From Treponema sp. J25 (GTDB taxonomy: Bacteria > Spirochaetota > Spirochaetia > Treponematales > Breznakiellaceae), in contig NZ_PTQW01000032.1 in NCBI RefSeq assembly GCF_004343725.1, positions 9,287-73,286 of the forward strand: a DNA stretch of 64,000 bases. Direction: 5' to 3'. Shown in pieces: positions 1-64,000 of this stretch (positions within the stretch are counted from its first letter, which is position 1; each line of letters opens with the position of its first letter). A model generated the notes under the pieces. It did not search any database. It had not been told where the DNA came from and saw nothing but the letters and a program-made list of their open reading frames with translations. The position numbers were made by a program, and so were the translations under genes.

Positions 1-180
1 GATGGGCTTTCCCGGGAAAGTATAAAAGAACTGCAGGCCTGGGCAAAGGGCAAAACGGCCGGCCAACTATTGGAAGTCATGGCCTGCACGGGGGGCTGCG
101 TGGCTGGCCCTTCGGTAATTACGAATCCGAAGGTGGCCCTTATGCAATTGAAAAAGCTCGTCCAGGAGGCCCAGCCTTCA
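1..180 (+). CDS. Partial CDS, 3' end only, of a hydrogenase-like Fe-S protein (C-terminal motif EVMACTGGCVAGP)
   Basis: The open frame runs in from the window edge and ends at TAA 178-180. The motif EVMAC-GGC resembles the C-terminal H-cluster region of [FeFe]-hydrogenase-like proteins. This is family-level recall only. Confidence 0.35.
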
Positions 181-419
181 TAAGCGGCTGTACTGCCGTG
201 CTCATCCCCGAGGTCTGCCCCAGCGGCAACGGGAACCCATCACCTGGCCCCGTCAGGGGCTGGGTATTTTACGGGGCGTCTTCGAGATGTGTTTCGGGGT
301 GTCCTCTCGGCACACCGCCCCGCATTCCCCAGGGGCCCCTTCTCAGTCTATCCCTTTTTCTATTTTCATCGCCTCCGCGGGGAGGCCTAGCAAAAGTCCG
401 TCGGCCTCCACCATCTTTT

Positions 420-2078
420 TTATCCCTTGTTATCGATGATAGCCCCTCCGTCCCCTGCACTTTCCTTTTTTCGTGCGAGGAGGGTCCGGAGGATACGGTC
501 ATACTCTTCTATCTGGTCCCGACTCTGCAGATAGTCCGCATACAGGGCTTCTTCAAAAAGTTCGGTAAAGCGTCGAACAGGATGAGCAAGGGACGACTCT
601 TTTTGAATCAGGGCCTCCGCATAGTCACCGGGGCTCGTGGTAGGGGTAAACCGAAGGCCCCAGATGGATTCTCCCCACCGAATAAAACGGAGATACAGGC
701 GCACCATGTAGCCCATCTGGTGTTTCTTTTGGGGATTCTTGCGACGGGCTATGAGTTCTTCCAGGTTATGCCGAACCTGCTCCAGGTTGTCCTCGTCAAT
801 AGGTAGCGCCGGCAACTTGTTCCGTTTTCTCCGACGCAGGAGCACCAGAACTCGGCGGAACCAGTTTTTAAATGCCCCAAAGGGCCGGGATTGCCGCAGA
901 CGCCGCCAGAAGGAGCGGGACCTGAGGGGTGCAAAGAGGAATACCACCACCAGGATAATGCTCCCTATAATCAGTCCCCACTTGAGATAAGGAATAAGCC
1001 AACTGAGATCCACCAGGGGCTTAAGATTTTCGATATCGGTAAGAGGGGGTGGAGGTTCTTCCAATTCACCCAGCGGGAACTCCGGATAAGCTGGGGGAAG
1101 ATCCTTAAAATGCCGTTCTGGGAAAAGGCTCGAAAGCCAGCGGAAAAAAGCCTCGAGCCAGGCAATGGGGAGGAGCGGCCTGTTACCGGTAAACACCACC
1201 GCGAGAACCAGGGAAACAGCAATCCCCCCCAGCAGTAATTTCTGCTGCCTATTTCGAGAATCGTCATCGATGGAGAATCCCGCCCCCGCATCGTACTGTT
1301 CTCGAAAATAAATTCCAATTAGACCAGAGGTAAAGGGGAAAAAGGCCACAAGAATCAAAAGGAAAAAATGCACATACCAGGGGGCCTGCGGCTCGATAAC
1401 ACTAAAAAGGAGCAGCATCAAAATAAACAGGCCGCCAAACAAAAGGGTTCCAATGCGCAGGGCCTTAAGATCGTGCTGAACTTCGGTAGTAAAATCGGCC
1501 TGTTCCCGAACCTGGTTGATAAGGGGCTCGCCACTTAATCCTTCAAACTCCCTGAGAAAGGCTTCCCGGTTTCTCCATCGGCTGTGCAAGATGGTAGTAA
1601 GAATCCACTGCAAAACAGCAACAATCAGGGGAAAAAGATTCGCCGACCGAGGTAAGAGCACAGAAAGAAACGAAAGCTCCTGGGGTAAATTCTCCCCTGC
1701 GGTGATGGCAACGCCGGAATCAGAAGAAAGCGGTGTTTCTTCCCGGGGCGTTCCCAGCACCCTGAGGCCAAAGCTATCGGCGACAGAAAAAAGGCCATAC
1801 ACCAGGATGCCAATCACAAGCAACTCCCGAAAGCGGCTTGCCCAGGAAGCCCGCTCTTGATACAAAAGATTCCCCACCACCACCGATTCGATTCCTGTTA
1901 GGGCCAGCAACAAGAGTACAGCAAAAAAGGATTGGATAGTCAGCAAGCCCCCATAGGTACCCATAAAAAGGATGGCCCCCAGGGTAGCAAAGGGCTGCAG
2001 GAAAGAAATAAGGGGGTGCACCAGATAGAATGAACGATCCCATTGGGTTTCAGGGGTATCTACCGTTTTTTTATTCAT
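420..2078 (-). CDS. DUF4129-like multi-pass membrane protein, third gene of a MoxR-DUF58 operon
   Basis: 552-aa ORF with many TM segments and a basic/acidic C-terminal domain typical of DUF4129 proteins. It overlaps the upstream DUF58 gene by 8 nt, indicating translational coupling. Confidence 0.55.
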   Translation of the reverse strand: MNKKTVDTPETQWDRSFYLVHPLISFLQPFATLGAILFMGTYGGLLTIQSFFAVLLLLALTGIESVVVGNLLYQERASWASRFRELLVIGILVYGLFSVADSFGLRVLGTPREETPLSSDSGVAITAGENLPQELSFLSVLLPRSANLFPLIVAVLQWILTTILHSRWRNREAFLREFEGLSGEPLINQVREQADFTTEVQHDLKALRIGTLLFGGLFILMLLLFSVIEPQAPWYVHFFLLILVAFFPFTSGLIGIYFREQYDAGAGFSIDDDSRNRQQKLLLGGIAVSLVLAVVFTGNRPLLPIAWLEAFFRWLSSLFPERHFKDLPPAYPEFPLGELEEPPPPLTDIENLKPLVDLSWLIPYLKWGLIIGSIILVVVFLFAPLRSRSFWRRLRQSRPFGAFKNWFRRVLVLLRRRKRNKLPALPIDEDNLEQVRHNLEELIARRKNPQKKHQMGYMVRLYLRFIRWGESIWGLRFTPTTSPGDYAEALIQKESSLAHPVRRFTELFEEALYADYLQSRDQIEEYDRILRTLLARKKESAGDGGAIIDNKG

Positions 2079-3216
2079 TCTCGTACTCCATCTCTACGAC
2101 CGGAACCTGCCACTGGTGCAGTTCCCTGAGGTTTTCAGCGGTAGCCCCAACGATGTACACCGCAAAGGTACACCCCTTCCGTCGACTGAGAAGCACCAGT
2201 TCCTGAAGCTTTTCTCCCCCAAAAACTCCCACATAGGCCACATGGGCACGATACGGAACCTCCACCAGGGCCCGATGGAACAGGTCCCATCCCTCATCAT
2301 CCTCGGAAATGCGAAGGCTTGCGAGACTATCCAGAATAGGGGTGGCGCTTTCATGGGCCGGGGGAATATAGAGCCGTTCCTCCCGATCAGGCAAAAGACC
2401 ATTCGACACAAGACCAGTCATCTGGCCCGCCATAGTGGCGGTAGACACAAGGGAGGCCCCATAGGAAATAGCCCATTCTGTATACAGATAGCGCTCTTTT
2501 AAAGGGAAAGACGGCCCATAGATATTCAAAATTACCAGAAGGGGGCTATCCATACTTGATTCATATTCGGTGGCGATAAGCTTCCCCACATGGGCGGTAG
2601 ACTTCCAGTTAATCCGACGCAGGTCATCTCCCACCTGGTATTCCCTTAGGGAACGGAAACGACCGGGATCTTCGTGAATCCGAAAGGGGCTGGGAAGTTC
2701 TCCCACCGGAGACCCATCGCCGGGATGGAAAGAGAGGGGCACCATGGCAGGATACACCACCAGATGGCCCCGTTCAGGGCTTTCCACAGTAACACTTTGC
2801 ATACCCAGAAAATCCCGCAATTCTATACGAACCGGTCCAAGTTCCCAGCGCCCCCGCTCTGTTCCCCGAAGGGCATACTGAATAATCCGCTTGCTCTTAG
2901 GAAGGATATCCAGTTTTTGCCGATTCTGACCGTGGGCATCAAAGGTACTAATACCATCGCTTAAGACGGCCGCCAGCATGGGAAACCAGCTTCGGTTCTG
3001 AATCTCTAGCTCGATACGGGCCAACTGGTTCTTATAAATTCGTACTATCGGATCTTTCCGACGGATCCGCAACCCCTGTTCCAGAAAAAACAGATACAGG
3101 AGATTTAAAAAAAGAAGGAAGGCCCCAAAAAGGGCAAGGGTTCGTAAGAGCGAAAGGGGGGCAAAAAAAGCAATAAGAATCAGGAAGAGGATCAATAAAC
3201 GACCCCGGTATTTCAT
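2071..3216 (-). CDS. DUF58 domain protein (MoxR-associated, vWA-like)
   Basis: Carries the hallmark DUF58 motif REYQVGDDLRRINWKSTAH, an N-terminal TM helix, and a 4-nt overlap with the MoxR ATPase gene. Confidence 0.75.
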   Translation of the reverse strand: MKYRGRLLILFLILIAFFAPLSLLRTLALFGAFLLFLNLLYLFFLEQGLRIRRKDPIVRIYKNQLARIELEIQNRSWFPMLAAVLSDGISTFDAHGQNRQKLDILPKSKRIIQYALRGTERGRWELGPVRIELRDFLGMQSVTVESPERGHLVVYPAMVPLSFHPGDGSPVGELPSPFRIHEDPGRFRSLREYQVGDDLRRINWKSTAHVGKLIATEYESSMDSPLLVILNIYGPSFPLKERYLYTEWAISYGASLVSTATMAGQMTGLVSNGLLPDREERLYIPPAHESATPILDSLASLRISEDDEGWDLFHRALVEVPYRAHVAYVGVFGGEKLQELVLLSRRKGCTFAVYIVGATAENLRELHQWQVPVVEMEYENE

Positions 3217-4169
3217 ACTCCTTCCTTAAATACGGGAACGGGGACACTTTCCACAATAGATTCCACCACCCGATCAACCTGAATATTTTTGATAAGGGCT
3301 TCGCTTTTTAGGATGATTCGTTTTCTAAACACATCGGCCACCAGGGCCCGGATATCCTCCGGGACCACATAGCGTCGCCCTTCCATGGCGGCCCAGGCCT
3401 GACTTGCCCGATAGAGGGCAAGGCTCCCCCGGGGCGAAACCCCCAGTCGAACTGAAGGGTGTTCCCGGCTTGCCTGGACCAGTGCCAGCATGTAATCCCG
3501 CAGGGCCGGATCTACATGAATCTGGGTTACCTCTTCTTGAAATTTTAAGAGGTCCTCTTTGTGAAAGCGGGGGGAAAGCTTTTCTACAGGATTATACAAT
3601 TGCCGCTGGCTTTCCAGAATAAGGGCTTCCGCCGTCTTATCGGGGTATCCAATAGAAAGGGAAAGAAGGAAACGGTCCTTTTGGGCTTCCGGCAAGGGGA
3701 AGGTCCCTTCGAATTCTACGGGGTTCTCCGTAGCCATGATAAAAAAGGGCTCCGGAAGGGGAAGTTTTTTTCCTTCCACCGAGATTTGCCGTTCCGCCAT
3801 GGCTTCTAGTAGGGCCGATTGGGTACGGGGCGTAGCCCGATTAATTTCGTCCACCAGAACGATATTAGAAACGATGGGGCCCTGTTTGAAAAGAAAGCGT
3901 TGTTTTTCCGCCGACCAGATGGAAACCCCCAGCACATCCGCCGGTAAAAGATCGGGCGTACATTGGATACGCTTAAAATCCAGGTCCAGCACCGCCGCCA
4001 CTGCCCGGGCAACAATTGTCTTTCCGGTCCCCGGCACATCTTCCAAAAGCACATGGCCCCGGGAAAGAAGGGCGCAGAGGATCTTTTTAATTACCCGTTG
4101 TTTTCCATAAAAAACTTCTTCTACCGCCGCTACCAGTTCTTTTGACCAGGATTGAATTGATATACTCAT
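3213..4169 (-). CDS. MoxR-family AAA+ ATPase
   Basis: Walker A motif (VLLEDVPGTGKT) and Walker B motif (IVLVDEINRA); length 318 aa is typical of MoxR/RavA-like ATPases. Confidence 0.85.
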   Translation of the reverse strand: MSISIQSWSKELVAAVEEVFYGKQRVIKKILCALLSRGHVLLEDVPGTGKTIVARAVAAVLDLDFKRIQCTPDLLPADVLGVSIWSAEKQRFLFKQGPIVSNIVLVDEINRATPRTQSALLEAMAERQISVEGKKLPLPEPFFIMATENPVEFEGTFPLPEAQKDRFLLSLSIGYPDKTAEALILESQRQLYNPVEKLSPRFHKEDLLKFQEEVTQIHVDPALRDYMLALVQASREHPSVRLGVSPRGSLALYRASQAWAAMEGRRYVVPEDIRALVADVFRKRIILKSEALIKNIQVDRVVESIVESVPVPVFKEGV

Positions 4170-4195
4170 AGGAGCATTATATCATACATTTGGGT

Positions 4196-4687
4196 TTATG
4201 CATTTTTACCACAGCACTGTTTGTACTTTTTTCCACTGCCACAGGGACAGGGGTCGTTTCGTCCAATCCGTGGACCGGCCCGTACAATAGTCGTGGGCAC
4301 AATATCTCCCCGTTCATATCGCCAGTGCCCCCCTTCCTTTTTAAAATAGGCCCGTTCATGGTGGGTATCCTTAAGACCATCCAGGATATAGGTGGCTTCG
4401 AATTCCACGATTCCTTCCGTGTCATTGGGACTTCCTTTTTCGCTTGTCAGGATTCGCAGCCCCAGCCACTGGGAACGCTTACTCCATAGGCGAGTTTGTT
4501 CTACATCAATATCCTTTTGACCTTCGGCAACACAGGTTTTTACGATGTAATCGATGTCATGGACCACATAGGCGGTATACCGACTGCGCATCAGGGCCTC
4601 TGCCGTGGGAGCATCCTTGCTTCCCTTTATATACGGCTCACAACACTGGGCATATTCACGACCAGAACCACAGGGACAAAGGGACAT
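4196..4687 (-). CDS. YchJ-family protein with SEC-C metal-binding motifs at both termini
   Basis: N-terminal CPCGSG…QCC and C-terminal [18 protein letters not shown] motifs, matching the UPF0225/YchJ architecture. Confidence 0.75.
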
Positions 4688-4792
4688 GACGGTTTTTCCT
4701 CCTTCCTTTTCTGTGCTATGACATACCTTGCAGGATAAAAGGGACCCCTATTTTTGGGGTAGGGGGGCCCCTGCTTTCCGCAAGCTTCGGTA

Positions 4793-4832
4793 CCCTGAGG
4801 GGGCGATTGAAGGAACTGCCGCCCCCTCAGGG
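4793..4832. promoter_or_regulatory. Perfect 13-bp-stem hairpin (CCCTGAGGGGGCG / 14-nt loop / CGCCCCCTCAGGG) in the divergent ychJ-like/eamA intergenic region
   Basis: Read directly from the sequence; arms at 4793-4805 and 4820-4832. Confidence 0.5.
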
Positions 4833-4940
4833 GGATCGTCCCTTTGTTGTACCCCAGAATAAAGGTCCTACTCAAGACGGACGTATCCCAACGAAGGGCC
4901 CTTGCGTTTCTCCCTTTCCTTGACGTACTGTGGTTGTACT

Positions 4941-5870
4941 ATGAGAAAAACAACCAAAGGACTTATCAAGATAAATGGGGCCGTTATTTTCTGGGGTGTC
5001 TCCTTTGTTTCTATCAAGGTAGCGGTTGCGGTCATTCCTCCTATGACGTTAGGGGCCCTCAGGTTTGCCCTGGCGCTCTTTTTTTTATACGGAATCAAAT
5101 GGTGGAAAATCCCGGACGAAAAGCTCCAAAAAGGAGACCTCCCCTATCTTGCAGGGGCCGGACTTGTGGGAGTTACCGCCTATTTCTTTTTCGAGAACAA
5201 CGGTGTATCCCTTATTCCCGCCTCTGAGGCTTCGCTTATCGTGGCGGCTATACCCGTGTTTTCTATGCTCGCAGAGCAAATCGCCTCCGCTCTGTTTTCC
5301 CAGAAAACAAAGCCCCTCCATCTTCTTCAATGGTTCGGCGCGGCCCTTTCCATGCTGGGGGTGTGGTGCATTACCTTGCCTTCTTTATCCGGCGCAATGA
5401 ACGCCCCTGGAATGAGCGACCCCCGGGGGTACCTTTTCATGCTGGGAGCGGTCGTAAGCTGGGTTCTCTACGCCTTTCTTACTCGTCCGCTGTTTAGTCG
5501 TCATTCCAATATTTTTATTGTTTTCTGGCAATCCCTTTTTGGCTTCCTGGGATTTTTACCATTTACCCTCCGTGAGTAGGCCCAGTGGTCGAGCATTCCT
5601 GCCCTGGTGTGGGGCCACGTGGGATACCTGGGAATTTTTTGTTCCGCCCTGGGCTATCTCTTTTATGTGGAAGGCCTCGAAACCCTCGGTGTTGGGACCT
5701 CTTCGGTATTTATCAATCTTATTCCGGTAGTTACGTTGGGAGTGGCTTTTTTCTCATTAGGTGAGCGGCTTACCCCTATTCAATTAGCCGGGACCATCCT
5801 TGTTTTGGGAGGGATTTACCTCACAACTCTCCCCCAAATACAACGACATTACTCTCGAGGCTCTGATTGA
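4941..5870 (+). pseudogene. EamA/DMT-family transporter (10-TM, two EamA domains) interrupted by one in-frame TAG at 5577-5579
   Basis: ORFs 4902-5579 and 5607-5870 are in the same frame. The second ORF encodes the second EamA domain (…GERLTPIQLAGTILVLGGIYL). TAG is a genuine stop elsewhere in the window (murA, thrC). Confidence 0.6.
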
Positions 5871-5903
5871 CCTCTTCCTTAAAGAGAGTATAGAGTAACA
5901 ACC

Positions 5904-7190
5904 ATGCACGAATATTATATTGAAGGAGGGTATCCCCTCGGCGGAACCCTTGTAGCAAGTGGTAATAAAAATGCGGCCCTTCCCTGTATTGCGGCGGCCC
6001 TGCTTACCGATGAACCGGTAGTGCTTTCTAATATTCCCCTTATAGAAGACGTTCAGGTAATGCTTGATATCTACCGAGCCCTGGGGGGAACGGTAGAATC
6101 CCTGGGGAACCACACCTATCGATTACAGATTACCAATATTCAACACACCGAAATTCCCGTGGCCCTGGCAAAGAAAATCCGGGCATCCATCCTCTTTGCG
6201 GGTCCCCTTCTGGCCCGGGCGGGGGTGGTGGAACTGCCCCCACCCGGGGGAGACGTGATCGGGCGGCGCCGGCTGGACACCCATTTCCTTGCCCTTACCG
6301 AACTTGGCGCTCAGGTCGACATAAACGGGACCTTTCGATTCACCGTTCCGACTACCTTGCAAGGGGCGGATATTTTCTTAGACGAAGCTTCGGTAACGGC
6401 CACCGAAAACGCCATCATGGCGGCAGTGCTGGCCCGGGGGACAACCCGCCTTACCAATGCGGCCAGTGAACCCCATGTGCAGGACCTCTGCCGGATGCTG
6501 GTCCAGATGGGGGCCCGCATCCAGGGGATTGGATCCAATGTGCTCACCATTGAGGGGGTAAAACGCCTTTCAGGCTGCACCTTTGAAATTGGTCCCGACT
6601 TTATGGAAATCGGCTCCTTCATCGGCCTTGCGGCGGCTACAAAAAGTGAACTCACCATCGAAAAAACCCGCCCTGAAGATCTGCGACCCGCGAAAATCGC
6701 CTTTAACAAGCTGGGAATTCGCTGGGAAGTTTCGGGATCCACCATTTATGTGCCCGCCCAGCAGGAACGGCGGGTAAACTGTGACCTCGGCGGCATGATT
6801 CCCAAAATAGATGATGCCCCCTGGCCCGGATTTCCGCCGGATCTTACGAGCATCATCACGGTAGTAGCAACCCAGGTGGAAGGGACGGTCCTTGTTCATG
6901 AAAAGATGTTTGAGTCCCGCATGTTTTTTGTGGATAAATTGATAGGCATGGGAGCCCGCATCGTCCTGTGCGATCCGCACCGGGCAGTCGTAAGCGGCCC
7001 AGCTCAACTCAGTGGGTCAGAACTTACTTCCCCCGACGTCCGGGCCGGAATGGCCATGGTCATTGCCGCCCTTTGCGCCCGGGGCAAGAGTATTATTCGT
7101 AATGTATACCAGATTGAGCGGGGATACGAATCGCTGGTAGAACGCCTTGCCGCTATAGGGGCCCATATTACCCGCCACGGAGAATGTTAG
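5904..7190 (+). CDS. murA: UDP-N-acetylglucosamine 1-carboxyvinyltransferase
   Basis: 428 aa with an N-terminus typical of MurA (…GGTLVASGNKNAALPCIAAALLTDEPVVLSNIP…) and full-length similarity to the EPT family. Confidence 0.9.
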   Translation: MHEYYIEGGYPLGGTLVASGNKNAALPCIAAALLTDEPVVLSNIPLIEDVQVMLDIYRALGGTVESLGNHTYRLQITNIQHTEIPVALAKKIRASILFAGPLLARAGVVELPPPGGDVIGRRRLDTHFLALTELGAQVDINGTFRFTVPTTLQGADIFLDEASVTATENAIMAAVLARGTTRLTNAASEPHVQDLCRMLVQMGARIQGIGSNVLTIEGVKRLSGCTFEIGPDFMEIGSFIGLAAATKSELTIEKTRPEDLRPAKIAFNKLGIRWEVSGSTIYVPAQQERRVNCDLGGMIPKIDDAPWPGFPPDLTSIITVVATQVEGTVLVHEKMFESRMFFVDKLIGMGARIVLCDPHRAVVSGPAQLSGSELTSPDVRAGMAMVIAALCARGKSIIRNVYQIERGYESLVERLAAIGAHITRHGEC

Positions 7191-7211
7191 GGTGTTTGAT
7201 AGGGGGCCTTT

Positions 7212-8996
7212 CTAGGTCTTCTGAGCCCCCAGCGCAAAAAATCCCAGGAACAACAAAGCCCCATAACTTCCCAGAAGAATAAACAGGGTAGGCAAGAAAG
7301 ACACCGATACCAGTAAATAGAGATAGATATCCGAAAGAACGGTGGTGCCCATCTGGTAGGCAGGAATCGTAAGGACAGGAAGTAAACCGAGAAACACCAA
7401 AGAGAGGAAGCCTACTTTTCCCGTACTTCTGAGTCTCCATGCTCCTACCAGAACAAAAATAGCCAGGGTCAAACAAAAGAAGGGATCAAATATATACATG
7501 AGAAGGGTCTGCTGTTGGAACACACTGTTTATGTCTTTCTGGGGGACCCTTAGGCTATTCCATAAATCCACCACCGACTGAGTCTGAGGCGCCTTTTGAG
7601 AGCGGATTTGATAATAGAGATCACCGAAAGACAGAGGGAAAACAACAAAGGTCTTATCTTGAGATTTTTTGCCATTTATTGTAGGAAGATACTGGATCGT
7701 TTCATTTTTTCTATCTATCGCTTTTAACAGAAGGATCGTAGCAGATTGTCGGGAAGCAGGACCTGTGGTTTGGGGAATGATTTTACCATAGGGCGCCTGG
7801 ATAGTCTGGAGCATCGCACCCTTTTTATCCACCGTCATAACAGAAAGGTCCAGCAGGTATACCGCATCGCTTACAAAAGAAATTTGGCGAGCCGCGAGAA
7901 CGGTCAGAGTGCCCGCCGACGTTTTATCATCCGGCAGTGGCAACAGAACGTCCACATAGGGTTCTCCCAGATTAGTGGTAATTTCATCAATAAAAAAGGC
8001 AATTTTCTGGAGTCCCCGTAATGCCAGAGGATAATAGGTTATTACATCGGGATCCTTGGGATATTGTTCAATAAGACGGGCATACACATAATAGGCCTTT
8101 TGGTACTCTTCCGCAAGAAGCGCCATATACCCTTCTTGCTTTTGTTTAAAAAGGGTATATCGTTCTGTTTCTTTCTTATCGGGCGTAAGGTTCTGTATTG
8201 CTTCCCAGGTCTCGGAGGCAATCCTCTGGCCTTCTGTTTGTTCCAGGGTTCCCGGCGAAGCCAAACGGATGGCAAGGGAAGCAAGCCAATGCGCATCATA
8301 GAGGCGCCCGGAGGCTTTTGCCTTCTTTGCCTGTTGGAGGGCCTCCGAAGCCTTAAGATTCGCAGGAATACCCTTTAAGGCAGGAACGGTTCCTTCTGGC
8401 GTTATCACAAGCCCCGACGGAGGCTGCTTTTTTTGAAGGCTAAATTCTTGAACCCGCTCCTTTTCTAGTTCCGTGGCTACCGTGTCTCGGATACCAACAA
8501 GCTCTGGATCACCCTTCCAGATTTCTTCACATAAAGTCAAATGGAAGGCCGCTTCTTTCCATGATTTTCTTTGTACTTCTGCCTGAAGTAACGATTTGGC
8601 CCGTTCATAAATATACTTTTTTGTTTTCATTGTTTCCAGGGAATTTACACAAAGGGGACGCACCAACAGAAGTAAAAGGCTGTATAAAACAACCACAATT
8701 ATAATCTGAACAATTATATTCCCCATAAATTTCATAAATTCCAAAGAAAAACGTTCTGTAGAAGGCGCTTTCTGACTATACAGGCCGATACTGGTGATGA
8801 TCGCACAAAAGAGCACGGGTGGAATAAGAGGGATAGTTCTTTCTATGGCGGTACAAAAAATCCAATTACCTGCGAAACCAGGCAAAGGGATATGGGACTG
8901 TTCTACGAAAAAACTAACAATAACGTTTCCGCCCAGTATTATGAGGGCATACACCAAAAGGGAAAGAAGAAGAGAAGGTCTTCGTTGTTCATTCAT
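7212..8996 (-). CDS. Hypothetical membrane protein with TM segments at both ends and a TPR-like helical middle
   Basis: 594-aa ORF with hydrophobic N- and C-terminal regions and a helical-repeat central region; no specific family recognised. Confidence 0.45.
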   Translation of the reverse strand: MNEQRRPSLLLSLLVYALIILGGNVIVSFFVEQSHIPLPGFAGNWIFCTAIERTIPLIPPVLFCAIITSIGLYSQKAPSTERFSLEFMKFMGNIIVQIIIVVVLYSLLLLLVRPLCVNSLETMKTKKYIYERAKSLLQAEVQRKSWKEAAFHLTLCEEIWKGDPELVGIRDTVATELEKERVQEFSLQKKQPPSGLVITPEGTVPALKGIPANLKASEALQQAKKAKASGRLYDAHWLASLAIRLASPGTLEQTEGQRIASETWEAIQNLTPDKKETERYTLFKQKQEGYMALLAEEYQKAYYVYARLIEQYPKDPDVITYYPLALRGLQKIAFFIDEITTNLGEPYVDVLLPLPDDKTSAGTLTVLAARQISFVSDAVYLLDLSVMTVDKKGAMLQTIQAPYGKIIPQTTGPASRQSATILLLKAIDRKNETIQYLPTINGKKSQDKTFVVFPLSFGDLYYQIRSQKAPQTQSVVDLWNSLRVPQKDINSVFQQQTLLMYIFDPFFCLTLAIFVLVGAWRLRSTGKVGFLSLVFLGLLPVLTIPAYQMGTTVLSDIYLYLLVSVSFLPTLFILLGSYGALLFLGFFALGAQKT

Positions 8997-9046
8997 GGAG
9001 CCTTCTCCTTATTATCCAACACCGCAACGCCTGTTTTTCGTACTCT

Positions 9047-9955
9047 CTAGTCATACCGTCGCTCCTTGTCGCCTGCCAGGTACAATAGAAGATCCAACAG
9101 ATTGCAAAGCAGGGCCCCCGCAACACAGGCAAAGGGCTGCACCTGTTCAGGGGTAAGAAGGCCGTAGCTATATTTGCTCATAAAACCAGTAAATTGAGGT
9201 TCGAAAAGGGGTTGAATTAAAATTAACCAAAGACCTCCTATTGTAATCGCCCAGATCATGTTGATAAATGGCCACGAACGGATTCTCAGGAAAACTCGAA
9301 GGGATATTAAGAAATATGCAAGGCTGAGCACACAGAAAAGAAAAGCGGGGAACCCCTTCTGCCATTGGTCTTTAAGATAAGATGCGGCCCTTCTTATAGA
9401 TGTATGTATAATTTCCGGGAAAATAAAAGAATAGGCTGTTCCATAAAAAGAAAGAGGGGTGTCGGTAGATTGTACCTGCGGGCCCTTTTCTCCAAAGACA
9501 AGGATTACCGAGCGTTCTTTCTCTGCAGTAAAAAGATACAAGGCTTCCTGAGAATTGCTCTTAACTCTTGTTCCCATTCGGAGAAAAGAAACGGAAGATG
9601 GTACGGGAGAGGAAGCATCTTTATAGGTAGGGGCAGAGCCTGGTATCACCGAGGTAAAACCAAGGATGGTAAGGGATACTCCGGACAGTACAGTAAGGAT
9701 CATAATAACAAAAGGAGCAAGTATTTTTTTTCGTATTCCGTAACCATTTCCCAGGCTAATCATGCCTATAAAGGCGAGAATAGCCGCTTCCCATATTCTT
9801 TCTCCCCCTATCATTTCCCTTGAATTAGAGATAATAGGAGGATAGATACTAAACCCCTTAGTTCTCTCATGGAGTTCTAATAAAAGCTGTACACTGAAAA
9901 CAAGCACCCCAAAAGTGATACCACTTAATAAAATAAGCTTCGCTATCCTCTTCAC
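9047..9955 (-). CDS. Hypothetical polytopic membrane protein
   Basis: 302-aa ORF with several hydrophobic segments. It lies downstream of the repeat-bearing AT-rich region on the same strand. Confidence 0.45.
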   Translation of the reverse strand: MKRIAKLILLSGITFGVLVFSVQLLLELHERTKGFSIYPPIISNSREMIGGERIWEAAILAFIGMISLGNGYGIRKKILAPFVIMILTVLSGVSLTILGFTSVIPGSAPTYKDASSPVPSSVSFLRMGTRVKSNSQEALYLFTAEKERSVILVFGEKGPQVQSTDTPLSFYGTAYSFIFPEIIHTSIRRAASYLKDQWQKGFPAFLFCVLSLAYFLISLRVFLRIRSWPFINMIWAITIGGLWLILIQPLFEPQFTGFMSKYSYGLLTPEQVQPFACVAGALLCNLLDLLLYLAGDKERRYD

Positions 9956-10054
9956 CTTGATTCTAGCCTATCATGCAACCCCAAGGAATGCAAGTTTTAT
10001 TCATTAAAAAAGTCAATCAGAATATACCGCTTATACAGAAGGAGTCCACAAAGA

Positions 10055-10306
10055 TTTCACAAGTTATCCACAATTTATGTTACACTTTTTTGTCCGGACT
10101 GGAGATTTTTTAGAAAATAGGAAAAATATACTTTTCTTTTTTTAAGTCACCAAACACCATCTTCTTATTTTATTTCATTTTTATACAAATAATTATAAAT
10201 ATTTAAAAAAAGCTATGTATACTTTTATTCCATAAAAGTGTATACAAAGATATACGGAAAGAAACTGTTTCTCTTATTTCACAAATTATCCACAATTTGT
10301 TCACAT
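10055..10306. promoter_or_regulatory. AT-rich ~400-bp intergenic region with two ~30-bp direct repeats, each made of three T(T/C)CACA(A/T) units at 11-bp periodicity
   Basis: Repeat 1 is TTTCACAAGTTATCCACAATTTATGTTACAC and repeat 2 is TTTCACAAATTATCCACAATTTGTTCACAT (10277-10306); they are 222 bp apart. Each contains a perfect TTATCCACA 9-mer (10064-10072 and 10286-10294). GTATAC palindromes lie between them. Confidence 0.6.
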
Positions 10307-10357
10307 TTAGAAATGTTAGATACATCACACAGAGACATTAAACTTCTCACAGAATCA

Positions 10358-11032
10358 CTAGAACTTTTCTTCCGCCCGAGGTTCCTGATATTCTAACTGA
10401 TACCCTGTTCCTCGTACAGCACGAATAGTTACCTGCCCCTGAAACAAACAAACCAATGCTATTTTTTTCCGGAGTCGGCTGATATACACATCTACAATTC
10501 TACTTTGTCTGTGGCTCTCGTCGCTTAGCTCTTTATACACATGCCCTCGAACGAGTATACGGGATGGATTATGGAGGAAATGGGTCATAATCATAACCTC
10601 AAAAGGATTAAGATACACCTTTCCTGCCGGTCCTATGAGGAAACATCGGTCTAACCATACAGGGCTATGAGAAGGCGGTTCCTTTTGAACCTTTTCTAAT
10701 TCCTTGAAAGCATAGACTAAGCGGCTATCAAATTCTTTCGCGTTAAAAGGAAAAGAAAGATGATCCAAGGCCCCTGCTTTAAAGGCCCGAGAGATATATT
10801 CTACCTTGCCAAAGGTGATAAACGGAACAGAGAGATGGACCTTCCCAAACGAACCCACCTCTTCAAATGGAACAAGAAATAGACAATCCTTTACGAAGGA
10901 GCTTTTACCTTCTGTATCTTCGGCAGGCAACCAACGACAGACCCGATAGAGACCCTTTCTCCGCCGTATCCACTCTTCTATCACCGGAGAAACACGAAAA
11001 AGGTAAAGGGTCTTTTCCGAGCCCGCGCTCAT
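10358..11032 (-). CDS. Atypical OmpR/PhoB-family regulator: C-terminal winged-helix trans_reg_C domain and an aspartate-less receiver-like N-terminus
   Basis: The C-terminus (…VYISRLRKKI…IRAVRGTGYQLEY) matches the OmpR wHTH. The N-terminal region keeps the receiver-like K…PF element (KAGALDHLSFPF) but lacks the acidic pocket and the phospho-acceptor Asp (CLFLVPFEE). Confidence 0.55.
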   Translation of the reverse strand: MSAGSEKTLYLFRVSPVIEEWIRRRKGLYRVCRWLPAEDTEGKSSFVKDCLFLVPFEEVGSFGKVHLSVPFITFGKVEYISRAFKAGALDHLSFPFNAKEFDSRLVYAFKELEKVQKEPPSHSPVWLDRCFLIGPAGKVYLNPFEVMIMTHFLHNPSRILVRGHVYKELSDESHRQSRIVDVYISRLRKKIALVCLFQGQVTIRAVRGTGYQLEYQEPRAEEKF

Positions 11033-11055
11033 TATTCGATTATTACATACCTACC

Positions 11056-11760
11056 TTATTTTTCTTGTTTGGTTCCATCCGGCAGGGCCTGCATTTTCTG
11101 CTTCAATTCTTCCAGCATCAAATCCGCCGAGGCAGAGGATTTCTCTAGTTCCGCAAAACGCTTCTCAAGGCTTGCATTTTTAGAAAGGTCCTCCAGTTCT
11201 TTTGCCGCATCGGCCTCTGCCTCTAATTGATCCACCTTTTGGGCCATTCGATCAAAGGCTTCGAAGGCACTGGTATTACCCGTCACATTGGAGATGGTCT
11301 TCTGGATCTTCTGCTGCGCCTCAGCCCGCTTAGCCCGGGCAATCAGCAGGTTCTTCTTACGCTGGGCCTCTTCTATCTTCGTCTGCAGTTCCTTAAGGGA
11401 TTCCTTCAGTTTTTCCACCGCCGCTTTTTGGGCTTCCCACTGTTTTTTATATTCGACGTAGTTATTTTCATGCTCCTGCTTTCTGAGGAGGGCTTCCTTT
11501 GCAAGATCGTCCTGCCCGGCCCGGACCGCCAGCATAGCCTTCCTCTCCCATTCCTGGGCCTGGGCTTGCTGGTTCAACATTTCCCGTTCGAGCTTTTTTT
11601 CATCCGCAATAGCCAGGGCAACCCCTTTCTTTGCTTCGATTAACTGCTCATTCATATCGATGATCAGCTGATTCAGCATTTTCTCGGGGTTCTCAGCCTT
11701 ATTGATCATATCATTTACATTTGAAGCAATGAGGGTTTTTAAGCGAGAAAAAATACCCAT
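11056..11760 (-). CDS. pspA: PspA/IM30 family protein (phage-shock protein A / Vipp1-like)
   Basis: N-terminus MGIFSRLKTLIASNVNDMINKAENPEKMLNQLIIDM is canonical for PspA/IM30, and the protein is coiled-coil rich throughout. Confidence 0.85.
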   Translation of the reverse strand: MGIFSRLKTLIASNVNDMINKAENPEKMLNQLIIDMNEQLIEAKKGVALAIADEKKLEREMLNQQAQAQEWERKAMLAVRAGQDDLAKEALLRKQEHENNYVEYKKQWEAQKAAVEKLKESLKELQTKIEEAQRKKNLLIARAKRAEAQQKIQKTISNVTGNTSAFEAFDRMAQKVDQLEAEADAAKELEDLSKNASLEKRFAELEKSSASADLMLEELKQKMQALPDGTKQEK

Positions 11761-11773
11761 GCTGATATTCCTC

Positions 11774-12172
11774 CTATTTGTGGGGTTCCCGATACTGGGA
11801 GAGTATAGGATAATGCTGGGTTAGGGCAAGGCTAATCGCTTCCAGGGACGCCCGAAATTCTTCATAATCCATGGTATCGTATTCCAGCGTATCGATAAGG
11901 ACTATATCGTCTCCTTCCAGGGCATAGGCCCCATGGACAAGGTCACTGCTATTAAGTTCCAGGAGTTTAGTAAACAAGGGAAGCCGATTTTCCTTAGGGG
12001 CCTTCATGACAAGAACCCGAATAATTACCACCGGCGGCTCCAATAACACCACCACACCGTTTAAGCTATGGGGCTCATCTTCGATGATCCATAGATTCTT
12101 TTCTACCTCCCGGTAACTTACCATCATATTGATAAGATACCGTTCGATCTTGTTTTCCTGTAGCTCTCCCAT
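11774..12172 (-). CDS. Hypothetical small protein, possibly YbjN-like
   Basis: 132 aa; the assignment rests on a weak recalled resemblance to YbjN-domain proteins. Confidence 0.35.
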   Translation of the reverse strand: MGELQENKIERYLINMMVSYREVEKNLWIIEDEPHSLNGVVVLLEPPVVIIRVLVMKAPKENRLPLFTKLLELNSSDLVHGAYALEGDDIVLIDTLEYDTMDYEEFRASLEAISLALTQHYPILSQYREPHK

Positions 12173-12217
12173 AGAGCCCCCTTACAATCTTCTTTGTATA
12201 TGCTCTTTTTCCGATAC

Positions 12218-12865
12218 CTATCCTAAGAACACCTGCCCTGCATTATCAATCGCCAGAATAGTTTTACATTCGGAGCACCGGAAGCGCCCTGCCTTTACGG
12301 CCTTTAACTTTTTAGAACATATGGGACAGGAGAAAATCTTGGGGAATACCGAACTTGATTCGGTGGGAACGGCGGAACGGAAAAAAGAAATAGCATCTTC
12401 TAGGTTTTCTTTGATGTTAAAAAACTGGGAGAACCCCAAAAGCTGGAATACTTCGTATACCTTGGGCTGAATTTCCAGCAGAACCAAATCGCCGCCCCGG
12501 GGCTTCACGGACTTTAAAAAGGCCGTAAAAGACCCAATCCCCGTGGAAGATACGTAATTGAGGCCACCACATTGAAAAATGAGCCGGATAAAGCCCGCTT
12601 CAATAGCCTTTGCTACCCGCTTTTGGAAATAGTTCGAATTGTACGTATCAATGTAACCGGTGAGATACAGGATAAGACATCCTTCCACATCATGCACCTT
12701 TTCGAGCTTAATCTTAAGGCTATCATCCTTCTCATCATCAAAACCAGGCACAATATCGTTATTTGTCATGACACTCCTTCCATTCTGGGTGTTGGAGTAT
12801 GGCTCGCGCCCCCAGACATCCCACGACCTCATTATATTATTATGTGGCTCCCTGCTTTTTGTCAA
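12218..12865 (-). CDS. STAS-domain protein (anti-sigma-factor-antagonist fold) with a C-terminal CxxC…CxxC zinc ribbon
   Basis: STAS core (…LYLTGYIDTYNS…GGLNYVSSTGIGSF…LVLLEIQPKVYEVFQLLGF) followed by CPICS…CSEC. The true start is probably an internal Met. Confidence 0.55.
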   Translation of the reverse strand: MTKSREPHNNIMRSWDVWGREPYSNTQNGRSVMTNNDIVPGFDDEKDDSLKIKLEKVHDVEGCLILYLTGYIDTYNSNYFQKRVAKAIEAGFIRLIFQCGGLNYVSSTGIGSFTAFLKSVKPRGGDLVLLEIQPKVYEVFQLLGFSQFFNIKENLEDAISFFRSAVPTESSSVFPKIFSCPICSKKLKAVKAGRFRCSECKTILAIDNAGQVFLG

Positions 12866-12904
12866 ACAGCCCGACGCTAAAACAGCCCTCTATTGTGTTT
12901 ATAA

Positions 12905-13633
12905 TTAGAGGACAATACCCCTGTCAAGACTCATTAAAATTCCATTGATAGATTCATGGGCTGTCACGTACACTACTATATCGGCAATTTCTTCAGGAAG
13001 TATAAGCTTCCCGTCCGGTGTTTTTTGAAGCGCATAGGATCGATCTTCGCCCTGCAGATGCTCTGTATCAACCATTCCCGGGCAAAAAAGGTTACACGTT
13101 ACATGATAGGGCGCTCCTAGACGGGCCACCGACCGAGCAAGGACCCCAAGGCCTGTTTTGGCAGCGCTGTAGGGGACAGTGGTAGAAAAACCACGGATCT
13201 GGGTAGTATCGGTCCCGCCAAACAGGATAATCCGTCCCCAGTTCTGGCGTTTCATCGCCGAAAAATAGTGGGAAACGAGGGCGCCGGGGATGGCAAGGTT
13301 TGCATCCACCAGATACTGCCATTCGGAAGGGGTGTATTCTTCCAGGGATTTCCGTAAAAATGGCCCCCAGGCACATACTAAAATATCTACTTCCGGGACC
13401 CATTCAATAAGAGAAGAAGTGTCCTGGACCGAAGATAGGGGTATAATCTTGCCCTGACATTTACCTTCTTGCTGACGTAAGCGGGAAATAAGATGCTGGA
13501 GCCGCTCTTCGTTGTGCCCTCCGGTGATAAAAAGCTCTACCCCTTCCCGGGCAAAGGCCTCGCAGACAGCCCTCCCTATACCGCTCGTACCGCCAATGAC
13601 AAGGGCCCGTTTATGCAGTAGTATGGAAGCCAT
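12905..13633 (-). CDS. Short-chain dehydrogenase/reductase (SDR) family oxidoreductase
   Basis: N-terminal Rossmann motif ALVIGGTSGIGRA and a length of 242 aa. Confidence 0.8.
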   Translation of the reverse strand: MASILLHKRALVIGGTSGIGRAVCEAFAREGVELFITGGHNEERLQHLISRLRQQEGKCQGKIIPLSSVQDTSSLIEWVPEVDILVCAWGPFLRKSLEEYTPSEWQYLVDANLAIPGALVSHYFSAMKRQNWGRIILFGGTDTTQIRGFSTTVPYSAAKTGLGVLARSVARLGAPYHVTCNLFCPGMVDTEHLQGEDRSYALQKTPDGKLILPEEIADIVVYVTAHESINGILMSLDRGIVL

Positions 13634-13764
13634 GGGCTACACTATACCGATAGAGTCCCTCTTGTTAAAGGGGAGCCCTCTATAAATTAAAAAACACAAA
13701 GATGGGTGGGCCGCTGTCCATCTCCAAGAAGAACCTACAACAAGAAGAACCTTACAACGAGGAC

Positions 13765-14577
13765 GTGACTATGCTATTTGATGATGTGGTGGTCATTCTC
13801 TGTAGACCAGAAGATTCGGGCAATGTGGGGGCCGTATGCCGGGCCATGAAAAACATGGGCTTTTCTTCTCTCCGTATCGTAGCGCCAGAGGCCCCTCTGG
13901 AAGAAGAAAAAATCCAGACCCGGGCAATCCATGCCTTTGATGTATACCAGGGGGCCCGCTTTTTCAACAGTCTTGTGGAGGCCATTCAGGATATTCCCTT
14001 AGTCATTGGAACCACCCGTCGCCGGGGGAAAAAACGTAAAGACATTTCAGTTACCCCGGAAGAACTAGCACTCTATTTGTACGAACAGCGGGGACCCGCC
14101 GCCCTGGTGTTCGGAAACGAACGGACTGGATTGAATCAGGAAGAAATAGCCCTCTGTACCCTCGCCTCTCATATCCCGAGCTCGGAAGTCTTCCCCTCTC
14201 TTAATCTTTCCCATGCAGTACAGGTGTACACCTATGAGCTTTTCAAAACCTGGTCGAAGTTTTTAACAGCCCCCTCTGCCAGTCAACAGTCCGAACCAAG
14301 GGCCAGCACCGTTTCCCCTTTCGATACCAGTTCTGGGTCTCAGTGGGTTCCGGTAGGTCGGCACGATATTGATGAAACCGTACAGATCATGACCGATGCC
14401 CTGGCTAGTATCGGCTTTTACAAACAGGCCGGTAGGCCAGAGCAGGAACGGTTTTTCCGGGATATCTTGAGTCGAGCAGGGGTCACCTTACAGGAAAAGC
14501 GGTATCTGGAGCAAATTTTTCGTAAGATTGGACGTCTAGAAAGCAAATTATCCTCAGCAAGACCGGGTGAATCTTAA
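13765..14577 (+). CDS. TrmH/SpoU-family (SPOUT) RNA 2'-O-methyltransferase
   Basis: SpoU motifs are present (VVVILCRPEDSGNVGAVCRAMKNMGF…LVFGNERTGL). The start was chosen at the Met preceded by a GAGGA ribosome-binding site; the ORF-track start is 13702. Confidence 0.75.
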   Translation: MTMLFDDVVVILCRPEDSGNVGAVCRAMKNMGFSSLRIVAPEAPLEEEKIQTRAIHAFDVYQGARFFNSLVEAIQDIPLVIGTTRRRGKKRKDISVTPEELALYLYEQRGPAALVFGNERTGLNQEEIALCTLASHIPSSEVFPSLNLSHAVQVYTYELFKTWSKFLTAPSASQQSEPRASTVSPFDTSSGSQWVPVGRHDIDETVQIMTDALASIGFYKQAGRPEQERFFRDILSRAGVTLQEKRYLEQIFRKIGRLESKLSSARPGES

Positions 14578-14715
14578 CGTATGGCCCTTCTTTTTTTTAG
14601 AGGGCGGACCCCACGTATCTATACCGCAAGAAATTGAGAGAGGCCTGTCCTATTAAAGGCCAAAATCCGGCGGAACCTCTTGCTAAAGAAGGATTCCCGT
14701 ACCATACTCATGCTA

Positions 14716-15200
14716 TGAAACGAATAGTCATCGCCCTCATTGCGGCTCTGATACTCGTCGAGAATAATGGGTTCTCTCAAAATCGTTCGGGGAATCTGGC
14801 AGAAAAAACCGTGTATTCCGTCGACTTTTCTAAAACCCTGGAAGATTTTGGCCGTATCACGAAAACCCTTGATGACTCCTGGGTGTCAAAAAGCACGGCG
14901 TATATCCTGGATGGGACCATTGGGTCGGTGATAGTCCGGAATGACTCGGAGACCTCTTTTCTTGCGGAAGTGGAACTGCTGGGAGGAAAGTGGAAAGACG
15001 AAGAAACGGTGGAGCTTTTCCGGGCCTATGTGCTTTTCGAAGATCCCCAATTCCGTCAATATTTTATTGCCGGATCCTCTCAACGGCTTCGAATTGGGCA
15101 GCATATTCTTGTTTTAGTAGAATACCAGGGTCTGGGAACCGATTATGATGCGGTAACTCCTATTGCGGTGCTTCGCTGTCGGATGCTTCGCCCCTTGTAA
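14716..15200 (+). CDS. Hypothetical secreted protein
   Basis: A signal-peptide-like N-terminus (MKRIVIALIAALILV) begins at an internal Met of ORF 14634-15200. Confidence 0.4.
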
Positions 15201-15278
15201 CATAACACATGGATACCGGCCCCCAGGCATTACATCCCTTACAGTATCCGGAGACGAGTCGGCATCCCTCTAATAGCT

Positions 15279-16019
15279 TTAGTAATACCGAATCTTATAA
15301 TACAAAAGGAGAATTTTGAATTTCAAATACGGGAAAATGCGAAAAAGTTTTAAAGGATTACGAAGGCAATACCCTACCCATTCAAGACCGTGATTAAAGG
15401 CCTTTCGAGAAGGTCGATGCCGTCGTTCCGCAAAAATATCAAAAAGGTCGCTACACCAAATATGAATCCCCGGTCCTAGACTTGCTTCGTTACGCACAAG
15501 CCAGTTTTCATCCCCCGGAACTCCTCGACCAACCAAGAGAAGAGTGGGAGAAGATTTTTTAATAGCCAAAAGGATGGATGCTTCTTCATTCCTTTTATAA
15601 TATCCCGCACAGCGCCCCACAATCCGCAGTCCAGGGAAGGTATGGCGAATATTCCGCTCCGCGATTTTAAGTGTCCGAGGACGGCCGCCCAAGAGATACA
15701 GCGACTTTCCCCGGCTTTCCAGGGCATGGAGGGTTTTTATAAAAAAGTCAAAGGGCATGTATCGGGGTACCGTTTTGCCATATAAGAATTTTAAGCCCCC
15801 TATAATACTTTTAGAAATGGGGATTACCATGGCAGCCTGTTGCACAAAGGTCCGGTATTCCTTGTGTTTTCGAGCCCGAAGAAGATCCCACAGGGAAAGC
15901 AATACAATGTGCTCCGCCTTACCGGACGCAGCTACCTCTAATATTCGTTCTGAAAGTTCTTCAGGGGAAAGATTGGTAATAGGAACATTACAACAATCTA
16001 ATTTTTCAACGGAAGCCAC
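15279..16019 (-). CDS. WecB/TagA/CpsF-family glycosyltransferase
   Basis: Conserved core …LLGGRPRTLKIAERNI…GLRIVGRCAGYY…LLLVGRGVP… is typical of the TagA/WecG family. Confidence 0.75.
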   Translation of the reverse strand: MASVEKLDCCNVPITNLSPEELSERILEVAASGKAEHIVLLSLWDLLRARKHKEYRTFVQQAAMVIPISKSIIGGLKFLYGKTVPRYMPFDFFIKTLHALESRGKSLYLLGGRPRTLKIAERNIRHTFPGLRIVGRCAGYYKRNEEASILLAIKKSSPTLLLVGRGVPGDENWLVRNEASLGPGIHIWCSDLFDIFAERRHRPSRKAFNHGLEWVGYCLRNPLKLFRIFPYLKFKILLLYYKIRYY

Positions 16020-16894
16020 GAATGTTTCTCCATCAGAATAACAGATACCGCCGCAAGCGCACTGATTGCAGCAGTTTCAACCCGTAGTACAGTAGCACCA
16101 ATGACCACTGGTACGCAACCGGCTTTCTTAAATTGTGCCACTTCGAAAAAAGAAAACCCCCCTTCGGGCCCAACAATAAGCATAACCTCCTCCACCCTAT
16201 CAGCCACAAGGTGATGTAGAAAAGCTACGTCTTCCGCATCTTGATGAAAGAGGAGAGCGCAGGTGTGGGGATTCTTCCCTTTTCTTTCGAGAATAATATC
16301 GCAAAGGCCTGCCACATCCGTAAGGGCTTTACAAGAGGTAGATACAAATGAACCACTCTGCTGTTGAGCTTCGATAATTATCTGCTGCCAACGACGGGAT
16401 CGGTTCTGGACGTCCTTTTCTGCGGAAAAACGAGGAATCGAATGTTCAGACGTAAAAGGGATAATTTCATCCACCCCCCATTCTGTGGCTTGCCGAATAA
16501 TGGTATCCATCTTGCTCCCCTTCGGCAGGGCCTGACAAAGCACAAGGCGCTCTGAACGGGAACGTCCCAGCCGTTTAGCGTCCGACTGCAAAGCCCGCAC
16601 CATGGCGGGTTTTAAGGACGAAATAGCCGCTGGATTTTCCGCTCCTGCCGTCATCGCCTCTTCTCCTCCTGGAGGAGCCAAAGGGCTGCCGCTCGGAGGC
16701 GATGATACCCTCGCCCACAGAGAAGTAGGGCCTAGACGTTCGATAGTACAGAGGACCTCTTCCCCGGCGGGAAGAAGGGCCCGAAACGAATCCCCTTCTT
16801 TAAAGCGCAGCACCCGTACAAGGTAACGGAAGTTCCTCCCCCCGAGTTGGATCCTTCCTTCCTGGGGGGCCTCTTCAAGTACCAGTCGCCGCAT
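15998..16894 (-). CDS. rsmE: 16S rRNA (uracil1498-N3)-methyltransferase RsmE
   Basis: PUA-like N-terminus (…YLVRVLRFKEGD…) and SPOUT C-terminus (…MLIVGPEGGFSFFEV…VIGATVLRVETA). The start was trimmed to the Met of MRRLVL so the gene does not overlap the ctp gene. Confidence 0.7.
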   Translation of the reverse strand: MRRLVLEEAPQEGRIQLGGRNFRYLVRVLRFKEGDSFRALLPAGEEVLCTIERLGPTSLWARVSSPPSGSPLAPPGGEEAMTAGAENPAAISSLKPAMVRALQSDAKRLGRSRSERLVLCQALPKGSKMDTIIRQATEWGVDEIIPFTSEHSIPRFSAEKDVQNRSRRWQQIIIEAQQQSGSFVSTSCKALTDVAGLCDIILERKGKNPHTCALLFHQDAEDVAFLHHLVADRVEEVMLIVGPEGGFSFFEVAQFKKAGCVPVVIGATVLRVETAAISALAAVSVILMEKHSWLPLKN

Positions 16895-16916
16895 ATCCTT
16901 TAAGGGTCCCTTATAG

Positions 16917-18437
16917 TCATTGCTGTGTGTTCGTTGACTTCCCTTCCGAGCCAACGGGTTCATCTTTCGCTTCCGCTTCTTCCTGGAGTTGCTTTAAGGT
17001 TTTGCTTTGTTTTATCAGTTCCGGTACGTTCTTTTCTTTCAACACCCGGACTGCGGCTTGTAATTGTATATCAAATTCCAAATCGTACACCGGGGCAATC
17101 TTGGTACGCATCTGTTCATTGTGGATAAGCCGCCGCACCAATTGAAAATCCAGATTGTAGGTTGTGGCCACCTGGCGGGCAAATTCCTCGATCCTCTGGG
17201 GACTGGCATTCCCTTCATTTTTTACAAAATTGGGAATCCTGTTATCCTGGTACAGCTTGTTGAGCGATTCAAGCTGAACTTCGGTCAGCTCCGGTTCTTT
17301 CACCTCCATGTCCGGGGGGATACCCTTTTTATCAATATTTACATCGCTGGGGGTATAGTATCGGGCAGTGGTAAGTTTAAAGCCCGCCGTATCAATGGGG
17401 AACACCTGCTGGACGGAACCCTTCCCGTAGGAACGCTCTCCAATAAGATAGGCCCGTCCCCGATCCTTCAGAGCCCCTGCCACAATTTCCGAAGCCGAGG
17501 CAGATGCCCGATTAATTAATACCACCACAGGAATAGAAGGCGGTACTAACGGATTCCGACGGGCCGTATACACCACACTTTCTCCGGGCAAACGGGATTT
17601 GGTAGAAACCACCACTCCCCCATCCAGGAAGAAATCGGCTACCCCAATAGCAGCATTGAGAAGACCACCATAATTATTGCGGAGATCCACAATACAGGCC
17701 TGGTAGTTCTTCTTTTTAAAATCTTCTATTGCTTCTCGGGTTCGTTCTACCGTCATAGGGGTAAACGTAAGGATCTTTAAATACCCAATAGAATCGCCAA
17801 TCATGGCATGTTTTACGGTGGGAACCTCTATGACTGCCCGTTTCAGGGTCAGGGGGAATTCCATCTTTTCTCCCCGCCGGATTCGAATGGTCACTTCTGT
17901 ACCCGGTTCTCCCCGCAGGCGGGAGAGCACCTCATCCATGGTAAGCTTATCGGTGGATTCACCATTGATTTCCAGAATGAGGTCCCCAGGCATAATACCA
18001 GCCCGCCACCCCGGAGTGTCTTCGATAGGGGCAGCTACTTCCACGTAGGGAAGCTTCCCTTCCGGAAGCTTGCCCGAAGGCTTAGAGATATAAAGACCTA
18101 CTCCCCCAAAGGATCCCTGGGTGGTATCATTTAGATCGGTCATATCCGATTCAGTAAGATACGTAGAATAGGGGTCCTCCAGGGCTTCAAACATCCCTTT
18201 CATGGCCCCTTCGTAGAGGACCCGGGGGTCTACCTGATCGACATAGTGATTCAAAATAAAGTTGTACACGTTCTGAAGAATGGCAGAATAGTTCTGCTGA
18301 CTTTTTTGAGTATTCTGTCCCACCACCTGGGAAACAATAACGAGGGAAAAGAAAAGTCCTATACACAGGGTCGTTCCCAGCCAGGTTCTTCGCACAATAC
18401 GAGAGCGTTTATCGCTCGATGCTTGTTCGTAGTTCAT
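16917..18437 (-). CDS. Carboxyl-terminal processing protease (S41 family, PDZ-containing)
   Basis: PDZ domain (GIMPGDLILEINGE) and S41 catalytic region (…NRASASASEIVAGALKD…GERSYGKGSVQ), with an N-terminal signal/TM segment. Confidence 0.85.
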   Translation of the reverse strand: MNYEQASSDKRSRIVRRTWLGTTLCIGLFFSLVIVSQVVGQNTQKSQQNYSAILQNVYNFILNHYVDQVDPRVLYEGAMKGMFEALEDPYSTYLTESDMTDLNDTTQGSFGGVGLYISKPSGKLPEGKLPYVEVAAPIEDTPGWRAGIMPGDLILEINGESTDKLTMDEVLSRLRGEPGTEVTIRIRRGEKMEFPLTLKRAVIEVPTVKHAMIGDSIGYLKILTFTPMTVERTREAIEDFKKKNYQACIVDLRNNYGGLLNAAIGVADFFLDGGVVVSTKSRLPGESVVYTARRNPLVPPSIPVVVLINRASASASEIVAGALKDRGRAYLIGERSYGKGSVQQVFPIDTAGFKLTTARYYTPSDVNIDKKGIPPDMEVKEPELTEVQLESLNKLYQDNRIPNFVKNEGNASPQRIEEFARQVATTYNLDFQLVRRLIHNEQMRTKIAPVYDLEFDIQLQAAVRVLKEKNVPELIKQSKTLKQLQEEAEAKDEPVGSEGKSTNTQQ

Positions 18438-18575
18438 GGTTACATTCTAGAGATGAATAGCCCTTTGTCAATGAGATAAATCCAGAAAAGGGACTTCCGC
18501 CACCACTTCGCCATATGCCCTCCAACCTGCAATAGGGCCCTTGACCCAAAGGGATGAGAACCGTAGATTTTTATC

Positions 18576-19061
18576 ATGAAAAAGCGTGCGTTGTGGCTTC
18601 TCCTGCTGGTTGGATATGAAGCTATCCGGTTATTGGTGTTAGTTGGCTGCATCCTGGGGGCACAGGAAAATCCCGGTGGAACGGTTCTTAGCGCAAGCGG
18701 CAAAGTGGGGTTCCTTCTCTTGTTAATTCCACAGGCGTTGTTTGTGTATATGCCCCTCATGGTGTATAGTGATAAAAACACCTATATTCAGTATCTTCCC
18801 CTCTATGGGGTAGGTAAACTTTTATCGCTCTGGATCGGAGGGGTAGCTTTGTTCTTCTTCTGGAAACCTTTTATAACCCAGTTGATAAGTTACTCGGTGG
18901 ATGTTCTCGGCATCCTTTTTATAGGATGGGGGGCCTTTCTCCCTTTCGAAGGGCTCGCTGCATTCGGAGCCTATCGGTGGTATAAGAACTATCAACGCTC
19001 TCAGGGAAATATGGTGTACCTAGAAGATAAACAAGCGCTCTCGCAAGAAGGGGGAACATAG
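18576..19061 (+). CDS. Hypothetical small membrane protein
   Basis: 161 aa with four hydrophobic segments; it lies immediately upstream of the MinD-like gene. Confidence 0.4.
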   Translation: MKKRALWLLLLVGYEAIRLLVLVGCILGAQENPGGTVLSASGKVGFLLLLIPQALFVYMPLMVYSDKNTYIQYLPLYGVGKLLSLWIGGVALFFFWKPFITQLISYSVDVLGILFIGWGAFLPFEGLAAFGAYRWYKNYQRSQGNMVYLEDKQALSQEGGT

Positions 19062-19065
19062 AGAT

Positions 19066-20205
19066 ATGCGGATACTACCGATTGCCAGTGGGAAAGGAGG
19101 AGTAGGCAAGTCCCTGATTGCAGCAAACCTCTCAGTGGCCTTTGCGCAGGCGGGGAAACGGGTAATCCTGGCAGACCTCGATCTGGGGGCATCTAATCTT
19201 CACCTGATTATTGGATGTCGCTCTCCTCAAACTGGAATCGGCACCTTCCTCAGCGACACCCGCTCCGATTTCTCCCGGGTCATCATGGATACGGACATTC
19301 CCAATCTGCGCTTTATTCCTGGCGACGCGGAAATTCCGGGAAGCGCCAACCTTAAGCAGAATCAGATTACCGCCCTGGCAAAGCGCCTGTTAAGTGTAGA
19401 TGCGGATATCCTGGTGATTGACCTGGGAGCGGGGAGTCATCAATCGATCCTCGACTTTTTTCTCCTCTCAGGCCGGGGTATTGTAGTAAGCACCCCCACG
19501 GTGACTGCCACACTGAATGCATATCTTTTCCTTAAAAATACGGTCTTTCGGCTTATGTATTCCTCATTCAGTCGAGGTTCACCGGCCCATATCTACCTGG
19601 AGGGTCTCCGTAAAGAAGGGACGGCCCTGCAAAAGCTTTACATCCCCAAACTTCTGGAACACATAAGCCGGATCGATCCCGAATCGCACGGGAAATTTCT
19701 TAAGCGGATGCAGTATTTTCATCCCCGGCTCATTCTCAACATGCTCGATGAGCCCAAACAGGCAGAGGTGGCCCTTAAAATTCGCCGTTCCTGTTCAGAA
19801 TATCTGGGGCTCGATCTCGAACACCTGGGGGTGATATACCGGGATTCGCTCCAGGACATTGCCCTGGCTTCGCATCTACCGATTCTATTGTATAAAAACG
19901 AAGCTATCCTCTCCCAGGCTATCTATCGCATCGCCGATAAAATCCTTCAGAGCGAAGAAGATGAGGTATTTCTGGAAGGCCGGAGCATTGAAGAAAGTTT
20001 TCAGGAAGCGGAACTGGAAGCGGAGGTGGATTTTGAAGCCCGCATGGGCTATGTGGAAGACCTCCTCCATTGCGGAGCCTTGAGTATGGGAGACCTGGTA
20101 GAAACGGTGAAAAGCCAGCAATTAGAAATCAACCAGCTACGAAAAGAAAACTTGTTTCTAAAATCCAAGTTAACCAAAGCCATAACCCAGGGATTCAAGA
20201 TTTAG
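19066..20205 (+). CDS. MinD/ParA/FlhG-family P-loop ATPase with a coiled-coil C-terminal extension
   Basis: Deviant Walker A motif SGKGGVGKS and 379 aa length. Confidence 0.8.
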   Translation: MRILPIASGKGGVGKSLIAANLSVAFAQAGKRVILADLDLGASNLHLIIGCRSPQTGIGTFLSDTRSDFSRVIMDTDIPNLRFIPGDAEIPGSANLKQNQITALAKRLLSVDADILVIDLGAGSHQSILDFFLLSGRGIVVSTPTVTATLNAYLFLKNTVFRLMYSSFSRGSPAHIYLEGLRKEGTALQKLYIPKLLEHISRIDPESHGKFLKRMQYFHPRLILNMLDEPKQAEVALKIRRSCSEYLGLDLEHLGVIYRDSLQDIALASHLPILLYKNEAILSQAIYRIADKILQSEEDEVFLEGRSIEESFQEAELEAEVDFEARMGYVEDLLHCGALSMGDLVETVKSQQLEINQLRKENLFLKSKLTKAITQGFKI

Positions 20206-20215
20206 AAGGTGCACT

Positions 20216-23128
20216 ATGGGTGGGCTCGTCATTAAAGGAGACCTGGAACTCGTCCTGGACCCCCTGGAAGTAGAAGTGGCCCTCCGTTTTACTCCCCGTT
20301 CGCAGGGTCCCCAGTGGGGCGTCGAAGAAATTCTGAAACTTCTTTCCGAACGACAGATAGTTCCCCCACCATCTCCCAAGAAAATGGAAGAGGTTCTTTT
20401 TAATCTTGCCCGAGCGAAGAGTCCCGTTACGGAGGTACTCCTCCGGGGGCAGCCCCCCGAACCTACCGTCCCCGAACGGGTGCAATGGCTAGAACTGCCC
20501 ATTCCCGGTGAACTTACCCCCTACGTGGATGAAGCTCTGGAGCGCGCGGGGGCCCCCATCGTGTACCGAATAAAAACAGAAAAAATAAAACGAGAAACGG
20601 TGGTGACCAAACCGGGCCCCCTCCCCTTCCTGCCTCCTAAGAAAGAGGTGGTAATTACCTATGATAAAAAGGAAAGCCGCGAACGGGTTTTTGTAGATAC
20701 CACCGTACAGGACCGTCTGTATGCCGACAGGGGAGTAAAAGTAGGCACCCTTATTCCGGCTAAACCCGGCAAACCAGGAAAAAGTGTGTTTGGGAAACCC
20801 ATTCCGGTCTCGGAAAATGACAAAACAAACTTTCTCTTTGGAGAAGGCCTACGGGTTGAACGGAACGAAATATACTGTGACACAAGCGGTATCATTCGGG
20901 TTGGAGATGGCTGGGCCGACGTGGTCCCCCTTCCCCGGCATCGCTGGCGGGTAGAGCGGGGTACCGATGGCACCACCCTTTATCTCTACTTTGAACCGGG
21001 GCTTCGGGAACTCCCTTTGCCAGATCCCATAACCATAAAAGAAGCGGCCCGTTCCCAGGGGGCGGTGGATAAATATCTTATTTCTGACGAACTCATCAAA
21101 AAGGAACTCCAGAAGGCCCTTGAAACAGGTCAGCCCCTTTCGGCCTTTCCCCTCACGAGTTACCAGGAGGCGGATGCCCGGGTGGAAATAACCCCTGACG
21201 GCCTTCGGGCCTATTTGTATCTTCGCAAAGGGATGGCCGGCGCCCCTCCCCTGGAACCGAAACGTATTGGCGAAGTCATCCGCCAATCAGGCGTACGACT
21301 AAAGGACCCCCAAAAAGTAAAAACAGATATTCTTGCTTTTTTAAAGGGCCCCGCTACGGAACTTAGCGACTATATCCTTGCAGAAGGAACAGCCCCAAGT
21401 CGTGGAAAAGATAAAGAAATAAAGATAACCGTTTCCCCCTTAAATGAAGAGGAATGGCAAAAAAAGAAAGAAAGGCTCCAGCAGTGGCTTTCCCATCCTT
21501 TACAAAAAGGGATTTCCCTCCTCTTTCCTCCCGAGGAAGCAACGATAAGTGCGATGGTACAGAAGGGCAGCCGGGTAGCCCAATTAGTAAGCGCTGCTTC
21601 TGGCACACCGGGGATGGACGTGTATGGCCAGCCAATTCCCGCCATTCCTGGCAATGACCCGGACATGGACTATTCATCGGGCCTTTCCCTGATAAAAGGA
21701 GACCTGATCTGTGAACAGTCGGGCTTGCTCCTGATTAAACAGGTAGAACGAAGTTATGTGTTTCAACTCCTGGAGTATCAGGACGCTCGTATCACCGTCC
21801 AGATTCGAGAGGATGGGATGGAAGCCACCCTCAGCCTAGAGAAAGAACAGGGAGCGGGAACACCGCTTACCGCCGAAGGGGTCCGGCAGGCCCTTTCCGA
21901 CGCGGGAGTTCAGCGGGGCATCGATGGGAATGCGCTGGGGGACCTTATAAAAGAAGCCCTCGAACAGGGGAGCGCCGGTCCTCGGGTGGTAGCCCGGGGA
22001 GAACCGGCGATTCCTGCGGGCGGAGTAGCCCTGGTGTGGCAGCTACCATCCTTACAACAGGAAGGGGCTCCCATGGGTCGTCAACCCACAAAGGCACCTG
22101 TGGAAAAAGGACAAGAGGTAGCCCAGCTTATCAAAACAGGAGAAGCGGGACGGGCCGGCTTTGATGTACGGGGTAATGTGATAGAACCCGAAAAAGGGGA
22201 AGGCTTCCCTGTTAAATACGATGAGTCTTTGCAGGCCCTTCCCTTTGAACGGGGGCTTCGCCTTATCGCCGGCCGTTCAGGGGAACTGGTATTTGATGGG
22301 TGGAGTCTTACCATCCGTTCTCAGTATGTGGTTTCCGCCGATGTGGGCCCCCGCACGGGGAACATTAATTTTACAGGGGAGATTCGAATTGCCGGAAAGG
22401 TCCAGAGCGGTTTTGCCGTTTTCGGCGGTACCGACATTTACATCGGTGGACCGGTAGAAGGGGCCCTGGTTTCCGCGGGTGGGAAAGTGGTCATCCAACA
22501 GGGAATCATTGGTGGAGACCGGGGGGTGGTCCGGGCGCGCAAAACCATAGAGGCTTCTTTTGTGGAACGGGCAACCCTTTTAGCGGTGGAAAACATCGTC
22601 ATTAAAAACGGGGCCCTGGGCTGTAACATTAAAACCAATGGGAAGCTCCATCTTGTAAGCGAACGGGGAGTCCTGGTAGGAGGGGTCTGCAAGGCCCGGC
22701 TCGGCATTGATGTTATGCAGGTTGGTTCGGAACGGGGCATTCGGACCGAAATTTCCTTCGGTCAGGACTATCTGATTGCGGATCAGATAGAAGTATTAGA
22801 ACGGGAACAGGAAAAGGTGCGGCAGGCAATTCAAGCGCTGGATAAACAGATTAAACAGGCCCTTGCCTCGGGTAAAAACATCGATGGGCTGGGAGCCGAA
22901 AAGGTGCGGCTCCTTAAATTGCTCGAGAAATACGGCATGAAGTTGTTTACCCTGCGGGAAAAATTTGAAGAACATTTCCCCTCGGAAATTCGGGTGCGGG
23001 GGAATATCTTCCCCGGGGTGGTCATGGAAAGCCATGGTCGGTATTATGAAGTAAAGCAACGTCGAAGTCAGGTGGTCTTTTTCTTTAACCGGGAGACTGG
23101 CCGGATTCAAGAAAAATCTCTTGTGTAA
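20216..23128 (+). CDS. Large FapA/DUF342-family protein (β-helix region)
   Basis: A DUF342 β-helix repeat region (…GNINFTGEIRIAGKV…GTDIYIGGPVEG…GGKVVIQQGIIGG…) is followed by a C-terminal coiled coil. The gene begins 11 nt after the ATPase gene. Confidence 0.6.
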   Translation: MGGLVIKGDLELVLDPLEVEVALRFTPRSQGPQWGVEEILKLLSERQIVPPPSPKKMEEVLFNLARAKSPVTEVLLRGQPPEPTVPERVQWLELPIPGELTPYVDEALERAGAPIVYRIKTEKIKRETVVTKPGPLPFLPPKKEVVITYDKKESRERVFVDTTVQDRLYADRGVKVGTLIPAKPGKPGKSVFGKPIPVSENDKTNFLFGEGLRVERNEIYCDTSGIIRVGDGWADVVPLPRHRWRVERGTDGTTLYLYFEPGLRELPLPDPITIKEAARSQGAVDKYLISDELIKKELQKALETGQPLSAFPLTSYQEADARVEITPDGLRAYLYLRKGMAGAPPLEPKRIGEVIRQSGVRLKDPQKVKTDILAFLKGPATELSDYILAEGTAPSRGKDKEIKITVSPLNEEEWQKKKERLQQWLSHPLQKGISLLFPPEEATISAMVQKGSRVAQLVSAASGTPGMDVYGQPIPAIPGNDPDMDYSSGLSLIKGDLICEQSGLLLIKQVERSYVFQLLEYQDARITVQIREDGMEATLSLEKEQGAGTPLTAEGVRQALSDAGVQRGIDGNALGDLIKEALEQGSAGPRVVARGEPAIPAGGVALVWQLPSLQQEGAPMGRQPTKAPVEKGQEVAQLIKTGEAGRAGFDVRGNVIEPEKGEGFPVKYDESLQALPFERGLRLIAGRSGELVFDGWSLTIRSQYVVSADVGPRTGNINFTGEIRIAGKVQSGFAVFGGTDIYIGGPVEGALVSAGGKVVIQQGIIGGDRGVVRARKTIEASFVERATLLAVENIVIKNGALGCNIKTNGKLHLVSERGVLVGGVCKARLGIDVMQVGSERGIRTEISFGQDYLIADQIEVLEREQEKVRQAIQALDKQIKQALASGKNIDGLGAEKVRLLKLLEKYGMKLFTLREKFEEHFPSEIRVRGNIFPGVVMESHGRYYEVKQRRSQVVFFFNRETGRIQEKSLV

Positions 23129-23137
23129 GGAGTTTCT

Positions 23138-24199
23138 ATGCCCCTCTATATTCAGTATCCATCGTGGTTACACCCGGAGATAATTCCAGGCTTACCTATC
23201 CGCTGGTATGGGCTCATGTATCTGGTAGCCTTTGGGATTACCTATTTTTTGTTTAGGCGACAGCTAAAAGAGCGCTCCATTCAGGTAGATGAGGATAGCA
23301 TTTCGGGGCTCTTTTTTTGGGGAATCCTCTCGCTCCTCATAGGAGCCCGTGTTTTTGCCACCATTGTGTACGACACCAGCGGAATCTACCTTCGGGCCCC
23401 CTGGAGAATCTTCTGGCCCTTTGACGAAAAGGGCCACTTCGTAGGACTCCAAGGTATGAGCTACCATGGAGGGGTTATTGGGGCCATCATTGGCATTGCT
23501 GGCTATTGCCGGTACAAAAAATGGTCCATCCGCGAGATTGGGGACCTTCTTGTGGCGGGCATTCCCCTAGGGTATACCTTTGGGCGGCTTGGGAACTTTA
23601 TCAATGGAGAACTGTACGGCCGGGTTACCACCGCTCCCATAGGGATGATTTTCCCCCAGGCTGAACAGTTTCCCGTCACCGAACCGTGGGTGCGGGAAAT
23701 CGTAGAAAAACTAAACCTGGCGGTGACTTCCGGCTATGTCAACCTTCCCCGCCACCCCTCCCAACTATACGAGGCCCTCTTCGAAGGGGTAATTCTCTGG
23801 CTTATTCTGTGGTTTCTTCGCAACCGGCGCCCATTCCGGGGTTTTTTGATCGGCCTGTATCTTATCGGGTATGGGCTTTTCCGTTTTGTAATTGAATATT
23901 TCCGGGAACCCGATGCGGATTTGGGCTACCGCATCCAACTGGTGGACACCGGTTTACCTCCGGCCCTTTTTTCTTCTCCTTTTAATCTCTCCACCGGCCA
24001 GGTACTCTGCCTGTTGATGATTATAGGTGGGGGTATCTGGCTATGGGTGGCTTCCCGCTTACCTGGCCGGGAACTCCTTGCTTCTTCCATACAGGCGGGA
24101 ACCTTTGTGCCCGGGGCCTCATCAGAAAAAGGCCGGGGAGGTGCGGGTTCGAATCGTCCAAAGAATGAACAACGGAAACTCCGTAAGAAATTACGATGA
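23138..24199 (+). CDS. lgt: Prolipoprotein diacylglyceryl transferase
   Basis: Lgt signature regions are present (…GLMYLVAFGI…HGGVIGAIIG…GRLGNFINGELYG…), with a basic C-terminal tail. Confidence 0.85.
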   Translation: MPLYIQYPSWLHPEIIPGLPIRWYGLMYLVAFGITYFLFRRQLKERSIQVDEDSISGLFFWGILSLLIGARVFATIVYDTSGIYLRAPWRIFWPFDEKGHFVGLQGMSYHGGVIGAIIGIAGYCRYKKWSIREIGDLLVAGIPLGYTFGRLGNFINGELYGRVTTAPIGMIFPQAEQFPVTEPWVREIVEKLNLAVTSGYVNLPRHPSQLYEALFEGVILWLILWFLRNRRPFRGFLIGLYLIGYGLFRFVIEYFREPDADLGYRIQLVDTGLPPALFSSPFNLSTGQVLCLLMIIGGGIWLWVASRLPGRELLASSIQAGTFVPGASSEKGRGGAGSNRPKNEQRKLRKKLR

Positions 24200-24291
24200 T
24201 TTTTTCAGGAAGAAGGGATCCATTTTTAATTTATTTTTGATATTTAAAGATTTTAAAGATAACCATTGTCGGAGCCCAGGAAGCACCGACA

Positions 24292-25692
24292 ATGTTGAAT
24301 GAGGAGGTTATTGTGCGCTACTACAGTACCCGGGATCCTAGCCATTATGTCGATTTTAGAACCGCCGCTCTCACGGGGCTCGCCCCCGATGGAGGCCTGT
24401 ACATTCCCGAAGAATTTCCCGCCTATCGAGGGGCGGTCCGTAATTCTTTGCATACCATGTCTTTTCTGGAAATAGCCTTCGAGACGATTCGCCCCTACGT
24501 GCAGGGGGAAATTCCCGATTCGGTGTTGCAAGACCTGGTAGCCTCCGCCTATCCTTTTACAGCCCCCATCGTACCGGTGGGGGATCGCCTGGTACTGGAG
24601 CTTTTTCATGGGCCCACGGCCGCCTTTAAGGACTTTGGGGCCCGTTTCATGGCCCGGGCTTTCTCGTACCTCCGACGGAACGAAGATAAACCCCTGCATA
24701 TTCTCGTAGCCACCTCCGGTGATACCGGGGGGGCTGTGGCGGACGGTTTTTTTCAGGTGGAAGGGATCTCGGTAACCGTGTTGTACCCCCGGGGGAGGGT
24801 AAGTCCCCTTCAGGAACGGCAAATTGCCGGTCTTGGGGGCAATATTCAAGCCCTCGCGGTAGAAGGTTCCTTTGATGATTGTCAGCGCCTGGTAAAGGCC
24901 GCCTTTGGGGACCGGCGGCTCCAGCAAAAGCTGGTGTTATCCTCGGCCAATTCCATCAATGTGGCCCGGCTTATTCCCCAGGCCGTGTACTATGCCGCAG
25001 GGGCAGGTCGCCTGTGGGGAGGTCATTACGATACTGACGGCGCAGCCACCCCCCGCCTTGAAGGCAAAGCGGAAGAACAACGGGTAGTCAAAAAAGGCAT
25101 TCCCCAGGGAAGCAGGGTGATCTTTTGCGTCCCCAGCGGTAATTTTGGGAACCTGACGGCGGGGCTGTATGCCATGGAGATGGGAGCCCCCATTCAGGGT
25201 TTCATTGCAGCCACAAACATCAATAAAACAATTCCCGAATACCTGGAAAACGGGGTATATACCCCTCGGACCTCCGTGGCCACCATTTCGAATGCCATGG
25301 ATGTGGGGGCCCCCAGCAATTTTGAACGGATGAAGGCCCACTGGTCCTACGAAGCCCTCCGGAGTCGAATCCAGGGGGTATGGGTCACCGACGAAGCCAC
25401 CCGGGAAACCATCCAGGAAGTAAAAAAACAGCACGGTTATGTACTGGATCCCCATGGCGCGGTAGGATGGCGGGCCGTCGACCACCTCTTACGGGATAAG
25501 AAGCTCCGCGTCGAAGAGGAGCCCCTGGCGGTGCTGGCCACCGCCCATCCGGCTAAATTTTCAGAAGTGGTGGAAGACCTGGTAGGGCCTGTTCCCCTTC
25601 CCGAGGCATTACAAAAAGCCCTGGAACGGCCCGTCCTTTCTCAGGTAATCCCTGCGGACCTGGATGCCCTGGTTTCGGTTCTCCTGAAATAG
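24292..25692 (+). CDS. thrC: Threonine synthase
   Basis: PLP-fold motifs (…FHGPTAAFKDFG…VATSGDTGGAVA…), a length of 466 aa, and a TAG stop codon. Confidence 0.9.
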   Translation: MLNEEVIVRYYSTRDPSHYVDFRTAALTGLAPDGGLYIPEEFPAYRGAVRNSLHTMSFLEIAFETIRPYVQGEIPDSVLQDLVASAYPFTAPIVPVGDRLVLELFHGPTAAFKDFGARFMARAFSYLRRNEDKPLHILVATSGDTGGAVADGFFQVEGISVTVLYPRGRVSPLQERQIAGLGGNIQALAVEGSFDDCQRLVKAAFGDRRLQQKLVLSSANSINVARLIPQAVYYAAGAGRLWGGHYDTDGAATPRLEGKAEEQRVVKKGIPQGSRVIFCVPSGNFGNLTAGLYAMEMGAPIQGFIAATNINKTIPEYLENGVYTPRTSVATISNAMDVGAPSNFERMKAHWSYEALRSRIQGVWVTDEATRETIQEVKKQHGYVLDPHGAVGWRAVDHLLRDKKLRVEEEPLAVLATAHPAKFSEVVEDLVGPVPLPEALQKALERPVLSQVIPADLDALVSVLLK

Positions 25693-25715
25693 AAAAAATA
25701 AAATGGCCAGGAGAA

Positions 25716-25750
25716 CATATTCCTGGCCCTTCTTCTTTTTTACAAAAGCC
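25716..25750. terminator. Bidirectional intrinsic terminator between convergent thrC and hsp20
   Basis: GGCCAGGAgaacatatTCCTGGCC hairpin flanked by A-run/T-run. Confidence 0.55.
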
Positions 25751-25866
25751 CTTTTTTTACTGTTCAGTTACTGTTCAGTCGGAAAACACAAAAGCCGGGC
25801 TCCCGGGCACCCCCGAGAGCACCGGCCTTTTAATCCAGGAGGACGTGCCCCGGAATATCGGCTCCT

Positions 25867-26313
25867 TTAGCCTTCAATCTTGATGAGTTTCCGCTGCGCT
25901 TCGGGCTGTTTCTTAATGGTCATGGTAAGGAGCCCATTTTTGAACGAAGCGGTAATCGCATCAGGATTGGCATCTTCCGGAAGCGTAAAGGACCGTTTAA
26001 AGGCCTGGCAGTACCGTTCCTGCAATACATAGGTGCCTTCCCGTTTTTCGGTCTTTTCGTCCCGTTTGGTTTCGATGGTAAGAACCTTACCATCCACATG
26101 GGCCGAAATAGACTTTTCATCAAAGCCGGGAAGTTCTGCCTCCAGGATATAGGCATCTTCCGTTTCGCGGACATCAACGGCGGGAATACGGGTGGTCAGA
26201 ACCCCCTTACCGTTAGAATCTCCAAAATCACCAAAGAAAGAATCGAAGAGCCGATCAAAATCTTCCAGGGCCTTCTGGATTGAGCGGGGTCGATACAGAC
26301 TCAGAGCGTTCAT
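25867..26313 (-). CDS. Hsp20/α-crystallin small heat-shock protein
   Basis: The ACD domain is present (…VDVRETEDAYILEAELPGFDEKSI…). The start was set at the ATG at 26311-13, which is preceded by a GGAGG ribosome-binding site; the ORF-track extension begins at TTG. Confidence 0.85.
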   Translation of the reverse strand: MNALSLYRPRSIQKALEDFDRLFDSFFGDFGDSNGKGVLTTRIPAVDVRETEDAYILEAELPGFDEKSISAHVDGKVLTIETKRDEKTEKREGTYVLQERYCQAFKRSFTLPEDANPDAITASFKNGLLTMTIKKQPEAQRKLIKIEG

Positions 26314-26359
26314 AGGAACCTCCTTCTTTATACGTTTTAACATCCCCATACGGCGGATG

Positions 26360-26382
26360 TTGCACCTCCACAGCCGGTGCAA
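26360..26382. promoter_or_regulatory. Inverted repeat TTGCACC-N9-GGTGCAA 47-70 bp upstream of hsp20 (CIRCE-like architecture with a different sequence)
   Basis: Read directly from the sequence. Confidence 0.5.
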
Positions 26383-26701
26383 TTATTTATTTACAAAAAC
26401 CGTGCCAAAATGCAAAAACAAGAAACAGATTATAAATATATACAATGAAATAACTTAAAATTATCTGCATAACAACTTGCAAGATGCGTTCTTTTTACTT
26501 ACAGGGAAATCGGGTCAGAGGGAAAAACAAACCCTTCGTTTCGGTAAGGTGGTTTAATCAAAAGGAAACAAAATGTATCATAAAGAATCACCAGAAAGAG
26601 TCATATTGACACAACCGGCGACCGGGGCTCCAAGCGGGGCCACAAAACCCCAGAACAACCCTTGATTATTCTTTCTCTTCCGGATAATAGTAGAAAATCT
26701 G

Positions 26702-28795
26702 ATGACCTTGACTCAAGAAGACGCCCTTTACGACTTTTTAGATATTACCACCAGCCCCTTCAGTGTACAGGATGCGGTAGCGGCCGTGCTTGCTCAGGAC
26801 GCATCTCTCAAGCGTAACCTTGAACGGGATATCCTTGCGTTTTTACAGGAGCGGCGCCTCGCATTCCCCATGAATGACGGCCGATGGCTATCCCGCTGCG
26901 GCTATTTTCAAAATGGGTATTTTCTTATTACTCCGAGCCGCTTAGAAATCCAAAATGGGATTCTTATTCCAGGGCACCGCTGCGTTCCCTTTGCCAACCC
27001 CTTATTGCTGCCCCACGAGTATACCTTTTACTGGAAAGAAAAAACCATTCCCTACACTACCACCGAAGGGGCCCCCGAGGATTTTTATCCCTACTATAGC
27101 ATTTTTGGAGAGGAATACGCCCCCCAGTACATAGCCCGGGATAACCCACAAAACGAAAGTCTGTATAACCAGGACCCCTACGAAGAACCCGCAGAAGTTT
27201 CAATCCATACGCTGGATATGCGTTCCTTCTATCGCGAGACAGGGGTGCTTCCCGGCCAGAGCATCCTTGTTCAACTCAAAAACTGGAAACTAGGCTATTT
27301 TGAGATTGTGTCGGTGGTTGCAGAGCCGCCGAAACAAGAAGAGGCAAACATCTGGATTGAAGCCCTGGACCGGGGATTTTCCCAATCCTTTAATAGCATT
27401 GGCCCCGGAAGCTCTACCGAGGAACAGGTCGCCTTTGCCTATTGGTTTGCCGGAAGCGATGTTCTGCACCATCCTGCCTATGCCTTAGAAACCTATCTTT
27501 ACGAAAAAACCAATGTGGTAGACGTGGTACCCTACGGCATGGAAAGCCGTTTTTGGTTTGTTGGGAAAGATATTCCCGACGGTTCTGCCGATGCTACCGT
27601 CACAGGACCACCGGATAAAACCGAATTGGAAGAACTTCTCTATGACTATGGGATTCCGGTTTCAGAATATGTGGTCCAATCCTACATTCGGGATGTGCTG
27701 GCCTTTCCTCCAGAAGAAGGCGATACCATAGTTCCTGCGGAATTCCCTCCCCAACAGCGGTTAATATGGACTGTTTTGTATCGATTGGTACCACCTCCCA
27801 TCAAACTAGAAGAGCAGGATTTCTTCTTTGTGTTCCAGTACATTCAAGAGGTGCTCCTCGAAATTCAGCCTAACTATAACCCCTTTACGGATCTTCCCCT
27901 GGCCACAATACGGCACAGCGCCGCCGAATTTCATACCGCTCTCATCGAACAGATGGCCCGTCTTTCCCGATCTCCTATTGAGATGGAATGGCTTCCCAAG
28001 CACACATTTATCGTCCTCTCCCAATTACAGTTCCATACGGCCCATATACTCGAAGAATTGGACACCGACGGGGGGCTTTCAGAGGTGGAGTTAGAAAGCC
28101 TCGAAATCAGCCTGGATGGCATGCTTGATACGTATCAAGAAGTGCGGCAACGGATAGAAGAAGCCCTGGAAGAGGGGCGCAAACAGCGCCTTTCCCTTGT
28201 AAGGCCAGAGAAAGAACGCTTTCCCCGGGCAGACGAAAAAACCGGCAACCTTGTTTCCGCCGTTGTGTTGCAGGCCTCATTACGGGGGACCGATGTATGG
28301 AGACGTTTCGTGGTCCCTCAAGAATGTTCCCTCGCGATGCTCCATCGAATTCTTACCATTCTTTTTGACTGGTCAGGGAACCTGTGGTATAGCTTTATAA
28401 TAGATGCTATGGTATACACAGAAAAACCCAATGAGGGGGGCTTTACGGTTCATACAACGACGGTAGACCAGCTTCTAAAAGAAAACATCCGGGAATTGGT
28501 GTATGATTATGGGGAAGATTCTCCCTGGGAAATTCATTTGCGGATAATGTATGATCTTACCCTTTCCCCAGAAGAAGCGCCATTCCAATGTCTTTTAGGG
28601 GAAAAGGCCGCCCCTCCAGAATACATTGGGGGCCCCTTGCGATTTCGAAGGTTTTTAGCCGCCCTGGGAGGAAGCGATACAGAACAGCGTCTTGCCCGTC
28701 ATGAATTAGGAGAGAATTTTAATCCCGACTTTTTTGATCGGGATCGATACAATCGTCAACTCGAAAGGTTGACCCAAGAAGTACGCAGCACCTAG
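26702..28795 (+). CDS. Large acidic hypothetical protein (697 aa), possibly carrying a pRiA4b ORF-3-like domain
   Basis: Long ORF with a good codon periodicity appearance. The motif …CSLAMLHRILTILFDWSGNLWYSF… resembles the PRiA4_ORF3 family; this is weak recall. Confidence 0.4.
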   Translation: MTLTQEDALYDFLDITTSPFSVQDAVAAVLAQDASLKRNLERDILAFLQERRLAFPMNDGRWLSRCGYFQNGYFLITPSRLEIQNGILIPGHRCVPFANPLLLPHEYTFYWKEKTIPYTTTEGAPEDFYPYYSIFGEEYAPQYIARDNPQNESLYNQDPYEEPAEVSIHTLDMRSFYRETGVLPGQSILVQLKNWKLGYFEIVSVVAEPPKQEEANIWIEALDRGFSQSFNSIGPGSSTEEQVAFAYWFAGSDVLHHPAYALETYLYEKTNVVDVVPYGMESRFWFVGKDIPDGSADATVTGPPDKTELEELLYDYGIPVSEYVVQSYIRDVLAFPPEEGDTIVPAEFPPQQRLIWTVLYRLVPPPIKLEEQDFFFVFQYIQEVLLEIQPNYNPFTDLPLATIRHSAAEFHTALIEQMARLSRSPIEMEWLPKHTFIVLSQLQFHTAHILEELDTDGGLSEVELESLEISLDGMLDTYQEVRQRIEEALEEGRKQRLSLVRPEKERFPRADEKTGNLVSAVVLQASLRGTDVWRRFVVPQECSLAMLHRILTILFDWSGNLWYSFIIDAMVYTEKPNEGGFTVHTTTVDQLLKENIRELVYDYGEDSPWEIHLRIMYDLTLSPEEAPFQCLLGEKAAPPEYIGGPLRFRRFLAALGGSDTEQRLARHELGENFNPDFFDRDRYNRQLERLTQEVRST

Positions 28796-28847
28796 ACATA
28801 CCGTACCCAAGGAACCGAGGAGAATCTGAGCAAAGGAGGTTTTACAT

Positions 28848-29321
28848 ATGGAACAGGGGAGTTTAGTACCACTTTTACATCGAGGTGGGGTTTTTTATAA
28901 CATTCCAGGAGAGACCTCCACCGAAGCACTTGTTGCCTTTGTAGATTCTCTTACGTTACCCCAGAGTTTACCCGCCGAATTATTAAAAACCGCCATCCTG
29001 GAACGGGAGAATTTGATGCCCACCGCGGTAGGCCATGGCATCGCTCTACCCCACCCCCGCACGCCGCTTTTGTCACGACCGGAAGAAGAATTCATCGCCA
29101 TGGGGTATTTGCAACGGGCTCTCGATTGGCATGCCCTGGATGGGAAACCCGTTCGTACCCTGATTCTTATTGGGTCGGCTACCCCTAAATCGCACCTGTG
29201 GATTCTTTCTCGTCTGAGCTTCTTATGCCAACAGGAACCGTTTAGAAAGCATTTAGAGGAACGGGCCTCTATACAAGAATTGACGAATCTATTACAAAAA
29301 ATAGAGCAAACCTGGAAATAA
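28848..29321 (+). CDS. PTS EIIA type-2 domain protein (PtsN / IIA-Ntr-like)
   Basis: …AVGHGIALPHPRT… places the active-site His in a fructose/mannitol-type IIA fold; length 157 aa. Confidence 0.65.
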   Translation: MEQGSLVPLLHRGGVFYNIPGETSTEALVAFVDSLTLPQSLPAELLKTAILERENLMPTAVGHGIALPHPRTPLLSRPEEEFIAMGYLQRALDWHALDGKPVRTLILIGSATPKSHLWILSRLSFLCQQEPFRKHLEERASIQELTNLLQKIEQTWK

Positions 29322-29331
29322 GGAGTAGTGT

Positions 29332-31299
29332 ATGAATACCCATGCCTTGGAAAAGGTGGCCTTAAGCGTCCGGGCTCTTTCGATGGACGCAATTCAGAAG
29401 GCAAACTCAGGCCATCCCGGCCTTCCGTTAGGAGCAGCTGAACTAGGAGCAGTCTTATACGGCGAAATCCTTAAACATGATCCATCGGATCCCACCTGGC
29501 CCGACCGGGATCGTTTTGTGTTATCCGCCGGCCATGGTTCGATGTTCTTGTATTCCCTGTTGCACCTTAGCGGGTATCCTATCTCTTTGGAGGATATAAA
29601 GAATTTCCGGCAAGTGGGATCTCCCTGTGCAGGTCACCCTGAATACGGCATGGCTCCGGGGATTGAAACTACCACCGGGCCTCTTGGTCAGGGGATCGCT
29701 ACAGCAGTAGGGATGGCCATTGCAGAAACCATGCTTGCCGCCCGCTTTAATACCCCGGACTATACGATTGTGGACCACTACACGTACACCCTGGTAGGCG
29801 ACGGTTGTCTCCAAGAGGGGGTTTCTGCGGAAGCATCTTCCTTAGCAGGGCATCTGGGACTTGGTAAGCTTATCGCCTTTTATGATTCAAATCATATTAC
29901 AATTGATGGTTCTACGGACCTGTCGTTCACCGAAAATGTGGCCAAACGGTATGAGGCCTACGGGTGGCAAGTGCTAGAAGGTTCCATGTATGACCTCGAA
30001 GGGATCCTTTCGCTTGTTCAGCAAGCAAAGCAGGAGACTTCAAAGCCCACCCTTATTATTCTTACCTCTATTATTGGGAAAGGGGCCCCCTCTAAGCAGG
30101 GATCCCACGAAGCCCATGGGGCTCCCCTGGGAACCGAAGAAGTGGCCGCCGCCAAGGCCTACTTAGGAATCCCCGGTGACTTTTACGTAGCCCCTGAGGC
30201 AACTTCATATTTCGCAGAAAAACAAAAGGAATGGAAAAAGGCCCGGGAGAACTGGGAACTTCGCTTTAACGAGTGGTCCAAAAAGTACCCCGATAAACGA
30301 GCCCAGTGGGATGCCTTTTATGCAGGAAAATCTGAAGGGACTCCCTCCTTTCCCTCTTTCAACATAGGGGACAAGGTAGCCACCCGGAGCGCTTCCAACA
30401 AGGCATTGGTAGCGTTCTCAAAGGTTACCCCCAATCTGGTGGGAGGTTCGGCGGATCTGCAGGGTCCCAACGCGGTGGCCATGCCAGAGGCTGGCACCTA
30501 TTCCCGACACAACCGGGCAGGGCGTTACCTCCACTATGGGATTCGTGAATTCGGCATGGCCGCTATTTCCAATGGGTTACAACTCCATGGCGGATTGCGG
30601 GCCTTCTGCGCTACCTTCATGGTATTCTCGGATTATCTCCGGCCGGCCCTGCGACTTTCGGCCTTGATGAAGCAACCGGTGATTTATGTTCTGACCCATG
30701 ATTCAATCTTTGTGGGCGAAGATGGACCTACCCATCAACCTATTGAACACCTGGCAAGTCTCCGGGCTATTCCCAATGTACGGGTCCTCCGGCCGGCAGA
30801 TGCGGAAGAAACCATGGTCGCCTGGGAAATGGCTATGGAACATCGAACAGGACCAACGGTGCTGGCCCTGACTCGTCAGAACGTACTGGTCTTTAAGAAG
30901 GACGATCCCGAATGGAAAAATACGATCCGTACGGGGGCCTATATCGTGCGTCAAACCGAGGGGACCCCGGATGTTACCATCATTGCTACCGGTTCGGAAG
31001 TAGCCATGGCCCTGGCAGCGGCAGACAAACTGGCTCCCAAAAAGGTGCGGGTGGTCTCCATGATCTGCAAAGAACTCTTTGAAAGTCAGCCCGCGGTACT
31101 CCAGAACAGCATCGTACCGCCGGGGGTACGAACCGTAGTGTGTGAAGCGGCCTGCCATCTCGGCTGGGAAGGCTGGGCAAAGCGGGAAGATATCCTTTCA
31201 ATTGATCGTTTTGGCGAATCTGGACCGGGAGATAAGGTGGCCCACCATCTGGGCTTTACGGTGGATGCCCTGGTGGCCCTGATTCAACGAGGGCTGTAA
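29332..31299 (+). CDS. tkt: Transketolase
   Basis: ThDP-binding motifs (…SGHPG…GHGS…GPLGQGIATAVGMA…GDGCLQEG…); length 655 aa. Confidence 0.9.
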   Translation: MNTHALEKVALSVRALSMDAIQKANSGHPGLPLGAAELGAVLYGEILKHDPSDPTWPDRDRFVLSAGHGSMFLYSLLHLSGYPISLEDIKNFRQVGSPCAGHPEYGMAPGIETTTGPLGQGIATAVGMAIAETMLAARFNTPDYTIVDHYTYTLVGDGCLQEGVSAEASSLAGHLGLGKLIAFYDSNHITIDGSTDLSFTENVAKRYEAYGWQVLEGSMYDLEGILSLVQQAKQETSKPTLIILTSIIGKGAPSKQGSHEAHGAPLGTEEVAAAKAYLGIPGDFYVAPEATSYFAEKQKEWKKARENWELRFNEWSKKYPDKRAQWDAFYAGKSEGTPSFPSFNIGDKVATRSASNKALVAFSKVTPNLVGGSADLQGPNAVAMPEAGTYSRHNRAGRYLHYGIREFGMAAISNGLQLHGGLRAFCATFMVFSDYLRPALRLSALMKQPVIYVLTHDSIFVGEDGPTHQPIEHLASLRAIPNVRVLRPADAEETMVAWEMAMEHRTGPTVLALTRQNVLVFKKDDPEWKNTIRTGAYIVRQTEGTPDVTIIATGSEVAMALAAADKLAPKKVRVVSMICKELFESQPAVLQNSIVPPGVRTVVCEAACHLGWEGWAKREDILSIDRFGESGPGDKVAHHLGFTVDALVALIQRGL

Positions 31300-32150
31300 T
31301 GGGGAACCGGTCCTCGAGAAAGCTTCGGCAAAGGTCTCTCCCTTTCCCGTTGCAGAGCCCTATCGAGGGAGATAGCTACCATACGCCGGAAGGGATTCCC
31401 CGGGCGTTGAGGGAATATTTTCTCCTGGGTTCCCGGTGGAGTCCTTATAGTTTTTTCATCGCCTCGGTTCTTCGGTATCGGACCTTTGCTCTCGAGGGCC
31501 GCTATAGTCACGAACTGTTTGCCCATAGTTCCCTTGAACTCATGCACAATCTGGAACGGTGTGGGGCCCGTTTTAGCATTCAGGGGCTTGATCACCTGCG
31601 AAGGGTACCGGGCCCCCTGGTGCTCGTGGCCAATCACATGAGCACCCTGGAAACAACCCTTTTGCCGGGGCTTATTACCCCCATCAAGCCCGTAACCTTT
31701 GTGGTAAAAGAGTCGCTCCTGCGGGGATTTTTCTGGGGACCTATCATGCGATCCCGGGATCCCATTCCGGTAACCCGACGGGATCCCCGTCAGGACCTCG
31801 AGACGGTTTTGAATGAAGGGGTAAAGCGGCTCCAAGAGGGAATTTCGATAATTATCTTCCCCCAAGGCACAAGAAGTGAAGTGTTTGATCCCCGCTCTTT
31901 TAACAGCCTGGGGGTAAAGCTTGCCTCCCGCGCCGGTGTCCCCTTGATGCCCGTGGCCCTAAAAACCGACTTCTGGGGGAATGGCAAAGTCTTCCGTCCC
32001 TTCGGGGCTGTCCACCGGGATAGGATAATCCACATTGCCTTGGGGGAAGCCCTTCCAGTATCTGGCAGGGGAAAAGCCGAACATGAGGCGTGCCTTGCGT
32101 TCATTACGGGACGCCTTAAAGAATGGGGCGCGTCAATAGTCGTGGAGTAA
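31299..32150 (+). CDS. 1-acyl-sn-glycerol-3-phosphate acyltransferase family (PlsC/LPLAT)
   Basis: HX4D-type acyltransferase motifs are present (VANHMSTLE…FPQGTRS). The start codon overlaps the tkt stop codon. Confidence 0.75.
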   Translation: MGNRSSRKLRQRSLPFPLQSPIEGDSYHTPEGIPRALREYFLLGSRWSPYSFFIASVLRYRTFALEGRYSHELFAHSSLELMHNLERCGARFSIQGLDHLRRVPGPLVLVANHMSTLETTLLPGLITPIKPVTFVVKESLLRGFFWGPIMRSRDPIPVTRRDPRQDLETVLNEGVKRLQEGISIIIFPQGTRSEVFDPRSFNSLGVKLASRAGVPLMPVALKTDFWGNGKVFRPFGAVHRDRIIHIALGEALPVSGRGKAEHEACLAFITGRLKEWGASIVVE

Positions 32151-32375
32151 CAACAGGGGAAGGGGAACCTATTCTGGGCCCCCTTCCCTTTCCATGAAAC
32201 ACCTCAGGACAGGGAAAAGCCCCAAGAGGGAAGTTCTCCAAGAGAGGCAGGTTTTTCCCGGGTTTTCTCTAACGACATTTATCTAATTTCTAACAAATCT
32301 CTAAAAACTCCAAAAAGTATAATTTTGAAAAATCCCATTGAAAGGGGTATAATAGAAAATACCCTAAGAGGACCT

Positions 32376-33548
32376 ATGATGCCCCGGAAACCTGTGAAAT
32401 TGATGTTACTTGGATGTCTATGTTTTGTGCTACCCCTATGGCAGGGTGGGGCTGAATCTTTCTTTTTACAGACCCTGCGCCCCAAAGATGCCCGTACCAT
32501 GGCCCTGGGGGGAACCTACGGCACGACTTCCCGGGGCTACGGAACTTTATACGGAAATCCCGCGGGGTTCTCGCTGGGGAAAGCTCAGTTTGCAACCTTC
32601 TCTTCCCTGTGGATATATGCCCCGCTGTCAGAAAAAAACATACACACCCTCCTTGGTTCTGGGTCAAAAGAAGAAAATCTACATACCCTGGAAGAGGTTC
32701 TCCTGAGCAATGGTTTTGGCGGAGGCGCTCTGGTAGGGTTGGGAATAAGCGGGAATAACCTTGGACTTGGAATAACTTTGATTACCGACAATTATGGGAA
32801 AGGAGAGGCAGGAGAACAGGATACTTCATTTTATTCGCAAACCCAGGGGAACCTTATCATCGGTATGGCAGTACCCTTGACCGTAGGGTCAGCAATCCTT
32901 GCTATTGGGGGAGATATTCGTCCCTTCTTTCGAATAGAAGGGAGCACATCGGTCACGGGGGTTATCCAGGACCTTGTGTCAGGGGGTATCTCCCAGATTG
33001 TCATGGGGATGCTGGATAAAGAAGCCCGTTTTGGGGTGGGGCTCGCCCTTGATCTGGGGTTGCTGGTCCAGTTTGACCGGTTTGAGATGGGGCTTACTGT
33101 TCGGGATATAGGGTTTCCTTTTCCCATGGGAACGGTGACTTACCAGGAGACCCTGCAGTCCTTCGCATCCCTCTCCCTTCCCCGAAACAAAGGTTCCCTC
33201 ACCGATTCGGCACAGCCTATCCCTGAGGTAAACCTGGGATTCCGCTGGGCCCCCTATGGGGTACCAGGCATTCTGGAGCCCCTCTTGCTTCTGGAAATCC
33301 AGGATCCTATTCCGGTATTCATGGATGGGGCTTCCTGGTGGAATCTTCTTCACCTGGGGCTGGAAGTAAAAACCCTTTCTTTCCTTTCGCTACGAACCGG
33401 ATTTAACAAGGGCTGGATTTCCGGCGGTCTAGCCCTTAATCTTGCCTTTTGTACGATCGAAGGGGCCATTTTTACCGAAGAACTGGGGCTTCAATGGGGT
33501 TCCCAGCCCCGCAGAGGTTTTTCTCTCACCGCGGCGCTCCACTTCTAA
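32376..33548 (+). CDS. Hypothetical secreted/outer-membrane Gly-rich protein
   Basis: The signal peptide MMPRKPVKLMLLGCLCFVLPLWQG begins at an internal Met of ORF 32325-33548. The Gly-rich composition is β-barrel-like. Confidence 0.4.
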   Translation: MMPRKPVKLMLLGCLCFVLPLWQGGAESFFLQTLRPKDARTMALGGTYGTTSRGYGTLYGNPAGFSLGKAQFATFSSLWIYAPLSEKNIHTLLGSGSKEENLHTLEEVLLSNGFGGGALVGLGISGNNLGLGITLITDNYGKGEAGEQDTSFYSQTQGNLIIGMAVPLTVGSAILAIGGDIRPFFRIEGSTSVTGVIQDLVSGGISQIVMGMLDKEARFGVGLALDLGLLVQFDRFEMGLTVRDIGFPFPMGTVTYQETLQSFASLSLPRNKGSLTDSAQPIPEVNLGFRWAPYGVPGILEPLLLLEIQDPIPVFMDGASWWNLLHLGLEVKTLSFLSLRTGFNKGWISGGLALNLAFCTIEGAIFTEELGLQWGSQPRRGFSLTAALHF

Positions 33549-33847
33549 GCACCCACTGTCATGGCCCGTTGGGGCTGGATTAATAGGAGCGGGGAGCGAG
33601 GGTGTACAGCAGGCGGTTCTCACATTGCCCGGTTTCATTTACTCCAGTACGAAATTGGAAGCGGCTTTATTCCATCCTACGGGAACAAGCGGCAGGAGGG
33701 GCTTTCGGGCCGCTTAAGGAAATAACACATAGAGGGCAATAAGAGGGGTCCCAGATAGCTTTCAGGGAAATCGAGGTGAAGGGGTCATCCCCATCCCAAG
33801 CCACAGTTCCCGGCTTTCACCTACCATAAGGAGCCCACCGAGAGGGC

Positions 33848-34765
33848 CTATCCATGGTAATCAAAACTATCAGGGAACTCGGGATGGGCATCGGTACTGA
33901 TATCTCCCGGCATAGTCCGCAGGGCCTCAATGTAGGGATAGGTAGCAAAAAAGGCCTGCCAGCTTGAGGGGGCAATGAGGTTCAAATTGCCCAGGGCCCG
34001 CTGAGAAAGCCGCCTTTCCACATCGGCTGGGGTAAGCACCGCTGGGTCAAGCTGGGGAGAGCAAATCGCAAAGGACCAGAGGCTTCCGTACATACGAACA
34101 TAGGTATAGGCCGGCCGTACCACAGAAAACACCGCCGATAGGGTCCGGTGAATTCGCCCAAAGGCCAGTGGGCGTGTTTCTGGCGACTCGCTATGCATTA
34201 CAAAAAAAGAGTTACCGTCTTTTAAAAGCCGGGAGACAAGACTGAAAAACTCTTTTGTGTATAAAAAAAGGGATGGCCCCATGGGGTCGGTCATGTCCAT
34301 GATAACCCCATCATACTGGCCGGTACAGGTTTCCACGAAATGCCGGCCATCCTGGAAGAAAAGCTCCACCCGGGGATCCTCGAAGGCCCCGCCGTTTAAA
34401 TGGGGAAGATACTGGCGGGAAAAACGAACCACCTCTTCATCAAGCTCAACAAAATCTACCCGCTCTACCGTGGGGTGACGGAGCACTTCCCGCAGGATTC
34501 CCCCATCGCCTCCCCCAATGATAAGGATACGGCGGGGTTCAGGGTGGGCAAGCATGGCGAGGTGTACCATGGGCTCATGGTACTGGAACTCGTTCTTTTC
34601 CATAACCTGGGTTGCCCCATCTAAGAGGAGGACCGTGCCAAACTCCTGGGAACGAACCACCTCTATTTCTTGATAGGCCGTTGCACCTTTTTGGAGCGTT
34701 TCTTCTACTTCATAGAACCAGCCACTCGACAGGCTGAGCCGTTCCATAATACGCCGTTTTTGCAC
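33848..34765 (-). CDS. speE: Polyamine aminopropyltransferase (spermidine synthase)
   Basis: …ILIIGGGDGGILREV…VELDEEVV…DGVIMDMTDP… core motifs. Confidence 0.85.
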   Translation of the reverse strand: MQKRRIMERLSLSSGWFYEVEETLQKGATAYQEIEVVRSQEFGTVLLLDGATQVMEKNEFQYHEPMVHLAMLAHPEPRRILIIGGGDGGILREVLRHPTVERVDFVELDEEVVRFSRQYLPHLNGGAFEDPRVELFFQDGRHFVETCTGQYDGVIMDMTDPMGPSLFLYTKEFFSLVSRLLKDGNSFFVMHSESPETRPLAFGRIHRTLSAVFSVVRPAYTYVRMYGSLWSFAICSPQLDPAVLTPADVERRLSQRALGNLNLIAPSSWQAFFATYPYIEALRTMPGDISTDAHPEFPDSFDYHG

Positions 34766-34921
34766 AAACTACCCCTTTCGCACCAAAGCGATTGTACCCC
34801 CGAGATCTCTATCAGCTTGATTGGCTGTTGGGCCTTCCCCCAACAAATCCTGGGCGGCTACAACCTCGCCCTCGGCTTCTTCCGATTTAGTCCCCTCTTA
34901 AACCGCCGTGGAGACCCCTTC

Positions 34922-35755
34922 CTAGAAGTTTTCGCACTCAAAAATCTCCTGCATTTCTTTTTTCAAAAGATCCCGAATGCGTTTGCGTTCTTCCTGGTCC
35001 AGGTCTTCAATGTCGGGGCCAAAAAGATAGTCGTTGAGTTTTATTTCTTTCTTTCGCATCTTTGTATGGAAAATATTATCCGAGAGGATATTGATATCAT
35101 ACACGAGGTAATCCGCCAGGATGTCCTCATCTATAAAGTCTTGAATAGATGAAATATCATGATCGATAAAGATCTTTTGCCCCTTGGTATCCCGCGTAAA
35201 ACCCCGTACCCGGTAATCGATAAGCACCACATCCGAATCAAAACAATCGATAAGGTAATGAAGGGCCCGAAGGGGACTGATCATCCCACAGGTAGATACA
35301 TCAATATCTACCCGAAAGGTAGCAATTCCCGTAGCGGTATCAAATTCGGGATACGTGTGGGCGGTGATATGACTTTTATCGAGATGTCCAACCACACTCG
35401 CCTCTGGAAGAGGAGGAGCTATCTGATTTACACCATGGCTACCATAGGACTGATGGGTAACCGCCGGGGTCAAAATAGGGTGATCCTCATTGATAAGGGC
35501 CACCACACTTGCCCCTCGGGGATCATAATCCTGGGTAGTGATACTAACAAGCTTGGCATCAATAATACGGGTTACCTCTTCGATAATGTTTTTAAGCCGT
35601 TCCGAATCATATTCTTTATCAATATATTCCAGATACTCAATCTGGGACTGGTGAGAACGGGCATAACAGACATCGTAAATGTTAAAACTCAGTGATTTAG
35701 TCAGGTTATTAAAACCTTCAAGCCTGACTTTCCGGCCCCGGACGTGTTTTAGCAC
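34922..35755 (-). CDS. speD: S-adenosylmethionine decarboxylase proenzyme (E. coli SpeD type)
   Basis: …LEGFNNLTKSLSFNIYDVCYA…QDYDPRGASV… aligns closely to the E. coli SpeD N-terminus, including the serine cleavage region. It is adjacent to speE. Confidence 0.85.
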   Translation of the reverse strand: MLKHVRGRKVRLEGFNNLTKSLSFNIYDVCYARSHQSQIEYLEYIDKEYDSERLKNIIEEVTRIIDAKLVSITTQDYDPRGASVVALINEDHPILTPAVTHQSYGSHGVNQIAPPLPEASVVGHLDKSHITAHTYPEFDTATGIATFRVDIDVSTCGMISPLRALHYLIDCFDSDVVLIDYRVRGFTRDTKGQKIFIDHDISSIQDFIDEDILADYLVYDINILSDNIFHTKMRKKEIKLNDYLFGPDIEDLDQEERKRIRDLLKKEMQEIFECENF

Positions 35756-35973
35756 TTCGGTGTCGTCCTCCTTGTCTTGCTGGATAAAACCTTATCATGG
35801 TACAAAAAACATCCCCCGTCAATACCTTAAAAGCTCCTGATAAACAAGAACTTCTACTAATGCTAAGTAGCACAAAGTTGCGAAAATTTAGAGATATTGG
35901 AGATTTTCCTGTTTACTCAGGCATAGCTTTTATGATATAGTATTTTATATATTCTAAAGTGTGATATAGGTTC

Positions 35974-37674
35974 ATGGTAAAAGAAAACGACTCGGAAAAG
36001 TCTACTGCAGCGATTATCGATCTTCTTCTAGAATTAGACTGGTATGAATGGGATCCCCGGCTCTACTATCACCGATTACTCGAAGTGGTGCTCTCCATCA
36101 TCCCTGAAGCTTCTAGTGGAACAGTAAGCATCCGAAACCCCGAACGATGGGAATTTGTGGCCTCCATAGGGCATGAAATGCCTAAGCTCCTCTCCCTCCA
36201 GTTGGACCCTCGCTGGTGGGTCCCTTTACACGGGGTTCGACTGGTAGGCAGTTTACTGGAATGTCTTTCGCTGGCAACCCCTCATGAAAGCCAGCGGGCC
36301 CTTCAAGAATGTTTTGGCCCCGCAGGGAAAACCCTAGTGGGAGCCTATCAATTAGACAACGATGAGGAAATCATTCTTACCGTTGAAAGTACCAATAAAA
36401 AGGACAGCGGGGCCTTTGCCCCAAGCCATATTCGTACCTTTGAGGCCTTTCTTAAATTAGCGGGTAAGTACCAGAGCATCACCCTGCAAAAAATGGCGCT
36501 GGAAAACGTCCACGAATCCCTCGTGTGTAGTTATGAGGAAATATCTACCCTTTCTACCAAGATTCGGGAACTTCTATCCCTTTCTCAGCAATTTGGGGAC
36601 AGTTCCGTAAAACTTTCAATGTTCTTTAAACAGCTCTTGCTGGTTCTTTTTAAACTGGTAGATGGGATTGATTATGGAAGCATCGCCTTAATCAAAGGAG
36701 AGCGCATTTCCTTTATTTCCGCCCGGGGCCATCGTCTTAAAGAGTTGAATCAGCGGTATCTTAAAAAACAGTGGTTCCTCCTGGAAGAACAAAAGACCAT
36801 GCTGGAAATTCAGCACCTGCACCAGATATGGAAAGTGAAAATGCCCCCGGAAGTGTATACCGAAATACAACGGGTATTCCTGCCTACCGAATCTACTTTG
36901 ATGTTAACCGTGCCCGTAGATAACCGGATAAGCCTGCTTTTTATGCTCGACATTGCGGCGGGGAAAAAAGGACGCTTCACAAACCTGACCAAACGGATGT
37001 GCCTTTCCTTTGCGGAACTTGCCCGGGGTTTTGTAAGCCTTCGGGTCCAGGCGGAACTTACCCAACACGCCTACTATACCTTTTCCCAGAAGCTGGCCCG
37101 GGTAGTAGAACAGTACGACCCTGAAACAGGGGCCCACAATTACCGGGTCTCCCTTTTATCGGAATACCTGGCCCGTAAAATGGGGCTTTCCCCTAAACGG
37201 TGCGAAGAGATAGGTCGCTATGCGGGACTACATGATATCGGCAAAATTTTTATCGATTCCGTCATCCTTCGAAAGGAAGGGCCCCTTACTGCCCAGGAAT
37301 TCGATACGGTAAAACAGCATACCACCTTTTCCCAGGAACTCCTGGAAGGCTCCTTTTTCGAAGTGGCCCGCAACATTGCCATGTACCACCATGAACGCTG
37401 GGATGGAAAGGGCTATCCCCTGGGCTTACGGGGAAACCAGATACCCATTGAGGCGCAAATTGTGGCCCTTGCCGATGTATACGACGCCCTTCGTTCCAGT
37501 CGGGTGTATAAGCGGCCCTATACAAAAGAAGAGGCCCTGCGCATCCTGATAGAAGGGGACGAACGGGACCTGCGGGGCCAGTTCAATCCTCACCTGCTTA
37601 AGATTTTTCTGGACCACATTGAAGAAATCGAATGCACCATTTATAAACACTGCCCTGAAGGGGCTGCCTTCTAA
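35974..37674 (+). CDS. HD-GYP domain c-di-GMP phosphodiesterase with an N-terminal GAF-like sensor region
   Basis: HD…HHERWDGKGYP…ADVYDAL motifs. Confidence 0.85.
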   Translation: MVKENDSEKSTAAIIDLLLELDWYEWDPRLYYHRLLEVVLSIIPEASSGTVSIRNPERWEFVASIGHEMPKLLSLQLDPRWWVPLHGVRLVGSLLECLSLATPHESQRALQECFGPAGKTLVGAYQLDNDEEIILTVESTNKKDSGAFAPSHIRTFEAFLKLAGKYQSITLQKMALENVHESLVCSYEEISTLSTKIRELLSLSQQFGDSSVKLSMFFKQLLLVLFKLVDGIDYGSIALIKGERISFISARGHRLKELNQRYLKKQWFLLEEQKTMLEIQHLHQIWKVKMPPEVYTEIQRVFLPTESTLMLTVPVDNRISLLFMLDIAAGKKGRFTNLTKRMCLSFAELARGFVSLRVQAELTQHAYYTFSQKLARVVEQYDPETGAHNYRVSLLSEYLARKMGLSPKRCEEIGRYAGLHDIGKIFIDSVILRKEGPLTAQEFDTVKQHTTFSQELLEGSFFEVARNIAMYHHERWDGKGYPLGLRGNQIPIEAQIVALADVYDALRSSRVYKRPYTKEEALRILIEGDERDLRGQFNPHLLKIFLDHIEEIECTIYKHCPEGAAF

Positions 37675-37793
37675 GCGCTGGTATGTTCAAGGGGCGCCGC
37701 ATGATACGTTTTGGCGCCGTTCCCGGAGCTATACGGCAGTGGTTTGGATGCCGCCCCTTTTACAAAAATAGCCGAGCAGGTATACTTTAGGCC

Positions 37794-39764
37794 ATGGCTT
37801 ATGAAGTTACCGCCAATCGGCGAAGACCAAAAACCTTCGATGAACTTGCAGGGCAGGAATTTGTGGTGGCCACCCTTAAAAGCGCCATCCAGTCGGGACG
37901 TATTGCCCATGCGTACCTTTTTTCGGGCCCCCGGGGATGCGGAAAAACCAGCGCGGCCCGTATTCTAGCCCGCTCCTTAAACTGCGAAAAGGGTCCCACC
38001 CCTACCCCCTGTGGGGTCTGTACAAACTGCCAGGAAATTGCCCGCGGAACAAGCCTCGATGTTATAGAAATCGATGGGGCCAGCAACACCAGCGTAAACG
38101 ATGTGCGCCAAATAAAGGATGAGGTGCTTTTCCCCCCCAACAGCGGGCGATACAAGGTGTACATTATCGACGAAGTACACATGTTGTCGAACAGCGCCTT
38201 TAATGCCCTTCTAAAAACCATCGAAGAACCGCCACCGTACATCATCTTTATCTTTGCCACCACCGAACTCCATAAGGTACCGGCTACTATCAAGAGTCGC
38301 TGTCAGCAGTTTAACTTTCGGCTCATACCCATCGATACGATTAAATCGATTCTGAAAGAAACCTGCGAAGAGATGGGTATCCAGGCAGAGGAGGAAGCCC
38401 TTTTCTGGATTGCCAAAGAATCCACCGGCAGTCTCCGGGATGCCTACACCCTCTTTGACCAGGTAGTGGCTTTTTCGGAGGGTTTTCTCAGGACCGAGCT
38501 TATCAGGGAAAAGCTCGGACTTGTCGGCTTTGATGCGGTTAACAGTCTTGCCGAGGCCTGTGTGGCAGAAAATTCTCAGGAGGCCCTTTCCCAGTTGGAC
38601 CACATCATCGAACGGGGTGTTTCCATCGAACAATGCATCACCGATTTGGCCCATTACTATCGAAGTATCCTTCTACTTAAAAATGGCATTACCAAAGATA
38701 GCCTCTTGGGTTACAGCGCAGAACGGTTTTCGCAAAGGGTAATCAACGAGTTAACTACACCGCAGGTAGAACAGGCCCTGGAACTTCTGTTGCAGGCGTA
38801 TCGCAACATCCGGTACACCCTATCTCCCCGTTTTGAGCTTGAACGGGTAATCTCTCAACTCTGCTGGCTTAAACGGTGGATTTCTCCTGAGGAACTTTCC
38901 CAGTCCCTGGAAAGGGTAAAGGAGTTTCTGATAAACCCTAAGGAGGGTGTCCGCGGAACGCAGGGAGGAAACCCGCCGACACCCTCTGGAAGTTTCTCTG
39001 TTCCTCCGCAAAAAAGCGGGTTGCAACAAAGCGGGGCCCCGAAGGGGATGTGTTCCGCAAAAGACAGTAGCCGCCAACAAAGCGGGGTTCCCGGCGGGGC
39101 GGTTTCTGACAAACCCACTAGTCCTGTAGCTCATACCACGGACACGGAGAACATCACCCCAAAAAGCTCCCCCGGGACCAATACGCCACCGGAATACGGG
39201 AGAGAACCCTTTTCCCTGAGTGAAGAGTTTAAACGTATGATGGCCGAGCGGGCCCAATCGGAAAAGCCCCTCGGTGTCCAGAGGGAAATTCGGGAAGAAA
39301 CAATCGGTCAGGCCAGGGGGGGCCCGCAACCATCTACTGGCCAGCAAACCAATGGAGGAATACCATCTTTCCAGCAAGAGGAACAAGAAAAGCCAGGTGC
39401 TGGGAGGATTGCCCCCTCAGTAGTCCCTCAAAATCTGGACATCCCTATCCTTAAAGAAAAATGCATTTCCCTCTTAAAACACGAACGGGGGCTTCTGGCT
39501 TCCAGTTTGGAGAAAACCGCTCCCTGGACTCTCGAAGGGAGCAAGCTCTCTGTCCCCGTACAGGATACGCTCACGGGCGAACTTATCCGAAAAGACATGC
39601 CCATCCTTTCCCAGACCTTGCACAAACTGGGCCTTACGGGTATAGAAATACATGTTACTATAAGCGATGCCCCCCCCTCCGAAAAAAAGGGGGAAAAGGA
39701 AATTCCACCGGAGGTAGAAATGGTTCGCCGACTTTTCCGGGGAACCATTGTAACACTAGGATAA
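37794..39764 (+). CDS. dnaX: DNA polymerase III subunits gamma/tau
   Basis: AAA+ clamp-loader motifs (GPRGCGKTS, zinc module CGVCTNC, SRC motif). The conserved dnaX-ybaB-recR order follows. Confidence 0.9.
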   Translation: MAYEVTANRRRPKTFDELAGQEFVVATLKSAIQSGRIAHAYLFSGPRGCGKTSAARILARSLNCEKGPTPTPCGVCTNCQEIARGTSLDVIEIDGASNTSVNDVRQIKDEVLFPPNSGRYKVYIIDEVHMLSNSAFNALLKTIEEPPPYIIFIFATTELHKVPATIKSRCQQFNFRLIPIDTIKSILKETCEEMGIQAEEEALFWIAKESTGSLRDAYTLFDQVVAFSEGFLRTELIREKLGLVGFDAVNSLAEACVAENSQEALSQLDHIIERGVSIEQCITDLAHYYRSILLLKNGITKDSLLGYSAERFSQRVINELTTPQVEQALELLLQAYRNIRYTLSPRFELERVISQLCWLKRWISPEELSQSLERVKEFLINPKEGVRGTQGGNPPTPSGSFSVPPQKSGLQQSGAPKGMCSAKDSSRQQSGVPGGAVSDKPTSPVAHTTDTENITPKSSPGTNTPPEYGREPFSLSEEFKRMMAERAQSEKPLGVQREIREETIGQARGGPQPSTGQQTNGGIPSFQQEEQEKPGAGRIAPSVVPQNLDIPILKEKCISLLKHERGLLASSLEKTAPWTLEGSKLSVPVQDTLTGELIRKDMPILSQTLHKLGLTGIEIHVTISDAPPSEKKGEKEIPPEVEMVRRLFRGTIVTLG

Positions 39765-39768
39765 CCCT

Positions 39769-40089
39769 ATGAATCCCTTTGATGCTTTAAAAGTCGCCCA
39801 GAAGCTCCAGGAACAAATGGCCGATATGCAAGAAAAACTGGGGAAGACGGTCTGTACCGGCAGTGCCGGGGGCGGCATGGTCCAAATTGATATGAATGGA
39901 AAGATGGAAGTTCTCGCGGTTCGGATAGCCCCCGAAACACTCACTGAAGTCGATAGGGAGCTATTGCAGGACCTTATTAAGGCGGCCTTCTCGGATGCGA
40001 CAGAAAAAGTCCGGCAACAACTACAAACCGAAATGGGTTCCCTTATGGGCGCCCTGGGTCTTCCACCGGGTATGTGGGGTCTGGGATGA
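39769..40089 (+). CDS. ybaB: Nucleoid-associated protein YbaB/EbfC
   Basis: 106 aa lying between dnaX and recR, with a typical N-terminus (MNPFDALKVAQKLQEQM…). Confidence 0.85.
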   Translation: MNPFDALKVAQKLQEQMADMQEKLGKTVCTGSAGGGMVQIDMNGKMEVLAVRIAPETLTEVDRELLQDLIKAAFSDATEKVRQQLQTEMGSLMGALGLPPGMWGLG

Positions 40090-40676
40090 CAACATTAGAC
40101 AACCTGGTACAACTCCTGGCAAAACTCCCGGGGATTGGGAAAAAAACGGCTACCCGGCTGGCCTACCATATTCTGGATGGCTCTCCTTCCTATGCCCGGG
40201 AGCTTGCGGAACAGCTTGCCAACCTTCACAGCCGGATTCGGCGTTGCTCTCGGTGTGGCAATTACACCGAAGAAGACCCCTGCCCTATCTGCCAGGACCC
40301 GGGGCGGGATGCGTCCCTCCTTTGTGTGGTAGAGAAACCGCAGGATATACGGATCATCGAAGAGGGCAGGGAATTCCGGGGGCACTACCATGTGCTCGGC
40401 GGTCTTATTGCTCCCCTCGAAGGAGTTGGCCCCGACCAGCTTGCCATAGGAAAACTCCTGGAACGACTCCGGGGAGGGCACATCCAGGAGGTAATCCTTG
40501 CCCTTAATCCTACCATCGAAGGGGATACCACGGCATTGTACCTTCATAAATTACTGAAAGATACGGGGATCCGGGTTACCCGCCTCGCTTCCGGCCTTCC
40601 TGTGGGGGGAGACCTGGAATACGCCGATCGGCTTACCCTTTCTCGCAGTTTCCGGGGCCGGCTTCCCATGGGCTAG
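40074..40676 (+). CDS. recR: Recombination protein RecR
   Basis: HhH region, C4 zinc finger (CSRCGN…CPIC) and Toprim domain; length 200 aa. Confidence 0.9.
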   Translation: MGSGMTTLDNLVQLLAKLPGIGKKTATRLAYHILDGSPSYARELAEQLANLHSRIRRCSRCGNYTEEDPCPICQDPGRDASLLCVVEKPQDIRIIEEGREFRGHYHVLGGLIAPLEGVGPDQLAIGKLLERLRGGHIQEVILALNPTIEGDTTALYLHKLLKDTGIRVTRLASGLPVGGDLEYADRLTLSRSFRGRLPMG

Positions 40677-40754
40677 TATCCCTCTACAACAAACTGTTGT
40701 ACGCAGAGATGCGGGAGGAAAGACAAACATGCCAGCCGTTTTCTCTGAAAGCCC

Positions 40755-42461
40755 TTACCGTTGCATGCGACGATAACAGGCTTCGATGATGGGATCGAGG
40801 GACGGAACATCAAAGCCTTCCTGACGAAGGGCCCCGCGGGTATCGCTTTCTTCCCAATTCATAAAGGGATTGTGGTAATTTTCTTTTAAAAACTCATAAA
40901 TCGCATCTTCTACGCTTTCGGGGACCGTAAAAAACAGGCCCTTACCCTTACTCAGGACCTGCCGAATGGCGGGCCGAACCTGCATAAAGAAAAGGTCCCC
41001 ATATACATCGTAGGCCTTTCCTGAAAGGCGCTTCAGTCTATCTGAGACGGACCCACCGCTCATCGTTCCGCCCGCGCCCGGGGGAACAGGGCTCATAGAT
41101 ACAGCTTCTTGTTTTTTGGGCACCCTTCGTGTGGATGGGGAGCCTGTTTTTCGTTGCGAGGGTATGCTCTTTGAGAGCACAGCCACACGCGCTCGCGGGG
41201 ACTGAATAGAATCCTTCCCGTGCAGTGAAGTACTAGCGTTGCGACTAGCCTCAGGGGCCCCCGTTGTCCTCGGGGCAACTTCCCCTTGTACCGAAGCAGG
41301 CCTTCCCCTTGAACCTGCTGAGGAACCCACTCTTCTGGAGGAAAGGGGGGGGCGGCGGGGCACAGCAGGATGAGGGGCCATTTCTTTCTGGCCGACCGAT
41401 GGGGATTCTACACCCTTTCCTTCAAGCTTTTTCTTTAAGATAGCCCACTGTTGCTGAAGATATATATCTCCCCGGATGGAATAGTAATACCCTGAAATAA
41501 GGGCCCCCATCACGGCGGCAAGAATTTCATCGTCCCGTTTACCGGTTCTCCTTCCCCGCTGGATAATGGAAAACACTTCGTAGTGCTTAGTGCCATACTT
41601 TCGGGAATAAAGGAACAACACCCGTTCAAAGGCCGCATCGTTTACCAGGTTCCAGTATTTAAAACAATAGGCAAGGGTTTTGTCTTCTACTCGGGTTAAG
41701 GTTGGAGGGATCTGAATACGGGCAAGATCATAGGGAGAAAAATGCACCCGAGAAAGGTCCAGCACCACCGTCCGCCGGGGAGCAGCCGTTTTCTCCGGTC
41801 CAGTTTTTTTCCCCCGGATAGGTTCTGAAAGCTCCCTCTGCTGGGAGCGCAGGCGGGCAAGTTCTGCCTTATCCTGTTCCACCAGGCGCCGACGGGCCTC
41901 TTCCTGCTGGTGCCGCAGAGCCGCTTGACGCCTGCTCCGCTCTTCTTCCACCACCTGCAGGGACTCGGTGAGGTAGGCCCGGATCAGGGCCTCTGCCTTC
42001 TGGATTGCCGTCACATGGAAACGGAGCCGTTCGGCATACCGGAGAAGCCGCTCCATGCTAAGAATCGCTTCATATCGTTCCTTGGGAAGCAAGGCCAGAA
42101 TAGCCTCCGCAGTTTTTATGGTGGAATAGACATCGGTAGGATCATAGGAACGGGCCTTCTGGGCGATATACTCGATCAGGGTCTTTACCTTATCTATAAG
42201 ACGCTCTCCAATTTTTTCGTAGGCCCGTTGTAATAATCGGGGATAATCCGGGCTATGGGTTCGATAGGCCCGTAACAATTCCATCCGAAAGGCTTCTTCA
42301 GGATACCGGGGTACCAGTTTTGTTCTATAAAGGATGAGGGCATCCTGATCCCGCCCCAGGGAGCGAAGCTCGTAGTACCGTTCTATATCGGGATCGCCTG
42401 TTTCGGTTAAGTAGGGATATTCAATTTGAAATAGTTCTTTTTCTAATCCGGAGGAGCCCAT
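40755..42461 (-). CDS. Hypothetical protein with a coiled-coil and a Ser/Arg/Pro-rich disordered region
   Basis: Long ORF 40755-42605. The start is uncertain; I placed it at MGSSGLEKE. No family was recognised. Confidence 0.4.
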   Translation of the reverse strand: MGSSGLEKELFQIEYPYLTETGDPDIERYYELRSLGRDQDALILYRTKLVPRYPEEAFRMELLRAYRTHSPDYPRLLQRAYEKIGERLIDKVKTLIEYIAQKARSYDPTDVYSTIKTAEAILALLPKERYEAILSMERLLRYAERLRFHVTAIQKAEALIRAYLTESLQVVEEERSRRQAALRHQQEEARRRLVEQDKAELARLRSQQRELSEPIRGKKTGPEKTAAPRRTVVLDLSRVHFSPYDLARIQIPPTLTRVEDKTLAYCFKYWNLVNDAAFERVLFLYSRKYGTKHYEVFSIIQRGRRTGKRDDEILAAVMGALISGYYYSIRGDIYLQQQWAILKKKLEGKGVESPSVGQKEMAPHPAVPRRPPLSSRRVGSSAGSRGRPASVQGEVAPRTTGAPEASRNASTSLHGKDSIQSPRARVAVLSKSIPSQRKTGSPSTRRVPKKQEAVSMSPVPPGAGGTMSGGSVSDRLKRLSGKAYDVYGDLFFMQVRPAIRQVLSKGKGLFFTVPESVEDAIYEFLKENYHNPFMNWEESDTRGALRQEGFDVPSLDPIIEACYRRMQR

Positions 42462-42727
42462 GGCGCAGGTATTATACGATACTTTCTTATCTTTCCGCAA
42501 TCCAGAGATAGGGGAAATACAGAAAGGGGCTGCTCTTTCCTGTTTGATAGACCTGCCACCCTTTATCATGATCCATACCACATCCACACAACATTGGGGT
42601 ATCAAAAGGCCCCCTTCCCTTCTCCCTTCAGAAAAAAGCCTGGCCTCGCTGTTTAAAAGAACAGGTCCATCTCTCTAGCAAGAAACTCGATAAGGTACTA
42701 CTATTACAGAAAGGAGGAAGTGGCTCC

Positions 42728-44224
42728 ATGCCTCTTACGGAGTATTACATTCTTGCCCTCGATCAGGGGACTACTTCATCACGGGCCATCCTGTTTAATC
42801 GTTCAGGATTGGTTATTGGTCTTTCTCAGCATCCCTTTCGCCAAATCTACCCCCAGGGGGGCTGGGTAGAACAGAATCCCGAAGAAATCTGGGAATCCCA
42901 ATACACCGCCGCCCGGGAAGCAATAAAGGCGGCCCAGATAACTCCGGAACAAATAGCCGCCATAGGTATCACCAATCAACGAGAAACCATTATTTTGTGG
43001 GAACGTCGGACGGGCAAGCCCGTCTACAATGCCATCGTATGGCAGTGCCGGCGTTCTGCCGATATCTGCCGGGAACTTAAAGCGCTGGGCCACGAAGAAC
43101 GGATCCGGGAGAAAACGGGCCTTATCCTGGACCCCTATTTTTCCGCCACTAAACTCATGTGGCTGTTTGAAGAGGTCCCCCACCTTAAGGAACGGGCGGA
43201 GCGGGGAGAGATCCTTTTTGGTACCGTTGATTCCTGGCTCCTGTACAAACTGACGGGGAAACACCTTACCGATTATACCAATGCATCCCGAACGATGCTT
43301 TTTAACATAAAGACCGGCGAATGGGATCGGGAACTCCTAACGCTCATGGGAATACCTGACGTCATTCTGCCGGAGGTACGCCCTTCCTCTGGCCTTTTCG
43401 CGTCCACCAAAACAGAGCTCTTTGGGAAACCCATTCCCGTCACGGGCTGTGCAGGGGATCAACAAGCGGCTTTATTCGGTCATGCCTGCTTTGAGCCGGG
43501 GGACATTAAAAACACCTATGGCACGGGGTGTTTTACCCTCCTTAACACCGGCGACCGGCCCGTGACGTCGAACCATAATCTGCTCACCACCATCGCCTGG
43601 CGACTCGGCGGGAAAACCACCTACGCTCTAGAAGGTTCGGTGTTCATTGCGGGGGCCCTTATCCAATGGCTTCGGGACGAGTTGGGACTCATCGCCAGCG
43701 CCCCCGAAACGGATAACCTTGCCCAGTCGGTTCCTGATTCGGGGAAGGTCATCATCGTTCCTGCCTTTGTGGGTATGGGAGCCCCCTACTGGGACCCGGA
43801 TGTACGGGGAACCATCTTTGGCCTTACCCGGGGGACCACAAAGGCCCACCTGGTCCGGGCAGCCCTGGAAAGCATTGCCCTCCAGTCCCAGGATCTCTTT
43901 GAAGCCATGGAAGCCGACTGTGGTAAACCAATCACCGTCCTTAAAGCCGATGGAGGCGCCTCGGCCAATTCTTTCTTGATGCAGTATCAGGCAGACATCC
44001 TGGGGAAAACGGTGGTACTTCCTGAAGTTACGGAGATTACCGCCCTGGGAGCGGCCTATCTGGCGGGCCTAGAAGTAGGCTATTGGGATAGCCTGCGAGA
44101 CATTGCCTTAAACTGGCGGGTCCGTCGACGGTTCTCTCCTTTGCTTGGCGAAGAAGAGCGGCAACGGAGGATTCAACGCTGGCACCGGGCAGTGGCGGTA
44201 GCCCGGGCATTTCGAGAGGAATAA
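42728..44224 (+). CDS. glpK: Glycerol kinase
   Basis: FGGY-family signature throughout (…ALDQGTTSSRAILF…GTGCF…); length 498 aa. Confidence 0.9.
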   Translation: MPLTEYYILALDQGTTSSRAILFNRSGLVIGLSQHPFRQIYPQGGWVEQNPEEIWESQYTAAREAIKAAQITPEQIAAIGITNQRETIILWERRTGKPVYNAIVWQCRRSADICRELKALGHEERIREKTGLILDPYFSATKLMWLFEEVPHLKERAERGEILFGTVDSWLLYKLTGKHLTDYTNASRTMLFNIKTGEWDRELLTLMGIPDVILPEVRPSSGLFASTKTELFGKPIPVTGCAGDQQAALFGHACFEPGDIKNTYGTGCFTLLNTGDRPVTSNHNLLTTIAWRLGGKTTYALEGSVFIAGALIQWLRDELGLIASAPETDNLAQSVPDSGKVIIVPAFVGMGAPYWDPDVRGTIFGLTRGTTKAHLVRAALESIALQSQDLFEAMEADCGKPITVLKADGGASANSFLMQYQADILGKTVVLPEVTEITALGAAYLAGLEVGYWDSLRDIALNWRVRRRFSPLLGEEERQRRIQRWHRAVAVARAFREE

Positions 44225-44232
44225 AGGCTCCT

Positions 44233-46578
44233 ATGGGAACGGCAGAATCCCTCAAACCCGATCCTGACAGACGTTACCTTAACCTGGTGGAGGCCTTACC
44301 GGACATCGTCTACGAACTTGATCCGGAGGGGCACTTTACTTTTGTAAATCAGGCCGTTTCCCTCTTAGGGTACACACCGGAAGAACTCATTGGGAAACAT
44401 TTTAGTGCCATCCTTTTTGAAGAAGATATCCCCTATGTAAGCCGGGAATACCTGTTACCCCTTTACCAGAAACGGAACACCGGGGCACGGGGAGCCCCCA
44501 AACTTTTCGATGAACGACGGGGGGTGCCCCGTAAAACAGAGAACCTGGAACTACGGCTTAAACGCAAAACCCCTTCTCCGCTTGAGGGGAAAGAGATGTA
44601 CGCATCTATCATTTCCTACGGAGAAGTAACTTCGGCGGGGGCATATAAAAGGGGCGATACTTCTTCGGAGCCCGTATTTGTGGGAACCGTTGGTATCATA
44701 CGAGACATAACCCTTCGCCGAAAATCGGAAGAAATGCTCCGAAAAATGTACCAGGCCGTCGATCAGAGCCCCCTGGGGATTGCCATTTTGAATCGAGATC
44801 TTATCATAGAATATGTGAATCCCGCCTTCTTTTCTCTTACCGCCACCGGCCCTGACCAGGTAATCGGCCAAAAAATCACTCATTTTATACTTCCTGATCC
44901 CTCTATAAAGAAGAATTATGAAGCCCTATGTACTTCGATCGAATCGGGGCTTGATTGGCGAGGGGAACTCCGCTGGAACCGTGCCGGGGCCACTCCCCTT
45001 TGGGTAGATTTTTCTTTTTCAGCCGTCAGGAATCCCGCAGGGGCCATTACCCATTATCTTTGTAATATTGAAGATATTACGGCCCGAAAAACCCTCGAAG
45101 AACTGAGTATTCAGGCCAGGGATGCCGCCGAAGAAGCCCATCGAGCTAAGGAAGAATTTATTTCCCACTGGAGCAGCCAGATTCAAAATCCCCTTTTAGA
45201 ACTGATTATGGTAAGCGAAAAGCTTCGCCACAGTGGAAACTATGAAGACGAAGTGGCCCAGGAAATTCAAAAAAAGTGCCGGGAGTTGTTGGCCACCCTG
45301 GACGATTTTTCCCTCTTTTTTGCTCCCCAGGGAGAAATCCTCCATTTTTACCCCGAGGAAGTACTCCTCAGCAAGGATATTGAAGAGACCCTACTCCCCT
45401 ATAAAAACGAGGCAACGGAGCGGGGGCTTTCTTGGAGCATCCATATTGATGATGGAGGCTTTCCCATGGTTCGCATGGATTTCACTAAAATTCGGAAGAT
45501 CCTTTCCGTGTTGGTAACTAATGCCCTTACCCATACCAGTGCAGGGGGCATTCAGATTTCTTGCCACGTCCGGGCAAAGGAACAAATTCCGGCTTTGTTC
45601 GTATCGGTAAAAGACACGGGGAGTGGATTCTCGGGGGAAGAACAGCAACATTTGTTTACCGCCCCAGGGCAAAACAACGGCGAAAAAGCTCTTAAAAAAG
45701 AATCTTATCAAGAAATAGGCTTACCCCTCATCAAAAAACTCATAGAACGGATGGGAGGGGCCATATCGGTAGAAAGTACTCCGGGGGTGGGAAGTATCTT
45801 TTCGTTTTTTGTCCCCCTGGAAGTTACTTCTTTTCCTGTCTCACCATCCCCAGGGAGATCCCCTTCTTCCCCTCTTTTGATTCTTATCGGGGAACAAAAT
45901 CCGGTAAATCAGGAATATTTCCGTCATATTCTAGAAAAGGCTGGCCACCAGGTATTTTTTGCGGTAGGACAGAAGGCCATCCTTGCTCTTTTGGAATCCA
46001 GGGATTTTGACTGCCTTATTGTAGATATTCAAGAGCCAGAAGTAGAGGGTTTACAGACCGTAATGGCCATCCGTTCTTCCCACAGTCAGCATTTTGATCC
46101 TTCCCTTCCCATCATAGGACTGGGAACCATCGAAGGCAAACAGGGGCTCCCGAGCAGGAGTTTTTTTGATGCCCTCCTTCCCAAGCCGGTTACCATTCAA
46201 CACCTGGTACAACAGATAGAAACGCTTACCCTGCATCGTCTCCCTCTTAACATAGAAAGGCTCCGACGAATCTATGCGGGGAGCGAGGAAGACCTCCGCC
46301 ATCTTCTTATGACGGCCCATACGGAATTACCTAAATACCTTACCAGTCTTGAAGGGGCGTACGAGTCTCAGGACACGGAAAAAATCCGTCAGAGTCTTCA
46401 GCATATGGTAAATATTTTTGCGATCCTGGGAAATAAGAGCGCAGAGAATCTTATTAAGAGATACTATACCGCATTAACCAACCCTCAGGAGGAGGAACAA
46501 GGGACGATACATCGGCGACTTGTACGAGAGGCGATGGCAACAACGCATCACCTTCAGCGGATCTTAGAAGAATCCTGA
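44233..46578 (+). CDS. Hybrid sensor histidine kinase (PAS, HisKA, HATPase_c, receiver, HPt-like C-terminus)
   Basis: Two PAS-like segments, H-box …EFISHWSSQI…, G-boxes …DTGSGFSGEE…GVGSIF…, and a receiver block …LLILIGEQNP…DCLIVDIQEPEV…. Confidence 0.75.
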   Translation: MGTAESLKPDPDRRYLNLVEALPDIVYELDPEGHFTFVNQAVSLLGYTPEELIGKHFSAILFEEDIPYVSREYLLPLYQKRNTGARGAPKLFDERRGVPRKTENLELRLKRKTPSPLEGKEMYASIISYGEVTSAGAYKRGDTSSEPVFVGTVGIIRDITLRRKSEEMLRKMYQAVDQSPLGIAILNRDLIIEYVNPAFFSLTATGPDQVIGQKITHFILPDPSIKKNYEALCTSIESGLDWRGELRWNRAGATPLWVDFSFSAVRNPAGAITHYLCNIEDITARKTLEELSIQARDAAEEAHRAKEEFISHWSSQIQNPLLELIMVSEKLRHSGNYEDEVAQEIQKKCRELLATLDDFSLFFAPQGEILHFYPEEVLLSKDIEETLLPYKNEATERGLSWSIHIDDGGFPMVRMDFTKIRKILSVLVTNALTHTSAGGIQISCHVRAKEQIPALFVSVKDTGSGFSGEEQQHLFTAPGQNNGEKALKKESYQEIGLPLIKKLIERMGGAISVESTPGVGSIFSFFVPLEVTSFPVSPSPGRSPSSPLLILIGEQNPVNQEYFRHILEKAGHQVFFAVGQKAILALLESRDFDCLIVDIQEPEVEGLQTVMAIRSSHSQHFDPSLPIIGLGTIEGKQGLPSRSFFDALLPKPVTIQHLVQQIETLTLHRLPLNIERLRRIYAGSEEDLRHLLMTAHTELPKYLTSLEGAYESQDTEKIRQSLQHMVNIFAILGNKSAENLIKRYYTALTNPQEEEQGTIHRRLVREAMATTHHLQRILEES

Positions 46579-46782
46579 GAAGCTTTTCCCCTCGCAGTTT
46601 TTAAAAGGCCCTTAAGAGCCCACAAAATGGGCGACTCCTCATAAGAGTTTATTCGCTCTTTCCCATTTATAAATCATCTTGCCCCGCTGGAGGATAAGCC
46701 CGGGGGCACTACATCTGTTTACAGAACAAAGGGGGAATAAAAGCCCTTCAGAAAAACTTCAAAACATGATAGAGTTCCTCTC

Positions 46783-47817
46783 ATGAATAAGAGAATGAAA
46801 GAGGGACGTTTTTTTATTTTTTCCATCATCCTTTTAGGGACCATAGGTTGTATCATGGCTAATCCTTCCAACACCCAACTCGGGGATGGGCTTTTTGCCC
46901 GCATCAGTACCACCAAAGGGGATATTGTCGTTCGCTTGGAATTTGAGAAAACCCCCCTGACGGTTTGCAATTTTGTCGCCCTGGCAGAGGGGAAAATGAA
47001 CGTAACAGGGGGAAAACCCTTTTATAACGGCCTTACCTTCCACCGGGTAATCCCCGATTTCATGATTCAGGGGGGCGATCCCCTGGGTAATGGCACGGGA
47101 GGACCGGGCTATAAATTTCCGGACGAAATCGATCCTTCCCTCAAACATGATGGGCCAGGAGTGCTTTCCATGGCCAATGCGGGGCCCAACACGAATGGGA
47201 GTCAGTTTTTTATCACCCACAAGGCCACTCCCTGGCTCGATGGGAAGCATACCGTTTTTGGTAGAGTAGTCCAGGGACAGGAAGTGGTTAATGCCATTGT
47301 CCAGGGAGATAAGATAGAGAAGATCACCATCATTCGAAACGGTCAGGCTGCCCGAGCCTTTAAAGCCGATCAGGCGAGCTTTGACAACCTACTTAAAAGC
47401 ACCCTGGCGGCCCTTCAGGAACGGCAGGCAAAACAACGAGAAGCGGATCTGGCTACCATCGCCACCAAGTACCCTGGAGCCCAGACAAGCCCCACAGGAC
47501 TCCGCTACCTCATCCTTAAAGAGGGGAAGGGACCTGCCCCGACACCAGGAAAAATGGTGGCGGTAAGATACAAGGGGATGTTTCTTTCCGGAGAAGTGTT
47601 TGATAATTCGGACCTGCGGGGCGGGCCCCTGGAGGTTGTGATTGGCCAGGGGCGTCTTATTCCCGGCTGGGAACAGGCGGTACTGGATATGAAGGTAGGG
47701 GAACGCCGTCTTGTTATTATTCCTCCCGAGTTAGCCTATGGGGAACGGGGCGCCGGGAATGTCATTCCTCCGAACGCCTTTCTTGTTTTTGAGTTAGAAC
47801 TCGTAAAGATTAAATAG
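46783..47817 (+). CDS. Dual-family peptidyl-prolyl cis-trans isomerase: N-terminal cyclophilin domain fused to a C-terminal FKBP domain, lipoprotein-like signal
   Basis: Cyclophilin motifs (…[15 protein letters not shown]…[16 protein letters not shown]…) and an FKBP domain (…[16 protein letters not shown]…[16 protein letters not shown]…LVFELELV). Confidence 0.8.
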
Positions 47818-47837
47818 GCCCCGAAAAAAAGAGGGGT

Positions 47838-48536
47838 TTGTTTTTTGGTATGAAAAAGAAGAAAGCCGGGAAAACACAGGGGCGCCCACAAAAAAAAGCC
47901 CTTTCTTCTATTTCCGTTTCTCCGTCCCCAGGCGCCGGATGGGAAGAAGAGGGCTCCCCCGAAACGGTGCTGGCCGATTTTTCCCGGCTTACCCACCTTG
48001 TGGTGGATACCTCGAGTTTTATCCTTTTTCAGGAACTGGGTCTTCTGGGACCCCTTACAAGCCGTTGGCAATGTTCCATTACTGAAAAGGTGTTACAGGA
48101 ACTGGAAAGGGGACCGAATCCCCCTGCGGCAAAGGACGTTTTGGGCTTTACGATTGAACCGTCTCTTACCGTCCTTAGCTCTCATACTCCAGATAATCAT
48201 CTTGACCCGGCAAAAAAAGAGGGAGGACATGGTACGCCCCGTACGCCCCTTTCGACAGCTTCACCAAACACCGACTGGGAACTTCTTTTATTAGCAGAAC
48301 GTTCGGGACAGGCCCTGCTTTCGGAGGACCGAAAACTGCTCCGCGCGGGAGAGGAGCGAAAGCTTCTGTCCTTAGATACTCTCCTTGCCCTGGTGATTCT
48401 CCGGTACCTGGGAACCATATCAAGGGCCTGTTATGTCCAGGCCCAGGAGTATCTTTTAAAACGAAATCGCTACAGTGCCGCCTACCTGGGGTTTATAGAG
48501 CAACTCCTATTGTGGATGGAAAAAGAAGGGAGATAA
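47838..48536 (+). CDS. Hypothetical protein, possibly PIN-like
   Basis: 232-aa ORF with no confident family assignment. Confidence 0.3.
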   Translation: MFFGMKKKKAGKTQGRPQKKALSSISVSPSPGAGWEEEGSPETVLADFSRLTHLVVDTSSFILFQELGLLGPLTSRWQCSITEKVLQELERGPNPPAAKDVLGFTIEPSLTVLSSHTPDNHLDPAKKEGGHGTPRTPLSTASPNTDWELLLLAERSGQALLSEDRKLLRAGEERKLLSLDTLLALVILRYLGTISRACYVQAQEYLLKRNRYSAAYLGFIEQLLLWMEKEGR

Positions 48537-48703
48537 GGTTCGTTTTTATTAAAAAATTAACAAAGGGGGAACCCACCGCCATATATCCCCATTGAACAAC
48601 AGGCCGTTCATAAAGCGTTGCCATCACATAGGCGTCGCTAGCCTCCTGTGTTCATAACCATTTACCCAAAGGCCCCCTCATAAGGTCCAGCAGGATCCCT
48701 TTT

Positions 48704-49624
48704 TCACAGCCGAAGCCCGAACAAAACCACTAAAGGAATGGTTCCAACGCAAAATAGGGTAGACAAAAACACAAGGGAACTGGCACATTCCGCATCGGCG
48801 CCGTACACATCCGCCAGGATGCTGGTGTTGGCCGCCACGGGCATGGCCGTAATGATAGTGGGGAGCACCCACAACAGGCCCCGCAGTCCTACCGCGTACA
48901 GGAGGGCCCCCACAAGGGCCGGTAGTCCCAACAGCCGAACCAGAACAGTCACATAGTATTGCCAGCGCCCCACGATTTTGCGGACATCCATCCGGGCCAG
49001 AATCGCCCCAATCACTATCATTGAAAGGGGACTGGTTATATCACCGGTCATCTTGATAGTTCTGTACAGGCTCTCGGGCAATTTCACTGAACCTACAAAC
49101 AAAAGGAACCCTAGCAGGGTAGCCACCACACTGGGATTCACGAAGGTCTTCCAGGAAAGAACCACCTGGCGCTTCCCTTCCCGGGCGATAAGCCAGGCTC
49201 CTATGGAAAAGGCCAATACATTAAAGGGGATGTTAAAAATGGCCAGGTGAAAAAGAGCACCCTGCCCCAAGAGGGCTTCTACCACCGGGAAGCCCATAAA
49301 ACCCACATTCGAAAAAATAAGGGCATACCGGTGCACCCCCCGTTCCTGGGGAAAAAGGGGAATTGCCAGCGGATACAAAACAGCTACCAGAAAATACAGC
49401 CCATACAGGGCAAAAGAAAGGGCCAGGGTAATCAGGGCTTCCTGTAAAAGTTCCTGACTAAAGGGACGTTGCAGCGAAGCCAGAATGAGGGCAGGGAGAG
49501 AAATATGCAGGATAAAACGGGAAAAATGTCCCACCGCCGCATCTTCAATGGTCTGGGTTTTCCTTCCCCCGTAGCCAATCAGAATCAACAAAAAAAGCAC
49601 CAGTACCTGGTTAAACACCTGCAT
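48704..49624 (-). CDS. AEC (auxin efflux carrier) family transporter
   Basis: N-terminus MQVFNQVLVLFLLILIGY and about 10 TM segments, typical of the AEC/YfdV family. Confidence 0.8.
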   Translation of the reverse strand: MQVFNQVLVLFLLILIGYGGRKTQTIEDAAVGHFSRFILHISLPALILASLQRPFSQELLQEALITLALSFALYGLYFLVAVLYPLAIPLFPQERGVHRYALIFSNVGFMGFPVVEALLGQGALFHLAIFNIPFNVLAFSIGAWLIAREGKRQVVLSWKTFVNPSVVATLLGFLLFVGSVKLPESLYRTIKMTGDITSPLSMIVIGAILARMDVRKIVGRWQYYVTVLVRLLGLPALVGALLYAVGLRGLLWVLPTIITAMPVAANTSILADVYGADAECASSLVFLSTLFCVGTIPLVVLFGLRL

Positions 49625-49653
49625 GAAGCATCGGCCCCTTTCATGGGACGCCC

Positions 49654-50976
49654 TTAGAAACGGACAGACACCTGGCTTCCCAGTGTAAACACCTGGTTTT
49701 CCTGGGCAGCTCCATCCCCTGGCGTCCCCACTTGATAATGGGCATAGCCTACCAGGGAGACTCCCCTTTGTAAAGCGTATCGGATAGAAGCTTGAACAAA
49801 GAACTCCGGGGAACCGGGCTCAAAAAGGCCCAGCGCTGCCCCTTGCAGGCTTTCCGTAAAAGTATAGGACAACTGAGCAAAACCGACCTGTCTCGCCCGG
49901 AACCCACTCCAGGGGTACTCGGATCCCCCCGAAACCTGGTATTCCAAATTGAACGTCAGGTCCCCGAGGGAATAATTGATGCCCCCCATAAGGCTATAGG
50001 AAATATCCTCAAACGAAAGGGCCCCTTCAGTAAGGGGGAGACGAAGCATACCTTCTCCTACAAGGCCCACCAGGAGGTCCCCCTGCACATCCGCTCCCAG
50101 GAGCAAGGCTTTGTCGGAGGATACGCTCGAGGCAACTCCTCCCCCTGAAGAAGCGGCCCCCAATAAAAGATTACCCCCGAGAACTGAGTGGCCCTGACGG
50201 AGGGTAGGCAACGCACCGCCATCATAGCCGGCGAGCATACCCATCTCCCATCCTGCCATATTAGCCTTAAAATGGGCCGCTCCGTATCCTTCCGCTACTG
50301 GCGGGAGCAGGGTATACACCATATCGATATTCGAAAGCATTCCAAGAGGGATAGTCCATCGGACCACATCGGTGCCGGGGCGACTTATACTGGTTCCTTC
50401 TAAAAAGGCCGAAGCAAGGAGATCCGTCGGCGAAAGGGCCCGGCCGCGGCCCCAGTTTACTATCATGCGGCCCACCGAAAGATCCCCCCATCCGGTGTAC
50501 AGGGCCAGGAAAAGGCGGCTCACCTCGGCCGTAACAAAGGGCAGGGCAACTCCGCTCTGTCCCTGTAACGTCCAGGCCAGGGCGGCCAGGTCTCCGTACA
50601 GGAGCGTAACCCGGCCGGTCGCAAAAACCTGGGCACTGTCCCTCTGGCCCCCTTTAAGGTTCAAGGTAGCGGAGAAAAGGGGGCCCTCTAAGGGGTCCAG
50701 CCAGCCTTCACGAGAAAGATCGGTCCAATAAAAGGAGGTGGTGAAAGCCCCCTCGCCCCAGAGATGGAGCGTATCCTGGGGAGCCCATTGCCGGGTGGTT
50801 TCTGATAGTTCCGGGGAAGCTTCTGTTTGTTCCAGGGAAGTAGGTTGATTTTCTGCAGGAAACCCTTCCTGAGCCCCGAGGGTCATTCCTGAATGGACCC
50901 CTATGGTTTCCCAGAGCCAAAACAACATAACCAAAAGAATAAGGGACTGTTGTTTTTTCTTTGTCCCTCTCATCAT
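49654..50976 (-). CDS. Hypothetical secreted Gly-rich (outer-membrane β-barrel-like) protein
   Basis: The signal-like N-terminus MMRGTKKKQQSLILLVMLFWLW starts at an internal Met of ORF 49654-51042. The protein is Gly/Ser-rich with alternating hydrophobic residues. Confidence 0.4.
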   Translation of the reverse strand: MMRGTKKKQQSLILLVMLFWLWETIGVHSGMTLGAQEGFPAENQPTSLEQTEASPELSETTRQWAPQDTLHLWGEGAFTTSFYWTDLSREGWLDPLEGPLFSATLNLKGGQRDSAQVFATGRVTLLYGDLAALAWTLQGQSGVALPFVTAEVSRLFLALYTGWGDLSVGRMIVNWGRGRALSPTDLLASAFLEGTSISRPGTDVVRWTIPLGMLSNIDMVYTLLPPVAEGYGAAHFKANMAGWEMGMLAGYDGGALPTLRQGHSVLGGNLLLGAASSGGGVASSVSSDKALLLGADVQGDLLVGLVGEGMLRLPLTEGALSFEDISYSLMGGINYSLGDLTFNLEYQVSGGSEYPWSGFRARQVGFAQLSYTFTESLQGAALGLFEPGSPEFFVQASIRYALQRGVSLVGYAHYQVGTPGDGAAQENQVFTLGSQVSVRF

Positions 50977-51113
50977 TGGTGCAATCTTCTTACCCCCTCC
51001 CAGGGGGAAAAAAACATTCGGAAAATGATGGTTCTGCTTCATAGGATTTCCTTTTGGCGGCGGTAAGCGCCGCCACCATGGGTTTTGCAGTACAGCCTAT
51101 GTTGTAGGAGCCC

Positions 51114-51890
51114 TTAACGGCTTAAACGCCGTAGGCTAAACTGGTCCGCCGGGAGTTTTACATCGAGCTGGATGTTTTGCATCACAAAACGGGTGCCCGC
51201 CGTTTTTTTCAACATGTCCCGCATGACAAGCTCGGTGACAAACCAGCGGTTGCCGACCCGTTCTACCTTAAGGCTCTCGCTCACCTTAAGGAGTTTTCCG
51301 CTCTTAGCGTACATTTCGGCTTTCAGGGGAACAAAGCGCTCCCCATCTATCCAGAGTTTTTGTTTTTCGTAGGAAACATTCCGTACCTTGGCGGTAAGCT
51401 CCACCACATAGGCAGGGCGTTCCCCGACCTGTTCGGTGCCAAGCAAACGGGCATCGTACTTATCCAAAAGGGTTTCCGACTCCAGGGCATCCTCATAGGA
51501 AAAATCCGAGCCCATCATCCCTTCTTTTAAAAGATGTCCCGCTATCTTTACCGTTTCCTGCTCTTCCGGGAAGTACATCCACAGTTCCTTATCGATCTTA
51601 AGGTAGCGGATGCCCCGATCCTCGGGATTCACAAATTCCACAAAGGCCCGGCGACTCCCTTCAGCGACGGCCACCATCTCTTTTACCAGGGTCCGTCGTC
51701 CCTGATCGATAATCATCTGACCCCGATAGGAAATGGTCCCGATGTTTTTCTGTGCATCGTAGCGACGAAGCACTTCTTCCACCGTGAGGGACGGAAGCGG
51801 GGTAAGGCTCTGGGCCATCCCACGATAGGGTTGGCACAGAACCCCTAACAGCATTATCAGCCCCAGCATATATCGTTGTACTCTTTTCAT
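51114..51890 (-). CDS. LolA-like outer-membrane lipoprotein-sorting protein
   Basis: Signal peptide and the LolA_like (DUF4292-type) architecture. It is the last gene of the ABC permease/ATPase operon. Confidence 0.6.
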   Translation of the reverse strand: MKRVQRYMLGLIMLLGVLCQPYRGMAQSLTPLPSLTVEEVLRRYDAQKNIGTISYRGQMIIDQGRRTLVKEMVAVAEGSRRAFVEFVNPEDRGIRYLKIDKELWMYFPEEQETVKIAGHLLKEGMMGSDFSYEDALESETLLDKYDARLLGTEQVGERPAYVVELTAKVRNVSYEKQKLWIDGERFVPLKAEMYAKSGKLLKVSESLKVERVGNRWFVTELVMRDMLKKTAGTRFVMQNIQLDVKLPADQFSLRRLSR

Positions 51891-53158
51891 ATCACGCTCC
51901 TTATAGCAATTACCGGATCCAGTTGGGCCGCCCTTCGACTGGGTAAATACGACACCAGCAATGAAACAAGCACCCCGATGCCAAACATCATAAGGCTCCC
52001 CGGAATGCTAACCACCGTATAAAAGATGGGATCCATGGGAAACGTAAGGCCCGACATGGCCGAGGTATAATCGATACCCACAATAGAGAAGAGGTAACAG
52101 ATTCCCAGTCCCAACAGGGCCCCGATACCACTTCCCACAATCCCCATGGCCAGGCCTTCGCTGATAAAGAGGGCTAGAATTTCCCTCTTTTTAAGTCCCA
52201 TGGCTTTAAGGATACCTATCTCCCGCCGGCGCTCCAGCACCACCATCATCAAGATATTCGAAATGATAAGGGCCCCTAAAAAGGCGATGACCCAGTAGAT
52301 AACCCCGTATATAGTCTCCATCATTTTGATGAGCCGGGGATAGTCCCCGATCTCCGTCCAGGGCTTTACCAGGAGATCCGTCTGTACCGGGGCAACCAGT
52401 TGGGCCACGCGGCGGGCGATTTCCGGAGCCCTGGTATAATCCCGCAGCATGATAAGAATTTGCTGGACCCCACCACCGGTTCGCAGGAATTCCCGGGCAT
52501 CCTCCAGGGGAATCTGGAAAAAGGTTCGGTCCATCTGGGTAAGCCCCGTTTTAAAGAGCCCCACGATTGTAAAATTGCGAAGCCGTAAACTGGAATCGGC
52601 CCCCTGGGTTAAAATCCGCAGGGTATCTCCTACGCTGAGTCCCAACTTCTCTGCAAGCTGATACCCCAGGATTACCTCCCGATTTCCCCCGAGGTAGCGC
52701 CCCTGTACAATACTTCTATCTAAATTGAGCAAGTACTGTTCTACCTTCGCATCCCCCGCGATACCCATAGCAGCCACCGTAGTCGGACCGCTCGAAAGAA
52801 GGGTCCCAAAGGTAATCCGGGGGGCGATATACTGAATCTCCTGAGAAAGGATCGCATCCTCCCGAAGACGGGAGAGAAGCTCTTCGGGATCCAAAACCAG
52901 TTCATCCAGGGGCATAAAACGGGCCCGTTCATCAAAGCCCCGGGTGGTAATCCGAATGTGACCGCTTTCATTTTTGGTGATGTTCTTCACCAGATTCTGA
53001 AGCACCCCATTGGCAAGGCCATACATAAAGGACATGAGCATCACCGAAAGGGTGATGGAACTGACGGCTAACAGGGTTCTCCGACGGTTCCGCCGGATAT
53101 TTCGAAACGCCATAGCAATTATCCACATAGGAGCCTCCCTATACAAAGCGCAGGGCAT
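51887..53158 (-). CDS. ABC transporter permease, FtsX/LolE-like
   Basis: FtsX-like C-terminal 4-TM bundle plus a MacB_PCD-type periplasmic domain. It overlaps both neighbouring genes. Confidence 0.8.
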   Translation of the reverse strand: MPCALYREAPMWIIAMAFRNIRRNRRRTLLAVSSITLSVMLMSFMYGLANGVLQNLVKNITKNESGHIRITTRGFDERARFMPLDELVLDPEELLSRLREDAILSQEIQYIAPRITFGTLLSSGPTTVAAMGIAGDAKVEQYLLNLDRSIVQGRYLGGNREVILGYQLAEKLGLSVGDTLRILTQGADSSLRLRNFTIVGLFKTGLTQMDRTFFQIPLEDAREFLRTGGGVQQILIMLRDYTRAPEIARRVAQLVAPVQTDLLVKPWTEIGDYPRLIKMMETIYGVIYWVIAFLGALIISNILMMVVLERRREIGILKAMGLKKREILALFISEGLAMGIVGSGIGALLGLGICYLFSIVGIDYTSAMSGLTFPMDPIFYTVVSIPGSLMMFGIGVLVSLLVSYLPSRRAAQLDPVIAIRSVI

Positions 53159-54380
53159 CGGTCACTTCCATCTTACTTGCCCGTTTTGCGGGTCCCCAGC
53201 TGGCCATGATGGCAAGAAGAAAGCCCAACGAGAGGGCTACCACAAAGGCATCGGGGTTCCACTCTCCATACAGGTTTCCGCTTAAGGGAAGTCCCATATC
53301 GATATTTCCCATCATCGCGTCCAGGGGAAAGCCATACACAATAAGCTGGAGGTCCAGAAGCAATCCAAACAAAAGGCCCGATGCGGAACCCACAAGGCCA
53401 ATAATCGCCCCTTCAATCATAAAAAGACGGCGGATTTGCCGGGGGTTAAGCCCAAAGGCCCGAAGGACCCCAATTTCTTTAATCCGGCTGAACACGCTCA
53501 TCAAAATAGTATTGGCAATGCCAAGTCCTCCAATAAGGAGCACCACCAGGATGATGATGCTGGCCCCCTTTGATTTAGCCTTAGAAAGTTCCAGGAAGGC
53601 CCGGCCAACTTCGCCAAAGCTCTTGGCTCGGAGCTCCGGGAAACGTTCTTCTATTTTACGGGCCAGTTCATCAGAGTCCGCCATGGCCCAGGCAAGGTTG
53701 GTCCGTTTTTCCATGCGCACCGAAATTTCCGTGCGCAGGCCCTCGAGCTCAAGGAAATCTTCGCCTACCGAGAAGGGAATAAAAACCGTCCCCTTGTTAA
53801 GTGAGGGTTCTGGGGCATGCAACAGTCCCACTATCTGAAAATCCCGGGCATTATGGGCCTCCCAGCGGGTGCGCCCCGCCAGGGTAATCCAATCACCAAG
53901 ACCCACGCCCAACTCTGTGGCCAGGGCTTTACCTACGATGATTGGAGCCGCCACATCTTGCGGGAACCAGCTTCCTTCTATATACTCTCCCAGGGTATAC
54001 ACTCTGCGATCCTTCTCGGGGTCTATCACCGTAATAAGCACCGGCGTCGCATCCCGGCCGTTGGAAAGCTGCCCCAGAGCCCTGGTCCGTGTGGTAACCG
54101 CCAGAACCCGGGGATCTTCTTTCAGAGCCGACTCCACTTCCTGAAGCCGGTCTATCCCGTAATCCAGCGAATAGCCCCCCTCCTCCTCATACTGACGGGT
54201 GGTAATTTTTAGGGACGAATCGGTAAGGTTGATGATATTTTCCAGGCCCACCCGATCCATCCCCTTCAACATCGAATCCATCCATATGAAGAGGCCCAGG
54301 CCAAAGGTCATGGTCACAATCGTAAGGGCCGTGCGTTTTCCGTGACGCCATACGTTTCGCCAGGCAATTTTCCATAACAT
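53139..54380 (-). CDS. ABC transporter permease, FtsX/LolC-like
   Basis: Same architecture as the adjacent permease gene, to which it is a paralog. Confidence 0.8.
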   Translation of the reverse strand: MLWKIAWRNVWRHGKRTALTIVTMTFGLGLFIWMDSMLKGMDRVGLENIINLTDSSLKITTRQYEEEGGYSLDYGIDRLQEVESALKEDPRVLAVTTRTRALGQLSNGRDATPVLITVIDPEKDRRVYTLGEYIEGSWFPQDVAAPIIVGKALATELGVGLGDWITLAGRTRWEAHNARDFQIVGLLHAPEPSLNKGTVFIPFSVGEDFLELEGLRTEISVRMEKRTNLAWAMADSDELARKIEERFPELRAKSFGEVGRAFLELSKAKSKGASIIILVVLLIGGLGIANTILMSVFSRIKEIGVLRAFGLNPRQIRRLFMIEGAIIGLVGSASGLLFGLLLDLQLIVYGFPLDAMMGNIDMGLPLSGNLYGEWNPDAFVVALSLGFLLAIMASWGPAKRASKMEVTDALRFV

Positions 54381-54382
54381 GG

Positions 54383-55144
54383 TTATACCCCCCGAGTTGA
54401 GTCGGCCTGTGGTGCAAAGCGTCCAGGCGAACTGTTGTGTGGCCCCTCGGCAGGGGCACCCTCCCGCCGGTCATCGCTAAAGATTTTTCCATCCCGGATG
54501 GTTACCACCCGGCGGGCGTGTTTTTGGACAAGGGCATCGTGGGTAGAAAAGATAAACGTGGCCCCCCGTTCCTTGTTTATCCGCGCCATAAGGTCCACGA
54601 TTTCTTCGGCCGTGTGGGAGTCCAGATTGGCCGTGGGCTCATCGGCCAGCACTATGTAGGGTTCCTTAACCAGGGCCCGGGCAATAGCCACCCGCTGTTC
54701 CTGGCCCCCCGATAGTTCCCGGGGATAGCGATTTTCGGTGCCCTCAAGCCCCACCGCATGGATAAGATCCAGAGCCCGGTTACGAATCTGTTGGCGGGAA
54801 AGCCGCCGTTCTATCACCAGGGGTAGTTCCACATTTTCCAGAACGGTAAGAACCGGAATTAAATTATAGGATTGAAAAATGAAGGAAATGTGATGCTTCC
54901 GATACTCGGACCGTTCGTTTTCCGTCATTGAGCCAAGAATTTGGCCATTATACCGAATAATTCCTTCCGTAAGACTATCAAGGCACCCAATAATGTTGAG
55001 CAGGGTGGTTTTCCCCGAACCAGAGGGGCCCACGATAGCCATGAATTGTCCCTTTTCGATATCCAGGGTAATACCATCCAGGGCATGAATCGTTTCTGCC
55101 CCCTTTTGATAGTATCGCTTTATTCCTTCCAGTTGCAGAATCAT
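54383..55144 (-). CDS. ABC transporter ATP-binding protein (LolD/MacB-type)
   Basis: Walker A motif GPSGSGKTT, ABC signature LSGGQEQR and Walker B motif LADEPT. Confidence 0.9.
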   Translation of the reverse strand: MILQLEGIKRYYQKGAETIHALDGITLDIEKGQFMAIVGPSGSGKTTLLNIIGCLDSLTEGIIRYNGQILGSMTENERSEYRKHHISFIFQSYNLIPVLTVLENVELPLVIERRLSRQQIRNRALDLIHAVGLEGTENRYPRELSGGQEQRVAIARALVKEPYIVLADEPTANLDSHTAEEIVDLMARINKERGATFIFSTHDALVQKHARRVVTIRDGKIFSDDRREGAPAEGPHNSSPGRFAPQADSTRGV

Positions 55145-55163
55145 TCTCTACCTCCTGTCTCTC

Positions 55164-56297
55164 TTAGTTCTTTCCTTTCGGTTCCTGTTCAGAAGCCCCT
55201 GCCGCGTCCTTCTTCTTTTGTTGACGAATTTCCTGCAGGGCCTCAAGGCCAAAGACATCGGTGGCCTGTAATTCCTCGGTAATCGAATTGGGCACCAGCA
55301 TCATGGAATTTCCCGCCTTAAGCCCTTCATTCAAGATAGATAGATGTTTCAGGCGCAGGGCCGTATCGCTCGAGGCATAAATCTCCGCCGCATCCCGCAG
55401 GCGCTTTGCGATTTCGATTTCCGCCTCCGCAAGAAGCACCCGCCCTTTCTTTTCCCGCTCCGCCTGGGCAAGGCGACTCAAGGGCCCCTGTAATTCCTGG
55501 GGAATTTGAATGTCCGTAATTTCAATATGTTGAATGGTTATTCCCCAATCGGTGGTCTTTTTATCCACCTCTTCCCGGATTTGCCGTTCAATTTCATCGC
55601 CCTGTTCCAGGAAGGTACTCAGGTCATGCCTGCTGATGGCGCTGCGAAGGGCCGTTTTCGCCGAGAGGATGACCGCCTCTTCGTAGTGTTCTACTTCGCA
55701 GATAGCCTTTTCAGGATCCCAGACAAGCCAGAAACAGATCGCATCTACTGTCACGGTAACCGAATCCCGGGTAAGGGTGGTCTCCGCCGAGAAATCGGTC
55801 ACCCGGATACGGAGATCTACCACCGAGGCTATCCGGTCAAGGATAGGAAAGAGTAAGAACACCCCTGGCCCCTTTACACGATAAAACTTTCCGAGCCGTA
55901 AAACGATTGCCCGCTCCCATTCGTCAAGCCGCTGAAAAGCGGGGGCCACAAAGGCCCCAAAGGCGGCACAGAGCACCGCCAGCTGGGGGTCTTTTAGCAC
56001 CCAGATAAGTATAAGAAGAGTAATAATAAGAAACACCTTGATTGCCACCTTCCAGCGGGGGAACAGGCTCATGATGAAAGAAGTTCCTATGGGGGCTCCT
56101 AACAGGGCTCCTACATCCACCCAGCCAAGGGGAAGTCCCCGAACAAAGCGAATGCCGCTTAGGGTAAGCAAAAATAACAGTACCACCCCCAGCCCAATAG
56201 TCTGAACAGTGAAATCCCGGGGATTTCCCCGCTTAGGTGGGTTTTTAATATAACTTTTATGGGCTTCTTTCTTTCCAAACCAGCTTTCTAGTCCCAT
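55164..56297 (-). CDS. SPFH/band-7 (stomatin/prohibitin-like) membrane protein
   Basis: SPFH core (…IVLRLGKFYRVKGPG…) with N-terminal TM segments. Confidence 0.8.
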   Translation of the reverse strand: MGLESWFGKKEAHKSYIKNPPKRGNPRDFTVQTIGLGVVLLFLLTLSGIRFVRGLPLGWVDVGALLGAPIGTSFIMSLFPRWKVAIKVFLIITLLILIWVLKDPQLAVLCAAFGAFVAPAFQRLDEWERAIVLRLGKFYRVKGPGVFLLFPILDRIASVVDLRIRVTDFSAETTLTRDSVTVTVDAICFWLVWDPEKAICEVEHYEEAVILSAKTALRSAISRHDLSTFLEQGDEIERQIREEVDKKTTDWGITIQHIEITDIQIPQELQGPLSRLAQAEREKKGRVLLAEAEIEIAKRLRDAAEIYASSDTALRLKHLSILNEGLKAGNSMMLVPNSITEELQATDVFGLEALQEIRQQKKKDAAGASEQEPKGKN

Positions 56298-56298
56298 C

Positions 56299-56700
56299 CT
56301 ATTCCTCCTTAAACTCCTGTATAAGTTGAATGAGTTCTTCCTTATTTTTTACACCCAGGGCTTCCATCTCCCGGAAAAAGCGCCCCAGGCATTCTTCTAT
56401 CTTTTTTTGCCGTTCCGCCTCTTCGATATCGATCTTTTTATCCGAAATGTAGGTGCCGCTCCCCACCTGGGTTACCACGAGGCCCCGGAGTTCCAGTTCG
56501 TTGTAGGCCTTGGCGATGGTGTTCGGATTTATCTGCAGTTCAATGGCCAGGGACCGAATGGTAGGCAGCCTATCCCCCGGCACCAGGCGACCCGCCAGAA
56601 TCGCCTGTTCTACCTGCTGGATAATCTGCCGATAAAAGGGCACCCCCGAGGCGGGATCCAGGATAAAATCGATTTTATGGCGTATATTTGAACTACTCAT
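56299..56700 (-). CDS. GntR-family transcriptional regulator (short YtrA-like)
   Basis: wHTH region …VPFYRQIIQQVEQAILAGRLVPGDRLPTIRSLAIELQINPNTIAKAYNELE…; length 133 aa. It heads the SPFH-ABC operon. Confidence 0.8.
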   Translation of the reverse strand: MSSSNIRHKIDFILDPASGVPFYRQIIQQVEQAILAGRLVPGDRLPTIRSLAIELQINPNTIAKAYNELELRGLVVTQVGSGTYISDKKIDIEEAERQKKIEECLGRFFREMEALGVKNKEELIQLIQEFKEE

Positions 56701-56703
56701 CTA

Positions 56704-56736
56704 TGACAATTGTACTATTGTTATAGTACAATGTCA
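56704..56736. promoter_or_regulatory. Near-perfect 33-bp palindrome TGACAATTGTACTAT-TGT-TATAGTACAATGTCA abutting the GntR gene start; candidate operator
   Basis: Read directly from the sequence. GntR operators are typically (T)GT-N-AC(A)-containing palindromes. Confidence 0.5.
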
Positions 56737-57030
56737 AGACAAAACAGGAAATTTCCCCGTGAAATAGGTGCGAAGCATGTACCGGTTACCGAGAAGCAGG
56801 TGAGGCGAATCATGGTTCGGACCAAATTACAAGCGATTTTCCCAGGTCGGAATCTGTCAAAGGCCCGACAGGAGCATAAAAAGTATCCGTATCTTCTTGC
56901 TGGCAATAAAATACGATATCCGAATCAGGTGTGGGCAACTGATCTGACCTATATCAAGCTGCCTTCGGGTCATGTCTATTTGATGGCAATCATTGTGGAC
57001 CTGCCCCGGTATAGTGGAGAGGTAGTTAAG
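56710..57030 (+). mobile_element. IS3-family transposase OrfB internal fragment (remnant A), truncated at both ends
   Basis: …VTEKQVRRIMVRTKLQAIF…KYPYLLAGNKIRYPNQVWATDLTYIKLPSGHVYLMAIIVD… is a typical IS3 OrfB N-terminal region. It is cut off at ~57026 exactly where the minus-strand copy ends. Confidence 0.7.
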
Positions 57031-57545
57031 CCTCTTTTCGTGCAACCATCGCGGGAGCTTTGTAGCCGTTCCGCGAATACAGCCTGATCCGATTATAGTA
57101 CACCTCGATGTATTCGAACACCGCCGACTTGACGTTCCGGCGGGATTTCCATCCGTCCAGTTCTTCCACTTCCCGTTTCAACGTCTTGAAAAAGGATTCC
57201 GCACAGGCATTGTCCTAGAGTTGCCCTTTCGCGACATGCTCCTGACCAGCATCGGAAGTGCCGCCGTCGAGGCTTCGCAAAATGCCGCCCCGCAGTGCAG
57301 GAAGGTTTGCGGCCGTTCCCTGCGTAGTACCCCGATGCGCTGACGGTAAGAACCTTTGCCATCTTCCCAATCGACCAACGATTCCGGTGGGCGTCCATGA
57401 ACCGAAAACTCATCTCTGTTTTCCGTTCACCGAGAAGATGGCTACCGCTTTTTTTAGTATTTCATTCGCCTCGCGGAGGTCCTCAACCTCGCGTAAGAGT
57501 CTGGTTATACTGAGCCCAGGTTGAAAGACCAAGGACGCGCAAGAA
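57026..57545 (-). mobile_element. IS3-family remnant B (minus strand): OrfA C-terminus, A7G slippery site, and OrfB disrupted by a frameshift and stop
   Basis: Minus-strand translation gives …LREVEDLREANEILKKAVAIFS… across CTAAAAAAAG, and …MDAHRNRWSIGKMAKVLTVSASGYY…ESFFKTLKREVEELDGWKSRRNVKSAVFEYIEVYYNRIRLYSRNGYKAPAMVARKEA* ending at 57026-28, with an internal TAG/frame break near 57215. Confidence 0.7.
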
Positions 57546-57552
57546 CTAAGGT

Positions 57553-58330
57553 GTGAATCGCCTCCTTGAGAGACAGGAGGAAGGAGGCGTAGAATCAGCC
57601 ATGCGCAAGCACTACGACAAAGAGTTCAAGGCCAAAGTAGCCTTGGATGCGGTACGGAGTGAGAAAACGATCCAGGAGATCGCGAAGGCCTTCGCGGTTC
57701 ATCCGAACCTCGTGAGCCTTTGGAAAAGACAGTTGCTCGAGAACGCGGGCAAGCTCTTTGAATAAAGAAGGGAAGGACAAGACAGCGGAAGAGGCCGAGC
57801 GGAAACAGGACCAGCTGTACAGGCAGATCGGTCAGCTCCAGGTGGAGAACGAGTTTCTAAAAAAAAGTACAGGCAACTGTACGGGACCGAGCCCAAGTTG
57901 TAGAGCCGGATGATCCGGAGCTTTCGATTCGGAGACAGTGCGAGCTTCTATCGATCAGCCGGACGGCCTACTACTACAAGCCGAAGAAGGAGGAGGAAAC
58001 CGAGGATCCCGAGCTGGGCATACTGCTCGCGATTCTGGACGAACTGCGGGAGCATCCCTTCTACGGGTACCGGAAGGTCGCCCTGGCGGTTTCGTACCTC
58101 GTGGTAAGCAGGAAACAGGTCCGCAGGATCATGGGAAAGACAGGCTGAGGACTATGTACCCTGGGGAACAGCTGTCCAAGCCGGACCGGAAGCATCCGAA
58201 GTATCCGTACCTGTTGAGGGGAAAGACGATCTGGATGCCCAATCAGGTATGGGCCTCCGAGATGAACCCCAATGAACCGGAGAAACACGGAGGGCCTCTT
58301 TACCCTGGACCGCAGGCTAAAACTGGTGCT
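57553..58330 (+). mobile_element. IS3-family remnant C (plus strand): OrfA with a frameshift, poly-A slippery site, and a 5' part of OrfB with a further frameshift, 3'-truncated
   Basis: MRKHYDKEFKAKVALDAVRSEKTIQEIAKAFAVHPNLVSLWKRQLLENAGKLFE*. The next frame gives …EEAERKQDQLYRQIGQLQVENEFLKKS…, then …RQCELLSISRTAYYYKP…GYRKVALAV…, then …KYPYLLRGKTIWMPNQVWASEM, after which homology is lost. Confidence 0.7.
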
Positions 58331-58344
58331 AACGTAAGGGGGCT

Positions 58345-59085
58345 CTAATCTACTACTTTTTCGTATTCGATGCTGACTATTTGAATGCCCGGCGTAGTGC
58401 AGATTATTTTATAATATTTGCTATAGCCCTTTTCAGCAAAAACAAGACCGAAATATTCCGCATTGGGCTGAAGGTCTACACTATAGAAAAGATTTTTTTC
58501 AAGTACATCGAGCCATTGTTTTCCCCTTTGGGCGTATTGGGAGACTGCCTCGAAATTTCTTTGTCTTGCCAGTTCTGCTGCTGTAGGGTCATAATAACTG
58601 GTTGAGCTGCTGTAGATACCGGAAACAGAACCATATCGAGATCCGCCGTATATGGTTCCGGTAGTGGATGTGTAACCTCTGCCGGCATCTATAGAACTAG
58701 CTACAGCTCCCAGTGCAAGCAGCACTGCCCCTGCGGTATATTCTGCTTTTTCTTTTCTATAATATTCTTCCGATGTATAAACCTTAAGTTTTTTCCAGTT
58801 TACCCTATCGTCGCTTTCATAAACAGAAAAATGGGTATCTGTAAATGAAATTGTTTTTCCTGAATAATTTTTTATTGCAATTTTTATCATTAAATCCTCA
58901 TCAACATAGACAGGATAGATGATCATACCAATATTTTGGTCGGTATAAACAGGGTAGTAAGCAGATCTTTCCTGAATAACCTGAATCTGATCATTTTGAA
59001 TGGGTACAAAATGGTATGTTGCGCATGAAATTACAGAAAGTACCAGTAATAACAAAATGCTCATCCTGCAGTAATGATTTTTCAC
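58345..59085 (-). CDS. Hypothetical lipoprotein, AT-rich gene with a Tyr/Ser/Gly-rich segment
   Basis: Signal sequence plus lipobox-like …LLLVLSVISC; composition visibly lower in GC than its neighbours. It is the second gene of the σ54-promoter-driven unit. Confidence 0.5.
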   Translation of the reverse strand: MKNHYCRMSILLLLVLSVISCATYHFVPIQNDQIQVIQERSAYYPVYTDQNIGMIIYPVYVDEDLMIKIAIKNYSGKTISFTDTHFSVYESDDRVNWKKLKVYTSEEYYRKEKAEYTAGAVLLALGAVASSIDAGRGYTSTTGTIYGGSRYGSVSGIYSSSTSYYDPTAAELARQRNFEAVSQYAQRGKQWLDVLEKNLFYSVDLQPNAEYFGLVFAEKGYSKYYKIICTTPGIQIVSIEYEKVVD

Positions 59086-59100
59086 AAGATTCTCCTTGCT

Positions 59101-59643
59101 TTATTGAATAGCTTCTATGCTCGAATACCAAGGGAAATAACTCTTATATTTGCTAAGGTAATACTCCAGCCCTGTGGTGTTAAAAAAAAGGGTAATGGGA
59201 TCTTGATAAGAAGGGGTACAGCGGACTACGAATCTATCGGCTTTTGCTATTTGTTGTAATAGTTCAGAGATGTCTCCTATGTAAAAGCTTGCTTCCCCAT
59301 CGGTCGAATTAGACCAGAATGTTCTTTGGGCTGGATTATTTCCAACTCTAAAATCAATATATTTACCCCGAAGATTAAAATATTCTATATCACTTCCCAA
59401 AAAGGTATTCCAGATAATAAATAGCTCGATTGTTTCAGAAGTAGCTCGAATTACCAAACGTTCTTTAGTTTTAAAATAATTTTTTGGCCCATCTGCCTCA
59501 AGGATTAAGAATACTTTTGATTCGTCGGTAATTGGGTCCGTTTCTTCATAATCTATCCATTCTGAATCGGGTGGTGGGCTTTGGGCCGGGATAGAAGAAA
59601 GGGAAACCAGCATAGCCACGATCATAACAAATGTTCGTTTCAT
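59101..59643 (-). CDS. Hypothetical secreted protein, AT-rich gene
   Basis: Start set at MKRTFVMIVAMLVSLSSIPAQ, which is preceded by an AGAGGA ribosome-binding site; the ORF-track extension runs to 59787. No family was recognised. Confidence 0.5.
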   Translation of the reverse strand: MKRTFVMIVAMLVSLSSIPAQSPPPDSEWIDYEETDPITDESKVFLILEADGPKNYFKTKERLVIRATSETIELFIIWNTFLGSDIEYFNLRGKYIDFRVGNNPAQRTFWSNSTDGEASFYIGDISELLQQIAKADRFVVRCTPSYQDPITLFFNTTGLEYYLSKYKSYFPWYSSIEAIQ

Positions 59644-59667
59644 ATTTATTCCTCTTTTTTGTGTTAA

Positions 59668-59683
59668 TGCAAATATCATGCCA
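59668..59683 (-). promoter_or_regulatory. σ54-type promoter on the minus strand (TGGCAT-N5-TTGCA, -24 GG / -12 GC) about 25 nt upstream of the 59643 start codon
   Basis: Plus strand reads TGCAAATATCATGCCA, whose reverse complement is TGGCATGATATTTGCA, against the consensus TGGCAC-N5-TTGCW. Spacing to the RBS and ATG is correct. The promoter is divergent from a σ54 enhancer-binding-protein gene. Confidence 0.55.
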
Positions 59684-59758
59684 AGTGTTTTTTGGTGGAA
59701 AGACCCTGGCGGGGTACGTAAAAAGCAGTATTTCATAGCACTAAGGGCCAGGAAAACA

Positions 59759-59794
59759 GTAACGATAGTTTCATAGTTACGGAACAAAAGTTAC
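59759..59794. repeat. 36-nt nested palindrome GTAACGATAGTTTCATAGTTACGGAACAAAAGTTAC (copy 1), ~95-120 bp upstream of the σ54 promoter; candidate enhancer (UAS) or CRISPR-repeat-like element
   Basis: Outer arms GTAAC/GTTAC and inner arms GTT(T/C)C/GGAAC. A second copy lies at 62647-62682 with 28 of 36 positions identical. Confidence 0.55.
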
Positions 59795-59885
59795 GAAGCA
59801 TTATGAAAACTAATCTTATAGGGGTGTCTAAAATAAAAAGAATGGTGGCTGCTGTGGCACCTGTAATTGGCATGTTTTATGCAGA

Positions 59886-61484
59886 TTGTCTGCCATGGAT
59901 TCTCATGATACTATGAAAGATATGGCAAAGACAGTCTCGGTTCTGGTGACCTTTATAGGAAATCGGGATCCCTATCCACAGGATGATGAAACTCCGGGGC
60001 CTATTCTATCCTTTTTATTGCAGCATCCGGTAGATATCGTTTATATGCTTTGCAGCAGCGCTGCCTACCATGAGCGAGCCCAAGATTTAATAAGAGAAGC
60101 TAAAGATGAAGGATTGGTCACCAAATTCGAAACGGTAGATTTTTATGTTCCCGATGTGGTCGATTACGGAATAATCTGGGAACGGTTGCTCATGAGTCTT
60201 ACGGATATACAACAGCGTGTTCATGAACATCTTCCAGTACGGATAAGTGTAGAATGGCTTTTTTTACTGGACTCCGGAACCCCGCAGATGAAATCCTGCC
60301 TTTTTCTTGCTGCCGCGACACAACAATTTCCGGCTCGTCTTTACCAGGGCATTCCGCCAGCCTTCTCCGGTGGAGCCTATAAGAGCCGCCAAGTAAACAT
60401 AGAACCTTTTTCTTTTATGCGGCCTGCATTCATTGTGGAAGGGAAGGTTCCAAATGTATATGAGGCTGATATAGGAGCGAATACAAATACCACTGGGAGT
60501 AATGCTCCCAAATATCGGGAAGCAGAAGAACGGGCATTGCGTATTGCCCGATATGAAGACCCGGTACTGCTTTTAGGCGAGACCGGTACAGGAAAAACCA
60601 GAATAGCCCGTCAGATACATGATGCGAGTCCCCGGAAAAGCGGGCCATTTGTAGAAGTAAATTGTTCAGCTATTCCGCGGGATCTAGCAGAAAGCGAACT
60701 TTTTGGTCATGTCCAGGGAGCCTTTACCGGAGCCAATAAAAATCGAAGCGGCAAAATCCGGGCTGCTCAAGGGGGGACCCTGTTCCTTGACGAAATCGGA
60801 GACCTGCCGCTGGAACTGCAGGTTAAGCTCCTTAAGGTGTTGGAAGAACACACCCTGTATCCAGTTGGCTCCGATGAACCTGTTACGGTTAATGTCCGGC
60901 TTATCGCGGCAACCCACCGGGATTTAGAACACATGGTAAAAGATGGCAGTTTTCGTAAGGACTTGTACCAGCGCCTTAAGGTTGTTGTCATTCGGCTTCC
61001 GCCTCTGCGGGACCGCAAAGAAGATATTTTACCTCTGGCTGACTATTTCCTTGATGAACGGAACCGTAAATATGGGGAACATAAGGAGCTTTCTGAGGCA
61101 GTAAAAAGCCGTTTGCTTGAATACTCGTGGCCCGGAAATGTCCGGGAATTGCGGAATACGATAGACAGCGCCTGTTCCATATCCCAGAAGGAGCTCATCG
61201 AGCTGGATGTATTGCCCGAAGAATTACAAGCTGGCACCTGGAGTAAGTATGGAATGCACGGCGCGTCTGGTGATATGCCGGGGGAGATCCTGCCTCCGGA
61301 AGGCTTGGATCTGCGGGCCCGACTGCTCCAAATGGAATGGAGTTATGTAGCGGCGGCTTTGCGCAGAACCGGAGGTAACCGGGAAGCGGCGGCAAAACTT
61401 TTGGGCATGACTGGTCATGCGTTTCGCAAGGCCCTACGGGAACGGCTTGCCGGTTTTTTCGAAAACGAATGGGAAGGAGAATAA
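59886..61484 (+). CDS. RtcR-family σ54-dependent transcriptional activator: N-terminal CARF domain, σ54-interaction AAA+ domain, C-terminal HTH
   Basis: AAA+ motifs [14 protein letters not shown] loop, …LFLDEIGDL…. The N-terminus (…[10 protein letters not shown]…[28 protein letters not shown]…) aligns in my recall with the E. coli RtcR CARF region (…HITTGTHVAQICWFLLAEARYLPARLIQ…). At 532 aa it matches RtcR in length. The exact start is uncertain (Met at 59886, 59895 or 59922). Confidence 0.8.
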
Positions 61485-61485
61485 G

Positions 61486-62628
61486 ATGCCGGAACGACAG
61501 GTACTCATTTGTACGGTAGGAACCAGTCTTTTTTCTGGGAATCTGGAACGGCTTCCCTTCGAAAGAGACAATCCCCCGAATTGGGAGAACCTTAAAAGGA
61601 CATATCAAGAAAAAAATTGGAGGGCCCTCGCAAGAGAATTAGCGTGCCTTCCGCCAGATAGCCGGGTCTGTGGTGCAGAAATTAATACCATCCACGAACT
61701 TATTACCCAAAAAGGACTTCCTTTGAGGGCCATCCATTTTCTTGTCTCGGATACGCCGGCAGGAGAAGAAACAGGAAAGGTACTTCAATATTACTTTAAA
61801 AATCATTCTTCCCATCATTTTAGTGTCGTAGAATATCACCGAATCGAAAAATTACAGGACCAACATCCTCAGGATTTTAAAGTGTATGGGTTACGTAACC
61901 TGGCCCGGGAAATTGGCACTATCATTCAGCGGATAGGTGGCCCCGAAAAGGTGCTTATCGATGCCACCGGTGGTTACAAGGCCCAAATTGCCATTGGATT
62001 GCTTATCGGCCAGGTGCTCAATATTCCGGTCATGTATAAACATGAACGGTTTTCTCAGATTATCGATTTTCCCCCTTTGCCGGTTTCTTTTGATTACAGC
62101 CTTTTTGGAACCTATGCGGGGCTTTTGCACTATCTTGAAAAAGGTATTGTCACGGTAGATTCGGAAGAACTAGATCTAACCGAAGAGGATGAAAAACTCC
62201 GGGTCCTCCTGGAAGAAACAGATGTGGGGAACAGACGACTTTTTGCCTTAAGCCCCATTGGTCAAATATACCTTCTTGGATACCGATTACACCATCAACG
62301 GGAAGTAACAGAACTGGCTTCAGCTCAAAATAAAGAGGTGCCCCACTTTTCGGATGACCACTATCCCGAAGGTTTTAAGGACTATGTGAAAAAGATTTGG
62401 AGAGAAGTCCCCTGGATTGTAACCATAAAAAGCCTTCCTTATTACCAACAACGGTCCATTAAAGGGAGGGGTTTTACGGTACGAGAAATAGAAGGGCAGC
62501 TTCGACTGGTTGGCACCTATCGGGATAGAAACGACTTCGGAGCCCGCTTTGAGATTATTCCCACCGATACTTCCCGGGAAGCCCTTATATACGCGGTGGA
62601 ACTGTTAAATGAAAGATACGGAGATTAA
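61486..62628 (+). CDS. CARF-domain protein (Csx1/Csm6/Csa3-like sensor domain) with a non-HEPN C-terminal region (wHTH-like segment plus ~100 aa unknown)
   Basis: CARF signatures …VLICTVGTS… and …VLIDATGGYK…. The ATG at 61486 is preceded by a GGAAGGAG ribosome-binding site and begins 1 nt after the activator stop codon. No Rx4-6H motif is present in the C-terminal half. Confidence 0.7.
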   Translation: MPERQVLICTVGTSLFSGNLERLPFERDNPPNWENLKRTYQEKNWRALARELACLPPDSRVCGAEINTIHELITQKGLPLRAIHFLVSDTPAGEETGKVLQYYFKNHSSHHFSVVEYHRIEKLQDQHPQDFKVYGLRNLAREIGTIIQRIGGPEKVLIDATGGYKAQIAIGLLIGQVLNIPVMYKHERFSQIIDFPPLPVSFDYSLFGTYAGLLHYLEKGIVTVDSEELDLTEEDEKLRVLLEETDVGNRRLFALSPIGQIYLLGYRLHHQREVTELASAQNKEVPHFSDDHYPEGFKDYVKKIWREVPWIVTIKSLPYYQQRSIKGRGFTVREIEGQLRLVGTYRDRNDFGARFEIIPTDTSREALIYAVELLNERYGD

Positions 62629-62646
62629 AGGAAAAGGATGTGTGGC

Positions 62647-62688
62647 GTAACAAAAGTTCCATAACGACGGAACAAAGGTTACTTTTTT
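62647..62688 (+). terminator. Copy 2 of the 36-nt nested palindrome (GTAACAAAAGTTCCATAACGACGGAACAAAGGTTAC) followed by TTTTTT; likely intrinsic terminator and/or protein-binding site
   Basis: Lies 19 nt after the CARF gene stop, with a T-run directly 3' of the stem. Confidence 0.5.
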
Positions 62689-62907
62689 AAGCACCCCTAT
62701 TTTAGGAACGCCGGGTTGAATTTCCGTGTTTGAGTCGCCTACAGCCGGACTACCGTTCCAAAGTTCCTACAGGGAAGTGGTTTTTTCTTCTCGTATAAAT
62801 AAGAGGATGTTAGTAGTATGGCGGATAGAGTTTTTAGAGATATTAGAGATTATAGAAATATCAAGTCATTTAACCATTTCTAATATAAGAAATTAAACAC
62901 AAAAACA

Positions 62908-62937
62908 TTGACAATTTTTAAATCTCAGAAGTATCAT
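62908..62937 (+). promoter_or_regulatory. Candidate σ70-type promoter upstream of cas6 (TTGACA-18 nt-TATCAT)
   Basis: Sequence match only. The 18-nt spacer and the closeness of the -10 to the AGGAG ribosome-binding site make it uncertain. Confidence 0.3.
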
Positions 62938-62950
62938 AGGAGTAACTATC

Positions 62951-63874
62951 ATGGGCCATCAGCTTACCAGCCTTTCACTCAATTGTACTATCACTTTTCA
63001 GAAAGCCGTTAGAGTAGATACCTATCCACCCTTTGTTATCCGAAGTGTGTTGGGCTACCATCTTAAACGAATGCACTGTGTAAGCCACCAGACCCCCTGT
63101 CAGGACTGCGTTTTCCGGCGCACCTGTGCCTATGTGTTTTTGTTCGAGAGTATTATCGACAAGGATACCCCGGTTTTAGAGGGCCGCGATCGAGCAAGTC
63201 ATCCCTTTAGGCTCATTGCCCACACTGAACCGGGTAGGGAGGCACGGGAACTTCCCTTAACGGTTCAGCTATTTGGTCGAGGGGTGGAATATGTGCCCCA
63301 CGTGGTCTTTGCATTACGGGAAGGAGGGAAAGGGGGACTTTTTCGGGAGCGGGTCCCCTACAAAATCAGCGTGAACAATGTAAAGGGAGAGGCAATTCTT
63401 GAAGGGGACCGGCTCGTGCAGTCCCGTCTGAGCACTGAGCGGTATAGCTATCCGGACGGCGACGAGATGGAAAGCCGAACGCTTCATATTTACTGTCACA
63501 GTCCCCTGCGTTTTAAGGTGAATAATCGCCTAACCAGCGATTTTTCTGGTCGGGACCTGATAGCCGCCACGAGCCGGCATCTGGACACGCTGTTTTTTCT
63601 TTATGGGAATGGCACAGAATTTGCAAAAGAAATACAAAACCAAAAGTGGGAGGGAGAAGTAAAAATAACCCATCGGGACCTGGCATGGCGGGATTACCCG
63701 CGGTTCTCCCGCCGCCAGGGAACTCCGATGAAACTGGGCGGCCACGTGGGACGCCTTACCCTAAGTGGAAGCGCCCCCCGCTGGGTCTGGGAAACCCTGC
63801 ACCTGGCAGGCCGCATCGGCACCGGCAAAAACACAAGCTTCGGCTTTGGCCATATCGAAGTAACGGAGGAGTGA
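62951..63874 (+). CDS. cas6: CRISPR-associated endoribonuclease Cas6
   Basis: Duplicated ferredoxin-like (RAMP) organisation with the C-terminal glycine-rich loop GRIGTGKNTSFGFGHIE characteristic of Cas6; length 307 aa. Confidence 0.7.
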   Translation: MGHQLTSLSLNCTITFQKAVRVDTYPPFVIRSVLGYHLKRMHCVSHQTPCQDCVFRRTCAYVFLFESIIDKDTPVLEGRDRASHPFRLIAHTEPGREARELPLTVQLFGRGVEYVPHVVFALREGGKGGLFRERVPYKISVNNVKGEAILEGDRLVQSRLSTERYSYPDGDEMESRTLHIYCHSPLRFKVNNRLTSDFSGRDLIAATSRHLDTLFFLYGNGTEFAKEIQNQKWEGEVKITHRDLAWRDYPRFSRRQGTPMKLGGHVGRLTLSGSAPRWVWETLHLAGRIGTGKNTSFGFGHIEVTEE

Positions 63875-63881
63875 GGGGAAG

Positions 63882-63995
63882 ATGGAATTTTATATTGAAC
63901 GTTATAAAAACAGAGAAGAACTTGTATTTGATTGTGAAGTCATTACACCAATGTTTTTATCCGGTGCGGACCCTAAAACATATAATGAGCCCTAG
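63882..63995 (+). CDS. Start of a RAMP-superfamily (Cmr1/Cas7-like) gene; very AT-rich and terminated by an in-frame TAG after 37 codons within the window (fragment or pseudogene?)
   Basis: MEFYIERYKNREELVFDCEVITPMFLSGADPKTYNEP*. The motif ITP-F-GGADP resembles RAMP N-terminal motifs. The window ends at 64000. Confidence 0.3.
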   Translation: MEFYIERYKNREELVFDCEVITPMFLSGADPKTYNEP

Positions 63996-64000
63996 AAACT

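What the first reader, a model, noticed from the sequence alone, without database searches (positions are those of the whole stretch)
61486..62628. CARF protein with an unrecognised C-terminal output domain (no HEPN Rx4-6H motif)
The N-terminal ~200 aa carry CARF hallmarks (…CTVGTS…, …DATGGYK…), but the C-terminal ~180 aa has no HEPN motif. Instead it shows a wHTH-like stretch (…LTEEDEKLRVLLEE…RRLFALSPIGQIYLLGY…) and a further ~100-aa domain. It may be a Csa3-like transcription factor with an extra domain, or a new CARF effector type.
Basis: partly seen in the sequence, partly recalled or inferred. Interest (0 to 1): 0.68.

Follow-up and report, generated by a model that had tools for sequence, protein, structure and literature searches.

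The report
Cami1-like CRISPR sensor, uncharacterised output domain
This gene encodes a type III CRISPR accessory protein whose signal-sensing front two-thirds matches the known Cami1 and Crn1 proteins, but whose conserved ~110-residue tail matches no known effector or solved fold; the family is already listed in catalogues but nobody has tested what it does.

Summary

- **Domains:** CARF (res 1-200), a wHTH-like domain (205-270), a conserved linker (271-296), and an alpha-beta4-alpha C-terminal domain (297-380). There is no R-x4-6-H motif.
- **Sensor part:** CARF plus wHTH is homologous to Cami1-type CARF-RelE proteins and Crn1 ring nucleases (hhalign probability 100%; Cami1 8PHB is the top Foldseek hit).
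- **Family link:** the C-terminal domain is a distant homolog (hhalign 98.1%, 12% identity) of the C-terminal domain in the catalogued but uncharacterised CARF7--CARF_DUF2103 family.
- **Context:** the family is widespread (366 loci among GTDB species genomes) and sits in type III-A and III-B loci. Here cas6 follows it directly.

Best reading: a cA4 sensor that probably also cleaves cA4, and that carries an output domain of unknown chemistry. It is a known unknown, not a new class. The Csa3-like reading is not supported.

The parts
61486..62628 (+). Gene for the 380-aa CARF7-wHTH-'DUF2103-like' protein (stop 62626-62628). It is identical to Treponema sp. J25 WP_165910490.1.
   Evidence: ORF list; 100% identical hit P0001; full-length alignment with 96 homologs.
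61472..61479 (+). Shine-Dalgarno-like GGAAGGAG, 6 nt upstream of the ATG. The upstream gene's stop is at 61482-61484, so the two genes are probably translationally coupled in one operon.
   Evidence: Sequence read.
61486..62085 (+). CARF domain (residues 1-200). It carries the invariant motifs T10-V-G-T-S14 and T161-G-G-Y-K165, which occupy the motif positions of the Ser/Lys pair needed for ring-nuclease activity in Crn1 (Sis0811 S12/K169).
   Evidence: Pfam Cas_APE2256 E 1.3e-32; PADLOC CARF7 models; invariant columns; hhalign against the CARF-RelE family aligns both motifs; Cami1 alignment; catalytic residues from PMC9638899.
62098..62295 (+). wHTH-like domain (residues 205-270: helix, helix, beta-hairpin, helix). 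It is homologous to the HTH domain of Cami1 and of the large Crn1 ring nucleases.
   Evidence: AF2 secondary structure; phmmer alignment to Cami1 8phb over residues 122-261; Foldseek hits 8phb, 3qyf, 7pq3; hhalign probability 100% through residue 268.
62296..62373 (+). Conserved linker (residues 271-296) containing R/K283, P286, F288, D291-H292-Y293-P294 and G296.
   Evidence: Conservation in 97 close homologs and in 51 diverse sequences.
62374..62625 (+). C-terminal alpha-beta4-alpha domain (residues 297-380) with conserved Y319, Q322, K326, R354, N375 and Y378. It has no known fold match and is a distant homolog of the C-terminal domain of CARF7--CARF_DUF2103 proteins.
59886..61484 (+). Context: the upstream gene, probably co-transcribed, encodes an RtcR-like CARF-AAA+ (sigma-54 activator)-Fis HTH protein. 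The start codon is uncertain; the profile match begins at residue 18.
   Evidence: PADLOC RtcR_PspF2--CARF_AAA_HTH E 4.8e-121; Pfam Sigma54_activat E 1.3e-66; HTH_8.
62951..63874 (+). Context: cas6 lies directly downstream. The same order (this gene, cas6, cas10, csm2-5, csx1, cas1, cas2) is found in the closest relatives.
   Evidence: PADLOC Cas6 E 2.2e-64; L083-L085 gene tables.

Best explanation
The gene encodes a type III CRISPR ancillary protein built on the same sensor chassis as Cami1 and the large Crn1 ring nucleases.

**Proposed mechanism**
1. When Cas10 detects target RNA it makes cyclic tetra-adenylate (cA4).
2. A dimer of the CARF7 domain binds cA4. This step is inferred from homology.
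3. The CARF domain probably also cleaves cA4 slowly, through the conserved Ser14/Lys165 pair, so the response limits itself. This step is also inferred.
4. The signal passes through the wHTH-like domain to a conserved C-terminal alpha-beta4-alpha domain, which sits where RelE sits in Cami1 and acts as the output.

**The output domain**
- It is not RelE, HEPN or PD-(D/E)xK.
- It belongs to the uncharacterised 'DUF2103-like' domain group.
- Its conserved polar residues are R/K283, H292, Y319, Q322, K326, R354, N375 and Y378. From the strand and helix order they should lie at one end of the domain.
- That arrangement fits a phosphate-handling site, so the most likely activity is metal-independent cleavage or binding of RNA or a nucleotide, which would slow the infected cell.

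**Shown versus inferred**
- Shown: the architecture, the homologies, the absence of any known effector fold, and the type III association.
- Inferred: cA4 binding, ring-nuclease activity, and the chemistry and toxicity of the output domain.
For: **Sensor chassis**
- Pfam Cas_APE2256 E 1.3e-32.
- The best PADLOC models are all CARF7.
- hhalign of residues 1-270 against the CARF-RelE family gives probability 100%, E 6.7e-43, with TVGTS and TGG[YF]K aligned.
- Cami1 8PHB/8PHJ are the top Foldseek hits (E 1.7e-14), followed by Crn1 SSO1393 and Sis0811.

**Output domain is a constrained module**
- 67 clusters among 1.84 billion representatives carry it. Most are 330-417 aa with the domain at the C-terminus; the rest are mainly fragments.
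- H292, Y319, Q322 and R354 are kept in at least 90% of 51 diverse sequences.
- Both AF2 models are confident (pLDDT 89.3 and 92.9).
- It is homologous to the C-terminal domain of PDLC01930-type proteins (hhalign 98.1%, E 1e-13, 99 columns).
- PMC12065111 reports a 'DUF2103-like' domain in the effector position of NsnC proteins of the Menshen system, alongside nuclease domains.

**Type III linkage**
- 34 of 51 loci of at least 12 kb carry Cas10 and Cmr/Csm genes.
- In L064 the gene directly follows cmr6, and none of the five large neighbours scanned matches any PADLOC model.
- cas6 follows the gene directly in the window and in L083-L085.
- No relatives were found on IMG/VR viral contigs.
Against: - CARF7 plus HTH alone is a dedicated ring nuclease in Crn1 (PMC9638899).
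- The gene usually sits beside a bona fide effector: Csx1 in L083/L085, a Can2-like CARF4-PD-(D/E)xK protein in L051, and a CARF8-TM protein in L033. That pattern is what an off-switch would show.
- The Menshen link is indirect. My exhaustive search with this subfamily's profile found no NsnC-like architecture.
Confidence: 0.45

Rival explanations
1. It is mainly a ring nuclease, a Crn1-like off-switch. The CARF7 domain degrades cA4 to reset other effectors in the locus (Csx1, Can2-like, Cam1-like). The C-terminal domain only modulates this, for example by oligomerisation, docking onto the Csm/Cmr complex, or binding the linear A2>P product.
For: - The Ser14/Lys165 motifs are invariant and sit in the motifs that carry the catalytic S12/K169 of Sis0811.
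- Crn1 structures are strong Foldseek hits.
- The gene co-occurs with several different cA4 effectors. PMC12409355 reports that Can1-2 and Cam1 loci usually carry ring nucleases.
Against: - Standalone Crn1 enzymes need no third domain.
- The extra domain and linker carry residues conserved as strongly as the CARF motifs.
- In L064 none of the large neighbours scanned is a known cOA effector that would need switching off.
- Cami1 shows that the same chassis can be ring nuclease and effector at once (PMC12409355, PMC11229360).
Confidence: 0.3
2. It is a cOA-responsive transcription regulator in the manner of Csa3. The wHTH binds DNA near the cas operon, and the C-terminal domain is a dimerisation or co-regulator module.
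For: - A wHTH-like domain is present.
- The gene sits at the head of the cas6-cas10 operon in the window and in L083-L085.
- Two 36-bp palindromes flank the two-gene module in the window.
Against: - The Csa3 model scores E 0.063, below its cut-off.
- The homologous HTH of Crn1 and Cami1 is not known to act as a transcription factor.
- The palindromes are absent from all 85 other loci, which carry this gene but not the RtcR-like activator. They are therefore more likely sites for that activator's Fis-type HTH.
- In many loci the gene lies at the 3' end of the cmr operon.
Confidence: 0.1
3. The C-terminal domain is a strongly diverged version of a well-known effector domain (RelE/BECR, HEPN or PD-(D/E)xK), so the protein is simply a divergent Cami1, Csx1 or Can2.
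For: - The overall architecture and length match Cami1, and the full-length Foldseek alignment to 8PHB spans about 410 columns.
- A PADLOC CARF_RelE model aligns as far as residue 331.
Against: - hhalign of the C-terminal profile (170 sequences) against the RelE domain profile (116 sequences) gives probability 0.5%. The N-terminal control gives 100%.
- There is no R-x4-6-H motif.
- The C-terminus alone hits no PADLOC or Pfam model, while a RelE control hits CARF_RelE at E 1.2e-47.
Confidence: 0.03

Closest known systems
Cami1 (CARF-RelE; PDB 8PHB apo, 8PHJ cA4-bound on the 70S ribosome)
   Same: - It has the same CARF7 plus wHTH sensor part: phmmer E 3.6e-7 over residues 122-261, top Foldseek hit at E 1.7e-14, and hhalign probability 100% against the CARF-RelE family.
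- It has a similar length, a three-domain layout and a type III association, and often co-occurs with Csx1 (PMC11229360).
   Different: - Ribosome-dependent mRNA cleavage therefore cannot be assumed.
Large standalone Crn1 ring nucleases (SSO1393, PDB 3QYF; Sis0811, PDB 7PQ3), CARF7 plus HTH
   Same: - It has the CARF7 fold plus an HTH domain (Foldseek E 9e-11 to 5e-9).
- The conserved GTS and GGxK motifs carry the Ser and Lys needed for cA4 cleavage.
   Different: - Crn1 proteins are about 270 aa and stop after the HTH.
- This protein adds a conserved linker and an ~85-residue folded domain.
CARF7--CARF_DUF2103 family (PADLOC PDLC01930; example Nostoc edaphicum pNe_2 WP_181927102.1)
   Same: - The full-length profile hit is E 5.5e-97.
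- The architecture is the same.
- The C-terminal domains are homologous at profile-profile level: 98.1%, E 1e-13, 99 columns.
- Both sit in type III loci.
   Different: - The C-terminal domains share only about 12% identity.
- The PADLOC model does not detect this protein's C-terminus alone, but it detects the Nostoc one at E 1.2e-17.
- tblastn to the Nostoc gene stops at residue 262.
- No function is known for either.
Csa3 (CARF plus wHTH transcription factor; PDB 2WTE)
   Same: It has a CARF domain followed by a winged-helix-type domain. The Foldseek hit is weak (E 4e-4).
   Different: - It belongs to a different CARF clade (TIGR01884 E 0.063).
- Csa3 has no third domain.
Csx1/Csm6 (CARF-HEPN RNases)
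   Same: It has a CARF sensor and a type III context. A real Csx1 is encoded in the same operon in the closest relatives.
   Different: It has no HEPN domain and no R-x4-6-H motif.

Membership tests
CARF superfamily, CARF7 clade | Rossmann-like CARF domain matched by CARF7 or Cas_APE2256 profiles | tested here: met
   Pfam PF09651 E 1.3e-32; TIGR02619 51.8 bits, above the 37.45 cut-off; the top PADLOC hits are all CARF7 models.
CARF superfamily, CARF7 clade | Conserved ligand-site motifs: G-T-S after strand 1 and T-G-G-x-K after strand 4 | tested here: met
   T10-V-G-T-S14 and T161-G-G-Y-K165 are invariant in 97 sequences. They align with the same motifs of the CARF-RelE family and of Cami1.
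Cami1 (CARF-RelE) | C-terminal RelE-family (BECR fold) nuclease domain | tested here: not met
   [not shown]
Cami1 (CARF-RelE) | cA4-activated, ribosome-dependent mRNA cleavage | not testable with these tools
   This needs biochemistry.
Crn1 ring nuclease (large, CARF7 plus HTH type) | CARF7 plus HTH fold with the catalytic Ser and Lys | tested here: met
   Foldseek 3qyf and 7pq3 at E 9e-11 to 5e-9; S14 and K165 are conserved; their roles are taken from PMC9638899.
Crn1 ring nuclease (large, CARF7 plus HTH type) | Standalone two-domain protein of about 270 aa | tested here: not met
   The protein is 380 aa, with a conserved third domain at residues 297-380.
Crn1 ring nuclease (large, CARF7 plus HTH type) | Cleavage of cA4 to A2>P | not testable with these tools
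   This needs an enzyme assay.
CARF7--CARF_DUF2103 (PADLOC PDLC01930) | Full-length match to the family profile | tested here: met
   E 5.5e-97, residues 4-378 on profile positions 2-352 of 353.
CARF7--CARF_DUF2103 (PADLOC PDLC01930) | C-terminal domain recognised by the family HMM on its own | tested here: not met
   The query C-terminus gives 0 hits at E up to 10. The Nostoc C-terminus hits profile positions 262-352 at E 1.2e-17.
CARF7--CARF_DUF2103 (PADLOC PDLC01930) | C-terminal domain homologous at profile-profile level | tested here: met
   hhalign of 170 against 119 sequences gives probability 98.1%, E 1e-13, 99 aligned columns.
Pfam DUF2103 (PF09876) | Match to the Pfam model | tested here: not met
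   No Pfam hit at E up to 10 for the query C-terminus or for 36 homologs. The Nostoc-type protein also shows only Cas_APE2256. A profile-profile test against PF09876 could not be run.
Csx1/Csm6 (CARF-HEPN) | HEPN domain with R-x4-6-H | tested here: not met
   No such motif in the protein. The Csm6/Csx1 profile hits cover only the CARF part.
Csa3 transcription factor | Match to the Csa3 family model (TIGR01884) | tested here: not met
   E 0.063, 12.6 bits against a cut-off of 60.2.
Can1/Can2/Card1 (CARF-PD-(D/E)xK) | Restriction-endonuclease-like nuclease domain | tested here: not met
   [not shown]

The most novel reading that the evidence does not exclude
The C-terminal 'DUF2103-like' domain is a new enzymatic effector fold. 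It would be a cA4-gated, metal-independent phosphodiesterase or RNA-targeting module that uses H292, Y319, Q322, K326 and R354. It might act as a dimer of half-sites, as the weak resemblance to single lobes of 2H phosphoesterases hints. That would make this family a further, mechanistically distinct class of type III CRISPR effector on the Cami1 chassis.
Probability: 0.3. Interest if true: 0.7.

Novelty: new member of a known kind. Interest (0 to 1): 0.45.

Why it matters
Type III CRISPR systems defend cells through a growing set of cOA-activated effectors, and each newly characterised output domain has revealed a new way of stopping an infected cell.

This family is widespread: 366 loci among 185,579 species-representative genomes, across many phyla. 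It is strongly conserved and sits on the well-understood Cami1/Crn1 sensor chassis. Its output domain matches nothing solved, so it is a clean, tractable candidate for a new effector chemistry.

There is also a practical point. HMM-based surveys that detect the CARF plus wHTH part may file these proteins as Cami1, Csm6 or ring nucleases, although the C-terminal domain is different. Current models do not see this subfamily's C-terminal domain at all.

Tried and rejected

- Fetching the rest of the Treponema contig by exact protein look-up failed. The 380-aa protein, the 403-aa form and Cas6 are not on record, so the genes beyond position 64000 were not seen.
- The afdb50 fold library was not available. 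The domain was therefore compared only with PDB structures.
- Makarova et al. 2020, the source of the CARF7/DUF2103 naming, is not held. What 'DUF2103' rests on could not be read, and PF09876 could not be compared profile-to-profile.
- Pfam, NCBIfam and PADLOC gave nothing for the C-terminus alone. The PDB sequence profile gave nothing.
- The scan of viral contigs found no relatives.
- No CRISPR array lies in the window.

**Ideas considered and rejected**
- *Single-sequence hhalign.* Against the Nostoc C-terminus it was negative. Only the profile-profile comparison, after building that family's alignment, revealed the homology.
- *Cas2 link.* P0181 has a Cas2-like N-terminus joined to this domain. 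It is a single 128-aa cluster, and its C-terminal half closely resembles the C-terminus of the full-length member P0151, so it is probably a chimera.

Full report
**1. The observation**

The ORF at 61486-62628 (+) is real and encodes 380 aa. A GGAAGGAG ribosome-binding site lies 6 nt upstream. The stop codon of the upstream gene (61482-61484) lies one base before the ATG, so the two genes are probably co-translated. A longer 403-aa reading from ATG 61417 exists and was deposited once (TCW60727.1). All homologs begin at the position of 61486, and RefSeq uses the 380-aa form, WP_165910490.1 of Treponema sp. J25, which is 100% identical.

**2. Anatomy**

An AlphaFold2 model built on 97 sequences is confident (pLDDT 89.3, pTM 0.87). 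It shows four parts:
- a CARF domain (residues 1-200);
- a helix-helix-hairpin-helix domain (205-270);
- an extended conserved linker (271-296);
- a compact domain of helix 297-307, four strands (311-316, 329-335, 338-346, 352-359) and helix 364-378.

A separate model of residues 272-380 gives the same fold at pLDDT 92.9.

**3. The sensor part**

- Pfam sees only Cas_APE2256 (E 1.3e-32). NCBIfam sees TIGR02619. All of the best PADLOC models are CARF7 models.
- The only solved relatives by sequence are 8PHB and 8PHJ, aligned over residues 122-261. The Foldseek table identifies these entries as Cami1.
- Foldseek with the full model ranks Cami1 first (E 1.7e-14). The CARF7 plus HTH ring nucleases SSO1393 and Sis0811 follow, and Csa3 appears only at E 4e-4.
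- I took a bona fide CARF7--CARF_RelE protein from the Allomeiothermus silvanus plasmid (PADLOC E 9.4e-183) and collected its family. The comparison with residues 1-270 of the present family gave hhalign probability 100%, E 6.7e-43, with TVGTS and TGG[YF]K in register.
- These motifs are invariant in the family. They sit in the motif positions of S12 and K169, the residues Sis0811 needs to cleave cA4 (PMC9638899).

CARF plus wHTH is therefore the Cami1/Crn1 chassis. Binding of cA4, and probably its cleavage, is the reasonable inference.

**4. The C-terminal domain**

This is the part the finding is about. No known family or fold matches it:
- Pfam gives nothing for the query or for 36 homologs, even at E 10.
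- PADLOC gives nothing for the C-terminus alone.
- A profile search of PDB sequences gives nothing.
- Foldseek against PDB has a best E of 0.16.
- No RelE/ParE, HEPN or PD-(D/E)xK structure appears in either list.
- The RelE domain profile of the Cami1-type family does not align with it (probability 0.5%), while the N-terminal control aligns at 100%.

**5. It is nevertheless catalogued**

The full-length protein hits PADLOC PDLC01930, 'CARF7--CARF_DUF2103', at E 5.5e-97. That score comes from the sensor part. The query's C-terminus alone does not hit the model, whereas the C-terminus of a Nostoc edaphicum plasmid protein (WP_181927102.1) hits profile positions 262-352 at E 1.2e-17.

I collected the Nostoc-type family and compared the C-terminal profiles. 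The result was hhalign probability 98.1%, E 1e-13, with 99 aligned columns at 12% identity. Across both subfamilies the aligned columns keep a basic residue at 283, P286, H292, F330, a basic residue at 354 and L374-N375, with an aromatic at or next to Y319. The Nostoc-type domain is likewise unrelated to RelE (0.1%).

The domain here is thus a divergent branch of the 'DUF2103-like' domain group. The literature I could read treats that group as uncharacterised:
- Domainator calls CARF7_DUF2103 'previously catalogued'.

I found no experimental study.

**6. Distribution and constraint**

- The word-indexed search found 1,610 relatives. The top 120 are full-length, 372-416 aa, and 49-91% identical.
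- A scan of one genome per species found 366 loci, in Spirochaetota, Cyanobacteria, Chloroflexota, Proteobacteria, Bacteroidota, Acidobacteriota, Verrucomicrobiota, Deinococcota and others.
- An exhaustive HMM search with the C-terminal profile over 1.84 billion representatives found only 67 clusters. Most are 330-417 aa with the domain at the C-terminus. The rest are mainly fragments, plus two long proteins with weak partial matches.
- The domain therefore lives essentially only on this chassis.
- In 51 diverse sequences, H292, F297, Y319, Q322, F330, R354 and L374 are kept in at least 90%. In the 97 closer sequences, K326, T344, D361, S363, N375 and Y378 are kept as well.
- From the order helix, up-down four-strand meander, helix, the following should all lie at the same end of the domain: the N-terminus of helix 1 (H292), the beta1-beta2 loop (Y319, Q322, K326), the start of beta4 (R354) and the C-terminus of helix 2 (N375, Y378). 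This is my inference from topology.
- Such a cluster of His, Tyr, Gln, Lys, Arg and Asn fits a phosphate-handling site.

**7. Genomic context**

I clustered the ORFs of the 80 fetched loci and annotated the commonest neighbours. They are Cas10/Cmr2, Cmr1, Cmr3-6, Cas10/Csm1, Csx1, a CARF3 protein and Cas1. Of 51 loci of at least 12 kb, 34 carry recognisable type III effector-complex genes.

- The closest relatives (59% and 54% identity) show the order: this gene, cas6, cas10/csm1, csm2-5, csx1, cas1, cas2, cas2. The window shows the start of the same order, this gene then cas6, before it ends.
- Elsewhere the gene sits next to a Can2-like CARF4-PD-(D/E)xK protein (L051) or a CARF8-TM protein (L033).
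- In L064 it directly follows cmr6, and none of the five large neighbours scanned matches any PADLOC model.
- No relatives occur on viral contigs.

Co-occurrence with several different cA4 effectors fits a ring nuclease. It also fits Cami1, which is both effector and ring nuclease and co-occurs with other effectors in about half of loci (PMC11229360, PMC12409355).

**8. Mechanism and rivals**

My best reading (confidence 0.45) is a Cami1-like, self-limiting cA4 sensor whose RelE slot is filled by a different, uncharacterised output domain, probably acting on RNA or a nucleotide.

| Reading | Confidence |
|---|---|
| Self-limiting cA4 sensor with an uncharacterised output domain | 0.45 |
| Mainly a Crn1-type ring nuclease with an accessory third domain | 0.30 |
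| Csa3-style transcription regulator | 0.10 |
| Diverged RelE, HEPN or PD-(D/E)xK effector | 0.03 |

- The Csa3-style role is weakly supported at best. The Csa3 model fails. The two palindromes near the gene occur only in this locus, which alone also encodes an RtcR-like activator.
- A hidden RelE, HEPN or PD-(D/E)xK domain is essentially excluded by the tests in section 4.

**9. Novelty and interest**

The protein is annotated ('putative CRISPR-associated protein', TIGR02619 family). Its architecture is catalogued, and its sensor part belongs to a well-studied clade. What is unknown is the activity of the output domain. What is new here is small:
- this subfamily's C-terminal domain escapes the existing HMMs;
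- it is linked to the catalogued domain only at profile-profile level;
- it is demonstrably not RelE;
- it has no match among solved structures.

I rate it a new member of a known kind, of moderate interest as an experimental target.

Noticed in passing
window 63610-63625 (+), inside cas6 (62951-63874); L083 11909-11924; L084 3624-3639: A perfect sigma-54 promoter consensus, TGGCACAGAATTTGCA, lies about 265 nt before the end of cas6 and points downstream. By my estimate an exact match would occur about 0.015 times by chance in the window. The same perfect consensus sits at the equivalent place in cas6 of the closest relative (L083/L084, which share one protein), about 270 nt before cas10. It overlaps the codons for G-T-x-F-A, so protein constraint may explain part of the conservation.
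   Followed up: partly
window 59759-59794 and 62647-62682: Two 36-bp palindromic sites (GTAAC-N5-TTNC-N8-GGAA-N5-GTTAC, 81% identical to each other) flank the two-gene module of RtcR-like gene plus this gene.
- They are the only two matches in the window (0.01 expected by chance), and there are none in 85 other loci.
- The first lies about 60-100 bp upstream of sigma-54-like sites at 59855-59883.
- They are probably binding sites for the sigma-54 activator encoded here.
   Followed up: partly
window 59886-61484 (+): An RtcR-like CARF-AAA+ (sigma-54 activator)-Fis HTH gene (PADLOC RtcR_PspF2, E 4.8e-121) sits directly upstream, with its stop codon one base before this gene's ATG. It did not cluster with any neighbour gene in the 80 related loci or appear in the three close-relative gene tables. 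My speculation is a cOA-responsive (or A2>P-responsive) transcriptional feed-forward onto the cas genes through the sigma-54 site in cas6.
   Followed up: partly
window 63882-63995 (+): After cas6 comes a 37-codon ORF, MEFYIERYKNREELVFDCEVITPMFLSGADPKTYNEP. To my eye its 'ITPMFLSGAD' looks like the start of a RAMP (Cmr1/Csm-type) protein. It ends in TAG 5 nt before the window ends. It could be a truncated or frameshifted RAMP gene, or simply a short ORF; this cannot be resolved without the downstream sequence. In the closest relatives cas10 follows cas6 here instead.
   Followed up: no
window 62900-62950: A sigma-70-type promoter candidate, TTGACA-N18-TATCAT, lies just upstream of cas6, read by eye from the intergenic sequence. 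cas6 may therefore have its own housekeeping promoter in addition to any sigma-54 control downstream.
   Followed up: no
window 56710-58348: Several short overlapping ORFs with transposase-like translations (for example ...YPNQVWATDLTYIKLP... and ...KHYDKEFKAKVALDAVRSEKTIQEIAKAFAVHPNLVSLWKRQLLE...) suggest broken IS copies about 1.5 kb upstream of the CRISPR-associated genes. This was read from the ORF list only and not checked with profiles.
   Followed up: no
protein P0181 (128 aa, from the representative library): One cluster joins a Cas2-like N-terminus (MRTTYLVCYDVRDDKRLRRVFKTCKDYGDHLQYSLFEGDL) to the last ~80 residues of this C-terminal domain. The C-terminal half closely resembles that of the full-length member P0151, so it is probably a rearrangement or an assembly chimera rather than a real architecture.
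   Followed up: partly
L004 4367-5656: In one Caldilineaceae locus a second, 429-aa ORF clustered with the target family by single linkage. It sits inside the cmr operon between cmr3 and cmr5, in addition to the normal copy at 9995-11119. It may be a clustering artefact.
   Followed up: no

What the first reader, a model, noticed from the sequence alone, without database searches (positions are those of the whole stretch)
62908..63995. cas6 with a RAMP gene start that is extremely AT-rich and ends in an in-frame TAG
Cas6 looks intact, with a clear G-rich loop. However, the next ORF (MEFYIERYKNREELVFDCEVITPMFLSGADPKTYNEP) is about 33% GC and hits TAG after 37 codons, just before the window edge. 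This could be a decayed type III module, a frameshift, or a mis-joined region. Whether functional Cas10/Csm/Cmr genes and an array follow will decide if CARF signalling here is live.
Basis: seen in the sequence. Interest (0 to 1): 0.5.

Follow-up and report, generated by a model that had tools for sequence, protein, structure and literature searches.

The report
Truncated type III-B CRISPR operon stub
An intact cas6 gene is followed by only the first 33 codons of the cmr1 gene, which then runs into unrelated DNA 20 bases before the window ends, so the "in-frame TAG" marks a broken CRISPR operon at an assembly edge and is not unusual biology.

Summary
cas6 (62951-63874, 307 aa) is intact, and a 37-codon ORF (63882-63995, 33% GC) ends in TAG. 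The window comes from Treponema sp. J25, a thermophilic spirochete with a draft genome.

The short ORF is the start of cmr1. Its first 99 nt are 100% identical to intact cmr1 genes in close relatives, which carry a full type III-B operon. Every alignment to those relatives stops at 63980. The last 20 nt match nothing in these operons, and the TAG lies inside that foreign DNA. It is therefore a breakpoint, not a nonsense mutation, frameshift or recoding event.

The AT-richness is normal. Intact relatives also drop from 53% GC in cas6 to about 30% in cmr1.

The foreign 20-mer recurs in one metagenomic locus, next to IS3 transposase debris. Most likely a mobile element interrupts cmr1 and the contig ends there. 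That step is inferred.

No J25 Cas10, Cmr1, Cmr3-6, Cas1 or Cas2 appears in the protein clusters that hold the relatives' copies, whereas J25 Cas6 does. The effector module therefore looks lost.

Side finding: a perfectly conserved sigma-54 promoter consensus sits inside cas6, near a CARF-sigma-54 activator gene.

The parts
62951..63874 (+). cas6, intact, 307 aa (TCW60728.1 / WP_132781479.1). The glycine-rich loop is encoded at 63818-63850.
   Evidence: Against relatives, 28 codons differ synonymously and 11 non-synonymously, the same ratio as between intact relatives.
63882..63980 (+). cmr1 stub: the first 33 codons (99 nt) of the type III-B RAMP gene cmr1.
   Evidence: 100% nt identity to the cmr1 start of L005/L006 and near-identity to L007-L009. 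The L004 ortholog hits TIGR01894 Cmr1 at 79.4 bits against a cut-off of 28.65. All blastn alignments to relatives end at 63980.
63981..64000 (+). Foreign 20-nt tail TATAATGAGCCCTAGAAACT, containing the TAG (63993-63995) that closes the 37-codon ORF. It is probably the edge of a mobile element and probably the end of the contig.
   Evidence: No similarity to any of the intact operons or to the rest of the window. One exact match in JGI metagenomes (L011 547-566), plus a 1-mismatch copy in the twin locus L028, lies about 180 nt upstream of a degraded IS3-type orfA.
62908..62937 (+). Sigma-70-like promoter of cas6 (TTGACA-18 nt-TATCAT).
   Evidence: 11 of 12 matches. Invariant in L007, L012 and L015.
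63610..63625 (+). Perfect sigma-54 (-24/-12) promoter consensus TGGCACAGAATTTGCA inside cas6, 257 nt upstream of the cmr1 ATG.
   Evidence: It is the only 0-mismatch match in the 64 kb window. It sits at the same cas6 offset in all 12 related loci that include that part of cas6, and in L026. In a 4-lineage alignment the core is invariant, the spacer is invariant at 0 of 5 positions, and the gene-wide invariance is 47.5%.
61486..62628 (+). CARF protein of the APE2256 family, 380 aa (WP_165910490.1).
   Evidence: Pfam Cas_APE2256 E=1.6e-32; PDB relatives 8PHB/8PHJ match the CARF part only.
59895..61484 (+). RtcR-like CARF + sigma-54 AAA+ + Fis-HTH enhancer-binding protein. The start at 59895 is inferred from the 529-aa orthologs.
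   Evidence: Sigma54_activat E=1.3e-66; a weak Csm6 CARF hit and a weak RtcR hit. NCBIfam RtcR scores 358.6 bits, below its cut-off of 650. Synteny is conserved in L001, L007, L012, L015 and L016.
62646..62665 (+). Copy 2 of the motif CGTAAC-N4-GTTCCRTAAC, just after the CARF stop codon. Candidate activator-binding site, or part of a terminator-like hairpin.
   Evidence: Exactly 2 matches in the window against 0.03 expected. Conserved in relatives.
59776..59795 (-). Copy 1 of the same motif, about 93-112 nt upstream of the sigma-54-like promoter of the divergent gene pair encoding 180-aa and 246-aa proteins.
59668..59683 (-). Sigma-54-like promoter TGGCATGATATTTGCA, about 25 nt upstream of the likely start (59643) of the 180-aa gene.
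   Evidence: 1 mismatch. Conserved in 10 loci.
56710..58348 (.). Nested, broken IS3-family fragments (orfA HTH_Tnp_1, rve, rve_2) on both strands, bordering the CRISPR-associated island on its left side.
   Evidence: Shared at 99.7% identity with L016 and L021.

Best explanation
The window ends in the 5' part of a type III-B CRISPR-Cas locus of Treponema sp. J25. The locus holds an RtcR-like CARF/sigma-54 activator, an APE2256 CARF protein, an intact cas6, and then only codons 1-33 of cmr1.

Shown: at 63980/63981 cmr1 is joined to unrelated DNA. The reading frame runs 4 codons into that DNA and meets TAG.

Inferred:
(a) The foreign DNA is the edge of a mobile element, probably IS3-like.
(b) The 73,286-bp contig ends at window position 64000, because the assembler could not cross a repeat.
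(c) The rest of the operon follows in close relatives but is no longer intact in J25. That rest comprises cas10/cmr2, cmr3-6, a 436-aa protein, cas1 and two cas2 genes, followed by a likely CRISPR repeat. It may have been removed by IS-mediated deletion.

If (c) holds, this module cannot make cyclic oligoadenylate, and cas6 and the two CARF proteins are orphans. The low GC of the stub is the native composition of the cmr cassette.
For: Breakpoint: 99 of 99 nt match the L005/L006 cmr1 start and the next 20 nt are unrelated. blastn alignments to L004-L010 and L012-L014, from at least six separate samples or assemblies, all stop at 63979-63980, while L007 is 94.5% identical over 58400-63980.

Intact comparators: the gene order is sigma-54 activator, CARF, cas6, cmr1, cmr2, cmr3, cmr4, cmr5, cmr6, 436-aa gene, cas1, cas2, cas2. 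A likely CRISPR repeat lies about 225 nt after cas2.

Composition: cmr1 is 29-30% GC in intact relatives.

Foreign tail: it is absent from all intact operons. Its only other occurrence lies 180 nt upstream of IS3-type orfA debris that is related to the IS3 debris at window 57.6-58.1 kb. IS3 debris also borders the island at 56.7-58.3 kb.

Operon loss: the 90% identity cluster of Cas6 contains the J25 protein. The clusters of Cas10, Cmr1, Cmr3, Cmr4, Cmr5, Cmr6, the 436-aa protein, Cas1 and both Cas2 from L005/L007/L008 contain no J25 member. None of the 100 listed Cmr2 homologs is from J25.

Contig end:
- The contig is 73,286 bp.
- GenBank protein numbers rise along the window's + strand, and Cas6 has the highest one recovered.
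- The window starts inside a hydrogenase gene.
- MAG contigs of 66,030 bp (metagenome-assembled genomes of relatives) end near the IS debris, which puts their start about 9.3 kb before window position 1. That equals 73,286 minus 64,000.
- A breakpoint 20 nt from an arbitrary window cut would be a large coincidence.
Against: The sequence beyond 64000 could not be obtained, so points (a) to (c) are untested directly. J25 is not in the searchable genome collection or the gene-position index.

An exact 20-mer hit in a collection of about 10^11-10^12 bases is expected roughly once by chance (my estimate). Only its position next to IS debris gives it weight. L028 is the same locus as L011, so it is not an independent insertion site. 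No inverted-repeat partner for the 20-mer was found, and the tail does not start with the TG typical of IS3 ends.

Absence from protein clusters would also result if the genes exist but are pseudogenes or were left unassembled. J25 reportedly has 3 CRISPR arrays elsewhere (PMC8307006), so cas6 may still serve another system.
Confidence: 0.72

Rival explanations
1. Simple insertion with the operon otherwise intact. A repeated IS sits in cmr1, the assembly breaks there, and the remaining 10 kb (the rest of cmr1 through cas2) lies intact on another J25 contig. Only cmr1 would be knocked out.
For: The breakpoint is sharp and lies 20 nt from the window end, with IS debris nearby. The paper reports 3 CRISPR arrays in J25.
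Against: No J25 protein appears in the 90% clusters of ten downstream proteins or among the Cmr2 homologs, although J25 Cas6, CARF and neighbouring proteins are all in the collection.
Confidence: 0.13
2. Assembly artefact. The last 20 nt are a spurious or chimeric contig tip, and the real genome has an uninterrupted cmr1 and operon that was not assembled.
For: The tail is about the length of a k-mer overlap (inference). The cmr cassette is much more AT-rich than the genome, 30-40% against 49.6% GC, which could reduce coverage.
Against: The same 20-mer exists in independent environmental DNA (L011, L028). Failure to assemble the whole of a 10-kb region of 30-40% GC in an isolate genome with 72 contigs is unlikely. 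No J25 downstream proteins are known.
Confidence: 0.1
3. A lesion inside a continuous cmr1 gene, meaning a nonsense mutation, a frameshift or a base-calling error. This was one of the first reader's options.
For: MAFFT can force a gapped alignment of the tail to L004 with a 22-nt gap.
Against: That alignment places two stop codons in the conserved IKGALRFWW motif. Against L005, identity falls from 99 of 99 to background, and no frame of the tail encodes VELRPASIKG.
Confidence: 0.03
4. The TAG is read through or recoded (for example as pyrrolysine or by a reassigned stop codon), and the gene continues.
For: None beyond the presence of an in-frame TAG.
Against: The four codons before the TAG (YNEP) are already non-homologous to Cmr1.
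Confidence: 0.01

Closest known systems
Type III-B (Cmr) CRISPR-Cas systems with cas6, such as the Pyrococcus furiosus and Thermus thermophilus Cmr loci (from general knowledge)
   Same: Close relatives have cas6 followed by cmr1, cas10/cmr2, cmr3, cmr4, cmr5 and cmr6, plus a CARF accessory protein and cas1/cas2. The stub is the N-terminus of Cmr1.
   Different: In J25 only 33 codons of cmr1 remain. No Cas10, backbone subunits or array are present in the window.
IS-disrupted or decayed cas operons, meaning pseudogenised CRISPR-Cas loci in draft genomes (general knowledge)
   Same: An abrupt junction to foreign DNA lies inside a cas gene, IS3 debris lies next to the locus, and the break coincides with an assembly edge.
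   Different: The element itself is not visible. Only 20 nt can be read, and no inverted repeat or target duplication can be shown.
RtcR, the CARF-domain sigma-54 enhancer-binding protein that controls the rtcBA RNA-repair operon (PMC4012209, PMC7790460)
   Same: The activator at 59895-61484 has the same architecture, CARF-like N-terminus + sigma-54 AAA+ + HTH, and gives its best NCBIfam match to RtcR.
   Different: It scores 358.6 bits, well below the RtcR equivalog cut-off of 650. No rtcA or rtcB is nearby. It is syntenic with type III cas genes, whereas the 2014 survey lists the RtcR-like family among the CARF families not typically found near cas genes.
Csa3-type CARF transcription factors, which link CRISPR signalling to transcription (general knowledge)
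   Same: A CARF sensor fused to a DNA-binding output and encoded in a CRISPR locus.
   Different: The output here would go through sigma-54 and ATP-dependent promoter opening, not a wHTH repressor or activator. The ligand is unknown.

Membership tests
Cas6 endoribonuclease | Match to a curated Cas6 profile above its threshold | tested here: met
   Pfam PF10040 scores 41 bits against a cut-off of 25, E=3.3e-10. TIGR01877 scores only 23.6 bits against 58.65, so this is a divergent subfamily. All 53 homologs carry PF27225 + PF10040.
Cas6 endoribonuclease | C-terminal glycine-rich loop GhGxxxxxGhG | tested here: met
   GTGKNTSFGFG at residues 290-300. Invariant in L001, L004, L026 and L027.
Cas6 endoribonuclease | Cleavage of CRISPR repeat RNA | not testable with these tools
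   There is no array in the window. This needs biochemistry.
Cmr1 (type III-B RAMP, TIGR01894) | Homology to Cmr1 | tested here: met
   The stub alone is too short for any profile hit. It is 33 of 33 aa identical to the N-terminus of the 331-aa L005 protein. The ortholog in L004 hits TIGR01894 at 79.4 bits against 28.65.
Cmr1 (type III-B RAMP, TIGR01894) | Full-length RAMP protein of about 325-331 aa | tested here: not met
   Only 33 codons are present before the junction at 63980/63981.
Functional type III-B CRISPR-Cas module | Cas10/Cmr2 present | tested here: not met
   Not in the window. No J25 protein is among the 100 listed Cmr2 homologs or in the 90% clusters of the closest Cmr2 proteins. 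This is indirect, because the rest of the genome could not be read.
Functional type III-B CRISPR-Cas module | Cmr3, Cmr4, Cmr5 and Cmr6 present | tested here: not met
   No J25 member appears in the 90% clusters of the L007 and L005 proteins, whereas the Cas6 cluster does contain J25.
Functional type III-B CRISPR-Cas module | Associated CRISPR array | tested here: not met
   No array in the 64 kb window. The relatives' candidate repeat is absent from it. The paper reports 3 arrays elsewhere in the genome.
IS3-family insertion sequence (for the 20-nt tail) | OrfA/OrfB transposase with a DDE (rve) domain | not testable with these tools
   It would lie beyond the window. The only other copies of the 20-mer sit 180 nt upstream of degraded IS3 orfA.
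IS3-family insertion sequence (for the 20-nt tail) | Terminal inverted repeats (TG...CA) and a target-site duplication | tested here: inconclusive
   The tail starts TATAATG, not TG. No inverted partner was found in L011. The right-hand junction in J25 cannot be seen.
Sigma-54-dependent promoter (site 63610-63625) | -24 GG / -12 GC consensus TGGCAC-N5-TTGCW | tested here: met
   0 mismatches. Conserved in 13 loci with a variable spacer.
Sigma-54-dependent promoter (site 63610-63625) | Cognate enhancer-binding protein and rpoN present, and a mapped transcription start | tested here: inconclusive
   The activator gene is adjacent in 12 loci but absent near L026, which keeps the motif. rpoN was not looked for. 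A transcription start cannot be tested here.

The most novel reading that the evidence does not exclude
The most novel reading concerns the locus family, not the TAG. In this spirochete lineage the type III effector cassette, either csm or cmr, may be transcribed from a sigma-54 promoter embedded in the 3' part of cas6. An adjacent RtcR-like CARF enhancer-binding protein would control it, sensing a nucleotide signal such as cyclic oligoadenylate. That would put the interference genes, and a divergent pair of genes for 180-aa and 246-aa proteins, under signal-dependent positive feedback. J25 would be a natural mutant in which this promoter drives only a 99-nt stub.
Probability: 0.3. Interest if true: 0.6.

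Novelty: already known. Interest (0 to 1): 0.2.

Why it matters
For the finding itself the value is mostly practical. The TAG and the low GC should not be read as recoding, decay or a sequencing error in a live gene. This J25 locus should be scored as a truncated type III-B module with no Cas10 of its own, so its CARF proteins have no local source of cyclic oligoadenylate.

The surrounding comparison is more useful. It shows one regulatory/processing module (sigma-54 activator, CARF protein, cas6) joined to either csm or cmr cassettes, with the switch exactly at the first effector start codon. It also shows a conserved sigma-54 promoter consensus inside cas6. If that promoter is functional, it gives a testable case of CARF-controlled, sigma-54-dependent transcription of CRISPR interference genes.

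Tried and rejected
1. Reading beyond 64000 failed.
- Exact-protein contig look-ups for J25 Cas6 and the CARF protein failed.
- Both genome-contig scans found nothing.
- The 21-mer that includes base 63980 is absent from the metagenomes.

2. Concatenated protein queries, tried to save searches, did not work.
- Cmr1+Cmr2 returned only Cmr2 hits.
- Cmr1+3+4+6 returned almost nothing, not even the source proteins. therefore carries no evidence.
- I replaced this with exact cluster look-ups.

3. Internal-deletion joint: the 20-mer is not anywhere in the intact operons or their 300-nt downstream flank. A deletion within the operon is rejected.

4. The gapped alignment of the tail to L004 with a 22-nt deletion is rejected, because it puts stop codons in the conserved motif.

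5. An IS copy inside the window: no match to the tail on either strand with up to 4 mismatches.

6. Inverted-repeat partner or element boundary in L011/L028: not found, and L028 is the same locus as L011.

7. No match to L011 540-1110 in plasmids, no exact 20-mer match in viral contigs, and nothing relevant in Rfam for L011.

8. An 18-nt match between L011 and window position 24919 lies inside an unrelated coding region and is judged to be chance.

9. No k-mer of 9 nt or more is shared between the 260 nt upstream of the two sigma-54-like promoters. The shared motif lies farther upstream of cas6.

10. A literature search for a CARF/sigma-54 activator in type III loci found only RtcR work and the 2014 CARF survey. 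A search for PDB code 8PHB found nothing relevant.
Full report
**Observation**

The window's last kilobase holds an ORF at 62951-63874 (+) of 307 aa. It is followed, after the 7-nt spacer GGGGAAG, by a 37-codon ORF at 63882-63995 that ends in TAG.

The long ORF is Cas6:
- It matches Pfam CRISPR_Cas6 at 41 bits against a cut-off of 25, E=3.3e-10.
- It has the glycine-rich loop GTGKNTSFGFG.
- It is identical over its full length to the NCBI protein TCW60728.1/WP_132781479.1, 'Cas6 [Treponema sp. J25]', recorded on a contig of 73,286 bp.

The short ORF is 33.3% GC, against 53.4% for cas6.

J25 is a thermophilic, xylan-fermenting spirochete from the Jermuk hot spring in Armenia. Its draft genome is PTQW00000000, with 72 contigs, 49.6% GC and 3 CRISPR arrays reported (PMC8307006).

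**What the short ORF is**

Cas6 relatives were found in the protein collection, and their contigs were fetched. Several come from Termitinemataceae, Treponemataceae or Breznakiellaceae MAGs (metagenome-assembled genomes) and are 94-99.7% identical in DNA to this part of the window.

In L005/L006, L007-L010 and L012-L014, cas6 is followed by a complete type III-B operon. The order is cmr1 (325-331 aa), cas10/cmr2 (919-922 aa), cmr3, cmr4, cmr5, cmr6, a 436-aa gene, cas1 and two cas2 genes. A candidate CRISPR repeat lies about 225 nt further on, where the contigs end.

The L004 ortholog of the first gene hits TIGR01894 (Cmr1) at 79.4 bits against a cut-off of 28.65. The window's 37-codon ORF starts exactly like these genes. 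Its first 99 nt are 100% identical to L005/L006 and nearly identical to L007-L009.

**The breakpoint**

After nt 99 (window 63980) the similarity stops completely. The relatives continue GTTGAACTCCGTCCTGCATCA, encoding VELRPASIKGALRFWW. The window reads TATAATGAGCCCTAGAAACT.

Every blastn alignment of the window to every cmr-carrying relative ends at 63979-63980. The TAG at 63993-63995 is therefore 13-15 nt inside DNA that is not cmr1. Four points follow:
- It is not a nonsense mutation, because the four codons before it are already foreign.
- It is not a frameshift, because no frame of the tail encodes Cmr1. The only gapped alignment MAFFT offers puts two stop codons in the conserved IKGALRFWW motif.
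- There is no case for recoding.
- The 20-mer does not occur anywhere in the intact operons or their downstream flanks, so it is not the far side of an internal deletion.

**The AT-richness**

In relatives with intact operons, cas6 is 53% GC, cmr1 is 29-30% and the rest of the cassette is 34-42%. The step in composition at the cas6/cmr1 boundary is the native state of this locus family.

It fits a modular origin. L015 is a Breznakiellaceae MAG, 97% identical to window 54956-63885. The more distant L001-L003 belong with it. In all of these the same sigma-54 activator, CARF protein and cas6 are followed by a csm1-type cas10 and csm genes. Identity with the window is lost immediately after the ATGG of the next gene. 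J25 itself is a mosaic:
- The 5' part of its CARF gene is 100% L015-like.
- The 3' half of its cas6 is 100% L005/L007-like.

The cmr1 stub therefore belongs to a genuine cmr-linked ancestor and is not a cross-strain misassembly.

**What the foreign DNA is (inferred)**

I predicted a mobile-element end before searching. The 20-mer then gave one exact hit in the JGI metagenomes, at L011 547-566. A 98.9%-identical copy of that locus, L028, carries it with one mismatch.

In both loci it lies between a PIN-toxin gene and degraded IS3-type transposase sequence. The degraded orfA, MRKRYDKVFKAKE..., starts about 180 nt downstream, and an OrfB C-terminal fragment follows. That debris is related to the IS3 debris at window 57.6-58.1 kb. 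The window's own 56710-58348 region is a nest of broken IS3 fragments: HTH_Tnp_1, rve and rve_2.

There are caveats. One exact 20-mer hit in a collection of that size is about what chance gives (my estimate). Only its location makes it informative. L028 is not an independent insertion site. I found no inverted-repeat partner for it. The tail begins TATAATG and not the TG typical of IS3 ends. I put 'edge of an IS-like element' at roughly 55-60%.

**Where the contig ends (inferred)**

- GenBank protein numbers rise along the window's + strand, from TCW60675 at 420-2078 to TCW60728 for Cas6.
- The window begins in the middle of an Fe-hydrogenase gene.
- The contig is 73,286 bp, which is 64,000 + 9,286.
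- Related MAG contigs of 66,030 bp carry the same genes and stop between the GntR gene (56.7 kb) and 58.4 kb. That places their other end about 9.3 kb before window position 1.
- A real breakpoint falling 20 nt from an arbitrarily placed window edge would be a remarkable coincidence. An assembly that stops a k-mer's length into a repeat is routine.

I therefore think position 64000 is the end of the J25 contig (about 80%).

**Is the rest of the operon anywhere in J25?**

I could not read the other contigs. J25 is missing from the searchable genome set and from the gene-position index. The protein collection does hold the J25 proteome, including Cas6, the CARF protein, slipin, GntR, DUF58 and DUF4129, all with TCW/WP accessions.

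- The 90% identity cluster of Cas6 contains J25 together with the L007-, L012- and L015-type proteins.
- The corresponding clusters of Cmr2, Cmr1, Cmr3, Cmr4, Cmr5, Cmr6, the 436-aa protein, Cas1 and both Cas2 contain no J25 member.
- None of the 100 listed Cmr2 homologs is from J25.

The simplest reading is that J25 has lost the cassette. IS-mediated deletion is a standard route and is compatible with an IS edge at the junction. Pseudogenes or unassembled DNA would give the same negative result, so I hold this at about 70%.

cas6 shows no relaxation. It differs from relatives at 28 synonymous and 11 non-synonymous codons, the same ratio as between intact relatives. Either the loss is recent or cas6 still serves one of the other arrays.

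In the window there is no Cas10, no backbone subunit and no array. As far as can be judged, this locus cannot produce cyclic oligoadenylate. Its two CARF proteins, the APE2256-family protein at 61486-62628 and the RtcR-like activator at 59895-61484, would depend on another type III system, if J25 has one.

**Side finding inside the reported coordinates**

cas6 has a conserved sigma-70-like promoter, TTGACA-18 nt-TATCAT, at 62908-62937.

Inside cas6, at 63610-63625 and 257 nt before the cmr1 ATG, lies TGGCACAGAATTTGCA. This is a perfect match to the sigma-54 -24/-12 consensus and the only 0-mismatch match in the 64 kb window.
- It sits at the same cas6 offset in all 12 related loci that include that part of cas6. 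These include the csm-linked L001-L003 and L015, and L004 at 76-77% nt identity.
- It is also present in L026, whose Cas6 is 56% identical. It is absent from L027, at 51%.
- Across four lineages the TGGCAC and TTGC cores are unchanged, while all five spacer positions and the flanking codons vary. Gene-wide, 47.5% of columns are invariant, and 22% of third codon positions.

A second site, TGGCATGATATTTGCA at 59683-59668 (-), precedes the divergent gene pair encoding 180-aa and 246-aa proteins and is conserved in 10 loci.

A motif, CGTAAC-N4-GTTCCRTAAC, occurs exactly twice in the window, against 0.03 expected. One copy lies about 100 nt upstream of that second promoter. The other lies just after the CARF gene, 286 nt upstream of cas6. 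Both are conserved in relatives.

Together with the adjacent CARF/sigma-54 activator, this suggests signal-dependent, sigma-54-driven transcription of the effector cassette. The evidence is consensus plus conservation only:
- The motif lies in coding sequence.
- L026 keeps it without a nearby activator gene.
- The candidate binding site is about 950 nt from the cas6-internal promoter.
- Nothing was tested functionally.

The 2014 CARF survey lists the RtcR-like family among the CARF families not typically found near cas genes (PMC4012209). I found no paper in the held library that describes such a circuit.

**Verdict**

The finding is a truncated cmr1 at a probable contig edge of a draft genome, next to an already annotated cas6. 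It is real, explained and ordinary, so I score its interest low. The regulatory architecture of the locus family deserves its own look, in a genome where the operon is intact.

Noticed in passing
window 63610-63625 (+), inside cas6: A perfect sigma-54 promoter consensus, TGGCAC-N5-TTGCA, lies 257 nt upstream of the first effector gene. It sits at the same cas6 offset in 13 related loci. The core is invariant and the spacer varies.
   Followed up: partly
window 59668-59683 (-), 59776-59795 (-) and 62646-62665 (+): A second sigma-54-like promoter lies in front of the divergent genes for 180-aa and 246-aa proteins. The motif CGTAAC-N4-GTTCCRTAAC occurs exactly twice in 64 kb (0.03 expected), once about 100 nt upstream of that promoter and once after the CARF gene. 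These may be binding sites for the activator.
   Followed up: partly
window 63882-63885; L015 (reverse strand) and L001 10933: The same module of sigma-54 activator, CARF protein and cas6 is joined to a csm cassette (L001-L003, L015, L026, L027) or a cmr cassette (window, L004-L014). For L015, identity with the window ends right after the ATGG of the first effector gene. J25 is a recombinant mosaic of both lineages.
   Followed up: partly
L005 and L007, boundary between cas6 and cmr1: In intact relatives, GC falls from 53% (cas6) to 29-30% (cmr1) and stays at 34-42% through cas2. This suggests that the effector and adaptation cassette has a different origin from the regulatory module.
   Followed up: yes
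window 56710-58348: Nested, broken IS3-family fragments lie on both strands between the GntR gene and the CRISPR-associated island. They are shared at 99.7% identity with L016 and L021, so they are old. The MAG contigs of relatives break in this region.
   Followed up: partly
window about 62690-62830: In J25 the intergenic region between the CARF gene and cas6 differs from that of all close relatives. Identity is about 51% over roughly 80 nt, with a 21-nt gap and an extra copy of a TAGAGATTATAGAAATAT-like unit at 62826-62861. The flanks are 85-100% identical.
   Followed up: no
L011 1121-1190 and 3087-3156: Two inverted copies of an IS3 right-end fragment (70 nt, 90% identical) flank a 430-aa gene and a truncated HAD-hydrolase gene. 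This may be a remnant of a composite transposon.
   Followed up: no
L001 8744-9884: In this relative the APE2256 CARF gene is split into 231-aa and 134-aa ORFs, which is probably a frameshift. It is a single 380-aa gene in the window and in the other relatives.
   Followed up: no
L008 10810-10834 and L012 14868-14892: A candidate CRISPR repeat, GTGACCTGATTAAAGGGATTACGAC, lies about 225 nt after cas2, and both contigs end just beyond it. It is absent from the window.
   Followed up: partly
L005 8567-9877, L008 7502-8812 and L012 11561-12871: A conserved 436-aa gene sits between cmr6 and cas1. It has no Pfam hit but contains an RNDINH motif, which resembles a HEPN Rx4H site, so it may be a Csx1-like accessory nuclease.
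   Followed up: no
window 1-183: The window begins inside the 3' end of an Fe-hydrogenase large-subunit-like gene (PF02906 in the L025 ortholog). This suggests that the window start is an arbitrary cut and not a contig end.
   Followed up: partly
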